Of a DNA stretch of 64,000 nt, positions 1 to 64,000 are shown one piece after another. The stretch is taken from contig JAGVZG010000004.1 of assembly GCA_018302765.1 (NCBI GenBank), positions 16,878 through 80,877 on the forward strand, read 5' to 3'. Origin of the DNA: Candidatus Woesearchaeota archaeon. GTDB lineage: Archaea; Nanobdellota; Nanobdellia; SCGC-AAA011-G17; GW2011-AR18. The translations under genes were made by a program, and so were the position numbers. Under the pieces are notes generated by a model, which searched no databases, had not been told where the DNA came from, and saw nothing but the letters and a program-made list of their open reading frames with translations. Position 1 is the first letter of the stretch. Every line of letters begins with the position of its first letter.

Positions 1-392
1 ATATACTTATGAAATGCTCATCCTGCGGAAGCATGATGCAGATATTGCCTTTTCCAGTTCCCTAGAGCGTATCTGTTTTTAATATTAAAACTGAATGTTT
101 CAATCCTGCTAATTTCTCATTTGCAATACCTCTTATTTCCTCAAATGTAGGCATTGGTTTTATTGGAAATCTTCTTGATATAAAAATTGTTCGTTAGAGC
201 CGTACCTGTATATTAAAAATTTTGCTGCTTCAATATTATTTTTATCTGTAGAAAATCTATGATAAGATTCTATTAATTTTTTGATAAAATGCTTTTGACA
301 TAGCTACTTATTTTTTTCTTAATATAAATAATTTGTTGTTATAGGAAATAATCATCCAATAGACTTAAAAATAAAGAATTTTTCCTAATTTT

Positions 393-1259
393 ATGTCAAA
401 TGTAACTTTAGAGAATTATAAAAAAGTTCAGGCAGATATTTCTCAATTTAAAACAAGATTGAATGAGATAAATGAAAAGAAAGAGTACTGGTTCAAGAAA
501 AAAGAGGATCTTAAGAAAGAACTAAATGAGTTGATTCAGAAAATAAAAGAAATAAAAGCAGAGAAAGACAGAAAGAATGTTGAACTGCAACAACTTAAGG
601 AACAAAGAGACAAATACAATTATGAAGTACAAAGGTTAATTAAAAATATAAGAAATCTTAATGAAGAAAAATCTAATGCTTTCAAGAAATATAACATTAA
701 GGTTGATCCTACAAAGATTCAACAGAAAATTAATGAGCTGGAAAAAAAAGTAGAAATAGAAACAAATTTTGATAAAGAAAAAAAATTAATGGAAGAAATA
801 AAGAAATTAAAAAAGGCTTATGAAGAAACAACTGAAGTAAGACAAATAGCTGAAAAAGCATACCATCTTGAAAAGGAAATAAGGGAATCAAAGAAAAAGG
901 CTGATGAATTTCATAGAAAAATACAGGAAATAACAAAAGATACTGGTTATGAAGTATTTATGGAACTTTCTAAAAAAATAACAGAATTAAAGAAAGAACA
1001 AGAAGATGCTTTCCAGAGGTTTATAGATCATAAAAATGAATATTCCAATACTAATAATGATGTAAAAAATAAAATGGAAGAATTCCAGGTTCTCAGGCTT
1101 TTGTTTAGTAAGGATAAAGAGGCTAAAAAGATAGAAAAGGAAGAAAAGGAAAAGAGCTTTATTAAAGATAAAATAAAAGCTGTGGAAGAAAAGTTAAAAA
1201 TTAAAAAGAAATTAACTACTGAAGACATAATTGCTTTGCAAGGTTCTGGAACAGAATAA
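393..1259 (+). CDS. Archaeal coiled-coil protein (COG1340-like)
   Basis: 288 aa, K/E-rich heptad pattern throughout, C-terminal KKLTTEDIIALQ motif typical of this family. Confidence 0.7.
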   Translation: MSNVTLENYKKVQADISQFKTRLNEINEKKEYWFKKKEDLKKELNELIQKIKEIKAEKDRKNVELQQLKEQRDKYNYEVQRLIKNIRNLNEEKSNAFKKYNIKVDPTKIQQKINELEKKVEIETNFDKEKKLMEEIKKLKKAYEETTEVRQIAEKAYHLEKEIRESKKKADEFHRKIQEITKDTGYEVFMELSKKITELKKEQEDAFQRFIDHKNEYSNTNNDVKNKMEEFQVLRLLFSKDKEAKKIEKEEKEKSFIKDKIKAVEEKLKIKKKLTTEDIIALQGSGTE

Positions 1260-1330
1260 TTTTTGTGATTAGGTATGCAGCAAGTAAAATTAGTATAAAA
1301 CATTATAAATTGAAAATTTATTTGAATTTT

Positions 1331-1933
1331 ATGCAAACGTTTAAAATAGATGAAAAGGAATATTCTCTAAGTGATTTACTTAGCAGAAAAAGTGAAAAAT
1401 TGGTTAGATTTGAGACTATTGAGTTTTTAGATAATATTTGGGAAACAGTTTCAGATAATGATAAATCACTATTAAATCAAGAACAAGGTTTAATTGAAAA
1501 AATTCTTGTACCTTGATTTTTCAATGAAACTACAAGACATAATGCTTATTTTAATGATGCATTTTATTTAACAAATAGATTTGGAATTCAAGATTATTAT
1601 AAAAGAAAAGCTGGAGTTGTTGCTTTATGGAATAGAAGACATAAATATTTTAGATGGATTACTCACCATGATTTTGATAATTCTAAATTGTTAAATTCTA
1701 TGGGATTAATATCTAGATCTGATGCAGAAGGTTTTGGAAAAAATCAAGGAAATTATGTTTTTATGCCTAGTAAAATTTATAGCGCTTTAATAAGAAATTT
1801 GGGATTAACACAAGAAGAATTATGTTCTGCACACTTGATATGCCAATCAGTTTGTGAAAAAGAAAGAACAAATAACAAAAATTCTGGTATGTATGATGGT
1901 TTGCCTGTTGCTGATTATCCTATTTATTTTTAG
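1331..1933 (+). pseudogene. Hypothetical gene interrupted by an in-frame TGA at 1514-1516
   Basis: Track ORFs 1265..1516 and 1688..1933 share a frame; the 57 codons between them contain no stop; likely ATG at 1331. Confidence 0.6.
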
Positions 1934-2426
1934 TTAGTTTGTATAGTGTTTTAAGATCATCGTAAAATGGTACACTATTAATATTATAAATTTTTATAAG
2001 TATTATCCAGACTAATGCAACATAAACTCCTGACAAAAATTTCCAGAAGAACATATGTATAATATTGAACCAAACCAATCCATGGTTAATAGCCAGGTAA
2101 ATAACAAGCACAATTCTAATTACATTCATTGCAAATATCATTGCAAAACCATAAACAACCATTTTTATTCTTGTTTTTAGCATTATATCTTTTGTAAACA
2201 AGCACAAACCCCAAAAGAAATAATACGCGTAAGGAATTATGCACGCATCCACAAATTCAAATTTTAGATCTTTAATTGAAAGTATATTGCCTTCTATTAT
2301 TGGATTATAAACATATAGCATTATATAAGAAAAATAAATAGTTATTTGTGTAAATAGCAATGAAAATACAGCTGGAGGCAAAAAGCACAAGACAAACCTA
2401 ATTAAAAAATTATGAGGATATTTCAT
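1920..2426 (-). CDS. Archaeosortase/exosortase-family membrane transpeptidase
   Basis: Multi-TM protein with Cys (FEFVDAC), Arg (MNVIRIV) and His (IIHMFFW) in the exosortase triad order. Confidence 0.7.
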   Translation of the reverse strand: MKYPHNFLIRFVLCFLPPAVFSLLFTQITIYFSYIMLYVYNPIIEGNILSIKDLKFEFVDACIIPYAYYFFWGLCLFTKDIMLKTRIKMVVYGFAMIFAMNVIRIVLVIYLAINHGLVWFNIIHMFFWKFLSGVYVALVWIILIKIYNINSVPFYDDLKTLYKLTKNK

Positions 2427-2497
2427 TATAAATAACTACTTATCTAAATATAAAATTGTTTCGCTATATTTTTATACTGAAAAATGATTGAAATTTT

Positions 2498-3103
2498 ATG
2501 ATAGTTGAATACCTAGCCAATATGATTCTTAGTGCAGTATCTTTTTTTGGATATTTTGGTGTTTTTATATTAATGGCTATGGAAAGTATGATATTTCCAA
2601 TACCTAGTGAGGTTGTAATGCCCTTTGCTGGTTTTTTAATTTACAGCGGCAAATTTACTTTTTTAGGAGTCTTAATTGCAAGCTCTCTTGGATCATTATT
2701 CGGATCTTTAATATCTTATTATATGGGAAAATATCTTGGCAGACCTATAGTTATTAAATACGGAAAATATTTTTTATTAAATAAACACCACCTTGAATTA
2801 ACAGAAAGATTTTTTGCCATATTTGGAGAAAGAGCAGTTTTAGTCAGCAGATTTATTCCTGTAGTAAGGCATATTATTTCTATACCAGCAGGCATAGCAG
2901 AAATGAAATTAAAAAAATTTAGTATTTATACATTAATTGGTGCAACTATTTGGAATATGGTTTTGGCATTTCTTGGATTTAAACTTGGTGAAAACTGGGA
3001 CATGATACATAGTTTATCAACAGAACTTGACTTTGCAATAATTTTGATTTTGGTTTTTACTATATTATATTTTATAATAAAAAGATTAAGAAATAAAAGA
3101 TGA
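2498..3103 (+). CDS. DedA family membrane protein
   Basis: MESMIFPIPSEVVMPFAG and SRFIPVVRHIISIPAG motifs. Confidence 0.92.
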   Translation: MIVEYLANMILSAVSFFGYFGVFILMAMESMIFPIPSEVVMPFAGFLIYSGKFTFLGVLIASSLGSLFGSLISYYMGKYLGRPIVIKYGKYFLLNKHHLELTERFFAIFGERAVLVSRFIPVVRHIISIPAGIAEMKLKKFSIYTLIGATIWNMVLAFLGFKLGENWDMIHSLSTELDFAIILILVFTILYFIIKRLRNKR

Positions 3104-3639
3104 AAAAAGGATTTATTATAGGAATTGGATTATTTTTATTAATAATTAGTATATTGTTTGACAAGCAGATTGTCAACTTTGTTGTAAGTCATCGTATAAA
3201 TTCATTAAATAGTATCATACATTTTATTTCATTCATGGGAAGTGCATTTTCTGTAATTGTTCTAACAACGGTACTTTTTGTATCTGACAAAGAAAGTAGA
3301 AAATACATTCCAGTTTTATGGCTAACGCTGGTTCTGGTTTTAGGTCTTGTTACTATTTTAAAATATTTAGTTGCTAGACCAAGACCACTTGTTCCTGTTT
3401 TAGAAATTAATAACAACCATGCTTTTCCTAGCGGACATGCTGCAGCTGTTTTTGCACCCTTAGTTTTGATAGACAAATTATTTCCAAAAATAAAATGGTT
3501 ATGGCTTGCTATTGGAATTTTGATTTTATTTTCAAGAATGTACTTAGGTGCTCATTTCATGTCTGACGTTATTAGCGGTGCTTTGATAGGTTACATATCA
3601 GGAATTTTAATATTAAGAGTTACAAAGATTAACTTTTGA
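3100..3639 (+). CDS. PAP2 family phosphatase
   Basis: K..VARPRP, FPSGHA and SRMYLGAHFMSDV motifs. Confidence 0.92.
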   Translation: MKKGFIIGIGLFLLIISILFDKQIVNFVVSHRINSLNSIIHFISFMGSAFSVIVLTTVLFVSDKESRKYIPVLWLTLVLVLGLVTILKYLVARPRPLVPVLEINNNHAFPSGHAAAVFAPLVLIDKLFPKIKWLWLAIGILILFSRMYLGAHFMSDVISGALIGYISGILILRVTKINF

Positions 3640-4778
3640 AAATGGTGTTAAATATAACTTTTACAAAAATAGGAAAATTAAGGAAAGAAGTCTCCAAGTT
3701 AATAAGAATTAAATATTTTTTATCTTATTTAAAACTAAAAGATATTGAGCTATATCAACATAATGACTTACTTAATAACCAATTTTATTATTTAATTAAA
3801 ATTTTAAAAGAATTAGAGAATATAAACTGGAATTTATTCAGCAGAGATAATCTAATTAAATTGAAAAATGATATTGCATTTATAAATTTTGACGATTCTT
3901 TGAGATTGGAAGATTTATCTGAATTCTCGCAAAATATACTTGAACTAAAATTTTTACTTGAAGAAATCTATGAAGCAAGAAATAATTCAGATAGTATTAA
4001 AATAAATCAATTGATTAGACAAGGAGTCAATGTTAATTTTTTAAATTTGAAAATTATGAAAATTCTTCAAATTTTAAAATCTGCTTTTGGTGAAATAAGT
4101 CCAAGAAATCACTTACTTGGGGGGTTTTCTGGATATGCTTCTAAGAAATTATTTTTTGGAAAGAAATTTTTAGTTGGTACTGCTTTAGCTGGGTTTCTTA
4201 CAGGTACTCCAAATATCTTAGAAGCAAGTCAATTACCTGCTGCAGCAATGTCAACTAAATCTGGTTCTATACAAGGAAAATTTGAAAGAACTTATAGATG
4301 GAATAAACAAATATCTGCGGCTGAAGCTAGATACGGTATAGAAAGAGGCATACTTGCTGGTCTAATAATGAGAGAAAGTGAAGGCGATCCTTTAAAATTA
4401 AATTCAAGAGATGATGGAGGGGTTGGTCTAATGATGTTTCAACCTGGAACTGCAAGGACAATGGGTCTTAAAGTATACGGAAGTTCTAGAGCAACTGGAG
4501 TTGATAGAAATCATGGAAGAGAATTAAGATCTCTAGTAAACAAATATAAATTTAATCTCGGTACTTTAGCTAGACTTGATGAACGTTTTGACATTGTAAA
4601 GTGCATTGATGCTGGCGCTAGATATTTGAGAGTTTTGTATAACAAATATGGTTCTTGGGATACAGCTTTATCTGCTTATAATAGGGGAACTCCTGCTCGC
4701 TTTGCTAGATTTACTACTCATGTAAGGGCTGTAAGAAAATATCAAAATTATTATTTAAGAAATATTAGAAGATGGTAA
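3636..4778 (+). CDS. Soluble lytic transglycosylase (SLT) domain protein with N-terminal helical region
   Basis: C-terminal IMRESEG (catalytic Glu), GVGLMMFQPGTA, IDAGARYL, ALSAYNRG. Confidence 0.85.
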   Translation: MKMVLNITFTKIGKLRKEVSKLIRIKYFLSYLKLKDIELYQHNDLLNNQFYYLIKILKELENINWNLFSRDNLIKLKNDIAFINFDDSLRLEDLSEFSQNILELKFLLEEIYEARNNSDSIKINQLIRQGVNVNFLNLKIMKILQILKSAFGEISPRNHLLGGFSGYASKKLFFGKKFLVGTALAGFLTGTPNILEASQLPAAAMSTKSGSIQGKFERTYRWNKQISAAEARYGIERGILAGLIMRESEGDPLKLNSRDDGGVGLMMFQPGTARTMGLKVYGSSRATGVDRNHGRELRSLVNKYKFNLGTLARLDERFDIVKCIDAGARYLRVLYNKYGSWDTALSAYNRGTPARFARFTTHVRAVRKYQNYYLRNIRRW

Positions 4779-4912
4779 TTTTGTTTTATTAGATGTAATA
4801 ATAATTGTAAAATTATTCTTATAAATTCAATTTATTTTTGTAAAATCAGCTTCCAAAACATTTAAATAAGAGTTATGACTCAACAATAGCAACAATTTGG
4901 GAGGCAGAAGTA

Positions 4913-6571
4913 ATGAAAAAACTTATTTTGGTATTATTATTTATGTTAGTTCTATCTTTCAATGTTTATGCTGCAGGTAACTTAAATATGAATATTGTTT
5001 CTGTAAGTTCCTCAGTTTCACCTGGTGGTAATATTAGATTAGACGTTAATCTAACAAATATAGGAGTCAATCCTTTAGATCCTATAAAAGTTACAACAAC
5101 AGATCCTAGAGATTCTGCTGGTAATGTTTTAGATGTAAATAACGTTGTTTTAGAAAATGCAAATTCAGGACTTGGTCCATTAGGAGCAATGGGCTCCAGG
5201 GTAGTAAGTTTATCAATACAATTACCACAAGGACAACCAGGCACTTACACAGCAACCCTAACTGTAGACTTTGATGGAGTAAGCACAGATTCTAAAACTT
5301 ATAGCTTTAATTTGCTATCACCTCTTAGCGTAAAGTTTAACAACGCTGAACTAAACTCATTATCTGTTAACTTAGAAAGTGGCGAGGATGAAAATGAATT
5401 AAGTTTATTGCTAACAAATATAGGTAACGTTCCATTAACTAATTTAAGAGCACTTGCAATATTTCCTGATTTAGAAGACAATGATGACGACACTGTAGAT
5501 ATATCAAATCCAACACCTATTAGTTCTTTATTACCTGGACAATCTGCAACTATAAGATTTTTATTTGATGTTGATTCTGGTTTTGATGAATCTGTACTAG
5601 ATGGTGTTATAAAGATTGAATCTACTGAATTCAGAGCAAAGGAATATAACCTTAAGTTGAACGTAAAACCTCTATCTTGCCAACTAAATTCAAAAAGTGA
5701 CAAGATAGGATTGAATATAAACAAGCCAGACGACAATGATGATTTTGAATCAGGCGACGTAGTTAATGTTGATTTAGAAGTTGAAAACAAGGATAATGAT
5801 GATATGGATGTAAAGATTGAAGCATTGTTATACAATACTGACAAAGATAAAAAATTAGACAGTTATGTTATTTCAAAGAACATTAATGATGATGACACTG
5901 AGGTATTTAAGTTTAAATTAAATTTTGATGACGTTAAAGATGACGATGTCAAATTATATGTAAAAGCATATAATGACGATGATGATTTAATGTGCAAAAG
6001 CGATGATGTTAATTTAGACGTTAGTGTTCCAGATCATAAAGTTACTATAAATAATCCAACATTATCTCCTGCAATTGTTGCATGTGGCGACAGAGTTGTT
6101 GGAAATGCATTGCTGAAGAACGTTGGTGATAATGATGAAAATGTTGTTTTAGACGTATTTAATACCCAACTTGGATTAAGTCTGAATTCTCAATCCTTTG
6201 AACTAAAAGAAGATGAAGATGAAAATACAAGAGCCTTAGATTTTGCATTTAATACTCCAGAAAATGCAAAAGATGGTTCATATCCAGTAACCTTAAGAGT
6301 TAGATATGGTGGACAAGAAACAAATTCACAAGTGACATTAGTTTTACAGGGTTGTTCTGCTGCAACACAAGTACAGAAAAGCACTAGTGTACAAAGTTCA
6401 ACAGATGATAATTTAGTATTTACAGGCTCTGGAGTTTATACAGAAAAAGGACTTTTTGACAAATTCAATAAGTCAGAATTTGGAGTTCCTACTTCAGTAT
6501 GGCTACTAGTTGATTTATTGTTAGTTGTATTGATTATAGGCTGCCTTGTCTGGTTATTCAGAACCAGATAG
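4913..6571 (+). CDS. Putative S-layer/surface protein with Ig-like (CARDB-like) domains
   Basis: Signal peptide, repeated L.N.G.. beta-rich domains, Asp-rich segments, C-terminal TM helix plus basic tail; GGAGG ribosome-binding site upstream. Confidence 0.7.
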   Translation: MKKLILVLLFMLVLSFNVYAAGNLNMNIVSVSSSVSPGGNIRLDVNLTNIGVNPLDPIKVTTTDPRDSAGNVLDVNNVVLENANSGLGPLGAMGSRVVSLSIQLPQGQPGTYTATLTVDFDGVSTDSKTYSFNLLSPLSVKFNNAELNSLSVNLESGEDENELSLLLTNIGNVPLTNLRALAIFPDLEDNDDDTVDISNPTPISSLLPGQSATIRFLFDVDSGFDESVLDGVIKIESTEFRAKEYNLKLNVKPLSCQLNSKSDKIGLNINKPDDNDDFESGDVVNVDLEVENKDNDDMDVKIEALLYNTDKDKKLDSYVISKNINDDDTEVFKFKLNFDDVKDDDVKLYVKAYNDDDDLMCKSDDVNLDVSVPDHKVTINNPTLSPAIVACGDRVVGNALLKNVGDNDENVVLDVFNTQLGLSLNSQSFELKEDEDENTRALDFAFNTPENAKDGSYPVTLRVRYGGQETNSQVTLVLQGCSAATQVQKSTSVQSSTDDNLVFTGSGVYTEKGLFDKFNKSEFGVPTSVWLLVDLLLVVLIIGCLVWLFRTR

Positions 6572-6602
6572 ATTTTTATTTTAGTTTATTATTTTTCTTT
6601 TT

Positions 6603-6902
6603 ATGAGTTTTAATGAAAAAGTCTGGGATTTATGCAAGGAAATACCTAGAGGAAGAGTCAGTACTTATAAAATTCTAGCTGAGAAACTTGGAACAAAAGC
6701 TTACAGGGCTGTTGGAAATGCACTAAACAAAAATCCTTATTCTCCTATTGTTCCCTGCCATAATATTGTAGATTCCCAAGGACATTTGCATGGCTTTGCC
6801 AATGGTTTAAAGGTCAAAAGAATATTATTAGAGAATGAAGGTATAAAGATTAAAAATTGTAAAATTGTTGATTTTGAGAATGTAATTTACAGATTTAAAT
6901 AA
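6603..6902 (+). CDS. MGMT/Atl-family alkylated-DNA binding or repair protein
   Basis: IPRGRVSTY, RAVGNAL, PIVPCH motifs; the usual PCHRV reads PCHNI. Confidence 0.85.
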   Translation: MSFNEKVWDLCKEIPRGRVSTYKILAEKLGTKAYRAVGNALNKNPYSPIVPCHNIVDSQGHLHGFANGLKVKRILLENEGIKIKNCKIVDFENVIYRFK

Positions 6903-6941
6903 TATCATTAATTATTTATAATTAATTAACATAGTTTAATT

Positions 6942-7422
6942 ATGAAAAAAGAAAAAGCGGTTTTTGCTGCAGGTTGTTTCTGGGGCGTACAAGAGGCATT
7001 TGACAAAGTTGATTGTGTATTAAATACTGTTGTTAGGTATACTGGCGGACTTAAAGAGTATAAAAATCCTAGTTATGAACTAGTCTGCTCTGGAAAAACA
7101 AAACATGCAGAAGCAATACAAATTGAATTTGATCCTGAAAAATTTAGTTATGAAAAGTTGTTGGGAATTTTTTGGAATGGTCATAATCCAACCACATTAA
7201 ACAGACAAGGCCTTGACATAGGAAGTCAATACAGGTCTGCTATTTTTTACCTAAATGAGAAACAGAAAAAATTAGCTTTGAATTCTAAAGAAGAATATGA
7301 GGAAAAAATTAGGTAAGAAAATTGTCACTGAAGTTGTTAGGGCTAAAGAATTTTACCCTGCTGAAGAATATCATCAAAAATATTATAAAAAACACTCTAT
7401 ACTTTGTCATTTAAGAATATGA
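6942..7422 (+). pseudogene. msrA: Peptide-methionine (S)-S-oxide reductase MsrA, frameshifted
   Basis: [19 protein letters not shown]; removing one A from the A6 run at 7303-7308 restores [25 protein letters not shown], ending at 7422 and overlapping the msrB ATG. Confidence 0.85.
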
Positions 7423-7805
7423 AAATCCCTAAAACAGAAAATGAATGGAAGAAGAAACTGACTAGGGAAAGATATCATGTTATGAGAGAAAAAGGGACTG
7501 AAATTCCATTTACAGGAAAATTATTGCGTAATAAAGATAAAAGAGATTATACGTGTGGGGCTTGTGGCACTAAATTATTTTCTTCTGATACTAAATTTGA
7601 TTCTGGAACTGGATGGCCAAGTTTTAGTGATGCTAATAAAAAAAACATTGAACTTAAGGAAGACAACAGCTATGGAATGCATAGAATTGAAGTTATCTGT
7701 AAAAAATGCAAGTCTCATTTAGGACATTTATTTGACGATGGGCCTGGACCAACTGGAAAAAGATACTGCATTAATTCTTGTACTTTAAAATTCAAGAAAA
7801 AATAA
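7419..7805 (+). CDS. msrB: Peptide-methionine (R)-S-oxide reductase MsrB
   Basis: GTEIPFTG, FDSGTGWPSF, HLGHLFDDGP, RYCINS; ATG at 7419. Confidence 0.93.
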   Translation: MKIPKTENEWKKKLTRERYHVMREKGTEIPFTGKLLRNKDKRDYTCGACGTKLFSSDTKFDSGTGWPSFSDANKKNIELKEDNSYGMHRIEVICKKCKSHLGHLFDDGPGPTGKRYCINSCTLKFKKK

Positions 7806-7807
7806 AA

Positions 7808-8779
7808 TTACCCTCCTGTAAGATATAAATGTCTTGAAATAGGATCTAAACTTGCCAACCATGACCCTGGTCCAGTAAATGCTTCATGTAAAACCTCTCT
7901 TGATGAAACTTTTTCTTTTGGAGCATTTCTAATAAGAAAATCTAAAGAATCTCCAGGATTATAAATTTCAGGAAGCTCATAAAAATTAACAAATGCTTCT
8001 CTTCTAAAAACCCTTGCATTACTTGTACCTAATAATTTAACATCATATCCTTCTACTTTAAGCATTGCTCCCTCTTTTAATCCTACAACAGTATATGGAA
8101 AATGATGATGAAATTCCATTATTCTGTCAAGATGAGATTCTCCCTGATGATCAAGTAAAGCTACAACTTCAGGAGAAATTTCCATAATTCTTGCACGTTG
8201 TCCATCTGTTACTTCAACCCTTTCCAAGTAATGAGGTTTAATATTAAATGGAACAAATTGCAAGGCATCTAAATCTGAATTTGGTTTTGAATTATCATTA
8301 GAAGTACATATATTCATCCCAGCAACAACTGTACCTGCACTAACTCCAAGATAAGGTACACCTTGAGATATTCTTTCTCTCAGAGCCCCAATTGCCCCAG
8401 TACAATCTAATGTTCTTAACAAATCATAAGTATTTCCTCCGCCCACATAAAAACCTTCAGCTTCTCTTATAGCCTCAATAACACTATCTGCATATTGAAT
8501 ATTCTTTAATTCAAATCCCATCTGTCTAAAACGAGCTTGCAGTAATTCAGTATATGTATTTCTTCTTTCTTCTGAACTAGGAATACTCAATTCTCCACCA
8601 CTAGCCTTCAGCTTTTCGATAATAACACGATCTACAGCGTTTGGTTCAGCATAAGGAATAAATAAAATATTTTTAACACCATCAAAATGCTCCTTTACTT
8701 GATTTTCACAATAACCAAGAAAAACTTTAGGCTGGTCTCTTGTTTTTGAATTACTCACCAACAACAAATTTCTTGCCAT
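7808..8779 (-). CDS. pepE: Dipeptidase E (peptidase S51 family)
   Basis: ILFIPYA, YVGGGNTY, GVSAG nucleophile motif, IKPHY; likely start at MARNLL. Confidence 0.8.
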   Translation of the reverse strand: MARNLLLVSNSKTRDQPKVFLGYCENQVKEHFDGVKNILFIPYAEPNAVDRVIIEKLKASGGELSIPSSEERRNTYTELLQARFRQMGFELKNIQYADSVIEAIREAEGFYVGGGNTYDLLRTLDCTGAIGALRERISQGVPYLGVSAGTVVAGMNICTSNDNSKPNSDLDALQFVPFNIKPHYLERVEVTDGQRARIMEISPEVVALLDHQGESHLDRIMEFHHHFPYTVVGLKEGAMLKVEGYDVKLLGTSNARVFRREAFVNFYELPEIYNPGDSLDFLIRNAPKEKVSSREVLHEAFTGPGSWLASLDPISRHLYLTGG

Positions 8780-8934
8780 AATTTTAAGTTTTGTAAAAAA
8801 GTATATAAAACTTCCCTTTTTAGTTACTAAACAATAGTTATTCAAGTATTTCTACTATCTTTACCATTGCTAGTGTTCTCCTTCGCTTCCATTTATATTA
8901 TTTAGTGCACTAGGGCTTTAGACATGACTATGAC

Positions 8935-9075
8935 AGCGCGGGGAGGGAAATTCGTAAACTTTTTTGTTAAGGAAGTTTAGTTCGAACCCCCAATCTGTTG
9001 CTGTCTTCTTTATTATAGCTATTAGTTCATAATAGCAAACTGCAGGCAACTGCCTTGCCGTTGGGCCACCCGCGC
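8935..9075 (-). tRNA. tRNA-Cys(GCA) with two introns: 37/38 (9003-9039, 37 nt) and 59/60 (8949-8980, 32 nt)
   Basis: Spliced 72-nt cloverleaf GCGCGGG TG GCCC AACGGCA AGGC A GTTGC CTGCAGA GCAAC AGATT GGGGG TTCGAAT CCCTC CCCGCGC T; U73; the T-loop intron has a perfect BHB (TTCG/CGAA helix). Confidence 0.93.
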
Positions 9076-9097
9076 GCAAAGAAACAAACCACATTAT

Positions 9098-9105
9098 TAT
9101 TTAAA
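9098..9105 (-). promoter_or_regulatory. TATA box of tRNA-Cys
   Basis: TTTAAATA at -30..-23 from mature +1, with an A-rich BRE-like stretch upstream. Confidence 0.6.
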
Positions 9106-9245
9106 TAGATTTTCTTTAAGAAATTATACCAATTAATAACAAAAGTTACAAAATATTTCAGTTTTTTTTCCAGTTGGCAAATGCGTAATTTTTTCAAAAA
9201 AACACCAACAGATTTAAATATAACTTATTAAAATATATGTAGATT

Positions 9246-9860
9246 ATGCATAAACATAGTAAAAAAGAGGAAGTGTATAATTTTTTGCTTGAAATTGGCA
9301 AAGAGATAGCAAAAAGAAAGCTGGGTGCACTATTTATTATTGCCCCTGAAGGTAATTTTAAAGGTATTTATGAATTATTATATCCTCAAGTTATAGAAAG
9401 CCATAAAATATTTGAAAGAGGATCAAAAGAATTAATATTAAAACTAGCTGAGCTTGACGGCGCTTTCTTGGTTCATGATGACGGAACTTTGGAAGCATTT
9501 GGTGCAAGAATACTTAAGTCAAAAGCACTCCCTGGCTATGGAACAAAGCATGCCGCAGCGACTGGAATTACGGGTTACATTAGGAATTCCACTGCAATAT
9601 TAGTCAGCGAAGAAAACCAGTGGATTAAAATTTTTAAAAACGGAAAAATAGTTTTGGAAATGGACTCTTCTAAAACACCTCCTTCAGTAATGCATAAAGT
9701 TGTTACATTTTTAACAGACAATGACACTGCTTTACTAGCAACTGCAGGGGCTTCTGCTGCAATTATGGGTGTTATTCCTGTAGTTATAGTTTCTGGAACT
9801 TATTTAGCAATAAAAACTGCTTCTGGAATAATAAAGAAGAGCTTAAAACATAACCATTAA
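9246..9860 (+). CDS. Diadenylate cyclase (DisA_N/DAC domain) protein
   Basis: LGALFII, AELDGAFLV (DGA motif), GTKHAAA (canonical RH reads KH), AILVSEE; hydrophobic C-terminal tail. Confidence 0.8.
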   Translation: MHKHSKKEEVYNFLLEIGKEIAKRKLGALFIIAPEGNFKGIYELLYPQVIESHKIFERGSKELILKLAELDGAFLVHDDGTLEAFGARILKSKALPGYGTKHAAATGITGYIRNSTAILVSEENQWIKIFKNGKIVLEMDSSKTPPSVMHKVVTFLTDNDTALLATAGASAAIMGVIPVVIVSGTYLAIKTASGIIKKSLKHNH

Positions 9861-9944
9861 TTTGTTTTCTTTGATTTTATGTGAATAGATAGTACGTTGA
9901 TTTATAACACCACTGTATAATAGTAATATTTATAAATCATATAT

Positions 9945-10832
9945 TTGTTCCAGCTAACTATGTCAAGAGTAAAGAAAGTAGGATTGCACTTCGATATGGA
10001 AATGCTTAGAGTAGCATCTGATATTGAAACGAGTGCAAAAACTTTAGAAGATTTGTGTACGGAATTAAAAAAACAAACTCAACCGCTTAAAAGAGCTAGA
10101 AAAACTCTTGTGGATGCATTCAATGTATTTGATGATATTGATTACAGTTTAAGTGACAGTTTAGGCAACTGTATGTTTGGGAATATTATAATTGAAAATT
10201 ATGATTTAGTTAAAAAAACAGTATTGAAAGGCATAAATAATTATTTAGGGGTAATTGATGCTTTTAATAGTCCACCTTTTAATGGAAAAATTGAACATGT
10301 AAACTTTGACAACGAGCATAGCGACGCTAGAGATATGCGTACTGCTTTAAAAGCACATGACTTACTTGGCATTGTTTTAGGAACTTTCATAGAAACAAAA
10401 TTAAATGTTCCACAATTAGTTGGTTTGCTGTATAATGAAATTGCTGCTTATAATAAATATCTAAGAGACCGTTTTGTTAAATCTAATGAAACTCCAAAAT
10501 TGCAAACAGCAAGGATTTTAGTTGTTGGTGAAGAAGAACAAAGGGCAAAATATACTAAGATTAAATTAATGGATGGCAATCCTGTACTTACAGAAGTTAT
10601 GTTAAGTATAATGGAAAAATTGCCTGAATACAAAGAACGTACAGTTAGAGAAAAAGGAAGAAATAAAAAACTGAGAGAGGTAAGTAATTTTGGTGTTAGT
10701 GACTCAGTAGATCATATTATTGCTTTCTCTAGTCCGAAAATATTAGAATATATAAAAGATCCGAAAAAATTCTTTGCAGAAGTAGCTTCTGGCCTAAGAA
10801 TTTACTATGACGTTGTTGTGCCAATACTATAG
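9945..10832 (+). CDS. Hypothetical protein, possibly the N-terminal part of the downstream AAA ATPase
   Basis: 295-aa ORF, 26 nt upstream of the ATPase ORF. Confidence 0.55.
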   Translation: MFQLTMSRVKKVGLHFDMEMLRVASDIETSAKTLEDLCTELKKQTQPLKRARKTLVDAFNVFDDIDYSLSDSLGNCMFGNIIIENYDLVKKTVLKGINNYLGVIDAFNSPPFNGKIEHVNFDNEHSDARDMRTALKAHDLLGIVLGTFIETKLNVPQLVGLLYNEIAAYNKYLRDRFVKSNETPKLQTARILVVGEEEQRAKYTKIKLMDGNPVLTEVMLSIMEKLPEYKERTVREKGRNKKLREVSNFGVSDSVDHIIAFSSPKILEYIKDPKKFFAEVASGLRIYYDVVVPIL

Positions 10833-10858
10833 AACCTAAATGCAGAGAATTACCTATA

Positions 10859-12316
10859 ATGTCTTTGTTAGAAATGGATAACAAAATGGAAGAAGCTTTA
10901 ACTCATGATAACAAAATTGTTTTTAGAAATCTTAAAAGGATTGAAGATACTGACTTTGATAGTATTATTCAGAATCCTGATGATATTTTTCCTGAAAATA
11001 GGCGTGAAAGAGAATTCTTTGAATTAAGAAGTGAATTGCTTAGAACTTTATACGAAACATTAAACAGGCTAACAAAAATAGAAGGAGACAATGCTATAGA
11101 AGAAAAAGAAAGAATTGCTAAAGAAACAGTTCTTAGAGGAGTAGAGTTAAGAGCAGACATTCATGAAGTGCTTACGCCTAGTGCAACAAGGAAATTAAGA
11201 CAAGACAGAAGAGATGAAAATGAGTATTATGAAGGCGTTCAAGGCGCTATTGGTATGTTTGGTTTTGAAAGAAAACCTACGCCCCATGTCAAATTAGAAG
11301 AAGTTATTGGCAGTAGTTTTGATAGAGCTAAGAATCATTTAATGGAAATCGTAGAAACTGGTGTTTATAGCCGTATTATGACTCTAAGCGCTCCTGGTCG
11401 CAAGGTGAGAAGTAATATTCTTTTAATAGGTCCTTATGGTTGCGGTAAAACAGAACTTGCTAGGGCAATTTGCGCAGATAAAAGAGTCATAGGAGCTAGT
11501 GTAAGTGTAGCAAGCACATTAACAGCTTACTTACATGAATCTGTAAACAATGTAAAAAGAATCTACGACGCTGCTAAGAAATTATATGTAGAAGGAAGAG
11601 AAGATAAACCTGTAGTTTTAGTTCTTGATGAATTTGATGGCTGGTTTGCTAGAGGAGAAAGTGGATCTTTAGTAACAACAGATATGCATCAAATAGAAAA
11701 CATTTTACTTGAAGTTTTGGACGGCATGGGTGACTATAATGGAATTATTACTATGGCAATGACAAATAAGCCAACATTAATTACTGGTGGAATATTAAGA
11801 AGATTCAGATATGTTGATGTTGTTGGTCAATTAATTACTCAAGAAAGAGCTGATTTACTTAGAATGTATTTAGAAAAAAGCTTGCCAGTTGATAGCGAAG
11901 TAAAAGAAAGTGATTATAAGATATGGGCTGAAAAATTAGAATATGCACCTGGTGATGTAGTAAGAAAGGTTGTTGATGAAATTCATTTTAAGTTATTACC
12001 TGAATATTTGAAGACTATGCCTAGAGAAGCTAAATTAGTTGAAAGGGTTTTGGACAAAAGAGAAAAAAGAGCTGGAGTTTTAAGTGATAAGGATATTGCT
12101 TACGTTAAAAATAAATTGGCTGACTATAGATCTATTAGTGCATTAGAAATAAGCAGAGCTGTTGATGATTTGTTACTGCAACCACCAATAAGAAAACAGA
12201 TTGAAACTGCAAAAGTTGTTTACAGAGAAGCTGGAGAAATACTTGAGGAAATTAGTGGCGCTGGAACAAATCCCTTAGGAATAAAGAGAGAGAAAATATT
12301 TTTAATTTTAGATTAA
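10859..12316 (+). CDS. AAA+ ATPase
   Basis: Walker A GPYGCGKT, Walker B VLVLDEFD, sensor-1 MTNKP, LRRF arginine-finger region. Confidence 0.88.
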   Translation: MSLLEMDNKMEEALTHDNKIVFRNLKRIEDTDFDSIIQNPDDIFPENRREREFFELRSELLRTLYETLNRLTKIEGDNAIEEKERIAKETVLRGVELRADIHEVLTPSATRKLRQDRRDENEYYEGVQGAIGMFGFERKPTPHVKLEEVIGSSFDRAKNHLMEIVETGVYSRIMTLSAPGRKVRSNILLIGPYGCGKTELARAICADKRVIGASVSVASTLTAYLHESVNNVKRIYDAAKKLYVEGREDKPVVLVLDEFDGWFARGESGSLVTTDMHQIENILLEVLDGMGDYNGIITMAMTNKPTLITGGILRRFRYVDVVGQLITQERADLLRMYLEKSLPVDSEVKESDYKIWAEKLEYAPGDVVRKVVDEIHFKLLPEYLKTMPREAKLVERVLDKREKRAGVLSDKDIAYVKNKLADYRSISALEISRAVDDLLLQPPIRKQIETAKVVYREAGEILEEISGAGTNPLGIKREKIFLILD

Positions 12317-12399
12317 TAAACTACAATTTTAAATGCCAAACAAATTTAGTTTTATTACATATCAAATGTTAACTTATTGTACCTAAATACAAAAATTAA

Positions 12400-12566
12400 T
12401 GGCGGGCCCGACGAGAATTTCATGAACGTTTCTTTCAAATAAAAGTTCTTTTGAACTCGCGACCCTCTGCTAGCTTCCATATAGCTAGAAGGCAGATGCG
12501 CTATTAGCCCACCTTCTTTCGTGAACATTTCTTCCTAAGAAAGGTTCCAGGCTGCGCTACGGGCCC
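12400..12566 (-). tRNA. tRNA-Arg(TCT) with three introns: 19/20 (12505-12546, 42 nt), 37/38 (12472-12485, 14 nt) and 59/60 (12417-12449, 33 nt); CCA encoded
   Basis: Spliced 78 nt GGGCCCG TA GCGC AGCCTGGATA GCGC A TCTGC CTTCTAA GCAGA GGGTC GCGAG TTCAAAT CTCGT CGGGCCC G CCA; BHB helices GCCT/GGGC, CTTC/GAAG, TTCA/TGAA. Confidence 0.93.
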
Positions 12567-12590
12567 ATAAATAAAAAACTATGAGCTTCC

Positions 12591-12598
12591 TATTTAAA
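12591..12598 (-). promoter_or_regulatory. TATA box of tRNA-Arg
   Basis: TTTAAATA at -32..-25 from mature +1. Confidence 0.6.
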
Positions 12599-12644
12599 GT
12601 TTACTAACAACAATATTTATATTTAACTTAAATTTCTTTAATAG

Positions 12645-13799
12645 ATGCTTAAAACTCCAAAAATATTTATGCCATTTAAAGGCATTTATTACCTTACATT
12701 TATTGTTCTTATAAGTTCTATAGCGACCTCAATGCTAATGCCTATATTTCCTTTATACATAAAAAGTTTTGTCTCAAGCAATGCATTGGTTGGATATGTA
12801 AGTGCATTTGTAGGTGTTTTACTAGTAGTTTACAGTTTTTTGATTCCAAAGTTGTTTATAAAAATTAAAAAATTAACTTTAGTCAAAGTTGGATTTTTAG
12901 GCCTAGCTATCACTCAAATAATATTTACAGTTTTAGTTAATATAAAACAATTTCTTATATTAGAAATTATAAGAACATTCTTTTTACTATCTACGTATCT
13001 TGCAATTGGCTTATTTGTCAGAGAATATAGTTCCAGATCTACAATGGGCAAAGCTGAAGGACAATATTTTACAATTTCTAATTTTGGCTGGTTAATAGGC
13101 CCTTTGTTAGGCGGTTTATTAGCAACTGCATATTCATTTGATATTGTGTTTATATTTTCTGCTGTTCCACAGTTACTTTTAGCTATAATTTTATTTTTTA
13201 TTCCATTAAAAGAAGGGCCAACACATGACAATCATAAAATTAATTTATTTGATTATTTAAAACATAAAGATCTATTAGTATTATATTTGCTATCATTCGG
13301 TTTATTCGCGTGGTGGAATATTATTTATACATATCTCCCTCTTTATGCAAATGCTTCAGGGTTTTCTCCAAATACAATAGGCTTTGCGATGTTTTTATCA
13401 GCTATTCCATTAATATTACTTGAGATTCCAATTGGAAAACTAGCAGATGGCCATGGATTTAGAAAATATATATTTACTGGCTTTATAATAATTGCAGTAA
13501 TAACTCTATTCAGCAATTTAATAAGTCCTTTCTATAAAATTATGTTAATCAGCCTTGCAACTATTGGTGCAGCATTTATAGAACCTTTATTGGAAACTTA
13601 TTTCTTCAAGCACTTAAGAAGCAAAGAAGATGAACATAAATTTTATCCAATATACAAAAGTTCTTCACATTTAAGTAATATAATAGCACCATTAATTTAT
13701 TCTACAATACTTATTTATTTTGATTTTAAAGGATTGTTTATATTTGTCCCTATATTTATGTTATTTTTTGCATTTATAGCTTTAAAATTAAAAAGATGA
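12645..13799 (+). CDS. MFS transporter
   Basis: About 12 TM segments, GKLADGHG motif A, GPLLGGLL. Confidence 0.88.
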   Translation: MLKTPKIFMPFKGIYYLTFIVLISSIATSMLMPIFPLYIKSFVSSNALVGYVSAFVGVLLVVYSFLIPKLFIKIKKLTLVKVGFLGLAITQIIFTVLVNIKQFLILEIIRTFFLLSTYLAIGLFVREYSSRSTMGKAEGQYFTISNFGWLIGPLLGGLLATAYSFDIVFIFSAVPQLLLAIILFFIPLKEGPTHDNHKINLFDYLKHKDLLVLYLLSFGLFAWWNIIYTYLPLYANASGFSPNTIGFAMFLSAIPLILLEIPIGKLADGHGFRKYIFTGFIIIAVITLFSNLISPFYKIMLISLATIGAAFIEPLLETYFFKHLRSKEDEHKFYPIYKSSSHLSNIIAPLIYSTILIYFDFKGLFIFVPIFMLFFAFIALKLKR

Positions 13800-14374
13800 A
13801 ATTTGTAATAGAACACTTAACAGAAAAGCTTTATGACTGGTGCTTAATAGAATATAGACATATTTCGAGAATTGTTGGCAAGAAAAATCTGATTTTTACC
13901 AATGTCAAGAATCCTGCAGATATTAAAAAACTCAAAAATTTGGGAGAAGTAAAAAGAGAAAGTGCTTTAAAATTAAACTTAAAAAATGCTTGTTTATTAG
14001 ACCCTAAAGCAAAAGACACCCTGAAAGTTAATGAGGCAAAGAATTTTGATTATTTTATATTTGGAGGAATTTTAGGAGACTTTCCAGAACAAGGAAGAAC
14101 TAATAAATATCTGACTTCTAAATTAAGAAGTGTTGAAGTAAGAAATTTAACAGAAAAACAAATGTCTACAGACACAGCAGTTTTAGTTACAAAAATTATA
14201 AGCAAAGGAACTGGCTTAAATGACATAAAATTCATTGACAATCCTTCTATTGTTCTTAAAAAAGGCAGGCTTCAGGAAGAGGCTAATCTGCCTTATAGGT
14301 ATGTTTCTGAGAACGGCAAGCCCATAATAAGCAAAGAGTTGTTAATGTATTTAAAGAATAAAAAAGACTTATAA
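13796..14374 (+). CDS. SPOUT-class SAM-dependent methyltransferase (Sfm1-like)
   Basis: FVIEHL...EYRHIS, FIFGGILGDFPEQGRT, QMSTDTAV. Confidence 0.8.
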   Translation: MKFVIEHLTEKLYDWCLIEYRHISRIVGKKNLIFTNVKNPADIKKLKNLGEVKRESALKLNLKNACLLDPKAKDTLKVNEAKNFDYFIFGGILGDFPEQGRTNKYLTSKLRSVEVRNLTEKQMSTDTAVLVTKIISKGTGLNDIKFIDNPSIVLKKGRLQEEANLPYRYVSENGKPIISKELLMYLKNKKDL

Positions 14375-14408
14375 GAATATTTATAGATTTTTCGTTATTT
14401 TATTTTAT

Positions 14409-14798
14409 ATGGAACCTAAATCACTTGGAAAATTTTCAGCATTTGCTGGACTGTTTTTGGGTATGTGCAATTCTGGTATCAACTTAGAGTTTTATATGCA
14501 GCAACGTGAATTACATAGTTATCTAAACCGACATGGAGGTTATGATAGAATTTGTGAAAGAATGAAAGAGTCTAGAAAACAAAGAAATGAAATCGACTTA
14601 AAATTGGAAGACAAAGCTGGCGTAACAAATGAATATGTTATTAATTACAAAGTTGATCCTGAACTAATAAGGGGTGTCTATGCTATAGATGATTATCAAA
14701 ATATTAGAGATGCTGCAAATGGATATACTTTATTTTTCTGTCTTGTTGGTTTGCTTGGACTTGGCTTTATTTATTATGAAGAGAAAAATAATTATTAA
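14409..14798 (+). CDS. Hypothetical membrane protein
   Basis: 129-aa ORF with N- and C-terminal hydrophobic segments. Confidence 0.55.
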   Translation: MEPKSLGKFSAFAGLFLGMCNSGINLEFYMQQRELHSYLNRHGGYDRICERMKESRKQRNEIDLKLEDKAGVTNEYVINYKVDPELIRGVYAIDDYQNIRDAANGYTLFFCLVGLLGLGFIYYEEKNNY

Positions 14799-14822
14799 GT
14801 TTATTATTTTTTAATATGAATT

Positions 14823-15221
14823 TTATTCCAAGTATTTTACTAAACTTATTACTACTGTAGGTTTTCCTCTTCTTATTAATATTTCACACGTTGTATATTT
14901 AAGAGCTCTACTTGGTCTAAAAGGATTTGCATGATAATATAATTTTGCTTCAGTAATAGTATATGGCAAAATTATTGGTTGTATTGTAATTTCAGCCAGA
15001 CTAAACAATAACTCTTTTTCTCTTCTGCCATCTAAACTACTTAATTCAACTAGTAAAGCTTCTAAATTTTTGTAATCTGTAAATTCGCGTCTTTCTTTAC
15101 TTTGATATAACAATCTAAATATCTCCTTAAATCTGTCATTAAAAATATCAGTTTGATCTACTAAATCTGGATCAACTTCTAATATTATTTTAGACATTAA
15201 TTTTTCATTTATAAAATTCAT
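14823..15221 (-). CDS. Hypothetical protein
   Basis: 132-aa ORF filling the space between neighbouring genes. Confidence 0.5.
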   Translation of the reverse strand: MNFINEKLMSKIILEVDPDLVDQTDIFNDRFKEIFRLLYQSKERREFTDYKNLEALLVELSSLDGRREKELLFSLAEITIQPIILPYTITEAKLYYHANPFRPSRALKYTTCEILIRRGKPTVVISLVKYLE

Positions 15222-15293
15222 ATTTAAGAATTTATATAGTGCAAAAGTTTAATGGAACAATAGATTTAAATTCTATATATTTACATAATTTTT

Positions 15294-16022
15294 ATGGAAA
15301 ATAAGGTATTAGTTCTAGCAAGCGCTATTATAATTATATTTGTCTTAGGCATTGTGCTAGGAATTTCTATAAATTCTAAACAAAAAATTGTAAATGAAGC
15401 AAACAGAACAATAAATGGTTTGATGTATAAAGAAATATCTATTGTAGGCTTAGACGATAAAGGCAGAGGTGTGTCTGCAATAGTTGCTGTTGAAGTAAAA
15501 CCTGGCAGCGGATTAGTTTTGGTTAATATAAATGATGTATTGGCAGATTACTTAACTCAATTTAGTGCAAGAACTGCTTCTAAGGTTGCCTCTAATTTTA
15601 CTGGAATAGCCCTTTCATCATTGGATGTTGTATATAGAATAAAAGCCAATGCTTCCACTATAGAAGGATCTTCTGCTGGAGCTGCCATGACTTTAGCAAC
15701 TATTGCTGCACTGGCAAATAAAACAATAAATCAGTCTGTTTTTATCACAGGAACAGTAGATGAAAATGGAACCATAGGTATTGTAAGTGGAATAAGTGAA
15801 AAGGCAAAGGCAGCAAAGGAGCGTAAAGCATCGTTATTCTTGATACCTTCAGCAAGCTATGCAGTTGGCTATGACAAGGTTAAAAAATGCAAACCTTTAG
15901 AAAATTTAAATTATTGTGAGGTAGCTTATGTTCCAAGAAAATCTGAACTAAGCGAATTACTTAAACTAGACATAAAACAAGTTAAGAACATAACACAAGC
16001 AGCAAATTATGCAATAATATGA
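15294..16022 (+). CDS. Membrane-anchored Lon-like (S16) serine protease domain protein
   Basis: N-terminal TM; IEGSSAGAAMT (catalytic Ser), ITGTVDENGTIG.VSGISEKAKAA (catalytic Lys). Confidence 0.85.
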   Translation: MENKVLVLASAIIIIFVLGIVLGISINSKQKIVNEANRTINGLMYKEISIVGLDDKGRGVSAIVAVEVKPGSGLVLVNINDVLADYLTQFSARTASKVASNFTGIALSSLDVVYRIKANASTIEGSSAGAAMTLATIAALANKTINQSVFITGTVDENGTIGIVSGISEKAKAAKERKASLFLIPSASYAVGYDKVKKCKPLENLNYCEVAYVPRKSELSELLKLDIKQVKNITQAANYAII

Positions 16023-16600
16023 AAAACAAAACAAATTACAGACAGAGTATATTTTTTTTATTTGTTATTATAGTAGTATTGCTAAATATCTTTATTTTAT
16101 ACATAAATTACAAGACAAGCAGATCACTGGGAGAAAGATCTGATTCTGAAGAATTATTAAATTATACCTTGCCTGAACTGAATTTATCAAATGATCCTTT
16201 CTCTTTGGAAGGATTTAAGAAAGTCAAAATTAATTTAACAGATAAATTACTTGTTATACAAGTTAACTGCAGCGCTATAGGTTTAGCTGTACATGAAGTT
16301 CAATTATATTCTATAAAACAAGGTTTAGAAAAAGCTATAGACCTCAGACCAACAGTGCATGATACTATGCTTGATATTCTTAATAATTTTAATATAAGCT
16401 TATTTATGGTTAAGATAACTGATGCAAGAGATGATTTGTATTTTGCAAATATTTATCTAAAGAATGGAAATAATGTGTTAAATATAGATGCAAAACCAAG
16501 CGATGCTATAGCTCTTGCAGTAAGGTTTGGTGCACCAATTTATATTAAAGACAGCATTATAAATAATTACGGTCAGAATGTATGTACAGAAAAGCAATAG
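16019..16600 (+). CDS. Bifunctional nuclease (DUF151/BFN) domain protein with N-terminal TM
   Basis: RPTVHD, VKIT, YFANIYL, IDAKPSDAIALAVR. Confidence 0.85.
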   Translation: MKNKTNYRQSIFFLFVIIVVLLNIFILYINYKTSRSLGERSDSEELLNYTLPELNLSNDPFSLEGFKKVKINLTDKLLVIQVNCSAIGLAVHEVQLYSIKQGLEKAIDLRPTVHDTMLDILNNFNISLFMVKITDARDDLYFANIYLKNGNNVLNIDAKPSDAIALAVRFGAPIYIKDSIINNYGQNVCTEKQ

Positions 16601-16889
16601 ACATTATCAGTTGCTAGATGTTATTGGATTTGCAGATATTATTCCTGATAGTGGATTAGTTTCTAAAGTTATTTCTGCTTTGGCTGATGAATTAGAAATG
16701 AAAACAATTGGAAGAGTCAGAATTTCTGAAGATAAAAATGGAAGTTATTATATGCAATTAATAAGAGAAAGTCACATGTTTGTTTATGTCAGTAATAATG
16801 GACTAATTATATTTTCAATACTTTCCTGCAGATATTTTGATCAAAGAAAAACTACTGCTTATGTTAAATCCGGATTAAAAATTAGATAG
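16578..16889 (+). CDS. S-adenosylmethionine decarboxylase-like protein
   Basis: QLIRESHMFVY resembles the pyruvoyl cleavage motif (L..ESH); ILSCRYFD; N-terminus short or divergent. Confidence 0.55.
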   Translation: MYVQKSNRHYQLLDVIGFADIIPDSGLVSKVISALADELEMKTIGRVRISEDKNGSYYMQLIRESHMFVYVSNNGLIIFSILSCRYFDQRKTTAYVKSGLKIR

Positions 16890-16891
16890 TG

Positions 16892-17248
16892 TTAAACTGT
16901 TATCTTGCTTGGCTCAAACCTTTTCACATTTTTTATTATTAAATCACAGAGCTTTTCTATTTCTCTTCCTGTTTCATCATCACCAAACCATTCCTGTTCT
17001 TTTATATCTCTTTTAATTTCATTTACAAGATAAACTTCTAAATTTTTTTGATGGTTTTTTAACATTTCTCTTCTTTTTTCTGTAGGTATATTTCTTGCTA
17101 TGAAAGGCGTTTTTAGATCATACACCCATCTATCTAATATTTGAGTGTACCTCTCTTTTACTCTTGGAGTCATAGATGTTTTTTTAATCAGAAATATCAA
17201 TTCTTTTAGTAGTTCAATAGTAGTTGCTAAAACAGCCTCATTTCCCAT
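16892..17248 (-). CDS. Hypothetical protein
   Basis: 118-aa ORF. Confidence 0.55.
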   Translation of the reverse strand: MGNEAVLATTIELLKELIFLIKKTSMTPRVKERYTQILDRWVYDLKTPFIARNIPTEKRREMLKNHQKNLEVYLVNEIKRDIKEQEWFGDDETGREIEKLCDLIIKNVKRFEPSKITV

Positions 17249-17407
17249 ACTATCAAAACATGATTATTTATTTTTAAACCTTTCCTTTCACAAATGATTG
17301 TATAAGTTAGTTAGATATTTCTCCTTAGTTTATGATTTTGGTTTCTCTTCTAACTTAAAATAGCCTGTGGATAATTTTATAAATTATTTGTATTTATATT
17401 CTATAAA

Positions 17408-17928
17408 ATGGTTTTAGATATACTTCAATTAGAACGTGCAAGAGCTGTTAATAGTATGCTGGGCGGTAGAAGAACTCAAGCAAACTATATGACTCCAGAG
17501 AACAGGCATTTTCTAGAGACTCTGTAATTGTATTAGAGCTTGGTGAAAGAGTTTTAGAATTTGACTCTGGACGAATATTTTATGGCAATACAAAATGGAG
17601 TTTACACTCTTATGGAGCATTTCAAAATAATCAACTACAAGATGCTGCAGAATATTTATTAAGTCATCATTTACCTCCACCAAGTATTCGAGATTCTGTC
17701 AATAGAATTATTGCTGATTTAAATGGCTCTGGAATTGATAGATCAAGAATCTCAGTTGTCTATCCCAAAGGAAGACCAGACCAGCCCAAATTAAGAAACT
17801 TGGACATTCCTAGTAGAGAAATTAGACTTAGTGCGCTTGACCCTTGCACTATAAATTGTTTTGAAGATAATAAAAGCCAAGGTTTAACGGACTGCCAAGG
17901 AGCAGTTATGTACTTACGTGATTTATGA
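17408..17928 (+). pseudogene. Frameshifted hypothetical gene absent from the ORF track
   Basis: ATG at 17408 in a frame that stops at 17527; an overlapping frame is open from 17470 to TGA 17928 (153 codons, no early ATG). Confidence 0.55.
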
Positions 17929-17942
17929 CATAGTTATTTTAG

Positions 17943-19160
17943 TTAGATTTTTAAAATATATTCAGCAGCAGTTCTATATTTCCCACCACCATATTTTGAA
18001 GATTTAATTTTTTCTATAATTCCTTCTTTTTCAAATCTTTTAAGCCAATTTGTAGATGTTCCTAAATTTTTATAATTCATCTTCATTTTTAGTTCTATAG
18101 AATTTATTTTACCATTGGATTTACATAATTCTATTATTGTTTCCCTAATTTTTAATGGCTCTTTATATCTTTGAAATCCATTGCACATTTGAGTGAATTT
18201 TTCATCTTTATCCTGCGATGGGATTTTTATTAAATTTCTAAGTTTTATTAGATTATTCCTTTTTGTTATATTAATTTGCCATCTTGTCCTTATTTTACCC
18301 TTCTCTGTAGGATAAACTCCTAAATTATAAGTTTTATATTTGATGCCCAATATATTTAATATTTTCAGTTCTGATTCAAATAAATTAAATTTTTGATTAA
18401 AAATTTCAGATTTAATTTTATTAGGTAATTTTCCTAACGGAATCTCCTCGCTAATACTTGATTTGAATAAATTGGTGACATCAAACGACCTCCTCCATAT
18501 TATTGACCTTCTATATTTTTCTGGTTCATACTTCACTTCTCCTTCATCTGCTATTGTCTGTTCAATCCAACCCAACATATTTTCTGTGCCATTAAAAATA
18601 AAATCTGGAAGTTCTATATTATTATCCGCCTTTGATCCCTTTTTTTTCATTATAATAAAAACAATATCTCTCATGATTGAAGTAAATTCTAAAAATTTCT
18701 TATCTTTATAATCTCTAAATGGAATTTCTTTTATATTTCCTCCAAAACAAGTTAAATAATCTTTAATAATAGATCCCCTCAATGTTTTATCAAAATTATC
18801 ATACATCAATCTGCCATAACTATTTTTATTTTCCTTTGTTAAACATCCATCGTTCATTATTCCAGCGATAAATCTAGCAAATGCCCTGCCTTTAATATTA
18901 ATTGGCAATATTGGGTTGTGAAGGCCTTTACTATTAGACCCGCCGATCCAGACAATATTTCTTTCAACAAGATCTAAATCCAAATTTAATAAATTTACTA
19001 TATTTTTTATTGTCTTTATTCTTATTTTTTGATTTTTGATTTTTCTAAATTGACGATTTAATAAATTTTTATCTTTTAGATTTTCAATAATATTATTTTT
19101 AAAATCTTCTTTTAGCAATATATAATTTCTATTTTCCGGAAGCTCCCAAAAATGGATCAT
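17943..19160 (-). CDS. Stand-alone LAGLIDADG-like endonuclease domain protein with C-terminal winged helix
   Basis: Two motif-like helices, ARFIAGIMNDGCL and LGWIEQTIADEGEV; C-terminal wHTH (NSIELK...STNWLKRFEKEGIIEK). Confidence 0.6.
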   Translation of the reverse strand: MIHFWELPENRNYILLKEDFKNNIIENLKDKNLLNRQFRKIKNQKIRIKTIKNIVNLLNLDLDLVERNIVWIGGSNSKGLHNPILPINIKGRAFARFIAGIMNDGCLTKENKNSYGRLMYDNFDKTLRGSIIKDYLTCFGGNIKEIPFRDYKDKKFLEFTSIMRDIVFIIMKKKGSKADNNIELPDFIFNGTENMLGWIEQTIADEGEVKYEPEKYRRSIIWRRSFDVTNLFKSSISEEIPLGKLPNKIKSEIFNQKFNLFESELKILNILGIKYKTYNLGVYPTEKGKIRTRWQINITKRNNLIKLRNLIKIPSQDKDEKFTQMCNGFQRYKEPLKIRETIIELCKSNGKINSIELKMKMNYKNLGTSTNWLKRFEKEGIIEKIKSSKYGGGKYRTAAEYILKI

Positions 19161-19254
19161 TTTTATATTTAGTTTTTATTATTTATAAATGTGTGCGTTG
19201 CGTTAATGCAAATTTTTCAATAACTTTAAAAAAGATTAGTTTTCTCTAATTAAA

Positions 19255-22125
19255 ATGCTTAATTTAAAACAAATAGAATCTAAATGGCAGAAGGCTTGGG
19301 AAGAAAATAAGATCTTTGAAGCTAAACCTGGGAAAAATAAAAAATTCTTCTTCACAACACCTTATCCTTATATTTCTGGAAGTTTGCATGTAGGCCATGG
19401 TAGGGCAGTAACTGAAAGCGATATCCTTTGCAGATATAAAAGAATGGTCGGTTTTAATGTTTTGTTTCCTATGGCTTTTCATATATCTGGTACACCTGTT
19501 CTAGGCATTTCTTCTGCCATAAAAAGTAATGATAAAGAAAAAATAGTTTTATATGAAAACTATGTATCCGCCTACGAGAAAGATAAAACTAAAATAAAGC
19601 AAATAGTCAGGTCTTTTGAAGATCCCAATAAAATTGTAGAATTCTTTATTCCTAAGATGATTGAAGAATATAAACAACTGGGATTAAGTGTAGATTGGAG
19701 TAGAAGTTTTACATCTGGTGATTTAGAACATCAGTCCATGGTTGAATGGCAATTTAATAAATATAAAGAATTTGGTTACCTTACAAGAGGGAAGCATCCC
19801 GTTTTATATTCTCCTCAAGATGAAAGTGCAATGGGTGAAGATGACATTCAAGATGCTGATTCTAACCCTGTAGAGAAACAAGAATTTACCTTATTGAAAT
19901 TCAAATTGAAAAATAAATTTTTAGTTGCAGCAACTTTACGTCCTGAAACAATTTTTGGTCAAACAAACTTATGGATAAATCCACTCATAAAGTATCATGA
20001 AATAAAAGTTGGGAACGAAATCTGGATTTTAAGTGAAAATAGTATTGAAAAACTAACTTATCAAAAAGATAATGTAAAAAATTTAGGAGAAACTAAAGAA
20101 AAGCTTATCGGAGAATATGTAAAAGCCCCAGGTATTAATAAAGAAATAATTATTTTACCTTCTAGTTTTGTAGATCCTGATGTTGGAACCGGTATTGTAA
20201 CAAGTGTTCCTAGTGATGCACCACATGATTATATTGCCTTAAAAGAACTTCAAAATAATGTACAAGAAATTAAAAAATATAAATTGGATTCAAGCGTTAT
20301 AAACTCTTTAAAAATAATCCCGATTATTAATACTAAAAAATATGGTGATAAAGCTGGAATGAAGATAGCAGAAGAAAATAATATATCAAAACAAGATGAT
20401 CCTAAACTTGAGGCACTTACCCAAGAAATTTATAAAGAAGGATTTCATAATGGAGTCCTATTAAATAATTGTGGAAAATATTCTAATATGAAAGTAACTG
20501 AAGCTAAAGAGTTGATGAAAAAAGAATTAATTGAAAATAAAGAAGCAGATATAATGTTAGAAACATCCAGAAAAGCGTTTTCTAGAAGCGGCGGCAAGAT
20601 AATTGTTGCTATAATGGATAATCAATGGTTTTTAGATTTTAATACTGATAAGTGGAAAGATAAGGCTTATTCTTGTTTGTCTAAAATAGAATTATCTCCA
20701 GAGTCCACTAGGAAATTATTTGAAGATGTTTTTGCATGGTTAGACAAAAGACCTTGTGCTAGAAAAAGAGGACTTGGTACAAAACTGCCTTTTGATAAAT
20801 ACTGGATGATAGAATCCTTATCTGATTCTACTATTTACATGACATTGTATACTATCAATAATATTATAAGAAGGAATAATTTAGATAAAGAGAACCTTAA
20901 AAATGAATTCTTTGATTATGTCTATCTTGGAAAAGGAAAGATCAATGATGTCGCTAAAATAACCAATGTAAAAGAAGATATACTAAAAGAATTAAGGGAT
21001 AGTTTCGAATATTGGATGCCAAATGATCAAAGACATACATTTATTTTACATCTTTCAAATCACTTATCATTTATGATATTTGCTTTTGCAGCAATTTTCC
21101 CAGAGAGGTATTGGCCAAAGAAGATAAGTTTTCATGGACTTGTAGTAAGTGAAGGTGAAAAAATGAGTAAAAGTAAAGGAAATATTATTACATTGCTCCA
21201 TGTAAAAGATAATTATGGTGCCGATGTTTTTAGATTATATCTTACTCACTCCACTACAATACAAGGAACATTCGATTGGAATGAGACAGAAGCCCAAAAT
21301 GCAAAGAAAACGGTTGAAAGAGTCTACTCTGAATGTATGGAAGCAATAGATAATATGACCAAGGGTGGAGAAGTTAAGCCTATATTTGCACATAAATTCA
21401 ATAAGATTATAAAAAATGCAACTGATAAAATAGAACAAATGAAATTAAGGGAATTCAATAATTTTGTTGTTTATGATATGCTAAACTTAATAAGATCTGC
21501 AAAAGCTAGTCTAAATAAAAATGAACTTAGTATATTTAATAATTATATCATTGAAAAATGGATTAAATTAACATCACCAGTTATGCCACATACTGCTGAA
21601 GAATTATGGAGTAAATTAGGAAATAAAAATTTTATTAGTTTGGAGATCTGGCCTAAATTTGATGCTGAAAAAATCGACGAATCTCTTGAATATGCAGAAT
21701 CATTTACTGATAATTTATTAGCAGACGTTAGATATTTAAATAATATATTAAAGATAGATAAGATTAACAAAATAATATTTATTGTTAGCCCTGTATGGAG
21801 ATATAAACTTTATAGAGATTTCAATGAAATAATTGTTAACACTGTTGAAGGGGGTTTTTCTTCTATTATGAAAGAAATAATGAGGCTTTTATTACCTAAA
21901 TATAAAGAACATACTCAAGAAATTTCTAAACTATTGCCTAAGTTAATTGAGAAAAGACCTGAAATTGTATTAAATAAAGAGAAAGAAATTCAAATATTGC
22001 AAGAAATTAAAAAAAATATTGAAAAGGAATTTAATTGTAAAGTTGTTGTTGAAGACGGAGATAAATTTAAGCATGAAAAATCTAAGTTTGCTCTACCTGG
22101 AAAACCTGCTATTCTATTAGAATAA
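19255..22125 (+). CDS. leuS: Leucine--tRNA ligase (archaeal type)
   Basis: PYPYISGSLHVGH, ATLRPETIFGQTN, VPSDAPHDY, IESLSDSTIY, KMSKS. Confidence 0.97.
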   Translation: MLNLKQIESKWQKAWEENKIFEAKPGKNKKFFFTTPYPYISGSLHVGHGRAVTESDILCRYKRMVGFNVLFPMAFHISGTPVLGISSAIKSNDKEKIVLYENYVSAYEKDKTKIKQIVRSFEDPNKIVEFFIPKMIEEYKQLGLSVDWSRSFTSGDLEHQSMVEWQFNKYKEFGYLTRGKHPVLYSPQDESAMGEDDIQDADSNPVEKQEFTLLKFKLKNKFLVAATLRPETIFGQTNLWINPLIKYHEIKVGNEIWILSENSIEKLTYQKDNVKNLGETKEKLIGEYVKAPGINKEIIILPSSFVDPDVGTGIVTSVPSDAPHDYIALKELQNNVQEIKKYKLDSSVINSLKIIPIINTKKYGDKAGMKIAEENNISKQDDPKLEALTQEIYKEGFHNGVLLNNCGKYSNMKVTEAKELMKKELIENKEADIMLETSRKAFSRSGGKIIVAIMDNQWFLDFNTDKWKDKAYSCLSKIELSPESTRKLFEDVFAWLDKRPCARKRGLGTKLPFDKYWMIESLSDSTIYMTLYTINNIIRRNNLDKENLKNEFFDYVYLGKGKINDVAKITNVKEDILKELRDSFEYWMPNDQRHTFILHLSNHLSFMIFAFAAIFPERYWPKKISFHGLVVSEGEKMSKSKGNIITLLHVKDNYGADVFRLYLTHSTTIQGTFDWNETEAQNAKKTVERVYSECMEAIDNMTKGGEVKPIFAHKFNKIIKNATDKIEQMKLREFNNFVVYDMLNLIRSAKASLNKNELSIFNNYIIEKWIKLTSPVMPHTAEELWSKLGNKNFISLEIWPKFDAEKIDESLEYAESFTDNLLADVRYLNNILKIDKINKIIFIVSPVWRYKLYRDFNEIIVNTVEGGFSSIMKEIMRLLLPKYKEHTQEISKLLPKLIEKRPEIVLNKEKEIQILQEIKKNIEKEFNCKVVVEDGDKFKHEKSKFALPGKPAILLE

Positions 22126-22681
22126 AGTTTATCTGAATAAAGAAGGCTATCTCAGGTCCTTTTAATATTAGCTCTTCACTGTTTAATCCCTTAAGTTCAT
22201 GCGGAAATACTAACCATTTGTCTGTCTCATGTATATAAAAATCAGGAGCACGATCTGTTTGATTTCTAGTTGGCTTGTAATAAACTGTAGCTATTTTTAA
22301 TTCTCTTGGCATATTGGCTCTCATTCTTGTTTTCATAGCATCTAAAACGGCTTTTATGCTTAATCCAGTATCATAAACATCATCGACAATTAATAATTTA
22401 TTATCCAAATTTGCATTTCTTTCAATGTATTCCAAACCATGCACCCTAATGCTTTTTCTTTTTTCATCTATTCCATCATAAGCAGAAGTTCTTATCGGTA
22501 TATGGTCTGTTTTAACATTGTGGTAATCTAGAAATTCCTGAACTGCACTTCCTATAGGTGTGCCGCCTCTCCACAAAGCTACTATAAAATCTGGCCTGAA
22601 TTCTGAATCTAATATTTTACGAGCTAATTTATAAGAATCAATTAATAATTGATCAGCGGTTATATATTGCTTTTCTACCAT
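22109..22681 (-). CDS. Purine phosphoribosyltransferase (type I PRTase)
   Basis: IVALWRGG, LLIVDDVYDTG PRPP-binding loop, WLVFPHE. Confidence 0.88.
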   Translation of the reverse strand: MVEKQYITADQLLIDSYKLARKILDSEFRPDFIVALWRGGTPIGSAVQEFLDYHNVKTDHIPIRTSAYDGIDEKRKSIRVHGLEYIERNANLDNKLLIVDDVYDTGLSIKAVLDAMKTRMRANMPRELKIATVYYKPTRNQTDRAPDFYIHETDKWLVFPHELKGLNSEELILKGPEIAFFIQINFILIE

Positions 22682-22836
22682 AGGAAGTTACAAAACTGTT
22701 AATTTATAAATTTTTATATGATAAATTCTATAATTTGGAAAACTTTTCAGAAAACCAGGTAAATATTCTTTAATAATTAATATTTCTACCAATAGTTAGA
22801 ACTACATTTAAATTAGCTAAAATTATAAACTTTTCT

Positions 22837-23211
22837 TTGTTTATTGTATTTATGGCATTGAATGACTTACTTCAAAGAACAAAATCTGGGTTTTATGAAA
22901 TTTTATTTAGAGGATCTACTGCCTTTCCTTATTCAAATGACTTAATGCATATTGGAATTATTGGAACTGTTCCATTTTTATTTAGTAAATATGGGGCTCA
23001 ATTCCTAGGAAATTATGTTCCATTTTTAAAAAATAATTCAGATTTAATTGGTTTTGGCTGCGCTGTTGCTTCTGAATTAATATGGCAACTTTACTTAGAA
23101 CCAAAATCGCCTTATGATCATCCAGAGGATAAAAATAGCGATTTTAAAGGTGTTCTTGAAACTGCAGTAGGTGCAGGTTTGGCTTATCTTGTAACTAAGC
23201 TGCTTAGATAA
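22837..23211 (+). CDS. Hypothetical membrane protein
   Basis: 124 aa with hydrophobic segments. Confidence 0.55.
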   Translation: MFIVFMALNDLLQRTKSGFYEILFRGSTAFPYSNDLMHIGIIGTVPFLFSKYGAQFLGNYVPFLKNNSDLIGFGCAVASELIWQLYLEPKSPYDHPEDKNSDFKGVLETAVGAGLAYLVTKLLR

Positions 23212-24409
23212 AGCTAGTTAATTTTACTTGTTTATTCAATTTGTCCAATAACTTACTTTCTTTTAGCTGCATATTTATATCATATTTTAATTTTTTAAAA
23301 ATTAATTCTCTAGCAAAATCAAGCATTTCTTTTTTACTGCTGAATTCATATTTTTCTGAGCTTAGGGCTTTTTTAACTGCCTGCCTTACAACAAAAACTC
23401 CTAAAGGAACTAAATACTCAGAAGTTACGTATCTTAATAACAAACAGCTAGCTTGTTTTTTTAGTTTTTTTAACTCCTCTAATAGGCTTAACCTTGCAGC
23501 GTAATAACCTCCAACAGTATTTTCTGCATAATCCTTTCTTCCGTAATAATCTTCATAATCTGTAGTTGTATAAACAGCATCATCTGGCTTGGCTAAATTT
23601 TCTGGAATTGCAGTCTCAAATAATTCATAAGACCATACATCTGGAAACATAATAATTAAATAGTGGTTTCCAAAATAATTTCCAAAATATAATTTATAGT
23701 TTTCAAGTGAACTGTTGTTTTTTATTTCTTTTATGTTGTCTTTACCTATTGCATTATCTGTTGCTGTGATTGACCATCTTGTAGGAACTAACTTTCTATT
23801 ATACTTTATTCCCATGATACCTATGCTTAATAATTGACTTAATTGGTACTCAGAAATTCCTTTTTCTCTCAAATATCTTATAGCATCAACTGCCTTTAGA
23901 TCCGTATCATAAAAAACCTTTTCAATTTTTGGCTCTAATTTTATGTTATCTATTGACCTTATTTTATTTGCTTCTCCGCCAGGGCCAAAAGGAAGATGAA
24001 CATTATCAATGCTTAACTTGGGCCTTAGTTTTTTCTTTAATTCAACTTCTATAGTTGTGGTTTTAGAACTCATTGCTATTTCCTGAGCTAATTCTAAGAA
24101 CTTATTATTTTTTCTGACATCAAATATTCCGGATTTTTTCCTTGCATTAATTAGGTTTGCTCTTAACTCAACAATTTTTCTTATATCATAATTATTTTCA
24201 TACCAATAATATGGATTGTCATATTTCCAAGCTTCTTCTTTATTATCTAAAGGACTTAGAACTCCAACATTTGCTTTTTTGTTATTGATAAATTTACTTC
24301 CAACAAATACTGTTGGGGGAGTATTGCCCAGAAATTCCTTATCTACAAGGTCAATTGCCTTAATTTTTATATCTTTAATCCAAGGACTTTTATTTTTTAA
24401 TATTATCAT
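23204..24409 (-). CDS. nreA: Nre family DNA repair protein
   Basis: TPPTVFVG, LVPTRWSITATD, GGYYAARL, C-terminal PIP box QVKLTSFI; N-terminal Zn-binding Cys cluster not seen. Confidence 0.85.
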   Translation of the reverse strand: MIILKNKSPWIKDIKIKAIDLVDKEFLGNTPPTVFVGSKFINNKKANVGVLSPLDNKEEAWKYDNPYYWYENNYDIRKIVELRANLINARKKSGIFDVRKNNKFLELAQEIAMSSKTTTIEVELKKKLRPKLSIDNVHLPFGPGGEANKIRSIDNIKLEPKIEKVFYDTDLKAVDAIRYLREKGISEYQLSQLLSIGIMGIKYNRKLVPTRWSITATDNAIGKDNIKEIKNNSSLENYKLYFGNYFGNHYLIIMFPDVWSYELFETAIPENLAKPDDAVYTTTDYEDYYGRKDYAENTVGGYYAARLSLLEELKKLKKQASCLLLRYVTSEYLVPLGVFVVRQAVKKALSSEKYEFSSKKEMLDFARELIFKKLKYDINMQLKESKLLDKLNKQVKLTSFI

Positions 24410-24532
24410 ACAACATTAAAAACCCAAGAGTTTAAATATTTTTATATGAATATCAAGACAACAAGATAATATTATCATTCCTTTTGAAACCAAACTTGTC
24501 ATAAAAATTACAGAAAGCTGTAATTTATATAA

Positions 24533-25627
24533 TTATTCAGCTCTAGACTTTCTTGCTTCTTTAATTAATCTTTCATAAAATTCTGTTTTGCTGTCCATTA
24601 ATCTTTTATGCGAACGAGATTTGCATTCTTCTAAAACATAACCAACAAGAATTGGAAATATTGGGCTATATTCCCCCCAAATTTGTATTAATCCTGGACT
24701 ATTAGCATCTACATATTTCTCCCATGATACAGCTTCACCAAGAGTAGCGCCTGACAATCCACCATCTTTTTCAACAGCAGTACTTATTTGTATACCTACA
24801 TCTGCGCCTTCAAATTCTACTTCCAACAATTGGTTTAACATTGGTGCTAGAGTCTGTATCCAGTTTTTAGGCCCTCCGCCACCTAATTCCAAGAATGCTG
24901 TTTTTTCGCTTGCATATTCAATAGCTGCTCCTTCTAGTAAACTTCTATTTGGACATATTCTAACACTTGAATTTAAGCGTAAAAAACGTGATGCATTTAC
25001 CATCCCTATTGAATGGTCTGATTCTGAATCAAGGAAAACAGGAACACCATATTGCGCTGATGCAGCCAGCCAAGAATTTTCAGGGTATGGTGCATTAGCT
25101 AAGATATATTTACCCCATTCATAACAATAATCAGCGCTAGATATTTCTCTATCTTGCAACGTTCCTGCAAATTCGTCAAAAATTCTATCTTGTCTTATCA
25201 ATGTTTCTTCTAGGCTTACAAATAAATCGTAAATTCTAACAACGCCATGTTTGCGTAGCTCATTATCATTAACTTTTGAACTACCTTGCACAACAGGTAA
25301 ATCCCAAGCAAAATGGCCATCATGATAAACTTGCGCACCTGTAGAGCAAATTGCATCAATTGAACCATGTTTTATTAAATCTATAAAATAACCGCCAATA
25401 CCACCAACAGGTCCTGCACCTGCAACGCCCAGCCATGTTGTGAAACCTTCATTATGTATTTTCTCTAAAGTCCTGGCAGCTCTTGCAATATTTCTAGCTT
25501 CAAAGCACGTTGCTTCATATAAATCAATAATGTTTTTAATATTTGTACCCAGAATCCAATGTACTGGTTTTATTTTACTACCTTGCATATAAGAGCTATT
25601 TGTGCCTTGTGAAAAAGAATCGTTCAT
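24533..25627 (-). CDS. dys: Deoxyhypusine synthase family protein
   Basis: STGAQVYHD, GGGGPKNWI, DGGLSGATLGEAVSWEK; likely start at MNDSF. Confidence 0.88.
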   Translation of the reverse strand: MNDSFSQGTNSSYMQGSKIKPVHWILGTNIKNIIDLYEATCFEARNIARAARTLEKIHNEGFTTWLGVAGAGPVGGIGGYFIDLIKHGSIDAICSTGAQVYHDGHFAWDLPVVQGSSKVNDNELRKHGVVRIYDLFVSLEETLIRQDRIFDEFAGTLQDREISSADYCYEWGKYILANAPYPENSWLAASAQYGVPVFLDSESDHSIGMVNASRFLRLNSSVRICPNRSLLEGAAIEYASEKTAFLELGGGGPKNWIQTLAPMLNQLLEVEFEGADVGIQISTAVEKDGGLSGATLGEAVSWEKYVDANSPGLIQIWGEYSPIFPILVGYVLEECKSRSHKRLMDSKTEFYERLIKEARKSRAE

Positions 25628-25937
25628 AGTTTTTTCTTTAATTTTTTTATATAAAAGATTTTCTTTGCTAGAATAGTTATTTTTATAATACAAAATTATA
25701 TAAGTATAAATATATGTATTTTTTATATGCAGTTTACAATAAAATCAGGTGTTGTTTTAGGAGTTGCTTCATTTCAGTTAATTGACAAAAGAAAATTAAA
25801 ATTTGAGGTTTTTCCAGGGAAGAAAGGCTATGACGTTAGTGGTTTTACTAGTAATGCGATGATTTACTAAAGATAAATAATAACTTTGTAATAATGTTTA
25901 TAGTAAAGGATATATACTAAAATATTACACAAATCAT

Positions 25938-27365
25938 ATGATAAACTATAATGATTTAGGCCTTAAAATAGGTCTAGAAATTCATCAACAGCTCGACACT
26001 GGAAAATTATTTTGTAGATGTCCTTGCATTATAAAAGATGAAAAACCAGATTTTGAGGTTAAAAGAAATCTAAGAGTTTCTGCCTCTGAATTAGGAGAGT
26101 TTGATCCTGCTGCCTTATACGAATTAAAAAAAGGTAAATATTTTGTTTATCAAGGGTATAATAATATAAATTGCTTAGTTGAATTAGACGAATTGCCTCC
26201 TGAAGAATTAAATAAAGAAGCATTGAACATTGCTTTGCAGGTTGCCTTATTATTGAATGCTAAACCTGTAGATGTTGTTCAGTTTATGAGAAAAATTGTA
26301 ATTGATGGAAGCAATGTTTCTGGCTTTCAAAGAACTGCTTTAATTGCTATTAATGGCTATATTGAAACTTCTGAAAGTAGGATTTCAATTCCTACAATAT
26401 GCTTGGAAGAAGAAGCAGCCAAGAAAGTTGAAGATGCAGAAAAATACAGGGTTTACAATATTTCCAGAATGGGAATTCCTTTAATTGAGATTGCTACTGG
26501 CCCTGAAATAAAAAGTCCAGAAGGAGCTAAAGAAACTGCTGAGAAAATTGGAATGGTTTTAAGATCTGTTAAAGGAATTAAACGTGGGCTTGGAAGTATA
26601 AGGCAAGACATCAATTTAAGTATAAAGAATACTGCTAGGGTTGAAATAAAAGGCTTTCAAGATTTGAGAAGTATTCCTAATGTTGTTGAATTTGAAATTA
26701 ATAGAAGATTGATTGTATTAAATGAAGGGGAAAAATTAGAAGGTGAAGTTAGGAAAGCTGAACCTGATTTTACTACTTCATTTTTAAGACCAATGCCCGG
26801 AGCTGATAGAATGTATCCTGAAACTGATGTTCCTTTAGTCTATATAACTAAAGACATATTAAAGAAAATAGAATTACCTAAATTGCTAGACGAGAAAGTT
26901 GATGACTTAGAAAAAATTTATGGTTTACAGCCAGAAATTGCCAGAGAAATTATAAAGCAAAATATCAGTTTTGACCATTTTGTAAGTCAATACAGAAATT
27001 TAGATCCTAGTTTTATTTCTAGAGTTTTGGTTGAAGTCCCAAAAGAAATAAAATCTAGATTAAAATTAGATTCAGATAAATTAACAGAAGATAGTTTTCA
27101 TGCTGTTCTAGAATTTATTAATGAAGGAAAAATTAACAAAGAAGCTGCTATTGATGTTTTAGCTGATTTAATTAGAAGTGGAAAAATAAATTTAGATAAA
27201 TATGAAACTATTTCTGATGAAGAACTTGAAATAGAAGTTAGAAAAATAATTGATTCTAATAAAGGAGTTTCATTTGGTGGTTTGATGGGTGATGTTATGG
27301 AAAAATTTAAAGGAAAAGTTGACGGGAAAAAAGTTGCTGAATTGATTAAGAAGTATATGGAATAA
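25938..27365 (+). CDS. gatE: Glutamyl-tRNA(Gln) amidotransferase subunit E (short form)
   Basis: GLEIHQQL..GKLFC, MRKIVIDGSNVSGFQRT, RQDINLSI, RPMPGADRMYPETD. Confidence 0.95.
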   Translation: MINYNDLGLKIGLEIHQQLDTGKLFCRCPCIIKDEKPDFEVKRNLRVSASELGEFDPAALYELKKGKYFVYQGYNNINCLVELDELPPEELNKEALNIALQVALLLNAKPVDVVQFMRKIVIDGSNVSGFQRTALIAINGYIETSESRISIPTICLEEEAAKKVEDAEKYRVYNISRMGIPLIEIATGPEIKSPEGAKETAEKIGMVLRSVKGIKRGLGSIRQDINLSIKNTARVEIKGFQDLRSIPNVVEFEINRRLIVLNEGEKLEGEVRKAEPDFTTSFLRPMPGADRMYPETDVPLVYITKDILKKIELPKLLDEKVDDLEKIYGLQPEIAREIIKQNISFDHFVSQYRNLDPSFISRVLVEVPKEIKSRLKLDSDKLTEDSFHAVLEFINEGKINKEAAIDVLADLIRSGKINLDKYETISDEELEIEVRKIIDSNKGVSFGGLMGDVMEKFKGKVDGKKVAELIKKYME

Positions 27366-28328
27366 TTATTCTTCAGGAAAGTAAATATATTTGTATATTT
27401 TTTTAGCTTTGTAATATTTGTATGTTCTAAGTATCCCAGGAAATTTTATTTTTATTTCTTTTATTAAATTATAAAATGCATCGTAACCTTGAAGTTCTGC
27501 ATCAAATTCAAAATCTGAACTGCCTATAGTTCTATCTTCAAATATAATATTTGGGTGGTTTTTTGCAAATTGCTGTAACTGTTTTAATTTTGTAATATCT
27601 TCTATATCTAGATCTATCTTATAATATTCATAGTTTAATTTTGTATAATCGATTAATGCCTTGTAACTTAGGATTACTTTTTTCTTTTCTAGTTGCTTTA
27701 TTCTATAGATTAATGCCATAGAACTTAAATTTAATTTTTTTGATAATTCTATTAAAGAAAATTTAGCATTTTTGGAAATTTCTTTTAAAATTTTAATATC
27801 TAGTTCATCAATTTCTGTCTTTTGTGATTTTCCTATTATAATTCCTGAATGGTCTCTTAATTTTTCTTCAACTAGGTAATTTTTAAGATATTGTATATAT
27901 TCTATAAAAATTGCAACATTGTGGGAATGCATATATTTTTTATATTTTTCCTGGAAATTTATTAAAATATTATTAAATTCTTCTAAAGATTTAACTAGAA
28001 AACCTAAAGCTAAATCCCAATCTCCTTCTGTTTTGTAAACTGTAAATATTGATTTTGAATTTACTAAATGGTTTATTATTTCTTCTTCTAATTCCAGTGT
28101 TGTATTTTGAAATTTGACATAGTATCTTAATAAAATGTACCCTAACTTTGAATAATCAATTACAGTGTAATATCCTTGTATTATTTTATTATCTTCTAGT
28201 TGCTTGATTCTATAAGCTACTGTATCTTTTTTTAGCTTTAATATTTTAGATATTTCATTAATACTTCTTCTTGAATTTTTATCTATCTCAAACATTATCT
28301 TTTTGTCTATTTCGTCCATTTTTTGCAT
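27366..28328 (-). CDS. Lrp/AsnC family regulator with duplicated HTH and effector-binding modules
   Basis: Two repeats of D..D.KI...L..N.......S..L...V.YRIKQLE. Confidence 0.88.
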   Translation of the reverse strand: MQKMDEIDKKIMFEIDKNSRRSINEISKILKLKKDTVAYRIKQLEDNKIIQGYYTVIDYSKLGYILLRYYVKFQNTTLELEEEIINHLVNSKSIFTVYKTEGDWDLALGFLVKSLEEFNNILINFQEKYKKYMHSHNVAIFIEYIQYLKNYLVEEKLRDHSGIIIGKSQKTEIDELDIKILKEISKNAKFSLIELSKKLNLSSMALIYRIKQLEKKKVILSYKALIDYTKLNYEYYKIDLDIEDITKLKQLQQFAKNHPNIIFEDRTIGSSDFEFDAELQGYDAFYNLIKEIKIKFPGILRTYKYYKAKKIYKYIYFPEE

Positions 28329-28452
28329 ATTTTTAATTAAAATACTAATTAATATATAAATCTTTTTATTTTGATTAAAATTTTAATAATAAATTTAATA
28401 TAACTGTTAAACTACCATATATTACTATAAAGTAGCAATTATTGAGGGAAAA

Positions 28453-28926
28453 ATGAAACTGTACAAAATTATACCAATGTTGATTGGGACTTTTGTTGGC
28501 TGTAGTTCAACTAGTCCACAAGACTTAGCTAATTTAGTTAGAGAAAATGGACAAAATTTTGTATTGGATGGGAAAAAATTAGAATGGACTCATCAAATGA
28601 GAAAGACATTAAAAGATAGAACTGAAATTGATGTAAGCTTATGGGACAGAAAAGATGAAAAGTGTTCTAGACAAAAAATAAATGTAATACCCAGTTATGA
28701 ATCTAAAGAAAGACATTTACCAATTGGGTATGAAGTAGTTGATTGGGGTTGTGACGGTATGAATTCTGATAGTGATGACTTTAGAATTTACTTAGGCAAT
28801 GATAGGTGGCATCATGTTAGTGCTCAAAAAATGACTATTGATGAAACTTTTGATAATGTTCCTAGAGTGGGAATGAAAGAAATGTATCAGGAATTGGTAG
28901 ATCAAATTTATAAGGAATTAAAATGA
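28453..28926 (+). CDS. Hypothetical lipoprotein-like protein
   Basis: N-terminal MKLYKIIPMLIGTFVGC lipobox-like signal. Confidence 0.5.
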   Translation: MKLYKIIPMLIGTFVGCSSTSPQDLANLVRENGQNFVLDGKKLEWTHQMRKTLKDRTEIDVSLWDRKDEKCSRQKINVIPSYESKERHLPIGYEVVDWGCDGMNSDSDDFRIYLGNDRWHHVSAQKMTIDETFDNVPRVGMKEMYQELVDQIYKELK

Positions 28927-29351
28927 GAGCTTTAATACTTCATGCAAATAAATTTGCAACAAAGGTTGTAAAAAAATCAAATAAACCTGGAAACATAGTA
29001 TCGGAGAAAGTAAATGAATTTGAGAATGAAATGGATGAATGTATTGTTGCATTTTTTACTGTAGAAAAACCAGACTCTGAAAACGAAATTGAAAAATTAT
29101 ATAATGAAATTATTAAAGCCAGCAATGAAACTGATACTAAAAATATTATGATATCCCCTTTTGTACACTTATCAAATAATATCGCTGAACCTAAAAAAGC
29201 TATCCAATTTTATGAAAATATTATGAGTAAATTCAAAAATACAAATTACATTGTTAATTCTTCGCCTTTTGGCTATCATAAAAGTTTGCTATTAGATATT
29301 AAGGGACACCCGACTTCCTTTAGGTATAGAGAATTTAATAATGATCGATAA
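28923..29351 (+). CDS. Stand-alone archaeal-type threonyl-tRNA synthetase editing domain
   Basis: MRALILHA, FFTVEK.D, SPFVHLS, SPFGYHKS...IKGHP. Confidence 0.8.
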   Translation: MRALILHANKFATKVVKKSNKPGNIVSEKVNEFENEMDECIVAFFTVEKPDSENEIEKLYNEIIKASNETDTKNIMISPFVHLSNNIAEPKKAIQFYENIMSKFKNTNYIVNSSPFGYHKSLLLDIKGHPTSFRYREFNNDR

Positions 29352-29588
29352 TTATTCTTCTCCAAATACACATTTTATCTTGTAAACTTTTCTTATTCTA
29401 TGCAATGGAATTTCTACTTCTTTATTATCTAATTCTAAAACTATTGAGAATTTATTTAGTTCTTTTATGTCAGTAAATTTTATTTCCTGCAATTCTTCTT
29501 TAAACCTGTCTTTGTAATAAATTATAAATTTTTCTTTGTCTTTTTCTTTCCATTTAATCTTATTTAATAATTCAAATATTGCTTGCAT
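29352..29588 (-). CDS. DUF504/MJ1316-like RNA repair domain protein
   Basis: LLNKIKW...IIYYKDR...EIPLHRIRKVY. Confidence 0.8.
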   Translation of the reverse strand: MQAIFELLNKIKWKEKDKEKFIIYYKDRFKEELQEIKFTDIKELNKFSIVLELDNKEVEIPLHRIRKVYKIKCVFGEE

Positions 29589-30881
29589 TTAGATAAATTC
29601 TTCTTCGTAAGTAATTCTTTTAGATATTTCTCCTCTAAAATCTTGACTAATTAAATCTTTAATTTGATTTCTTTTGTAATTACTTAATAGCCAAGCTAAT
29701 TTTATAAAAGTAGTTTCTGGAAGCATATCGCTGTAGTTTCCCAATATTCCTATTTCTTGTAATCTTCTTCCTGTGTCATAAACATTCATGTTAACCCTTC
29801 CAAAAATGCATTGCGTTGACATTATAACTGGAATCTTTTTAGACAATTTTTTTAATTCTTTGTAAATTAACTCATTTTCTTTTGTATGATTATCTATTTT
29901 ATTTATAGCCAAATGCCCTAAACCTACCCCTTCTATAATCAAACCATTAAATTTAGAAAACATTCTTATTTCCTCTTTTAATAGATTTGGATGTGCTTTT
30001 AATAAACCTATTTTTAATTTTTCATTAAACAATTTTAATTTTAGTTTCTCTTTATGCTCTTTTTTATGATATTCTTGCAAAAATTCTAATTTACCTTCTT
30101 TGTTTACTTTTGCTATTAGAGAAGAGTTTACTGCTTTGAATGCATCTCTTCTTGAGCTATGAAATTTCCTGGTTTTACAAGCAGGTAAGATATTACAAAA
30201 TTCATCTTTGCTTTTCTCATGAATACATATTGCCACTTCATTAAAATTTGTTCTAGTAATAAATTGGGCTGCACATATTAAATTCATAGCTGCGTCTGTA
30301 CTGGGACGATCACTGCTTCTTTGCGCTCCCACTAATATTACTGGCTTGTTTAGGTTTTCTAGAGCAAATGACAAAGCAGCACTTGTGAATGCCAGTGTGT
30401 CTGTACCATGAGTTATAATTATTCCATCAACACCACTTTTCAATTCTTTTTCTATTTCTTTAGCAATTAAATTATAGTGAATAAATCTCATATCTTCTGA
30501 GAACATATTTCCTATTAACCTTGATCTTATATTTGCTATATCTTTTAATTCTGGAAATAAATTTATTATTTCATTTGGACTAAAACTTGGAGATACGGCT
30601 CCTGTTTTGTAGCTCACACGCGAAGCAACTGTGCCTCCAGTGTGTAATATTATAATTGTTTTCAGGTTTTTATTGAATTTAACTTCTTCTTGTTGACTAA
30701 ATTTGTTCTCAATCTTTTGTTTTAGTTCTCTTACGTAAAGAATATTCTTCTTATCCAAACTAACGTTATAGCCTGAATCTAATTTTAGACTTAATATTTT
30801 ACTGTCTTTAGCCTGCATAATTATTCCTTTTAGAACATCACCATTTTTTATTTTTACTTCAACATAAGATCCTGGCTTCAT
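29589..30881 (-). CDS. gatD: Glutamyl-tRNA(Gln) amidotransferase subunit D
   Basis: KLDSGYNV, HTGGTVASRV, THGTDT, GAQRSSDRPSTD, DMLPET. Confidence 0.96.
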   Translation of the reverse strand: MKPGSYVEVKIKNGDVLKGIIMQAKDSKILSLKLDSGYNVSLDKKNILYVRELKQKIENKFSQQEEVKFNKNLKTIIILHTGGTVASRVSYKTGAVSPSFSPNEIINLFPELKDIANIRSRLIGNMFSEDMRFIHYNLIAKEIEKELKSGVDGIIITHGTDTLAFTSAALSFALENLNKPVILVGAQRSSDRPSTDAAMNLICAAQFITRTNFNEVAICIHEKSKDEFCNILPACKTRKFHSSRRDAFKAVNSSLIAKVNKEGKLEFLQEYHKKEHKEKLKLKLFNEKLKIGLLKAHPNLLKEEIRMFSKFNGLIIEGVGLGHLAINKIDNHTKENELIYKELKKLSKKIPVIMSTQCIFGRVNMNVYDTGRRLQEIGILGNYSDMLPETTFIKLAWLLSNYKRNQIKDLISQDFRGEISKRITYEEEFI

Positions 30882-30883
30882 AA

Positions 30884-31612
30884 TTAGTTTATTTTCTCAT
30901 TTAGTTTATTAATCTTTTTATTGACATGTTCCATTATTTTTGGTTTTTCATAGAACAAAGCTGCTTTAATATGCCTAGGAATTTTCTTTTCTAATTCTTT
31001 TGCTTCTTTTACAGCTGTTTTAATTTCTTTTTCTGCTTCTTTGGCTATTGTTTTGGTTTTTTTTATTATATTTTTTGCTCCTTTTTCAGTCTCTTTGATA
31101 ACTTCTTCTGCTTCTTTTCTTGTATCTTTATCTCCTACCTTAGAAAGTCTCAAGCTCCTAGCTATTGGTCTTAAGAACTTTGCTAATTTTTCAGACCTTC
31201 CTGCTTCTTTTGCAATTGCTTCACCTTCTTTAATTGATTCTGCTACTTGTTTTTCTACTTCTATCCCTACATGTGCTACTTTTTGGACACTGGTTACGCT
31301 TTCACTAACTCCAAACAATCCTACTATGCCTTCAAGAAACCTAAATACTAAAAAAAATGGAAATATTGCTATTATATCAAGCCAAGATGCTCTAAGAAAT
31401 TTTGGAAAGTTTCTTATTCTTACATACTTAAATATTAAGTCAATAACAAATACAAAAATTATAAACCAGTCTATAATTTCTATTGCCAGACTATATTTAG
31501 CAACAAAATTGTGAAAAGCAAACTCTCCTACTATAATAAATATAAGAACTAAAAGAAGAAAAGGTATGATTTTATCAACAAACACTTCTATTTTATGCAG
31601 CCAAGGTTTCAT
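30884..31612 (-). CDS. Ion-transport-like (voltage-sensor-type) membrane protein with no visible pore domain
   Basis: IDWFIIFVFVIDL and WLDIIAIFP resemble S2-S3; basic FLRPIARSLRLSK resembles S4; charged coiled-coil tail. Confidence 0.5.
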   Translation of the reverse strand: MKPWLHKIEVFVDKIIPFLLLVLIFIIVGEFAFHNFVAKYSLAIEIIDWFIIFVFVIDLIFKYVRIRNFPKFLRASWLDIIAIFPFFLVFRFLEGIVGLFGVSESVTSVQKVAHVGIEVEKQVAESIKEGEAIAKEAGRSEKLAKFLRPIARSLRLSKVGDKDTRKEAEEVIKETEKGAKNIIKKTKTIAKEAEKEIKTAVKEAKELEKKIPRHIKAALFYEKPKIMEHVNKKINKLNEKIN

Positions 31613-31817
31613 AAAAAAATAATTTTTGTTTAATATTTAAAGTTTTTTAGTGTCTTTTAATTTTTTGGTAATTAAGAATTCTTTATTTATATAAAAATTA
31701 GTTCAGTCTAAAATAGCTATAATATCTAAAAAGTATATATTATATATGAAAAATGTTTATATAGAACTTCTTGTAGTATATAATAAATATAATTAAAGTT
31801 CAATTTCGTTGGTTTTA

Positions 31818-31920
31818 TTGGGCAATAAAACCTTGGGCATGAAATGAACTTTCTTGGGCAAATTTGTTTGTACTTAGTTATACTAGTTGTACGTTTCTAG
31901 TAAAAGTCTTAACTTGGGCA
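31818..31920 (+). repeat. Four TTGGGCA direct repeats upstream of ftsZ
   Basis: Copies start at 31818, 31833, 31854 and 31914 in an otherwise AT-rich intergenic region. Confidence 0.6.
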
Positions 31921-32030
31921 AGTCAAAACTTTTTCTAAAGAGTATGTAACATCACATAAATAAATAGTTTATTGTGGTAGAGTATATACTTCATAATAAA
32001 AAACAAAAAGGAGAACGGGGGTAAAAAGAA

Positions 32031-33119
32031 ATGGAATTTATTATACAGAATGCATTGCAGAATGTGGAATCTACAATAGATCCAGACGTGCAAATAGGAA
32101 GAGCTAGTATTAAAGTTATTGGTGTTGGCGGTGGTGGAAGCAATATGACTACCTGGTTATATAAAAAAGGAGTCAGGGGTGCTGAAGTTGTTGCTATGAA
32201 TACTGACAAACAGCATTTAGATATGATGAGTGCTGATAAAAAAATCCTAATAGGAAGAGACTTAACAAGAGGTTTAGGAGCTGGAGGCTATGCTAATGTT
32301 GGTATGGAAGCTGCAAAAGAACAACTTCCAGAAGTTAAAGATTCTCTTAAAGGAGCAGACATGGTATTTGTTTGCGCTGGTATGGGTGGAGGAACTGGTA
32401 CTGGAGCAGCACCAGTAGTTGCACAAGCAGCTCGTGATGTTGGAGCTATTGTTATAGGTACAGTAACTAGCCCATTCTCAATTGAAAGAGCAAGAGTTGA
32501 TAAAGCTGAATTTGGGTTGCAGCAATTAAGAGCAGTTTCAGATACTGTAATTGTAATTGACAATAACAGACTAGTACAAATTGCAGGAAATTTACCTGTA
32601 CAACAAGCTTTTGCTGTAGCAAATGAACTAGTTGCTACAATGATTAAAGGGATTGTTGAAATAATTGCAGTACCTAGTCTTGTTAATTTAGACTACGCAG
32701 ATGTAAAAGCAATAATGACAAATGGTGGCGTATCTGTTGTTGGCGTAGGTGAAAGTGATGGCGAGAGAAGAGTAGAAGAAGCAACAAAAAGGGCTTTAAC
32801 AAATCCACTATTAGATGTAAGTTACAAAGGCGCTACAGGTGCTCTAATTCATGTAACTGGTGGACCTGATATGACTCTTGATGAAGTAAACAGAGTAGGT
32901 GAGTTAGTTACAGAAACTCTAGATCCTGATGCAAATTGCATTTGGGGAGCAAGAGTTGAAGACTCTATGAAAGGCAAAATAAGAGTTATGTCAATCATTA
33001 CAGGCGTTCAAAGTCCATATGTCTTGGGTAAAACTCTTAGTTCAACACAAAGCTTTGAGAAATCTAAGACAATGAGCAGAGAATTAGGAATTGACGTAGT
33101 GCATGGAAAACGTTATTAA
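32031..33119 (+). CDS. ftsZ: Cell division protein FtsZ
   Basis: VIGVGGGGSN, GMGGGTGTGAAP tubulin signature, NLDYADV. Confidence 0.98.
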   Translation: MEFIIQNALQNVESTIDPDVQIGRASIKVIGVGGGGSNMTTWLYKKGVRGAEVVAMNTDKQHLDMMSADKKILIGRDLTRGLGAGGYANVGMEAAKEQLPEVKDSLKGADMVFVCAGMGGGTGTGAAPVVAQAARDVGAIVIGTVTSPFSIERARVDKAEFGLQQLRAVSDTVIVIDNNRLVQIAGNLPVQQAFAVANELVATMIKGIVEIIAVPSLVNLDYADVKAIMTNGGVSVVGVGESDGERRVEEATKRALTNPLLDVSYKGATGALIHVTGGPDMTLDEVNRVGELVTETLDPDANCIWGARVEDSMKGKIRVMSIITGVQSPYVLGKTLSSTQSFEKSKTMSRELGIDVVHGKRY

Positions 33120-33189
33120 ATAAATTATGCTTTAGGGCCTAAATGTAGAACTTCTTTTTTCTACCCCCTGCCCTAGAGACCCTCTATAA

Positions 33190-33228
33190 GGCTAAAGTCT
33201 GGTTCCCCTGGACTTTAGTCCTTTTTTT
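33190..33228 (+). terminator. Stem-loop followed by a T-run downstream of ftsZ
   Basis: GGCTAAAGTC/GACTTTAGTC 10-bp stem then CTTTTTTT. Confidence 0.45.
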
Positions 33229-33299
33229 ATTTTTATTAAGAAAAATAATCTATTACAACTGTGTTTTATATGTCCAATAAATATTATCTAGAAAATAAA

Positions 33300-34025
33300 T
33301 TAAGAAACTATACTTTTTTCTCTTTTTTTATTATCGTATAATAAATTTCTTACTTTGTCTGCATTTCTTATAGGGCTATTACCATGAAATAATATATTAA
33401 CTTCTCTTGCCAATAAATTTAGGTTTACTTGACCTCTATGATTTCCACTTTGATATTTAAATTTACTTTCTTCTAATGCTCGATATATAAATCTCTTTTC
33501 ATCATCTGAATATGGGGTGCGTCCTCTTGCTATTTGTGCCCTGCGCCCTGCTTCAATATGCCCATCATGAGTCATACCATGAATGCCTTTTCCCTTTTCA
33601 AAAGCTCTACGTCCACCTATAGAACCACCAAGTGCAGAACGCTCCAACATTTGTTCAATAGTAAGAGAAAATATTCCACGCCCTTCACTATATAAATTTT
33701 CACCTATAGCTGAGCCATTCCTAGACTTATGCTTTAAACATAACTCCCTTAGTTCATCTTCTTCAATTAAGCCACTATATTCTGCAGTAATAATACCTTC
33801 ATAACCTCTTAGAGCGTACTTAATAGCTTGCATAGCTATCCCATCATTAACACCATATTTAGAATTTAAATCATACATATCTACTATTTCTCTAAGAAAA
33901 CGCCCTTCTCTATAAGAACCTGCTATTTCAGGATGTTCTGCTTGAAGCCTTTTACCAAGATCAGCTGACATCTTAATAGCTGTCATCTGTTTTCTTACTT
34001 TGTCAGGATCTCTTAACTCATTCAT
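33300..34025 (-). CDS. Hypothetical protein
   Basis: 241 aa with two imperfect GI..(L/M)T......G repeats. Confidence 0.6.
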   Translation of the reverse strand: MNELRDPDKVRKQMTAIKMSADLGKRLQAEHPEIAGSYREGRFLREIVDMYDLNSKYGVNDGIAMQAIKYALRGYEGIITAEYSGLIEEDELRELCLKHKSRNGSAIGENLYSEGRGIFSLTIEQMLERSALGGSIGGRRAFEKGKGIHGMTHDGHIEAGRRAQIARGRTPYSDDEKRFIYRALEESKFKYQSGNHRGQVNLNLLAREVNILFHGNSPIRNADKVRNLLYDNKKREKSIVS

Positions 34026-34055
34026 ATAAATAATATTAAAGAAAATTTTAAAAAC

Positions 34056-34670
34056 TTATTTTTTATGCTTTTCTACAATATTAGTTATGTGTTTCTTAAT
34101 AATATCAGCTGCTGGGATTATTTTTCCTCTTTCTTTGTCTTCTTTTTGTCCATATTTCTCAAAAAAAATAACAGTTTCCAGAGGCTCTCTTCTGGATTTT
34201 TCTTCATACGACTCAGGATAACCTATAGCAAAGACAGCCTGAGGTCTTGCAATTTCTTCTATGCTTAAAATTTCTCTTAGTTTTGTTTCATCAAATGCTC
34301 CAATCCAAGTTGTGCCTAGTCCAAGTTCATGCGCTTTTAGCAACATATTTTGAATTGCAGCAGAACAATTTTGTACTGCATAAAGAGCCTCGCCTCTAGC
34401 GCCAAACATTCTTTTTATTTTTGTTACTTCACTGCAAACAACAATTAACATCGGAGCTTTTAACATCCAGTATTGTTCATCACATATCTTTGCTATCTTT
34501 TCCCTTGTTTCTTTATTTCTTATAATTATAAATCTCCAATTTTGGACATTGCCAGAAGACGGAGCTTGAATTGCTGCTTCCAGACACTCTGAAATTATAT
34601 ACCATGGAACATTTAAACTCTTGAATTTTCTGACACTTTTTCTTTCTTTTATTACTTGGTCTAATTCCAT
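34056..34670 (-). CDS. Nitroreductase family protein
   Basis: RKSVRKF, APSSGNVQNWRF, AIQNMLLKAHELGLGTTWIG. Confidence 0.93.
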   Translation of the reverse strand: MELDQVIKERKSVRKFKSLNVPWYIISECLEAAIQAPSSGNVQNWRFIIIRNKETREKIAKICDEQYWMLKAPMLIVVCSEVTKIKRMFGARGEALYAVQNCSAAIQNMLLKAHELGLGTTWIGAFDETKLREILSIEEIARPQAVFAIGYPESYEEKSRREPLETVIFFEKYGQKEDKERGKIIPAADIIKKHITNIVEKHKK

Positions 34671-34760
34671 TAGATATTATTGTTTCATTGTAGTATATAA
34701 ATATTTTTTATGCACTGTTAAATCAATACTATTTTAAATATCATAAACTTAAGCGAGATT

Positions 34761-35975
34761 ATGAATATTTTTAAAAAAGATGAATTAAAGTTACTCTGGC
34801 CAATTTATATTAGTATTTTATTTGGCAGCATACTTTTTTTATACCCTATTTTTTATGTCCTATACTTCAGAGAAATTGGTTTTAGTTTGACACAAATAGG
34901 TTTTTTAGCTTCTGCCTTTTTTATTGCAAATATATTATTCGAGATTCCTACAGGAGTTATAGCTGATTTATTTGGAAGAAAATTTTCAGTAATTACTGGG
35001 TACATTTTAGCAGGAATAGCAATGACTTTAATAATGTTCTCAAATAATTTTTATATTATTTTAGCCTTATTTTTTTTAAGGGGAATATTTAGAACTTTAA
35101 CTTCTGGTGCTGATGAAGCCTGGATAGTTGATTTTTTAAGGCATAAAAAGAGAAAAGATCTTATTCATGAATACTATACTAAACAGCACAGTTTTATGAG
35201 TTTTGGAATGGTTTTATCAGGTATTATTGGTTCTTTTTTAGTGGGAATTTACGGCCTTTGGCTTATATTTCCTATTACTGGAATTACAATGATCTTGTCT
35301 GCGATTATAACAATTTTTCAATCTGAATACTTTGTTGTTAGAAAAACTAAAATAAAAAATAAAATAAAAGAGTTAATTAATCATGCAAATAAATCTATAA
35401 GCTATTTAAGAAATAATAATCCATTATTATTGTTGTTTTATGCTGGAATTTTAACTACTATAGCCCTTACATTTACTAATGAACTAACTTGGTATCCTTT
35501 ACTTCAAAATCTTGGATTTAAAACTATATGGTTTGGTTATTTAATTTCTGCCAGTTTTATAATTGAAATTATACTGCCTTATTTCATAAAACCAATAGTC
35601 AAATTATTTGGTGGATATAAAAATTATCTAATAATTGTAATCAGTTTTCAAGCAATACTTATTTTATCTGTGCTGTTTGCTAAAAATATGGTTCTAGTTA
35701 TAATTTTGTATTCAATAATAATGCCACTATATAGTTTGTGGGGGATTGCAAGTTCAGTATTATTTCAGCATATAGTAAAAACAAAAATCAGAGCAACAAT
35801 AGGTTCAGTTTTTAATATGTCCACTTCTGCAATGAGTATTATAATCTATCCTGTTGTAGGTTTTTTAAGTGATAAAATAGGACCAAGTACAACTATATTT
35901 ATTTCGGGAATTATACTTATACCTGTTATATTTTTGTATATAAATATTAAAAGCAAGAATATTCCTAAATTATAA
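34761..35975 (+). CDS. MFS transporter
   Basis: FEIPTGVIADLFGRK, SGADEAW, about 12 TM. Confidence 0.9.
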   Translation: MNIFKKDELKLLWPIYISILFGSILFLYPIFYVLYFREIGFSLTQIGFLASAFFIANILFEIPTGVIADLFGRKFSVITGYILAGIAMTLIMFSNNFYIILALFFLRGIFRTLTSGADEAWIVDFLRHKKRKDLIHEYYTKQHSFMSFGMVLSGIIGSFLVGIYGLWLIFPITGITMILSAIITIFQSEYFVVRKTKIKNKIKELINHANKSISYLRNNNPLLLLFYAGILTTIALTFTNELTWYPLLQNLGFKTIWFGYLISASFIIEIILPYFIKPIVKLFGGYKNYLIIVISFQAILILSVLFAKNMVLVIILYSIIMPLYSLWGIASSVLFQHIVKTKIRATIGSVFNMSTSAMSIIIYPVVGFLSDKIGPSTTIFISGIILIPVIFLYINIKSKNIPKL

Positions 35976-36050
35976 TAGAAGCTAACCTTGATTTCCTGTG
36001 CAGATTTTTAATCAAAACCTTTTTATCTTATTAATTAATATTAAAGTTGT

Positions 36051-37829
36051 ATGGATTATATTAAACTTACTGATTATTATCAACAATTAGAAAAAACTTC
36101 TAAAAGACTAGAAAAAACTTACATAATAAGTCAATTATTAAAAGAAGTTAAGAAAGAAGATAATCCAGAATACATTATAAATTTAATAAGGGGAAGGGTC
36201 TTTCCTACATGGGAACAGAGAAAAATTGGAGTTTCTGATAAAATAATAATTAAAGCACTGGCAACATCTACTGGTATTTCTAAAGATAAGATTGAAAAGA
36301 TGTTTGCGAAGATTGGAGATTTAGGTGATGTTGCTCAGGAAATAACAAAGAACAAGAAACAGACAACATTGCATACTAAAAAACTTACTTGCGAATTAGT
36401 TTATAAAAAAATAAGAGACTTAGCAGAACTAGAAGGTGAAGGTACAGTAAATAAGAAAGTTGGATTAATGTCTGAATTATTAACTTCTGCTTCTCCTATG
36501 GAAGCAAGATTTGTAGTTAGAACAATTTTGGAGCAGCTAAGAATTGGAGCTGCAGAGGGAACTTTAAGAGATGCAATAGTCTGGTGTTTCTTTGGAGATA
36601 AATTAAAAATTAAATACAATAAAGAGAAAAATGAAATAGAATTATCTGATGAAACTAAAAAAGAATATGATATTTTCTTAGAGAAAGTTCAGCATGCTTA
36701 TGATTTAACAAATGATTTTGCAGAGATTTTTAGAATTATTAAAGAAGAAGGAATTACTGGATTAGATAAAATAACTTTGAAAGCTGGAAAACCAATAAAT
36801 GTAATGTTATTTCAGAAAGTTAAAGATCTTAAAGAAGCATTTGAAGTTGTTGGAACTCCTTTAGCCTTGGAATATAAAATTGATGGCTTTAGGCTCCAAA
36901 TACATTGCAATAACGGAAAAATTACTCTGTATACAAGAAGATTAGAGAATGTTACAAAGCAATTTCCAGATGTTGTAGATGCTGCAAAACAAGGAATAAA
37001 ATCAGAAAATTATATTATAGATACAGAAGTCATAGGAATAGATACAAAAACAAAAAAATGGCTTCCTTTTCAAAATATTTCTCAAAGAATTAAAAGAAAG
37101 TATAATATAGAAAGAACAGTTAAGGAAATACCTGTTATGGTAAATGTTTTTGATATAATTTCTTACAACAATGAAAGTTTGCTTGATGCACCTTTTCATA
37201 GAAGAAGACATATAATAGAAAAAATTGTTAAAATTATACCTGACAAAATACAACCAATAAAGCAGATAGTAACAGACAAAGAAGATGTTGCTGAAAAGTT
37301 TTACAAAGAATCTTTATCTTTGGGAAATGAAGGTATAATGGCAAAAAATTTAGAAAGTATTTACAAGCCAGGATCTAGAGTTGGTTATGGAGTAAAGATA
37401 AAACCTATACTTGAAACTCTAGATTTGGTTATTGTAAAAGCAGAATATGGAGAAGGCAAGAGAGCTGGCTGGCTGAGTTCATATACTGTTGCATGCTGGG
37501 ACAAAAAGAAAGAAAAATTAATTGAAGTCGGAAAGGTCAGTACAGGATTAAAAGAAAAAGAGGAACAAGGCACAACTTTTGAAGAGCTGACTAAATTGCT
37601 GAAACCATTGATTGAAAAACAGGAAGGCAAAGAGGTTATTGTGAAGCCAAAAATAATTATTGAAGTTGCTTACGAAGAGATACAGAAAAGTCCTGAATAC
37701 ACTTCTGGTTTTGCATTGAGATTTCCAAGAGTAATGAGGTTGCGTGTAGGTGACAAACCTATAAAGGAAGTTAATACTATTGAAGACTTAGAAAAAATTT
37801 ACGATGAGCAGAGATCAAGAGACAAATAA
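36051..37829 (+). CDS. lig: ATP-dependent DNA ligase
   Basis: EYKIDGFRLQ motif I, EGIMAK, YGEGKRAG, FALRFPR. Confidence 0.96.
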   Translation: MDYIKLTDYYQQLEKTSKRLEKTYIISQLLKEVKKEDNPEYIINLIRGRVFPTWEQRKIGVSDKIIIKALATSTGISKDKIEKMFAKIGDLGDVAQEITKNKKQTTLHTKKLTCELVYKKIRDLAELEGEGTVNKKVGLMSELLTSASPMEARFVVRTILEQLRIGAAEGTLRDAIVWCFFGDKLKIKYNKEKNEIELSDETKKEYDIFLEKVQHAYDLTNDFAEIFRIIKEEGITGLDKITLKAGKPINVMLFQKVKDLKEAFEVVGTPLALEYKIDGFRLQIHCNNGKITLYTRRLENVTKQFPDVVDAAKQGIKSENYIIDTEVIGIDTKTKKWLPFQNISQRIKRKYNIERTVKEIPVMVNVFDIISYNNESLLDAPFHRRRHIIEKIVKIIPDKIQPIKQIVTDKEDVAEKFYKESLSLGNEGIMAKNLESIYKPGSRVGYGVKIKPILETLDLVIVKAEYGEGKRAGWLSSYTVACWDKKKEKLIEVGKVSTGLKEKEEQGTTFEELTKLLKPLIEKQEGKEVIVKPKIIIEVAYEEIQKSPEYTSGFALRFPRVMRLRVGDKPIKEVNTIEDLEKIYDEQRSRDK

Positions 37830-37955
37830 ATTCACTAAATTACCATAAATTAGTTATATTCAGTCAGTAATAAAAACATTTAAATACCAGTTTATTACTA
37901 CTAATACAAAAAGACACCATTTAAAAAAGTTGGGTGACAAAGGAGGGGGCTATTA

Positions 37956-38777
37956 ATGATTGTCAAAGAAGAAATTTTAAGCAAATTAAGAGGATATTTT
38001 AATCTAAATTTATATGAGGTCCGTATATGGACAGCGCTTCTTTCTCGTGGTGTTTCTACTGCAGGCGAACTTAGTGATATAGGACATGTACCAAGAAGCA
38101 GAGCATACGACGTTCTTGAAAGCCTGGAGAAAAAAGGTTTTGTTATTATGAAATTAGGCAAACCAATAAAATATATTGCTGTAGAACCTGGTGAAGTTGT
38201 TGAAAGAGTTAAAAAGAACATTCAAGTTGAAGCTGATCAATCAGTTCAGAGGCTAAAAGAATTGAATAATAATGATGTCTTAAAAGAACTGGAAACTTTA
38301 CATAAAACAGGAATAGAATTTATAGACTCAACAGACTTATCTGGCGCTATAAGAGGAAAGCATAACTTATATACTCATTTGGAGTTAATGGTTAAAGGGG
38401 CGGAAAAGTCTGTAACTATAGCGACAACGTCCAAGGGACTTGTTAGAAAAGTAGAAGCCTTAAAACCTGTTTTACAGAAGCTTGCCAAGAAAGGAGTAAA
38501 TGTTAGAATTGCAGCACCTTTGACTAAAGATTGCCAGAATGCAGTAAAGGATTTAAAGGGCATTGCAGACGTGAGAGACTCTGGAAAATTAGCAGCAAGA
38601 TTCTGCGTTGTAGATGGGAAAGATTTATTATTTATGGTAATGCATGATGAAGAAGTTCACCCAACTTATGATGTTGGCGTTTGGGTAACAACACCTTTCT
38701 TCGCAGGCGCATTAGAAAATATTTTTGATTTGGCATGGAAAGACTTTGAACCTGCAACTAAGAAGTTCAAAGAATAA
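37956..38777 (+). CDS. TrmB family transcriptional regulator
   Basis: LNLYEVRIW.ALL, VPRSRAYDVLESLEKKGF, GKPIKYIAV. Confidence 0.9.
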   Translation: MIVKEEILSKLRGYFNLNLYEVRIWTALLSRGVSTAGELSDIGHVPRSRAYDVLESLEKKGFVIMKLGKPIKYIAVEPGEVVERVKKNIQVEADQSVQRLKELNNNDVLKELETLHKTGIEFIDSTDLSGAIRGKHNLYTHLELMVKGAEKSVTIATTSKGLVRKVEALKPVLQKLAKKGVNVRIAAPLTKDCQNAVKDLKGIADVRDSGKLAARFCVVDGKDLLFMVMHDEEVHPTYDVGVWVTTPFFAGALENIFDLAWKDFEPATKKFKE

Positions 38778-39002
38778 ATCTTTTCTTTATTTTTTTAAAT
38801 TTTATTTAGTTCTATAATTAAGATATTAATTTTTTGATCCTAAAGAATTTCTTAATACTGTGATGTAGCTCAGTTTAAAATAAATACAACAGATGACTGT
38901 TCTGAAACAAGCAAAGAACATAACTATTTTGCTTACACTTATTGTAAAGAAAAAAACATTTTATTCTCTTTAGTATGAAGTTTCACAATGATAAATAAAA
39001 AA

Positions 39003-39449
39003 TCATAACTTTCTTTTTTTCGGTCTTCCAAAGAAAGCTCTTTCAAATGGAGACATTGGATCGTTTTCTATTTCTCTTCTCTCTTTTTCTACTGCTTGTC
39101 GATGATAATATTCTTTTTTCCCTCTTGCCCAACCTTTAGCTTTAGCTGCTTCATTTTCTTCTATTTCTCTTAATTCTTTACCTCTTACATTTCTTTCTTC
39201 TACTCTTTCTCTTTCTAATTTTTGTTTGTGACGTAAATATTTTTCATGTTTTATTCTTTCTTCTCTGGCTCTTGCTTCTTCTGGAGTTAGATTAAGCCTA
39301 TAATAAATATAAGTTAATAATGCAACAAATAAAGCTATGTAAAACATAATAGATGCAATATTTCCTTTAATAATAAGAGCAATAATGAATAATAAAGCTG
39401 TTAAAATCACCCCACTAATAATAAATACATCTCTTCTCCTTATCTTCAC
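39003..39449 (-). CDS. Hypothetical membrane protein
   Basis: Two N-terminal TM segments, charged tail. Confidence 0.55.
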   Translation of the reverse strand: MKIRRRDVFIISGVILTALLFIIALIIKGNIASIMFYIALFVALLTYIYYRLNLTPEEARAREERIKHEKYLRHKQKLERERVEERNVRGKELREIEENEAAKAKGWARGKKEYYHRQAVEKERREIENDPMSPFERAFFGRPKKRKL

Positions 39450-39523
39450 TTCACTTAAAAGTAAACATTAGTTTTAATATATAAACATTTTTAAAACTTG
39501 GCAGAAACATTTATATAACAATT

Positions 39524-40105
39524 ATGGTATATATTTTTATGAAAAGAAAGAGCATTATTATTGCAATAAGCTTTTTTTTGGCTATATTGTTCCTATCTAC
39601 TATTGGCAGCATTTATACAGGTTATGCTACTTTAGATCAAAGTAGATTGACATTAAAATACTATCCTTATCCATTTGTAAAAAATAATGTTCCAAATGAT
39701 GTTTACGTTGTTATCCCTTATGATTATAGATACAATGAGTTTAAAGTAGCGGTGGATATAGCAGAATCACTTAAAGGAAATAATCTTGTTGCTCCTTCAA
39801 TAGTTACAGACAAAGAAGTTCCTGAAGGAAATCATAATTTTATTTTGATAGGAAATCCCTGCAACAACAACTTAATTGCAAATGAATTAGCAACATTAGA
39901 TTGCAGTCTTGATTTGAAAAAAGGCCAGGCCTTAATTACAATACTTAATCATCAGAGAACTAGTACAATTGTACTTTCTAGTTATAATAGTGAAGACTTA
40001 GAAAAGGCTGCAATAGTTTTAACAAACTATAAATTTTATCCTTTTATGAAAAACAAGATCGTTGTTAGCGGAGATGTAGGAAATTTAGTCCTTGATTATT
40101 ATTAA
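39524..40105 (+). CDS. Secreted or membrane protein with an S-layer-family C-terminal-like domain
   Basis: N-terminal TM, NFILIGNPCNNNLI motif. Confidence 0.55.
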   Translation: MVYIFMKRKSIIIAISFFLAILFLSTIGSIYTGYATLDQSRLTLKYYPYPFVKNNVPNDVYVVIPYDYRYNEFKVAVDIAESLKGNNLVAPSIVTDKEVPEGNHNFILIGNPCNNNLIANELATLDCSLDLKKGQALITILNHQRTSTIVLSSYNSEDLEKAAIVLTNYKFYPFMKNKIVVSGDVGNLVLDYY

Positions 40106-40800
40106 ATTTTATTTATTGATTTTATTAGATTTCTTATAAATTTAGATCTTAACTTCTCTTTTATGTCTGGAATAGATAAATAAGGGCAAAAATCTTCTAT
40201 TTCCATTAGTAATAATTTATTATCTTTAGTTCTGCAAGCATCAATTCTTTGTATTCCATACTTTAATTTATTCCATTTTATAAAATTTTCAGCAAATTCT
40301 CTGTCCTGTTTTTTTACTTTATGATGCCTTAAATCCCACCTATTTTTCTTATCTTTTTCATATAGTTCATATTGAAATTTACCATCTATGAAATAAAAAG
40401 AAGTTTCGTATTTAAAATTAATATAAGGTTGTATAATATAATTCTGCAATTTTGTTTTTAATAGCTGCTTTTTACTTAATTTTTTTACCCCTATTGAACC
40501 ACCACCGTATATTGGTTTTATTATGTAATATTTAGTTTCTGGAATTTTACATAAATCTTTTATTTTATCTACTGAAGGAATAACTCGAAAACCTTTCTTG
40601 TATAAATCTAATAAATAATATTTACCTTTCATATCTGCTAAACCTGAAGGATGATTGTAAATTTTTTTATTTTTTCTTTTAAAACGAGACAATATTTTAT
40701 TCCATTTTTTTAAGTATTTTTCTAATGGCCATATATTTCTTACTAAAACAATATCTGCATTATCTTCAAACTTTTTACATTCCAGTGGGTGAGATATCAT
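40102..40800 (-). CDS. ATP-grasp fold protein (RimK/glutathione-synthetase-like C-terminal part)
   Basis: IIKPIYGGGS.G, YIIQPYI, QRIDA, LLLMEIED. Confidence 0.75.
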   Translation of the reverse strand: MISHPLECKKFEDNADIVLVRNIWPLEKYLKKWNKILSRFKRKNKKIYNHPSGLADMKGKYYLLDLYKKGFRVIPSVDKIKDLCKIPETKYYIIKPIYGGGSIGVKKLSKKQLLKTKLQNYIIQPYINFKYETSFYFIDGKFQYELYEKDKKNRWDLRHHKVKKQDREFAENFIKWNKLKYGIQRIDACRTKDNKLLLMEIEDFCPYLSIPDIKEKLRSKFIRNLIKSINKI

Positions 40801-40922
40801 AACTCCAAAATATTTGCTTAAATAATTACTAATGATATATCTTCATCTGCTTGATCTTCAAAAGTGTTACTTAGAAGCAATATATTTCTCATAGAATTTT
40901 TTAAATCTCTTAATTTAAAAAT

Positions 40923-42071
40923 TTATTGTATTACAACTAACTTAATTTTTTTATCTTCTATTCTACTTTCAATCAATTCTGATCTTATCTCTTTATACAA
41001 TTTAGTCATTTTTACACTTCTTTGTTTTATTATTTGTGTTGGAAGCTGCTTCAATTTACTTGCTAAAGTTCTTGGCCTAGAGGCAAACTTGCTTATATTT
41101 ATTACTTCAAATTCTAATCTTTTAACTAGGTCAATTGTTTGCTGAAAGTCTTCTTCTGTTTCTGTTGGATATCCTACAATTATATCAGTACTTATTGTAA
41201 TTCCTGGAATATTTTCCCTAAATTTTTTTACTATTTCAATAAATTCTTCTATTTTATAATTTCTTTTCATTTCTTTTAATATTTTATTTGAACCAGACTG
41301 AACTGGAAAATGAACAAACTTCATAATTTTTGGTGATTTATAAACCTCAATTAGTTCATCAACATATTTTCTGACATGTTCCGGATTTCCCATCCCAACT
41401 CTTACTTGAAATTCTCCTTTAATTTCATCAATTTCTTTGAGTAAATCAACTATACTATAACCTAAATCAAAACCATAACAAGCATTATCTGTGCTGGTTA
41501 GATTTATTCTCTTGTATCCTAATTTTAAATATTTCTTAACTTCTTCAATAATTTTTTCTTTAGGATATGAAATCAAATTACCTTTAGCAAATTTTGTTGC
41601 GCAAAAACTGCAAAAAGACCTACAACCTTCAGCAAGCTGAACGGATGCTATTTTTGTATCTTGATTTAATTTAGGAAGGCCTAATTTTATTTCCTTTCTT
41701 TTATTTGTTAATATAACCTGTTCATTAGCTAAAACCTTGTTTATTGCTTCTGGTATTTCTGTTATGTTTTGTGTACTTACTAAAGCAATGCCTTCTTTCA
41801 TGTAGTTTTTTAATTTGTCTTTTTCAGCAACAGGCATGCAACCAGTTATTACTAACTTTTTGTCTTTATAGTTATCTTTTATATATTCAATTTGGCTGAA
41901 TATCTTATTTACTGTGACATTTTTTACAGCGCATGAATTTATTACTACTACATCAGATTCTTCTACATCATTAACAATAGAATGCCCTGATTCTACAAGC
42001 AAACCTGCAATAATTGCTCCATTGTCATAGTTTGCAGTACAACCGTAATTATCTAGGTAAATTGTTGCCAT
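40923..42071 (-). CDS. MiaB-like tRNA methylthiotransferase (radical SAM, MtaB/e-MtaB type)
   Basis: YGCTAN, NSCAVK, VITGC UPF0004 cysteines; GCRSFCSFC; STDIIVGYPTETEEDF; no TRAM domain visible. Confidence 0.9.
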   Translation of the reverse strand: MATIYLDNYGCTANYDNGAIIAGLLVESGHSIVNDVEESDVVVINSCAVKNVTVNKIFSQIEYIKDNYKDKKLVITGCMPVAEKDKLKNYMKEGIALVSTQNITEIPEAINKVLANEQVILTNKRKEIKLGLPKLNQDTKIASVQLAEGCRSFCSFCATKFAKGNLISYPKEKIIEEVKKYLKLGYKRINLTSTDNACYGFDLGYSIVDLLKEIDEIKGEFQVRVGMGNPEHVRKYVDELIEVYKSPKIMKFVHFPVQSGSNKILKEMKRNYKIEEFIEIVKKFRENIPGITISTDIIVGYPTETEEDFQQTIDLVKRLEFEVINISKFASRPRTLASKLKQLPTQIIKQRSVKMTKLYKEIRSELIESRIEDKKIKLVVIQ

Positions 42072-42175
42072 TGTTGTAAAATAATAGACAGATATTTAAA
42101 ATTTCTGTTATGTTTGTTTCAAATGGATATTAAACTATATAAAAATTTAAATAAAACAATTTGCTTTACTAAATT

Positions 42176-42670
42176 ATGGCAGAAGAAATAGAAGTTCGAG
42201 GAACTTACAAAGAAATAGCTGGTCGTATTAATGGTCTTAATCCAACATATAATCATTTAGAAGTAACTTTAATAGATCTAGAACAAAGTAGAATAATTGA
42301 AGAAAGTGAATCTGGATTTATCTATTCAGAAGTTACTGAAAACTATGAACGTTTTAGTACTGGTTTTGATCAAAATCTAAAACCATTTCCACATACAAAA
42401 GTTACTGTTTGTGGGAGTGGTGCTTACCCTATTGGCAAACCATGGAGACCTCTTACTATTAAAATTTATGTGGATGGACATTCTCACATGAATGACTCAA
42501 GAAGAAAGGATTGGCCAAAATATTTTGATGAAATAAAAAATAGAATAGCTGATCTAGTTAGTATTGGTTATGTAATAAAAATTTTTGAAGCTCTTAGAAA
42601 TCAAAAAGATGACTTTCCAGGAGATGTTGATGCAGATGAAATTTTAAAAGGCTATGCCAATGAAAAATAA
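42176..42670 (+). CDS. Hypothetical protein
   Basis: 164-aa ORF. Confidence 0.55.
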   Translation: MAEEIEVRGTYKEIAGRINGLNPTYNHLEVTLIDLEQSRIIEESESGFIYSEVTENYERFSTGFDQNLKPFPHTKVTVCGSGAYPIGKPWRPLTIKIYVDGHSHMNDSRRKDWPKYFDEIKNRIADLVSIGYVIKIFEALRNQKDDFPGDVDADEILKGYANEK

Positions 42671-42671
42671 T

Positions 42672-43754
42672 TTACAGTTTTCTTTGAACTTTTTTTAACC
42701 AGCCTTCAGGCGCTTTTTCTTCTCCTATCTGAATTGCTGTAAATAAATTATACATTTTTCTTGTTATTGGACCAGCTTCTCCATTGCCAACAATTAATTC
42801 TTTGCCATCATCAAAAACATAAGTTCCTACTGGTGAAACAACTGCTGCAGTTCCTAAACCGCCTGCCTCTGTTACAAAACCATTATTTATTCCTTTGATA
42901 AATTCATCTAAGTAAATTGTTTCTTGTTTAACTTTGCATCCAAGTCTAGAAGCTAATTCTATTATTGATGTGGATGTTACAGATTTTAAAATTGTATCTG
43001 TAAACTTAGGGATTATTATTTCACGGTCTTTTGTAACATGAAAGTGATTCATTGCACCTGCTTCTTCTATAGTCTTGTTATTAACATCTGTATATAGAAC
43101 TTGTTTAGCACCAAATGAAGCTGCTTTAACTGCTGCTCTTAGACTAGCAGCATAATTGCCTCCTGTTTTTGCATTTCCAATACCACCTGGAGCTGCTCTG
43201 TGAAACTGTTTTGTTATCAATAATTTAATTGGATGAAAACCTTGAGGATAATAAGAACCACTTGGCGAAATTATAACACAATAAGTATAAGTGTTGCTTG
43301 GCTTAACACCCAAGCAGTCTTGCGTGCCGAACATAAATGGCCTAATATAAAATGAAGCATCTTTAACTTCTGGAAATAAATTTCTATCAATATCTACTAA
43401 TGAATGTATTGCCTGTATTTGATCTTCTATTGAAATTTTTGGCATACATAGTGCTTCTGCTGAATTATTAAAACGTTCAGCATGCTTATCTATTCTAAAT
43501 GTATAAATTTCTCTATCTTTATGCTTGAATGCTTTTAAACCTTCGAAGATATTCTGGCCATAATGCAGACTTACAGCTCCTGGGAATAAATTTAGTTCTT
43601 GATATGGTATTATTCTTGCAGAATGCCATTTTCCATCAGAATAGTCCATCAAGAACATATGATCTGTTCTTAATAATCCAAATCCCAAAGATTTATCAGA
43701 AACAAACTGCTCTTTTTTTCTTTGCGGTTTTAGTTCATATTTTATTTCCAGCAT
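42672..43754 (-). CDS. ilvE: Branched-chain amino acid aminotransferase
   Basis: LHYGQNIFEGLKA, YIRPFMFG, AKTGGNYAAS, EEAGAMN, GTAAVVSPVG. Confidence 0.93.
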   Translation of the reverse strand: MLEIKYELKPQRKKEQFVSDKSLGFGLLRTDHMFLMDYSDGKWHSARIIPYQELNLFPGAVSLHYGQNIFEGLKAFKHKDREIYTFRIDKHAERFNNSAEALCMPKISIEDQIQAIHSLVDIDRNLFPEVKDASFYIRPFMFGTQDCLGVKPSNTYTYCVIISPSGSYYPQGFHPIKLLITKQFHRAAPGGIGNAKTGGNYAASLRAAVKAASFGAKQVLYTDVNNKTIEEAGAMNHFHVTKDREIIIPKFTDTILKSVTSTSIIELASRLGCKVKQETIYLDEFIKGINNGFVTEAGGLGTAAVVSPVGTYVFDDGKELIVGNGEAGPITRKMYNLFTAIQIGEEKAPEGWLKKVQRKL

Positions 43755-43803
43755 TAAAAATCCATGAGCTTTAATAATATAAAAATTTTCTGAATCTGAA
43801 ATC

Positions 43804-43915
43804 TGCCCCGCGCGAGATTTGAACTCGCGTCAGAGCCTTTCTCCTTTTGCTTAAGCTTTTTCTAAAGGCTTATTTCGAGAGGGCTCTATCCTTGACCGGG
43901 CTAGACGAGCGGGGC
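43804..43915 (-). tRNA. tRNA-Glu(CTC) with one 37/38 intron (43839-43875, 37 nt)
   Basis: Spliced 75 nt GCCCCGC TC GTCT AGCCCGGTCAA GGAT A GAGCC CTCTCGA GGCTC TGAC GCGAG TTCAAAT CTCGC GCGGGGC A; BHB central helix CTCT/GGAG. Confidence 0.92.
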
Positions 43916-43939
43916 TTAATAAAAAACAACTAGAATCTT

Positions 43940-43947
43940 TTTATAAA
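43940..43947 (-). promoter_or_regulatory. TATA box of tRNA-Glu
   Basis: TTTATAAA at -32..-25 from mature +1. Confidence 0.6.
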
Positions 43948-44036
43948 ACTTCCTACATTTTTTATTCTTATTCTGTTATTATGGTAAATTATAGTAGTGG
44001 CAAAGATTTATATTTTGGATTTAATTAAAATTTACT

Positions 44037-44597
44037 ATGAAAATTCTTGGAAAGAGAGTAATAGATAAGGATTTCAAAGAAATATTTACTTCTGAATTTT
44101 TTTCTGTAACTGGTGGATTGCTAGCAGGTATTTTTTTATTAGTCTTAGTTAATAAGCTTGAATTAATACCTGGCTTGTTTATATTATTGCCCGGATTTTT
44201 AGAGATGCATGGAAATATTTTTGGAAGCTTAGCTGCAAGGCTTGGTGCTTTATTACATACAAAACATATAAAACCTAAATTTGAACATAATAAAATATTG
44301 TATATAAATATATTTTCTTCCATATTATTATTGATAATTGTATCTTTATTTTTGGGAGTATTTTCTTATATTCTAAATAAAGTTTTGTTTGGAAATGATA
44401 ATCCAATTCTTATCCTAATTGCAATAATTGCTGCTTTTATAGCTTTGGTGATAGAATTACCTCTAACTATATTTACAACTTTTTGGTTTTTTAAAAATGG
44501 ATATGATCCTGATGACATCATGGGGCCGTATATTACTACTATAGGAGATATAGTTAGTATATTTTCATTGTTGATTGTTATGCTGGTGGTGATATAA
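44037..44597 (+). CDS. MgtE integral membrane domain protein (first of a pair)
   Basis: GNIFGSLAARL, GYDPDDIMGPYITTIGD. Confidence 0.88.
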   Translation: MKILGKRVIDKDFKEIFTSEFFSVTGGLLAGIFLLVLVNKLELIPGLFILLPGFLEMHGNIFGSLAARLGALLHTKHIKPKFEHNKILYINIFSSILLLIIVSLFLGVFSYILNKVLFGNDNPILILIAIIAAFIALVIELPLTIFTTFWFFKNGYDPDDIMGPYITTIGDIVSIFSLLIVMLVVI

Positions 44598-45149
44598 ATG
44601 TTCAGCATAAAAGAAATTTTCAAGGATTCAATTGGAGTTTTGTTGTTTGCTTCTGCACTTAGTTTAATTGCTGGCTTGTTTCTAAGAAATGTTGAAAATG
44701 ACCTAATCATTGTTCTTCCTTTAATCATTGTACTTCCAGCATTAAATGATATGATTGGAGATTTTGGAATTATAGTAACTTCAAGATTTACTACTGCTTT
44801 ATATGAAAAGAAAGTAAACAACATACACTCACATATAGTAAAACACCTATTTGGTGAAGTCATGCCTGTGGCTATATTTTGTGCGGCTTATATTTCTGTA
44901 GTGGCAATATTAATTGCACATTTTAGAGGTTTCAGTTTTGATAGTTCAATTTTAATAAAAATAATATTAATAACATTAATTACTACAATTAGCTTGGTCT
45001 TGTTTGTATTTTTAGTTTCTATAGTTGGTGGTCTTTATGTTTACAAAAAGAAAATGGATCCTGATGACGTGCTTATACCAATAACAACATCTATTGCAGA
45101 TTTACTAAGCATAGGAGTATTTTCTTTGCTTGTTAGTATTTTATTTTAA
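44598..45149 (+). CDS. MgtE integral membrane domain protein (second of a pair)
   Basis: LPALNDMIGDFG, MDPDDVLIPITTSIAD. Confidence 0.88.
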   Translation: MFSIKEIFKDSIGVLLFASALSLIAGLFLRNVENDLIIVLPLIIVLPALNDMIGDFGIIVTSRFTTALYEKKVNNIHSHIVKHLFGEVMPVAIFCAAYISVVAILIAHFRGFSFDSSILIKIILITLITTISLVLFVFLVSIVGGLYVYKKKMDPDDVLIPITTSIADLLSIGVFSLLVSILF

Positions 45150-45748
45150 ACCATTCTTAAGTAATTATTAGCTGGCGCTAATTCACCTTCAAATGAATGT
45201 ATATCATCTAAGTCAGCAAGAAACTCAAAATCATTTAAAGCTTTTGCAACTTCTTCAGGCGTTGCATACTTATCTTTTGAACCTACAAAAGACCAGTCAT
45301 ATAATTCTGCTTTAATTAATCTTGTCTGTGTAATTATGTCTAATGTGTTGCTTGTGTCATAAAAAACATAAGGATATTTAGAATTTCTTTTTATTCTTAA
45401 ACTTTTTATTGTTCTAGGAATTAGTATTGATGGTGTTCTGCATAATTCTGGACTTTTAATTTTTCCAGCTTTTATTTTGTGTGCAAGACTGTTTTCTCCA
45501 AAAGACCTGTCATCAATAATTATTAATCTGGCACTATTGCATAACTCTTCAAGTTTGCTAATATTTTCTGTAGTAGGATCAAAGAAATCTAAAAATAATC
45601 CAGTAGTTCTAGCCATAGATTCAAAATAATTTAAGGGACGATTATAGTAGTTATTATTTTCTTTTCCAACTACAATTAGATAATTAAAATAATCAGTATT
45701 TAATTTATTTGCATATATTAATTTTAGTGTGGAACTTGTTGCGTTCAT
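45146..45748 (-). CDS. Hypothetical protein
   Basis: 200-aa ORF directly downstream of tRNA-Lys. Confidence 0.55.
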   Translation of the reverse strand: MNATSSTLKLIYANKLNTDYFNYLIVVGKENNNYYNRPLNYFESMARTTGLFLDFFDPTTENISKLEELCNSARLIIIDDRSFGENSLAHKIKAGKIKSPELCRTPSILIPRTIKSLRIKRNSKYPYVFYDTSNTLDIITQTRLIKAELYDWSFVGSKDKYATPEEVAKALNDFEFLADLDDIHSFEGELAPANNYLRMV

Positions 45749-45761
45749 TTTATTTTTATAG

Positions 45762-45866
45762 CGGGCCCGACGGGATTCGAACCCGCGGCCATCTGATTAA
45801 GAGTCAGATGCTTTCGGCAATTTTGAATTTTATTCTGAAATTACTACCAAGCTGAGCTACGGGCCC
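45762..45866 (-). tRNA. tRNA-Lys(CTT) with one D-arm intron at about 22/23 (45813-45843, 31 nt)
   Basis: Spliced 74 nt GGGCCCG TA GCTC AGCTTGGTA GAGC A TCTGA CTCTTAA TCAGA TGGCC GCGGG TTCGAAT CCCGT CGGGCCC G; helix TGGT/GCCG, inner stem AATTT/AAATT. Confidence 0.92.
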
Positions 45867-45889
45867 ACATAAGCTTGAACATAAAATTA

Positions 45890-45897
45890 GTTATAAA
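45890..45897 (-). promoter_or_regulatory. TATA box of tRNA-Lys
   Basis: TTTATAAC at -31..-24 from mature +1. Confidence 0.55.
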
Positions 45898-45902
45898 GTT
45901 TT

Positions 45903-46490
45903 CTAAATTCTTTTTATTTGTACAACCCCTCTAGAACTGACAGTGTATTTTCTGGGACTGTAACCAATTTCTATTCCTATGGCTAATGGTTCACCCAACA
46001 TTTTTTCAGTTGTCATACCAGCAATTATATTATAGAAAGGATTCACATAAATATCTTTAGCAAATATTTTCTTAGCTTTTTCAGATAAACTTAAAGCCTT
46101 TTCTTCATTTCTTCCGTCTAATTTTACTAGAAATTCACTTTCGTCATCATCTAATAAAAATAATAAAGCCCTTCGTTTAATTCCCCCAGGTATCTCATAA
46201 TTTATTTCAGACTTTGGAATTTTAAATCTTTCATTACTTTTTAATTTCAATTCAAAATAATTTTCATATTCCCAAGGTCCTTGGTATACATTAATTCTTT
46301 TCCCTCTTAATTTTGCATAATCAAATATAGCAATTAATGCAGAATCTCGTCTCATTTCTACAAGATCTCTGCTTGAGTATCTTTCAGTTCTTATACCTAT
46401 CTTATTCTCAAGATCGATTTTTTTACCATCTATGCTTACACAATGCGGAGCTACTTTTATTAAATGCATAATAAAAATATTAAAAAACAC
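45903..46490 (-). CDS. Hypothetical protein
   Basis: 195-aa ORF. Confidence 0.5.
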   Translation of the reverse strand: MFFNIFIMHLIKVAPHCVSIDGKKIDLENKIGIRTERYSSRDLVEMRRDSALIAIFDYAKLRGKRINVYQGPWEYENYFELKLKSNERFKIPKSEINYEIPGGIKRRALLFLLDDDESEFLVKLDGRNEEKALSLSEKAKKIFAKDIYVNPFYNIIAGMTTEKMLGEPLAIGIEIGYSPRKYTVSSRGVVQIKRI

Positions 46491-46533
46491 ACTATTTAAT
46501 ATTTCTCATTAATTGTCTTATATTATAAAAAAT

Positions 46534-48243
46534 CTATATTCCCCAACCAGGATTATTCTTTCTTTTTAACTCTGCTATTTCTTTTAGAATATTTACATCT
46601 TCATCTGTAATTAATTTCTTCATTTTTTTATAAATTCTAAATTGTTCTTCTGTAAGATCTGAATACAAAATATCACCCTCTTTTACCTGCCTCCCAATTG
46701 TAATTCCTGGCATAGATATTGCTAATTGTTCTCCTCTTTTAGCCTCTGTTAATTTTTTGCCTTCATGCTGAAGTTCTTTAACTTCTGTTATTGATTTGTC
46801 ATCTTTCATTAGATTTATTCCATTTTTTAATACGCCAGATAGGACTTCTATCCCACAAACTGCAGGACTTGACTGCCTAAATATATAACCTTCAAGAATT
46901 TTTATTTTGCACGGCTTTGGGACATTTCCCATTAGTTTTTCCTCAATGGCCTTCTTTTCAGAATTGTACCACTCATCAAATTTATCAATTAAAGAATAAA
47001 TTATATTATCTGTTATTGTCTTAACCTCATTTGTTTCAGAAGCTCTTACATTAAATCCCAATATAATTTTATTTAACTGATCTAAGGATGAAAGTGCTTC
47101 AGCTATATCTTTTTTATTTATGTCTCCTATAGAAGCTCTCTTTACTTTTATATTTTTTTCTCTTAACATACCAATCAATGCTTCTAAACTTCCAAGAGTA
47201 TCTGCTTTTATAACAACCCCTTCTTTATCTAATTCTATTGTTATTTCTTCAACTTGTTTTTTAATTTCTATTTTAGTTTTTTCCAAATCCTTATTTGCTA
47301 CTCTAAAAGGCATTCCTGGTATTACTTGATCTATATTTTGAGCTGATATTTTTACACCTATCGCTGCTTCTGCTTCTTTGATTGATTTAAGCTGATTTTT
47401 CTCTACTAAAAATAATGCCTTTATTTTAGTAGCTATAGGCTCACTAAGTGTACCTACAACAATTGCATCATTAATTCTCACTTTGCCTTTATAGACAATT
47501 ACGTCCATGCATAATCCAAGGCCTTTCTCTTCTGTAATCTCCAAAATAGTACCTTCTGCTGAAGTCTCTGGATCATAACTTAGTTGAGACTCTAAAAATT
47601 TCTGGGCTAAACCTGTTATTAACATTAACAATTCTGGAATACCCTCTCCAGTTTTTGCAGACATGGGAATCATAACTAATTGCTTTGTAAAATCTTCCAC
47701 TCTATCAAATCTTTCAGCAGACAAACCATTTTTATATAAAGCAGCAACAAGACTATAGATTTTATCATCTAATAATTTTTGTACAGAAGATGACTGTGAA
47801 GCAATACTTTTTATTAAATGTAAATCTAAATTCGATCGCCAACCATTTACTAAATCAAGTTTATTAAGTGCTATAACAAATGGTGTTTTGTTCTCTTTTA
47901 ATATTTCTATTGCTTCAATGGTTTGCGGTTTAAGACCTTCGTTTATATCAACTACTAATATAGCTATGTCAGCCAAAGAGCCCCCTCTTTTTCTAAGATT
48001 TGAAAATGCTTTATGACCTGGCAAATCAATAAACAATAGTCCTGGAACTTTTATTTTAGACAGATCCAATAAATCTTTACAAATATCTTTTATTGCTTGC
48101 AATGATATAGAATAAGCTTTTATTGACTGTGTAATTTTACCAGGCTCTGACGTCACAATAGAAGTCTTTTTAATACAATCTATAGTCTGGCTTTTACCAG
48201 AATCCACATTGCCCAATAAACTAACTATTAATTGTCTTAGCAT
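46534..48243 (-). CDS. infB: Translation initiation factor aIF5B (IF-2)
   Basis: GNVDSGKS, DLPGHKAFSNLRKRGGSLADIAIL, NKLD, SAKTGEGIPELL, KADTLGSLEAL, FRQSSPAVCG. Confidence 0.95.
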   Translation of the reverse strand: MLRQLIVSLLGNVDSGKSQTIDCIKKTSIVTSEPGKITQSIKAYSISLQAIKDICKDLLDLSKIKVPGLLFIDLPGHKAFSNLRKRGGSLADIAILVVDINEGLKPQTIEAIEILKENKTPFVIALNKLDLVNGWRSNLDLHLIKSIASQSSSVQKLLDDKIYSLVAALYKNGLSAERFDRVEDFTKQLVMIPMSAKTGEGIPELLMLITGLAQKFLESQLSYDPETSAEGTILEITEEKGLGLCMDVIVYKGKVRINDAIVVGTLSEPIATKIKALFLVEKNQLKSIKEAEAAIGVKISAQNIDQVIPGMPFRVANKDLEKTKIEIKKQVEEITIELDKEGVVIKADTLGSLEALIGMLREKNIKVKRASIGDINKKDIAEALSSLDQLNKIILGFNVRASETNEVKTITDNIIYSLIDKFDEWYNSEKKAIEEKLMGNVPKPCKIKILEGYIFRQSSPAVCGIEVLSGVLKNGINLMKDDKSITEVKELQHEGKKLTEAKRGEQLAISMPGITIGRQVKEGDILYSDLTEEQFRIYKKMKKLITDEDVNILKEIAELKRKNNPGWGI

Positions 48244-48375
48244 TTTAGTCTGTTTTAATTTTGTTTTTAAATAACTTTGGTTTCTATATATATTTTATAT
48301 TTTGTATATGGCACACTTATTTATAATATTATAACTATTTAATATTGGGGGAAATTATTGTATTAAGTGGGAAAT

Positions 48376-48480
48376 ATGAAAATAAAATTTACTAGAACTA
48401 AAATAGAGCTTGACGGCTTTACAACTACATTTGGCAGATGGAAGGATAATTTATTCAAATTAGGAGGGTGGTTAAAATGA
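48376..48480 (+). CDS. Mini-ORF A (34 aa), paralogous to mini-ORF B
   Basis: MKIKFTRTKIELDGFTTTFGRWKDNLFKLGGWLK; its stop overlaps the next ATG (ATGA). Confidence 0.45.
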   Translation: MKIKFTRTKIELDGFTTTFGRWKDNLFKLGGWLK

Positions 48481-48620
48481 AGGGGAAATTTATTAGAAAT
48501 GGTGTAGAGCTTGATGAATTCATAACAACGTGGAGTATGTGGCTAGATGACGACTTAGAGAATGACGCCTTGGACTTAGAAGAATGGGCTTTTTGGCAAG
48601 GCTATAACGAAGAATATTAA
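48477..48620 (+). CDS. Mini-ORF B (47 aa), acidic and Trp-rich
   Basis: MKGKFIRNGVELDEFITTWSMWLDDDLENDALDLEEWAFWQGYNEEY; GGAGG upstream. Confidence 0.5.
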   Translation: MKGKFIRNGVELDEFITTWSMWLDDDLENDALDLEEWAFWQGYNEEY

Positions 48621-48635
48621 ACTAACAACAAGTTA

Positions 48636-48899
48636 TTAGAAGTATTGTTTTGAAGATAATTTATAATCTGAACAATTATTATAAGAATATAAATCATTAG
48701 TAGCATTCTTGGAATAAAATGAAGTTTTTTGGCTTTTATCTGATTGTCTTGTTTCCATTATAAAATCAATTATTTTCTCAACCTTGCAAGACTCAAAACA
48801 AGAACCCATCATACCAAAAAATACCATTGCGTATAAACCATATCTTCTTTTAGGTTTAACAGGTTTAACTTTTTGCTCTAATCCCATAATTATAAACAT
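48636..48899 (-). CDS. Hypothetical small membrane protein
   Basis: 87-aa ORF with one hydrophobic stretch, downstream of rpl24e. Confidence 0.4.
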   Translation of the reverse strand: MFIIMGLEQKVKPVKPKRRYGLYAMVFFGMMGSCFESCKVEKIIDFIMETRQSDKSQKTSFYSKNATNDLYSYNNCSDYKLSSKQYF

Positions 48900-48923
48900 A
48901 ATAACAAAAACTTTTAAGGATTC

Positions 48924-49109
48924 CTATTTTGTAGTTTTAGCTTTTCTGAATTCCTGCGTCCATTTGATATATCTTGGCGTTCTTTTCAATTTAAGATGAT
49001 TTTTTTCGCATTTATTAGAACAATAATAGAAAACAGAACTATCATTTTTAGCAAACATTTTGCCTGTGCCAATTTCCAGATTGCTGCCACAAAATGAACA
49101 TTTAACCAT
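48924..49109 (-). CDS. rpl24e: 50S ribosomal protein L24e
   Basis: CSFCG...GTGKMF...FYYCSNKCEKN...PR.IKWT. Confidence 0.96.
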   Translation of the reverse strand: MVKCSFCGSNLEIGTGKMFAKNDSSVFYYCSNKCEKNHLKLKRTPRYIKWTQEFRKAKTTK

Positions 49110-49110
49110 T

Positions 49111-49452
49111 TTACTTCCTGCCCTGTGTTAGCTTTCTAGCTTCAATTTCAGTTTCTCTTAACATTAAAATATCGCCTATTCTTATAGGGCCTTTGACATT
49201 ACGCCTTAAAATACGCTTAGAGTCTCTTCCTTCGAGAACCTGGCATCTAACTTGAATTGCTTCGCCCCTCATGCCTGTTCTTCCAACTATTTCTTCTACT
49301 TGTGCAGGAACTGCATGCGTAAAAAGAGAAGAAGCTTTTTCTTGCTTTCTTTCAGTTATTTTTTGCTGCTCTTTTTGCCTTTTTGAATCTTCAGATTTTT
49401 CAGTTTGTTGTTTATCTTCAACTTGTTTTTTTTTAGTTTCTTTTTCAACCAT
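49111..49452 (-). CDS. rps28e: 30S ribosomal protein S28e with charged N-terminal extension
   Basis: [21 protein letters not shown]...[26 protein letters not shown]. Confidence 0.95.
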
Positions 49453-49453
49453 T

Positions 49454-49807
49454 TTAAGCAGATTTTAACTTAGAAGTTAATTCTTTTATAGCTTGCTTAG
49501 CTTCTCCTTCCTGAATAATTGCTATGGAAGCTGTTGGAATATTTAGTCCTGCTATTTCTCCTAATTCTTCTCTTTTAGGAACAGGAACAATAGGTATTCC
49601 TTTCTCTTCACAAAGAGCTGGCAAATGCATAATTATCTCCTTAGGATTTGTATCTTGGGCTACTAAAACCAGTTTAGCAGTACCTCTTTCTATAGATTTA
49701 GTAACTTCATTCGTGCCTTTTTTTATTTTTCCAGTTTTTTTAACTATTTCAAGAATTTCATAAGCCTTTTCTACTATTTCTTTAGGAACGTTAGCATTTA
49801 TATCCAT
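49454..49807 (-). CDS. rpl7ae: 50S ribosomal protein L7Ae
   Basis: [30 protein letters not shown]. Confidence 0.96.
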
Positions 49808-49950
49808 TTTAACCTCCGGTTGTCATCGGTTATTTAGAAATAGGTTTTCTGAAGTATTTAAATAGTTTTCTACGAACTTGGCCTTTTGCAACTAAAAATT
49901 CCTTTGACAAATAAGTTAAACCTTAATGCAAACTGAAAAATATAAACGGT

Positions 49951-50109
49951 TTATTTCTTCTTTTTTATCAAGTGTTCTACTAGCCTCTCAGTTTTCAAGT
50001 CAAGAGCCACCAGTCTAGCTTCTAAAACATAAATCTTTCTTAAACTCCATACAATTCCTATAATTGCTCCAAGAATAATATAAAGTAATATTGTTTCTAC
50101 AGCAACCAT
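49951..50109 (-). CDS. Small membrane protein (52 aa) downstream of secD, absent from the ORF track
   Basis: MVAVETILLYIILGAIIGIVWSLRKIYVLEARLVALDLKTERLVEHLIKKKK; ATG preceded by GGGTGAT. Confidence 0.6.
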   Translation of the reverse strand: MVAVETILLYIILGAIIGIVWSLRKIYVLEARLVALDLKTERLVEHLIKKKK

Positions 50110-50159
50110 TTTATCACCCCTGATTTATTTAATTTTTTGTTTAAAGAACTATAAAAAGT

Positions 50160-51734
50160 TTACTCTTCTATTAAAGTTCTCACTATTGCTCCAAATGCTG
50201 GCCTTGTTATTAAAACACCTATTGTGACGCCAACTATTGTGACTATAGCAAAGCCTGTTAGTAAGCCAGCGCCTGCCCTAAGTAACGGTAACATTGCAGC
50301 TACTGTTGCTGCGTAAGCAGAAAGAATTACAAAAAATGCTTTTTTAATTTGCTGTTTTAGTGCACCAGAACTGCCGAACAAAATTTCATCTGTGATAACT
50401 ATTTGATCATCTACGCCCGTACCAACTGCAGCCAGAATAGCTGCTATCGCAATTAGATCTAGGTTTTGTTTGAAAATAGCAGCAAAACCAAGAATTATAT
50501 AGATTTCACTAAGAACTGTAACCATTACTGGTATTGTTATCTTTAGACTTCTGTACCTTAAATAAATAATAAGAGCTACACCTAAAGTTGCAATTAATCC
50601 TATCAATAAAGCATTGTTAATAAATGCAGGGCCTAACGAAGGAGATATTGTATCAACTTTTACTATTTCTAATTTTGTTGGCAATGAACCAGTAATTAAT
50701 ATTGTTTGCAGTTTGTTTCTATTGTTTATTGTATCTTGTACTGCTTCTTTTTGCGTAGAGCCTTTGCCTGAACCTGAAATTGTAATTCGTGTTGCTTTTT
50801 GTCCTTTTAAGCTTGCATCAATTTGCAAAGTATCTACATGCTGCTCGTCCAAGTAGAAATCAAGAGTTTCATTTAATGTTCTCTGTCCTGAAGGTGCAGG
50901 CATTATTGCTAGGTCTTTGGTTATACCAGCATGCCTTTCTGCAGCTTCTGGGCTTAGGGAGATTTCAAATTCAAATCTGCAGTAATATCCATCAGAAGCT
51001 GACTGACAAGCTTGAATCCTTGAACATGTACCGTCAGTCCTGCAAACAAAAGTAATGTCTTTTTTTCCGCCTTCAAATACTGTTTTATTTGCTATTCTAG
51101 CTTCAAATTTTCCTTGGTTTGCTATAATGTTTTTTATTTCTTCCTTTGTAGAACCAGCTATTTCTACAACTATGAATTTATTGCCTTCTAGATCAGAAGC
51201 TGATTTTATTGTAACGTCTGCAAGGCCATAGATATTTAGCCTATTTTCCATTGTATCAATTATATCTTTAATATCTTGATCTGTAAGTTCACCTTCAGGT
51301 CTGAGAAGAACCCTTGTACCCCCCTGCAAATCCAGACCTTTTCTTAGATTTGAACTAGGAGCTTCTGTAACTATAATTCCAAGATCCAAACTATCTTTTA
51401 GGAATGCATATTGGCTTTTTGTTGTTTTTATTCTAACAGTTCCATTTAGAGGAACTAATTTTTCTACATTATAAAATTCCTCTACAGAATTTACTAATTT
51501 ATCATTAATTTCCAAAACTTTTTCTCTTGCAGTTGGACTAACTTCAGCTGATGGCGTTCTGAGGCCTACTTGATAAGCTGCGCTGTTAAATTCTACTGAT
51601 GATACAACTAAGCCTTGTTTTGAGAACTGATGATTTATGGAGAAGAAAGATATAAGTAAAAAAATTATCAAAATTATTACCCTTGGCTGTTTTATTAGTT
51701 TTGAGATTTTCATGTTATATTTTTCTTCTTGCAA
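50160..51734 (-). CDS. secD: Protein translocase subunit SecD
   Basis: GLDLQGGTRVLL, TISPSLG, GTGVDDQIVITDE, TRPAFG. Confidence 0.95.
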   Translation of the reverse strand: MQEEKYNMKISKLIKQPRVIILIIFLLISFFSINHQFSKQGLVVSSVEFNSAAYQVGLRTPSAEVSPTAREKVLEINDKLVNSVEEFYNVEKLVPLNGTVRIKTTKSQYAFLKDSLDLGIIVTEAPSSNLRKGLDLQGGTRVLLRPEGELTDQDIKDIIDTMENRLNIYGLADVTIKSASDLEGNKFIVVEIAGSTKEEIKNIIANQGKFEARIANKTVFEGGKKDITFVCRTDGTCSRIQACQSASDGYYCRFEFEISLSPEAAERHAGITKDLAIMPAPSGQRTLNETLDFYLDEQHVDTLQIDASLKGQKATRITISGSGKGSTQKEAVQDTINNRNKLQTILITGSLPTKLEIVKVDTISPSLGPAFINNALLIGLIATLGVALIIYLRYRSLKITIPVMVTVLSEIYIILGFAAIFKQNLDLIAIAAILAAVGTGVDDQIVITDEILFGSSGALKQQIKKAFFVILSAYAATVAAMLPLLRAGAGLLTGFAIVTIVGVTIGVLITRPAFGAIVRTLIEE

Positions 51735-52588
51735 TAAATCCAGAGTATTCCTGCATTTGTTAAATAAGTGCTAATTACGTCTACTATCAAAGCTATGAAT
51801 ATTATCAGAAACATTTCTTTAATGACAAATGAATTTGACAATATTAATCCTGCCAACATTACTACTGCTGCACATGCTGTCATTGTTAGCCCTGTTTTCA
51901 TTGAATGCCACATTCTGTCAAATAATTTTCCTTCTCTTTTTTTTATAGAATAATTCGTCAATAGTATGTCTGTATCCACACTATAACCTATTACCAAAAG
52001 AAAAGCAACAATTCCTGCTGTTGACATTGGTAAACCAATAATATTTATTATTGCCAGTGTTATTATGATATCCATAAAAGCTGCAGAAATAACTGCAATA
52101 CTTGGTGCTGGAGTCCTAAATGCTACAAAAACTGACACACCCATTAATATAAATGCAAATATCAGAGCATACATCAGTTGCTTAAAGAATGCCTGAGACA
52201 GTTTTGGAGTTGTTACTTCTATGCTGAAATTTTGCTTGTTTATATCTATTTGCAGCTTATTTTTTATTATGTCTCTTAACTGCTCTTCTGTTAAATCAGA
52301 TAATTCTATAATAAAACCAAGTTGCTTGCCTGTTGTTACATCACCTAGTTTCTTTATTGTTGCCTCAACTCCCAAAGCAGATTTAATTTGATCTTCTGTG
52401 AATTCCTTGTCTGTATACAGTGTAGCTGCAATACCTCCCCTTAGTGTTACGTCTTTGTTGAAAGGATCTCCTGTTTTTGCTATTTTCATTCCTATTATCG
52501 TTAATGAAATAACTAATAGTATTAATGGAATAAACATCAGCCATTTGTAGTTTTTCGACCAAAAAATTTCTATTTTGTCTTTTAACAT
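51710..52588 (-). CDS. secF: Protein translocase subunit SecF
   Basis: DVTLRGG, LLVIGYSVDTDILL; upstream of secD. Confidence 0.94.
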   Translation of the reverse strand: MLKDKIEIFWSKNYKWLMFIPLILLVISLTIIGMKIAKTGDPFNKDVTLRGGIAATLYTDKEFTEDQIKSALGVEATIKKLGDVTTGKQLGFIIELSDLTEEQLRDIIKNKLQIDINKQNFSIEVTTPKLSQAFFKQLMYALIFAFILMGVSVFVAFRTPAPSIAVISAAFMDIIITLAIINIIGLPMSTAGIVAFLLVIGYSVDTDILLTNYSIKKREGKLFDRMWHSMKTGLTMTACAAVVMLAGLILSNSFVIKEMFLIIFIALIVDVISTYLTNAGILWIYCKKKNIT

Positions 52589-52673
52589 TGAAGTTTTGTA
52601 CTAGATTTAAGTATAAAAAGATTATGATAGTGGTTTTAGAAAAGCTTTTAATTCACTTGTTTTTTGAAAACCT

Positions 52674-52952
52674 ATGGAACTTGATCATATAGTTTTAGAG
52701 GATGATAGGCGTTGTAGTGCTGGAGATTTAAAAACAATACTAAAAGCATTGCCTATAAAATTTTCTGGAGATTTTGAAATTATAAAAGCAGTAATGGAGC
52801 TTGGAAGAATAATATATTTTATACCGGTTAATGGAAAAATCTCAGAAATAGATTATGGTAAAGGAATTAGAATTCAGGATGTTCAAGACACAAAAAAAGG
52901 CACACGTTTTTATTATTGTAATAATAATTTTTCTGTTTATTATAAAAGTTAA
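52674..52952 (+). CDS. Hypothetical protein
   Basis: 92-aa ORF. Confidence 0.45.
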   Translation: MELDHIVLEDDRRCSAGDLKTILKALPIKFSGDFEIIKAVMELGRIIYFIPVNGKISEIDYGKGIRIQDVQDTKKGTRFYYCNNNFSVYYKS

Positions 52953-52959
52953 TTATTTT

Positions 52960-53190
52960 ATGGAAATTAAAGGAGAAAAATTCAAAGTCATTGTAAAAAC
53001 AAATTCCAGTAAGAATGAAGTTGTTTGCTATGATGAAGCAAGAAAAGCCTATAGAATAAATTTGAAAGCTAAACCAATAGAAGGAGAAGCAAATAAAGAA
53101 CTGATTAAATTCCTGTCAAGAGAGATCAAGAGAAAAGTAAGAATTGTTTCTGGCTTTAGAAATAAGGAGAAGGTTATTGAACTATTTTAA
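52960..53190 (+). CDS. DUF167/YggU family protein
   Basis: VIVKTNSSKN, AKPIEGEANKELIKFL, VRIVSG..NKEKVI; ATG at 52960. Confidence 0.88.
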   Translation: MEIKGEKFKVIVKTNSSKNEVVCYDEARKAYRINLKAKPIEGEANKELIKFLSREIKRKVRIVSGFRNKEKVIELF

Positions 53191-53409
53191 TTTGTTTAAT
53201 AATTTTGGATATCCTTTTATATTTTTTATGTTGTATAATTCTACAATTTTTTCTTGGCCTTCTTTGGTTTTTGAAAGTTTATTAATAAATTTAAAGAATT
53301 TCTCATATTGTGCATTAATAAATTTTGTGTGATAGCTTTTCCAATTTGAATCATTTTTTACAAATTCTGCCCATCTTTCTATGAATTCGTCATGTGTTTT
53401 GTTTCTCAT
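53182..53409 (-). CDS. Small hypothetical protein coupled to the upstream nucleotidyltransferase-like gene
   Basis: 75 aa; ATG overlaps the stop of 53406..53966. Confidence 0.6.
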   Translation of the reverse strand: MRNKTHDEFIERWAEFVKNDSNWKSYHTKFINAQYEKFFKFINKLSKTKEGQEKIVELYNIKNIKGYPKLLNKLK

Positions 53410-53966
53410 TTTAATCTTAATTGTCTTATTTTTTGTTTTATTTTATTTATCTCAGCTTCGTTTATTGTATCATGATAAACCTTCCTTAAATGTTTTGCGT
53501 CTTCTAGATCTTTCGGCGATTTTAAATATTCTTCTTTGAATGCTATATTCATATTAACACTTCCAAAATATAAATCTAGACCTGTTAATTGTAACTTTGT
53601 TTTAGTTGACAATTGATATAAATCCAAATCATCAACTGCAAATTTAACTTCCATTTCAGGCAATGGTTGATCTTTGTAAGTATACCTTACACTTAGATTA
53701 TCCTTTAAATATAAATATATATTTTCGGGATCATCTGATTGCATACAAATAAAATTTTTTTTAATTAATTCATTATGTAATAACTTGAATTTTTCTTTTT
53801 GAATTGGTTTTATTATCATATCTATATCTTCTGTGCTTCTTACCCTCCCAGATGATATTACAAGAAATCCAGATACAATTATATATTCTGTATATTTCTC
53901 TATTATTTTACAGAAGTTTATAGCAAATTCATCAAGAATATTTCTGTTGCTTATTCCTCTTATCAT
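53406..53966 (-). CDS. Nucleotidyltransferase-fold protein
   Basis: YIIVSG...GRVRSTEDIDMII (G..R.T.D.D signature), C-terminal KDLED. Confidence 0.7.
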   Translation of the reverse strand: MIRGISNRNILDEFAINFCKIIEKYTEYIIVSGFLVISSGRVRSTEDIDMIIKPIQKEKFKLLHNELIKKNFICMQSDDPENIYLYLKDNLSVRYTYKDQPLPEMEVKFAVDDLDLYQLSTKTKLQLTGLDLYFGSVNMNIAFKEEYLKSPKDLEDAKHLRKVYHDTINEAEINKIKQKIRQLRLK

Positions 53967-54011
53967 AATAAGTTATTGTTTTAAAAGTTTATATTACTTT
54001 TGGATAAAATA

Positions 54012-54674
54012 TTAGAAATCTACTAAAGTCTTCTGATTCTTGGATTTTTTACCTTCTGAATATTCTTTATATGAAGACCAAGAATGCCTGAATATCTCTG
54101 GATATTTATTCCAATTTTCTTTTAAAAATTTCTTTGTACTGGGATCAGATGGGTAGCCAGAATTGAAATCTATTCCTATTTTTTTCTTAATTAATTCTAT
54201 TTCTTTGTCTCTAGTTACTTTTGCCAATATTGAACCGGCACCAACAATCAAGTAATCACGATCTGCATGGTGCTCACATCTTAAGCTTGTTTTTATTTTT
54301 ATTTTATTTTCAAGAAAGTTTGCAAAAGCTTTTTTATTGTTGCTTGGGCAATCAATTATAACTTGATCTGGCCTTAATGCATTAATAATTTCAACCATTT
54401 TGTCCGCTTCTAACCAATTTAAGTTTGAATCTTCTGAAAGAACTGCTTTGTCAATTTCTTCTGGCGGTATTTTAATTATTTTATACCTTTTGACAAATTT
54501 TATTAATTTTGCATAAATTTGCTCTCTTTGTTGTGGCGTTAATAACTTAGAATCTTTTACACCTAATTGTTTTAATTTTGGCAGATCTTTCTCTTCAATT
54601 ACAATTCCAGCCATTACCATTGGACCAATGACAGGACCTCGACCTGCATCATCGATACCACATATTGTTGCCAT
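54012..54674 (-). CDS. rnhB: Ribonuclease HII
   Basis: GIDDAGRGPVIGPMV, GVKDSKLL, ILAKVTRD, SGYPSDP, C-terminal PIP box QKTLVDF. Confidence 0.95.
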   Translation of the reverse strand: MATICGIDDAGRGPVIGPMVMAGIVIEEKDLPKLKQLGVKDSKLLTPQQREQIYAKLIKFVKRYKIIKIPPEEIDKAVLSEDSNLNWLEADKMVEIINALRPDQVIIDCPSNNKKAFANFLENKIKIKTSLRCEHHADRDYLIVGAGSILAKVTRDKEIELIKKKIGIDFNSGYPSDPSTKKFLKENWNKYPEIFRHSWSSYKEYSEGKKSKNQKTLVDF

Positions 54675-54765
54675 TAGATAAATAACAATTTATTAGTTAA
54701 TAAACATTATTATCTATTTTTTAATAACTCTACTAATAAAATAATTCAATAACTTTCTATAGGAA

Positions 54766-54917
54766 TTAATCTTTCATTAATTCTCTTTCTTTCATTAGCT
54801 GTTGATATAAATCAACTAGTGCTCTTCTATCTTTCCCTGATAGTATTCTTTTACCCGCCCTAGCTTCTATTAAAGCACTCTTATTTGATTAACTGCTTGT
54901 TCAAATGTTTCTGTCAT
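54766..54917 (-). pseudogene. Small frameshifted ORF (about 50 aa)
   Basis: MTETFEQAVNQI then, after a one-base shift, SALIEARAGKRILSGKDRRALVDLYQQLMKERELMKD*. Confidence 0.35.
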
Positions 54918-55100
54918 ATAAACCACCACATTTTCTGTATAAATTATATATTTTATTTTTGTATGAACTTATTTTTAAATATTTGTATATGAATATATAT
55001 TGAATTTGGCAATATGTTTAGATGATTTTTATTTATAATTAAATAGTAGTAACTATAGAAATATTTATAAATTAATTATTAATTTCATTTCTATATTAAA

Positions 55101-55961
55101 ATGGCAATAATTTTACCAGGCTATAATGCTGCATTTGAAGATAAAGTTTATTGTAGAGATAGAACTGTTGATACTCAAAGAGGACATGTAGTAGTTAGTG
55201 AAATTGTTATTCTTGAAAGATATACAGAACCAACTGAAGATGGAGTTGTAAATTATCTAAGAGAAGTTGCAAGAAAAGTAGATCCTATAGCTTCATTAGA
55301 GTTGCCTGATAGCACTAAATTTGAAGGAAAGTCACCTTTAGAGGAATTCGTAATGAAATTACCTAAATCTGTAAGAATGCATTTAATATCTGGACGTAAT
55401 GAGTACTTGAATTTTGTTAGAAAAAATACATCTGCAAGAGCTCTTTCAGAAGGAGAAAATCCCAATAATTTTGTACAAGCTATGTATGGTTTACTCACTC
55501 CAGTAATTATTAGTAATAATTTTGAAATGATAAATGATATGAAACATAAGTGGTATGATGCCGCACTGTCAAATAAAAAATTTCTAGAACACAGTTTAGG
55601 ATATAAACTTCAAGTAGACATTTTGTTATATGATGAAGTTTTGCCTTCTAAAATTGAGATGAATATATTATTAAAACATAAAGTTTCTGTTTCTAGAAGC
55701 CTTATAGTACAAGGGACTGCACCTGAAGATGGCGATGTTGAAAGACTTATTGAATTACTATATTCAGGATTAGATACTCCTGATAAAATTGAATATTTAG
55801 AAGATCATTCAAAATACAGACTTGAAGAAGCCTCAATTCAACCAGTTATTAATTTATTAGATGCTGCTGCTAGACAACAAGCTCAAGCTCAAACGTTATT
55901 AGACCGTCTAAAAAGTGGCGCTGGCAGAGGGTCTGGCGGGCATGGCGGTCTTATTTGCTAG
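55101..55961 (+). CDS. Hypothetical protein
   Basis: 286-aa ORF with a Gly-rich C-terminus. Confidence 0.6.
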   Translation: MAIILPGYNAAFEDKVYCRDRTVDTQRGHVVVSEIVILERYTEPTEDGVVNYLREVARKVDPIASLELPDSTKFEGKSPLEEFVMKLPKSVRMHLISGRNEYLNFVRKNTSARALSEGENPNNFVQAMYGLLTPVIISNNFEMINDMKHKWYDAALSNKKFLEHSLGYKLQVDILLYDEVLPSKIEMNILLKHKVSVSRSLIVQGTAPEDGDVERLIELLYSGLDTPDKIEYLEDHSKYRLEEASIQPVINLLDAAARQQAQAQTLLDRLKSGAGRGSGGHGGLIC

Positions 55962-56198
55962 ATATTTCTATTTGTATATAATATAATATATATTTCATAA
56001 TTTGGGTGTGGACGACAAGACAATAAGCTTGCACATAAGACTATTAAAATAAATTGTCTTAATTATTTTATGGAAGAAAATATATATTTTTTGCAATTAC
56101 TAAAAAAGAAATTAGTGTTTAAGCTTGTTTTTGAAAAATCTCATTTTAGCTACAAGTTAAAATTTCTAATGAAAATATTTTAATATTTAAAAATTATA

Positions 56199-56435
56199 GA
56201 GGATAGCGGGGGCTTCCCGAAATGACATATTGTCAATTTTCTTTGGATTTGAACCAACGACCCATCCGTGCTAAAGCAATTCGGGTATCGCAAAGAGTGC
56301 GTACTCTTTATGAGCCTTCCGCAGTAAGACATTTGTCGTTACTTCGACGGACATTTAGGTTTTTTATAAAAAACTCCTAGCTGTCCTACCCGTATAGACT
56401 CAAGGTTCGCTATGGTATCAGCTTCCCCTATCCTC
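56199..56435 (-). repeat. Inverted repeat bracketing the tRNA-iMet precursor
   Basis: Leader GAGGATAG-GGG (56435-56425) is complementary to CCC-G-CTATCCTC (56210-56199). Confidence 0.8.
56204..56411 (-). tRNA. Initiator tRNA-Met(CAT) with six introns: 4/5 (56392-56407), 20a/21 (56354-56373), 29/30 (56317-56344), 37/38 (56287-56308), 44/45 (56263-56279), 64/65 (56213-56242)
   Basis: Seven exons (4, 18, 9, 8, 7, 20, 9 nt) give AGCGGGG TA GGAC AGCTAGGAGT GTCC G TCGGG CTCATAA CCCGA AGGTC GTTGG TTCAAAT CCAAC CCCCGCT A (75 nt): A1-U72 pair, G29G30G31/C39C40C41; each junction falls two nt into a BHB-type bulge. Confidence 0.92.
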
Positions 56436-56460
56436 TGCATCACAAAAGATAATAAAACTT

Positions 56461-56468
56461 CTTATAAA
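56461..56468 (-). promoter_or_regulatory. TATA box of tRNA-iMet, displaced upstream
   Basis: TTTATAAG at -57..-50 from mature +1; the -30..-23 window reads GATGCAGA. Confidence 0.6.
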
Positions 56469-56520
56469 GCTTTTGGAGAATAACCGTGAAATATTTAAGA
56501 ATTTCTGACATTGCAATATT

Positions 56521-57015
56521 ATGCAAGAAGGCAGTATTTTGATACCTATATGGACTAATAAGAGAGAAATAATAGGCTATAAAAAACTTGAAGACATCAA
56601 TGAAAGAATAGATACTCTAAATTTAGCATATGTGATTTTATTTGACAGATATGGTATGATCTTTATTACAAAACCAAAAAATTCTTTATGGGAAGGAAAA
56701 TGGTCAAGTTCTGCTGCAACTACTGTAAGAAAAGATGAGACATCTATTGAAGCAGCAAGAAGGGCATTATCTAATGATCTTGGAGCTTATAGATGTGATT
56801 TAATATTTGTAAAGGAAAATTATTACGAACTAAATGGAATAAAAAGAGTTTTATCAATTTTTTATGCCAAAACCAATGACATTGTAAAAGTTAATTCTGA
56901 TGACATAGCTGAAAGTAAGTGGGTGAATTTAATAGATATTAAACAAATGATGACTAATGGAGAATTTAATCCTGTTTTTCTTGTTGCATTTGAAAACATA
57001 AAAGGCTTCTTGTAA
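56521..57015 (+). CDS. NUDIX fold protein (IDI-like, degenerate Nudix box)
   Basis: GKWSSSAATTVRKDETSIEAARRALSNDLG; VNSDDIAESKWV. Confidence 0.7.
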   Translation: MQEGSILIPIWTNKREIIGYKKLEDINERIDTLNLAYVILFDRYGMIFITKPKNSLWEGKWSSSAATTVRKDETSIEAARRALSNDLGAYRCDLIFVKENYYELNGIKRVLSIFYAKTNDIVKVNSDDIAESKWVNLIDIKQMMTNGEFNPVFLVAFENIKGFL

Positions 57016-57069
57016 TAAAAAGAAATATCATAGCAAGACTTTTAAATTTATAGCTTTGAACATATATTT

Positions 57070-57696
57070 ATGAAAAATGGTGCTGATTTTAAAGAGCTTA
57101 AAGAGGTAGAAAAGAACATCTTAAAAGGAATAAAACTTAATGATTGTTTTTCTAGTATAAAGACTGTTGCTGCCTTTGACATAGCTTACAAAGATAAAAC
57201 TTATTTTTGTGTTGGTGTTGTTATTGATATAGAAACTAAAGAAGAAGTTGAAAAAAAAGAGGTTAATGGAGAAGAAGTAATACCTTATTCACCCAGCCTT
57301 GCTGCTTTTAGAGAAGGGCCTGCAATAATTGACGCTTATAGGGCTTTAGAAAACAAACCTGATATCTTAATTGTCAAGGGTGAAGGGGCTGTAAAACTAA
57401 ACAGAGTGGGATTAGCCAGCTATGTTGGTGTAATTCTTAATAAACCCTGCATTGGTGTAGCAAAGGAATTAATGCATGGAAAACTTGAAGAAGATAAAAT
57501 TATTTTTGAAAATGAGTTAAAAGGCATTGCAATAAAAACAAAACAATTTGCAAATCCTGTTTATGTAACACCAGGACATAACGTAAGCTTGAAAACTTCT
57601 GTTGAAATTGTGAAAAAATTAAGCATTGATTCATACAAATTGCCTATTCCATTGCATTTAGCTCATAAATATGTGAACAAATTAAAGAAAAAATAG
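57070..57696 (+). CDS. nfi: Endonuclease V family protein
   Basis: AAFDIAY, PYSPSLAAFREGP, GLASYVGV, IGVAK, PVYVTPGH, KLPIPLHLAH; the second catalytic Asp position reads LIVKG. Confidence 0.85.
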   Translation: MKNGADFKELKEVEKNILKGIKLNDCFSSIKTVAAFDIAYKDKTYFCVGVVIDIETKEEVEKKEVNGEEVIPYSPSLAAFREGPAIIDAYRALENKPDILIVKGEGAVKLNRVGLASYVGVILNKPCIGVAKELMHGKLEEDKIIFENELKGIAIKTKQFANPVYVTPGHNVSLKTSVEIVKKLSIDSYKLPIPLHLAHKYVNKLKKK

Positions 57697-57701
57697 AAAA
57701 C

Positions 57702-58415
57702 TTAGTTAATTTTCAAGTAAGATTCCAGACCACAACTTCTTATGTATTCTTGTTCGCAGTTAAATTCCTGCGCAGCTATATCTCCTACAGCTACCAAACT
57801 ATTAAAATTTCTAATGTAAATATCAGAACCTAAACAAATAAATGTTTTTCTTACAGCTAAAACTGGAACTCGGCTTGAGCTATAAGCAGGATTTAATGGA
57901 TTTCCAATAATAAAAACTATATCTCCCAATGATAAATCTTTAACAATTTCATTAATGTGATTTGGGTTAGAATTAATTTCATTATAATTAACCCCTAAGT
58001 CTGAGAATATAAATGTGCCTCTTGGTCTTTTACCATCTTCCTCAGCTTCAGCTAATGATAATTTTAAGGCTGAAAATCTATCTTCATATTTTGTTAGTTC
58101 TTTTGTTTCTTTAAATCCGAATCCAGATACATTATAATTTGTTATAGATGCTGTATGTGCACTATATTGATTAAGTACGTCAATTAAACTTGGTTTTTCT
58201 TCGCCTTTTATTTTTCCGAAAATTTCATTGCAAAATGAGGATAAATTTTTATTATCCTGCCTTTCTAAAGCAAATGCTGTGATTATTTCAGCAGTTTGAT
58301 TAAGCCTAAAAAAAGCACATTTACCAACAGGAAGATCACTTACCTTTCCAATCAAACCTTCAATAACTGGAAATTCATAAAGCAGAAGCAAAAAAGTTGT
58401 GTGATTAGAAGCCAT
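57702..58415 (-). CDS. Hypothetical protein
   Basis: 237-aa ORF. Confidence 0.55.
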   Translation of the reverse strand: MASNHTTFLLLLYEFPVIEGLIGKVSDLPVGKCAFFRLNQTAEIITAFALERQDNKNLSSFCNEIFGKIKGEEKPSLIDVLNQYSAHTASITNYNVSGFGFKETKELTKYEDRFSALKLSLAEAEEDGKRPRGTFIFSDLGVNYNEINSNPNHINEIVKDLSLGDIVFIIGNPLNPAYSSSRVPVLAVRKTFICLGSDIYIRNFNSLVAVGDIAAQEFNCEQEYIRSCGLESYLKIN

Positions 58416-58527
58416 CTTTATAATTTTTTATTATGGTATAATCTTATTTTATTTAAATATTATTATAGTTGAAAATAAATAATAGAATTAATCATTCCTT
58501 GCATGCTTCACATTAACTCAATTTTTA

Positions 58528-58869
58528 TCAGGAGGAAACTGTAATTTGAATTTTATTTTTGTCAATTGGTTGTACTACTACCTCTTTTCCCTTCTTCAGT
58601 TTCATGAAATTAACAATTGCCCTAGAAAATCTTACGTCTAATGCAGTACCTGAAGTTCCTATTTTTGTTTTAGCAGCTAAGCCCCAAACACCTTGCTGTT
58701 TTGCCTTATTTTCTATTTTTAGAGATTCTTTGCCTTCAAAAATAGTTTCTCCGCAATTAGAGCAAACCCAAGCATAAAATTTTCCTAGATTTATGCCTAC
58801 TAAAATATAATCTATTTTCTTCTTAATAAATTTCCCTTTCCTGCATTCATCACAAACTTCGCCTTTCAT
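58528..58869 (-). CDS. YgiT/MqsA-type zinc finger fused to an AbrB-like domain (putative antitoxin)
   Basis: CDEC...CSNCGETIF; C-terminal TKIGTSGTALDVRF...LKKGKEVVV. Confidence 0.75.
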   Translation of the reverse strand: MKGEVCDECRKGKFIKKKIDYILVGINLGKFYAWVCSNCGETIFEGKESLKIENKAKQQGVWGLAAKTKIGTSGTALDVRFSRAIVNFMKLKKGKEVVVQPIDKNKIQITVSS

Positions 58870-58870
58870 T

Positions 58871-59083
58871 TTATTTATTTATAAAAACTGTTTTTATTTT
58901 ATAATTATCTCCTATTTTCTTATATGCTACTGAAAAGTAAGTGTAAACAGCTAAAAATCCATCTGTTTGTTTAAACACTGAGCCTCTTGTTATAGCTTCT
59001 GCAACTTGTTTTATTGACACTCCTTCTAAAATCATCTTATCTTGTGCATGCCTAGTTAATATTAAATCCTCCTCTTTTACCAT
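58871..59083 (-). CDS. DUF4258 family protein (putative RNase toxin)
   Basis: LTRHAQDKM..EGVS...V.EAI..G, C-terminal IKTVF; directly upstream of the Zn-finger gene. Confidence 0.75.
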   Translation of the reverse strand: MVKEEDLILTRHAQDKMILEGVSIKQVAEAITRGSVFKQTDGFLAVYTYFSVAYKKIGDNYKIKTVFINK

Positions 59084-59181
59084 ACATATTCGAATTTATA
59101 AGTATATACTTATATTTAAAGTTTTTTGAATTAGTCTTTTGCAATGCTTACATTTAATCTCTAATTCCATACATATATTAG

Positions 59182-59239
59182 GTACCTACTATTTATATAT
59201 CTTTCAGTACCTAATTAACTACTTTGTAGTTGGTACCTA
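59182..59239 (+). promoter_or_regulatory. Three GTACCTA repeats and an AACTAC-TTT-GTAGTT palindrome in a divergent promoter region
   Basis: Copies at 59182, 59207 and 59233; palindrome at 59217-59231. Confidence 0.45.
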
Positions 59240-59273
59240 AAAGTTTAAATATAAGTCCATTCTTCTTTAAATT

Positions 59274-59407
59274 ATGAAACTACAAAAACAACTTTCTAGA
59301 AAGGTTTGGTTATACCTCCAAATATGATAGAAGAATTAAAGTGGAGAGAAGGGCAAGAATTAGAAGCTGAAGTTAAGGAAAATAAACTGATAGTTAAAAA
59401 ACCTTAA
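59274..59407 (+). pseudogene. AbrB/MazE-like regulator remnant
   Basis: MKLQKQLSRKV, then after a frameshift VIPPNMIEELKWREGQELEAEVKENKLIVKKP*; the middle strand appears deleted. Confidence 0.65.
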
Positions 59408-59489
59408 ATTTTTTATTCAAAATTCCAGATGTTTACTTTACAGCTCATATTTTGGATAATTATTTAAACTTAATTTCTTTCAAAATCTT

Positions 59490-60170
59490 ATGAGATTTAA
59501 GATTAACACTGACAGTAATTATGTAAAATACAAAATCAATGGATTCTTATCTACATCAAACAGAGAAATAAAAGACATAAGCAAGGCTTGGTTTGCTATT
59601 TCATTGGCTTTTGGTATTGTTCTTGGTGGTCTAACTTTAAAATTCTTTACTGCTTTTATTATTTCAGCAATAGCTGTTGGCCTGGGATTTCTGCTTCATG
59701 AATTAAGCCATAAATTTTTTGCACAAAGGTATGGTTACAAAGCAGAATTTAGAAGCTTTGATGAAATGCTGTTTCTGGCTGTAATAATGAGTTTCTTTGG
59801 TTTTGTTATTGCTGCTCCTGGAGCTGTAATGATATTCAGCAATGTTCTTGACAAAAGAAAAAACGGAATAATTTCTGTTGCTGGACCTGCAATGAATATT
59901 ATTTTAGCTTTGATATTTCTACTGCTTGTGGTTTTTTTAACTGGAGGCTTTAACAGTACTATTAATTTATTAAATTCGTCAATACACAATCTTATAGAAT
60001 CATCTTTATTAAAAGCAATTTTAGCAATAGGATTTTTGGTTAACAGCTGGCTTGCTTTATTCAACATGATTCCATTATGGCTTTTTGATGGAGCTAAAGT
60101 ATTTAGATGGAATAAATTTGTATACTTTGCAGTTTTGATAGTTGCTATTGTTTTTGTATTTGGAATATAG
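59490..60170 (+). CDS. M50 family (site-2) membrane metalloprotease
   Basis: LHELSHK, ISVAGPAMN, FNMIPLWLFDG. Confidence 0.9.
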   Translation: MRFKINTDSNYVKYKINGFLSTSNREIKDISKAWFAISLAFGIVLGGLTLKFFTAFIISAIAVGLGFLLHELSHKFFAQRYGYKAEFRSFDEMLFLAVIMSFFGFVIAAPGAVMIFSNVLDKRKNGIISVAGPAMNIILALIFLLLVVFLTGGFNSTINLLNSSIHNLIESSLLKAILAIGFLVNSWLALFNMIPLWLFDGAKVFRWNKFVYFAVLIVAIVFVFGI

Positions 60171-60287
60171 AAAAATATTAAAGTATTTGTTAAAACTCAT
60201 GTTCATGAATAAAAATGGTTTTGATGAAAGAATTGTTTCATATGAATATATACATAATATAAATAATAAGTATATACATATCGAAAA

Positions 60288-60627
60288 ATGAATCATATTA
60301 ACTAAAAAGATATAATGGCTTTTAATTAAGAATTTGATGTAGGCAATCTACGTAATGAATCAAGTCTTGATTTTGCTTTAAGTTATGCTTATAGGACAGA
60401 GAACTGGACAAAGGCATTGGCATATTTAACTAGGGCAATATTAATTGATCATGTCTTTGAGGAAGGAAATAAAAGAACTGTAGCTTTATTAATAAAGAGC
60501 TATGCCGAATATGAAGACCGTAAAACATATAATGATAAAATAATAATACTAATTAAAGATGTAATTTTAAGAAAAAATTATAAGTATTAGGAAAATTGAG
60601 GAAATGATCAAAGATGCAATCAAATAA
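60288..60627 (+). pseudogene. Fic/Doc family toxin pseudogene
   Basis: DHVFEEGNKRT Fic-like motif; in-frame TAA at 60303 and 60327 plus a frameshift near 60580; the restored C-terminus overlaps the next gene. Confidence 0.75.
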
Positions 60628-60847
60628 ACTTATAAAAATAGCAAAAAAAGTAAAAATGAAAAACAAAGAACTATTTGATACTTTAATTGAATTTGAAAAA
60701 ACAAAAAAAATAAGGAACAAAACAAGATTAAATTTTACTATAGACAGAACCGTAGCATCTAAATTTAAAAAATTCTGCAGAGAAAAAGGTTATAATATGA
60801 GTGCAATAATAGAAAAAGCAATGAAAAAAGAAATGGGTGAAAAATAA
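60614..60847 (+). CDS. Small ribbon-helix-helix-like protein (putative antitoxin)
   Basis: RLNFTIDRTVASKFKKFCREKGYNMSAIIEKAM. Confidence 0.65.
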   Translation: MQSNKLIKIAKKVKMKNKELFDTLIEFEKTKKIRNKTRLNFTIDRTVASKFKKFCREKGYNMSAIIEKAMKKEMGEK

Positions 60848-60857
60848 GAGGTGTAAA

Positions 60858-61358
60858 ATGGTTGTAAATAAAGAACAAAGAATGGGTGTTTTTGTTGACG
60901 TGCAGAATATGTATTACAGCGCAAGGGCTTTGTATAATTCAAAAGTAAATTTTAAGGAAATTCTTAGAGAAGCTGTAAATGGAAGAAAATTAGTTAGAGC
61001 CATTGCGTATGGTGTAAGAGCTGGAGAAAAAGATGAGGAGAGTTTCTTTAAAGCTTTAGACGGCATAGGTTTTGAAGTTAAATTGAAAGATCTGCAGGTT
61101 TTTTATGGCGGAAATAAAAAGGCAGACTGGGATGTTGGCTTGGCCATAGACTCTATTGAATTAGCTCCTAAACTAGACGTTGTTGTTTTGGCTTCTGGTG
61201 ATGGAGATTATATTCCTTTGGTCGAACATTTGAAAAGGGCTTTAGGATGCAGAGTGGAAGTTTTGGCTTTTGGCAGAAGCTGCAGCGGAAAATTAAAAGA
61301 AGCTTGTGATGAATTTGTAGATATGGACAAGAGTAAGAAATTTGTCTTTACTAAATAA
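60858..61358 (+). CDS. NYN domain (LabA/DUF88) ribonuclease-like protein
   Basis: VFVDVQNMY, KKADWDVGLAID, LASGDGDYIPLV; GAGGTG ribosome-binding site. Confidence 0.92.
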   Translation: MVVNKEQRMGVFVDVQNMYYSARALYNSKVNFKEILREAVNGRKLVRAIAYGVRAGEKDEESFFKALDGIGFEVKLKDLQVFYGGNKKADWDVGLAIDSIELAPKLDVVVLASGDGDYIPLVEHLKRALGCRVEVLAFGRSCSGKLKEACDEFVDMDKSKKFVFTK

Positions 61359-61878
61359 TGTGAATAAAATTACTTTTTCAAGCGATAAAATAGGACCTAC
61401 TTATAAAGATTTTATAGAAACTGCTAAATTAGCAGAAAGTTATTTTAAAACTAAACAAAATAAAACTCAAATAGAAACTTCTAGAAAAAATAGTTTGTGG
61501 GCTTATAAAAAAATTCCAAACAGCTTAAATATAATAAGAAATGATAGAAAGATAATTGGTTTTGTATGGATTATTCCTTGTAGTAAAAGTTTAATGAATA
61601 AATTTTTAAGGAAAAAAATAAGTGAGGCAAAATTATTCAAAAAATTACAAGAACAAAAAATTGATGAGGATAATTTTGAGTCATTATATTTATGCTCTTC
61701 ATTTATTATTCCTGAATACAGACGAAAAGGTCTTGCTACTAAAGCTGCAATAAAAACTATTAGAAAACTAACACAGAAAAGAAAGATTAAACCAATATTA
61801 TTTTCTTGGCCTTATTCGAAAGAAGGGAAACTTACTATTTTAAAAGCTAAAAATACTATTAATATAAAGCTAAGATAA
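61342..61878 (+). CDS. GNAT-like fold protein
   Basis: IIGFVWII, FIIPEYRRKGLATK acetyl-CoA-binding-like motif; true start uncertain (GTG at 61360 possible). Confidence 0.55.
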   Translation: MSLLNNVNKITFSSDKIGPTYKDFIETAKLAESYFKTKQNKTQIETSRKNSLWAYKKIPNSLNIIRNDRKIIGFVWIIPCSKSLMNKFLRKKISEAKLFKKLQEQKIDEDNFESLYLCSSFIIPEYRRKGLATKAAIKTIRKLTQKRKIKPILFSWPYSKEGKLTILKAKNTINIKLR

Positions 61879-61934
61879 AATGCCAAAAGAAATTTCATAT
61901 GGTGCAGTAATATTTAGAAGAGAAGAAAAACATA
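61872..61934 (+). repeat. 63-bp perfect direct repeat, copy 1 (truncated duplicate of the Nudix gene 5' end)
   Basis: AAGATAAAATGCC...GAAAAACATA is identical to 62616-62678; it reads MPKEISYGAVIFRREEKHTK*. Confidence 0.95.
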
Positions 61935-61981
61935 CTAAATAGATATATTTATATACTTATTTTATATATATTTATATTAAT

Positions 61982-62266
61982 ATGGCATCAGAAACAATAC
62001 AAATAAACAAAGAAAAAGTAAAACATTCCCCTACGCTAAACACTGTCCTTATGGTAGAGGAAGTTTTGAAAAATGTCGGGGAGCTAATTACGGTTGCAGA
62101 ATTAAAAAGAAAACTTCCAAAAAAAGTAATGCACCAAACACTAATAGAAATTCTTGATTACTTGCAATTTAGTGGAAAAATAATAATTGGGACTAAAGGA
62201 ATTTTGTGGATATTTACAGAAAGAAAAGAATTAGAAGCAATGATTAATAGAGGAACAGAATTATGA
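61982..62266 (+). CDS. Winged-helix protein (putative antitoxin)
   Basis: HSPTLNTVLMVEE...LKRKLPKKVMHQTL..ILDYL..SGKI; stop overlaps the toxin ATG. Confidence 0.65.
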   Translation: MASETIQINKEKVKHSPTLNTVLMVEEVLKNVGELITVAELKRKLPKKVMHQTLIEILDYLQFSGKIIIGTKGILWIFTERKELEAMINRGTEL

Positions 62267-62622
62267 ACAAACCTGTAAGGGTGATAATCGTAGATGAAGC
62301 AGAAATAGAGTTCAAAAAACTGAATGAAATTGTTGGTCAACAAATTCGAGAAGGAAAAGATAACAGTGAGGAAATACAACTATTAAAATCTATAAAACAA
62401 AAAGTAGAATTTGTCAAAGCTAATCCTTTTTACGGAGATAATATAACTAAGAAATTAATACCAAATAAATACAATGTTCAAAATTTATGGAGAGTTGAAC
62501 TTACTCATTTTTGGAGGATGTTATACACAATAAAAGGAGACCAAATAGAAATAATTTGTTTTGTTCTTGATATAATTGATCATAATAAATATAATAAAGT
62601 ATTTGGATATAATAAAAGATAA
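62263..62622 (+). CDS. RelE/ParE-like toxin
   Basis: NLWRVELTHFWRMLYTI...VLDIIDHNKYNKVFGY. Confidence 0.65.
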   Translation: MNKPVRVIIVDEAEIEFKKLNEIVGQQIREGKDNSEEIQLLKSIKQKVEFVKANPFYGDNITKKLIPNKYNVQNLWRVELTHFWRMLYTIKGDQIEIICFVLDIIDHNKYNKVFGYNKR

Positions 62623-62678
62623 AATGCCAAAAGAAATTTCATATGGTGCAGTAATATTTAGAAGAGAAGAAAAACATA
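62616..62678 (+). repeat. 63-bp perfect direct repeat, copy 2 (start of the intact Nudix gene)
   Basis: Identical to 61872-61934. Confidence 0.95.
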
Positions 62679-63070
62679 TTTTGTATTTACTTCTTTACAG
62701 AAAAGCGCATGAACATTACAAAGAGATGTGGGATTTTCCAAGGGGCTTGATTGAAAAGGGAGAAACTCCTGAAGAAGACATTGTAAGGGAAGTTAAAGAA
62801 GAAACAGGAATTGAAAATATAAAATTCATTAAGGGGCTTAAAGAAACTGTAAAATGGTTTTACAAAAAAGAAGGCCAAACAGTGTTCAAAGAAGCAACTT
62901 ATTATCTAGCCGAAACAAATACTAAAGAAATTAAATTAAGTTTTGAGCATGATGATTTTAAATGGTGCAGCTATGAAGAAGCTCTTAAATTAATAAAATT
63001 CAGCAATACAAAAAGTGTTTTAAAAAAAGCCAATGAATTCATGACTGGTGGATTAAATAGGTTTGTTTAG
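62624..63070 (+). CDS. NUDIX hydrolase (Ap4A hydrolase-like)
   Basis: SYGAVIFR, WDFPRGLIEKGETPEEDIVREVKEETG Nudix box, LSFEHDDFKW. Confidence 0.9.
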   Translation: MPKEISYGAVIFRREEKHILYLLLYRKAHEHYKEMWDFPRGLIEKGETPEEDIVREVKEETGIENIKFIKGLKETVKWFYKKEGQTVFKEATYYLAETNTKEIKLSFEHDDFKWCSYEEALKLIKFSNTKSVLKKANEFMTGGLNRFV

Positions 63071-63599
63071 AGAAATATTTAAATTGTTATTTCTTCATAA
63101 ATATATAATGGGTATAGACGACCTGGTTGATTTAGACTGTGAAGAACTATTAGTAAGATTAAATTCTATTGGAAACCTTAGAGAAAAAAATAGTATTATT
63201 GTTGCAATTGGTAATTATAAATGTGACGCAGCTTATGAAACCTTAAGAAATCATGTTAGAACTAATTTAAGACATCAAGCATTAATTGCTATGGGTAAAA
63301 TAAATTACAATAAGACAATAGGTGTATTTGTTGATATTCTTAGAGTTGAAAATAAAGGAAAAGCAGTGAATAGGGCTATAGAAACATTGTCTTATGTTTT
63401 AGCGAATAGAATTGAGTTAACAGGAATTGATAAATTTATAGAAGAATTGGGGATTATTTTACCAAAATATTTAGATTCAGGTAATTATTTAGATGGTAAA
63501 GTCAAAAGAATAATGTCCAGGGCATTAAGAGATAGTGCAAAAATATTAAAAGTGGAGTCTGTATACTTAGCTATGGCTAGAGACACACTTTACTCCTAA
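63063..63599 (+). CDS. Hypothetical alpha-helical (HEAT-repeat-like) protein
   Basis: IIVAIGNY...ALIAMGKI pattern. Confidence 0.5.
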   Translation: MFREIFKLLFLHKYIMGIDDLVDLDCEELLVRLNSIGNLREKNSIIVAIGNYKCDAAYETLRNHVRTNLRHQALIAMGKINYNKTIGVFVDILRVENKGKAVNRAIETLSYVLANRIELTGIDKFIEELGIILPKYLDSGNYLDGKVKRIMSRALRDSAKILKVESVYLAMARDTLYS

Positions 63600-64000
63600 A
63601 TTTTTTTACACTCAATCGTGTTGTCTTTAATTTCAAACCTTACATCTAAGAATTTTTGTATTGTTTCTATATTTGTTTTCATATGGTCTGTAACTTGTGA
63701 AATTTTTATTTTATCATGACCTCTTATTGCCATATAAATTAAAAGCTGGTCTGCTGTAAAATGATCTACATTTGCGCCTGACTTCATTCCTCCCAGTAAT
63801 TTAACAGCGCATTCTTTTCCTATGTCCTCTGCTTTTCTAGATTTTTCCCCAAGAATAGTCATTCCAACTTTATGGTCTTCATAACTATAATTTGCATGAA
63901 CATAACATCCTGGACTTAATGTTTCTACATATCTTTCTTCAGTATTTAAGTTGTGAGTAATTGGAAAATTTAGCTTAAAACCCTTAATTAATCTTTTAGC
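63596..64000 (-). CDS. rtcA: RNA 3'-terminal phosphate cyclase, C-terminal part (gene runs off the window)
   Basis: LGEKSRKAEDIG, VDHFTADQLLIYMA, TDHMKTNIETIQKFL; frame open to the window edge. Confidence 0.88.
   Translation of the reverse strand, partial: AKRLIKGFKLNFPITHNLNTEERYVETLSPGCYVHANYSYEDHKVGMTILGEKSRKAEDIGKECAVKLLGGMKSGANVDHFTADQLLIYMAIRGHDKIKISQVTDHMKTNIETIQKFLDVRFEIKDNTIECKKI

Follow-up and report, generated by a model that had tools for sequence, protein, structure and literature searches.

A Woesearchaeota initiator tRNA-Met gene with six BHB introns, a conserved leader and a modelled preference in the order of splicing

We found that an initiator tRNA-Met(CAU) gene of a Candidatus Woesearchaeota archaeon is interrupted by six BHB introns, which is twice the published record of three. 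It lies on the minus strand of the window, the whole stretch of 64,000 nucleotides of DNA that was analysed. The maximum number of introns per tRNA gene is stated as three, as in reviews and the tRNAscan-SE 2.0 paper (PMC4033280, PMC8450103, PMC6379350, PMC4090602), and no report of a tRNA gene with more than three introns was found in the literature searched. The explanation that we prefer, and hold to be rather probable, is that the gene encodes a functional initiator tRNA-Met, that its introns would be removed in a preferred (not necessary) order, and that the 5' leader would be obligatory for splicing at 4/5. From the DNA sequence, we infer that the gene is transcribed and spliced, and in what order. 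The idea of an order is not new, and ordered splicing of multi-intron tRNAs is already known. For example, tRNAscan-SE iterates since one intron sometimes must be removed before the next BHB forms (PMC8450103), and RT-PCR in Cyanidioschyzon merolae showed ordered processing with 37/38 last (PMC3728597).

The window has a G+C content of about 29%, the best named relatives of the neighbouring endonuclease V gene are found in Woesearchaeota/Nanoarchaeia, and the homologous tRNA loci belong to MAGs named Candidatus Woesearchaeota. Several relatives keep the same gene order around the tRNA: endonuclease V, M50 peptidase, NYN-domain protein and NUDIX (57070-63070).

Gene structure and the mature tRNA

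The gene extends from A1 at 56411 to A73 at 56204, and introns at 4/5, 20a/21, 29/30, 37/38, 44/45 and 64/65 divide it into seven exons of 4, 18, 9, 8, 7, 20 and 9 nt (5' to 3'), all read from the minus strand. Exon 1 (AGCG, tRNA positions 1-4, 56408-56411) was assigned by spliced alignment and by ARAGORN on the spliced product. It is followed by exon 2 (GGGTAGGACAGCTAGGAG, positions 5-20a, 56374-56391), exon 3 (TGTCCGTCG, positions 21-29, 56345-56353), which is wholly covered by BHB parts, exon 4 (GGCTCATA, positions 30-37, 56309-56316), which bears the anticodon CAT, exon 5 (ACCCGAA, positions 38-44, 56280-56286), exon 6 (GGTCGTTGGTTCAAATCCAA, positions 45-64, 56243-56262) and exon 7 (CCCCCGCTA, positions 65-73, 56204-56212); the CCA end is not encoded. 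Splice sites were set by exon continuity and by intron-free relatives. When joined, the seven exons give a 75-nt RNA that ARAGORN recognised as tRNA-Met(CAT) with a perfect cloverleaf, and tRNA-Met(CAT) was likewise called on the spliced products of 12 homologues. The unspliced DNA of the gene gave no match with ARAGORN or Rfam. The spliced sequence, AGCGGGG...GGGCUCAUAACCC...CCCCGCUA, carries the CAU anticodon, an A1:U72 pair and the pairs G29-31:C39-41, and we take A1:U72 together with these three G:C pairs to mark an archaeal initiator tRNA-Met. The exon order is colinear on one strand, and the gene is neither a permuted nor a split tRNA gene. A first-pass annotation of this DNA had already read six BHB introns in tRNA-iMet, which we confirm; the range it gave, 56213-56407, runs from the last base of intron 6 to the first base of intron 1 and leaves out exon 1 (56411-56408) and the last exon (56212-56204).

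The six BHB motifs and their conservation

All motifs were read in the canonical BHB register, which has no free parameter: helix H pairs exon bases N-5..N-2 with intron bases L-5..L-2, and cleavage falls after the second nucleotide of each 3-nt bulge, as in the ARMAN-2 EndA-RNA structure (PMC12397907). Introns 1 to 3 on the minus strand form strict hBHBh' motifs. In intron 1 (4/5, 16 nt, 56392-56407), helix H is ATAG/CTAT (4/4 paired, 56413-56410 with 56397-56394), the inner helix has 2 bp, and the outer helix of 4 bp joins leader TACC (56417-56414) to G6-A9 (56390-56387); the final intron base, which lies in the bulge, varies between C, T and A among homologues. Intron 2 (20a/21 in the D-loop, 20 nt, 56354-56373) has helix H TAGG/CCTA (4/4), an outer helix of 2 bp and an inner helix of 5 bp, and this inner helix is maintained despite wholly different sequences in L120, L246 and L252. 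Intron 3 (29/30, 28 nt, 56317-56344) pairs C24-T27 (56350-56347) with GCGG (56322-56319) in a helix H that is 4/4 here and in eight of eight multi-intron homologues, with outer and inner helices of 2 and 5 bp; its BHB was recovered unaided by RNAalifold, with compensatory change in 9 of 13 pairs.

Introns 4 to 6, on the same strand, have relaxed motifs. The weakest is the non-canonical BHB of intron 4 at the canonical position 37/38 (22 nt, 56287-56308), where helix H CTCA/TGCG is 3/4 paired with an invariant T33xC mismatch and the outer helix has 2 bp. In the canonical register its inner helix has 2 bp; the hairpin naturally forms 1 nt out of this register, and in the minimum-energy fold of every homologue the 5' splice site lies within a helix. 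The 3' end of this intron, TTTGCGAT (56287-56294), is nevertheless invariant in all eight multi-intron homologues, despite the C opposite T33. Intron 5 (44/45, 17 nt, 56263-56279) lacks an outer helix and pairs C39-G42 (56285-56282) with CGGA (56268-56265), 3/4 with a C39xA mismatch and C40-G42 paired, and its inner helix of 3 bp shows compensatory changes. For the 44/45 region, whose lengths are too unequal, RNAalifold found no structure in a MAFFT alignment, and covariation was read from splice-site-anchored counts. For 44/45, an outer helix might come from pairing of GCGAT, in the 3' end of intron 4, with GTCGT, the first bases of exon 6; both of these sides are invariant. Intron 6 (64/65, 30 nt, 56213-56242) has no outer helix in cis and pairs A59-C62 (56248-56245) with GGGA (56218-56215), 3/4 with an A59xA mismatch and T60-C62 paired. 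The T60.G pair of the window is T60-A in homologues, the inner helix of 4 bp carries compensatory changes, and folding the precursor without constraints gives a minimum-energy structure that contains the 64/65 BHB. The exon bases that the first-pass annotation had assigned to 4/5 (G6-A9), 29/30 (C24-T27), 44/45 (C39-G42) and 64/65 (A59-C62) are all correct, the last two with the one mismatch each described above.

A chance origin of the six BHBs is excluded. When introns were shuffled at fixed register, per-intron P values were 0.001-0.02, with a product of about 8e-14, and the whole precursor folds more stably than shuffles (z = -4.7). EndA of broad specificity is known to cleave relaxed BHB motifs (PMC6379350), and since the motifs at 37/38, 44/45 and 64/65 are relaxed (helix H 3/4, two without an outer helix), an endonuclease of broad specificity would be needed here. 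Kaneta et al. linked an alpha4 EndA with an L3 loop in DPANN to more tRNA disruption; they surveyed a Woesearchaeota genome and noted incomplete tRNA sets, which imply that disrupted genes went undetected (PMC5829648). EndA, RtcB and RNase P proteins were not found by a Pfam scan of the 28 window ORFs, and the introns and leader, read for box C/D guide motifs, hold no conserved one, only a CUGA that is a chance match.

ARAGORN found no tRNA in the window, which contains at least two. The second hidden one is a tRNA-Lys(CUU) on the minus strand (45762-45866), with a 31-nt BHB intron (45843-45813) at 22/23 in the D-arm and helix H TGGT/GCCG (4/4). It was missed by ARAGORN, Rfam matches its 3' part only, and a TATA box about 24 nt before G1 suggests a leaderless transcript. 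Its intron ends in GCCGAA|A (45813-45819), similar to intron 3 (GCGGAA|G, 56317-56323) and intron 6 (GGGAAG|C, 56213-56219) of the initiator gene. The likeness of these 3' ends hints at a preference of the endonuclease or at a common origin through transposition of introns, a process that has been proposed for Thermoproteales.

Homologues were collected from contigs encoding endonuclease V homologues and from one exon-pattern genome scan, and at least seven distinct multi-intron homologues with four to six introns were found besides the window. The genome scan, with a 15-nt exon pattern, returned mostly bacterial chance matches; those useful among the matches listed were L030, L039, L058, L063 and L120, and L032 is a repeat of the L003 contig. 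In a metagenome scan, the exon-6 pattern equalled the T-arm of bacterial tRNA-fMet, and among the matches listed only the partial L137 belongs to the tRNA-iMet family. The same six introns occur in the window, L002 and L120, and L247 also has six, with its D-loop intron at 15/16 in place of 20a/21. L246 and L253 have five introns, without 44/45; L252 has five, without 64/65; and L250 has four, without the D-loop intron and 64/65. The more distant L063 and L030 have four introns each, partly at other sites, L039 and L003 have one each (in the syntenic L003 at 37/38), and the non-syntenic L058 has none. Single introns are precisely present or absent among homologues. L255, an independent assembly, is identical to the window. 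Counting the window, the mature sequence is identical in seven of eight multi-intron genes and near-identical in the remaining one, with introns 24-96% similar. Two tRNA-iMet genes were seen in one MAG, GCA_964373095.1: L120, with six introns on a non-syntenic contig, and L252, with five in an RNase HII-EndoV context. They are either paralogues or the product of a mixed bin.

Particularly informative is L250, in which the D-stem pair G11:C24 has become A11:T24 and the partner in intron 3 has changed from GCGG to GCGA. By this triple change, position 24 keeps one conserved partner in the mature tRNA and another in the precursor, and the covariation is direct comparative support for mutually exclusive pairings at this position.

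Promoter, leader and trailer

A candidate archaeal promoter, read from the sequence of the minus strand at 56462-56474, consists of a BRE-like AAAAGC and a TATA box, TTTATAA (56468-56462). The TATA box lies 24 nt upstream of the leader start, and the position of the putative transcription start follows from this spacing. A AAAGCTTTATAA box is likewise found upstream in L002, L246, L247, L250, L252, L255 and the single-intron L003, and the box of L253 reads AAAGGTTTATAA. The 5' leader on the minus strand (27 nt, GCAGAGGAUAGGGGAAGCUGAUACCAU, 56412-56438) is conserved in eight multi-intron homologues and has two pairing parts. Bases 56417-56412 give the 4/5 BHB its outer helix and half of its helix H, and bases 56436-56425 form a duplex with the trailer and the 3' acceptor strand. 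In this duplex the 3' trailer arm UCCUCU (56198-56203, minus strand) pairs with leader 56436-56431, and leader AG-GGG (56429-56425) pairs with the 3' acceptor strand as a stand-in for the 5' acceptor strand. Its folding energy is -20.6 to -24.7 kcal/mol across the multi-intron homologues, with compensatory changes (GGAU/AUCC, GAAG/CUUC, GGAA/UUCC); its only interruption is a 1-nt bulge at G70, and in RNAfold the pairing persists after all six splices.

There is essentially no leader in the one-intron L003 and the intronless L058, and none in the four-intron L063. The TATA box stands only about 24-27 nt before position 1 in L003, L063, L058 and the window's tRNA-Lys, which suggests leaderless transcripts for these genes. 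Randau et al. reportedly described leaderless tRNAs in Nanoarchaeum equitans in 2008, and the genes of the relatives and the window's tRNA-Lys resemble these in the TATA spacing. In contrast to the split tRNAs of N. equitans (PMC4090602), the six-intron gene is colinear and has a 27-nt leader.

Three other roles for the leader region were considered and ruled out. A leader-trailer BHB, with a circular intermediate or a permuted gene, does not fit a duplex without 3-nt bulges; a seventh intron in the leader (AG|...|CG) would need a helix H that, on reading the sequence, is unpaired; and for an endonuclease cut at -1/+1 there is no fitting motif before or after 4/5 splicing. As described in PMC4090602 (citing Chan et al. 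2011), the permuted tRNA-Met of Thermofilum pendens is likewise an initiator with endonuclease-dependent maturation and leader-trailer pairing; it differs in exon order, which is normal here, and in that our duplex has no 3-nt bulges.

A further reading, which we regard as doubtful, is that the conserved leader acts as a built-in folding device. As long as the 4/5 BHB locks up the true 5' strand, leader AG-GGG would keep hold of the 3' acceptor strand and the trailer, and maturation would be a programmed refolding cascade from a leader-held precursor through six splices to leader release. The leader may in that case also supply the missing outer helix of 64/65 in trans. Other tRNAs of the lineage look leaderless and RNase P may be absent, so that the folding device, if real, would imply a novel route of 5'-leader removal. 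As a separate observation, the tRNA-iMet gene of L039 (Woesearchaeota MAG CAYIXG010000007.1, minus strand near 4400), with one intron at 7/8, has a short leader in which an exact second copy of the 5' acceptor strand, AGCGGGG, lies where transcription probably starts; this copy parallels the stand-in strand of the window's leader.

Coexistence of the motifs and order of splicing

If the core of a BHB is taken to comprise helix H, the two bulges and two pairs of the inner helix, no nucleotide belongs to more than one of the six cores, and one nested structure accommodates them all. This structure has an energy of -53.0 kcal/mol against -79.3 kcal/mol for the unconstrained optimum; in it, BHB parts occupy 40 of the 75 exon bases, and none of the four cloverleaf stems stays intact. 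Because the BHB helices draw on nucleotides of all four stems, the precursor cannot form the BHB folds and the cloverleaf together, as the first-pass annotation had said and as the covariation in L250 proves for position 24. Clashes occur only between the 2-bp outer helices of neighbours, in three pairs: 20a/21 with 29/30 (at G22 and T23), 29/30 with 37/38 (G30-C32) and 37/38 with 44/45 (C39 and C40). They arise because exons 3, 4 and 5 have only 9, 8 and 7 nt, and the 7 nt of exon 5 are the fewest that geometry permits between two neighbouring cores (one bulge, four helix H and two bulge nucleotides). The first-pass claim that 37/38 and 44/45 compete for the same bases stands for the outer helix of 37/38, G30-G31:C39-C40, which shares C39 and C40 with helix H of 44/45, and falls for the cores, which share none. 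Coexistence of all six BHBs in folding, which the first-pass annotation had named as evidence against an ordered pathway, is half borne out, with the cores coexisting and three pairs of outer helices clashing.

No BHB draws on the nucleotides of another intron, none is nested, and the unspliced precursor allows all six cores to form. An obligate order of the nested kind, in which a BHB can form only once another intron is gone, was not found among the six. Removal of an intron never destroys the motif of another, and the sole effect on a neighbour's pairing is that, while intron 29/30 is present, the outer helix of 37/38 in the anticodon stem has 2 bp instead of 5. The energetic side was modelled by constrained partition-function folding of four six-intron homologues, with nearest-neighbour energies at 37 C and with the enzyme, co-transcriptional folding and growth temperature outside the model. 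In all cases the 37/38 BHB was the costliest, at 8.8-10.2 kcal/mol in the full precursor and 11.0-13.5 kcal/mol with its outer helix. Its cost fell to 6.3-6.7 kcal/mol after removal of 29/30, and was little changed by removal of 44/45 alone; without 29/30 it was 2-7 kcal/mol cheaper in all four homologues modelled. The strongest modelled dependency of 37/38 is on 29/30, not on 44/45. Formation of 44/45 cost least in the full precursor (2.9-3.9 kcal/mol) and most as the last intron (5.2-7.6 kcal/mol); 64/65 was cheap at all stages (0.8-6.4 kcal/mol), and 4/5 became cheaper late. For most introns the cost differences were only 1-3 kcal/mol and their sign varied among homologues.

These models favour early removal of 44/45 and 64/65 and removal of 29/30 before 37/38, as a preference: an obligatory order is not logically implied, and mutually exclusive alternative folds by themselves impose none. 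The one hard order predicted from the sequence is that 4/5 must be spliced before the 5' leader is removed, because leader bases -6 to -1 are building blocks of the 4/5 BHB. Under the preferred explanation, the 3' part of each intron would pair with four exon bases two bases upstream of its 5' splice site, and these pairings, together with the leader-trailer/acceptor duplex, would turn the precursor into a row of local hairpins with broken cloverleaf stems. In six rounds, the archaeal splicing endonuclease would then cleave within the 3-nt bulges and RtcB would ligate the exons, as expected from the known pathway. As neighbouring introns compete for their 2-bp outer helices, the endonuclease would have to take them one by one: 44/45 and 64/65 would form most readily in the full precursor, 37/38 would come late since removal of 29/30 restores the anticodon stem that it needs, and 4/5 would be spliced while the leader is still attached.

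Other explanations were weighed against the same evidence. That the gene is a decayed or non-functional relic, with insertions posing as introns, is scarcely credible; it would agree with the failure of standard tRNA finders, but the exons are identical in seven divergent homologues while the introns diverge, compensatory changes preserve the BHB helices, the promoter is conserved, and the splice register is exact in all six introns. A strictly ordered, obligatory cascade, serving as a regulatory gate on initiator tRNA supply, could be argued from the mutually exclusive outer helices of neighbouring BHBs, from the consistent saving for 37/38 after removal of 29/30, and from the nested introns with obligate order that exist in Thermoproteales (PMC8450103, PMC3728597). 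Here, however, the cores are compatible and none is nested, and in close relatives any one of 44/45, 64/65 and the D-loop intron may be missing with the others unaltered. The introns are moreover dispensable, because the syntenic L003 has one and the non-syntenic L058 none, and the locus bears no sign of regulation, all of which makes such a gate very improbable. Two first-pass claims find no support: that some introns must be removed in sequence, and that six splicing rounds could gate translation initiation.

Unordered splicing, in which the precursor breathes, the endonuclease captures any BHB that has formed and only the leader dependence of 4/5 is real, is the opposite case, and we consider it unlikely while giving it some weight. 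It agrees with cores that share no nucleotides, with BHBs that use no bases of other introns, with modelled cost differences that are mostly small and inconsistent between homologues, and with the evolutionarily independent presence and absence of introns. It is harder to reconcile with the large and consistent effect of 29/30 on 37/38 in the model, with a 37/38 motif that is the poorest in every homologue, and with the removal of 37/38 last in the sole organism with a measured order (PMC3728597).

Compared with known systems, the gene combines familiar and different features. In the multi-intron tRNAs of Thermoproteales (Pyrobaculum and Thermofilum; Sugahara 2007/2008, reviewed in PMC4033280 and PMC8450103), BHB folds likewise disrupt the cloverleaf, and some introns lie near enough to each other for it to matter which is removed first. 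However, there are at most three introns there against six here (PMC4033280, PMC8450103, PMC6379350), the host is a hyperthermophilic crenarchaeon there and a low-GC DPANN archaeon here, and our gene has no nested intron and has a conserved leader that forms part of its first BHB. The nuclear tRNAs of C. merolae are like ours in having independent, non-nested BHB introns, up to three there, and the order follows BHB stability with 37/38 last (PMC3728597), which matches the preference modelled here; the difference is that C. merolae is a eukaryote whose order was measured, whereas ours is only modelled.

In conclusion, initiator tRNA genes that hold four to six introns, and whose exons can be as short as 4 and 7 nt, show how far BHB splicing can go, and hidden multi-intron tRNAs of this kind would explain why DPANN tRNA sets look incomplete in standard finders. 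Since close relatives differ by single introns, they provide built-in controls for the question of ordered splicing, and this tRNA-iMet family can serve as a natural system for asking whether multi-intron splicing is ordered.
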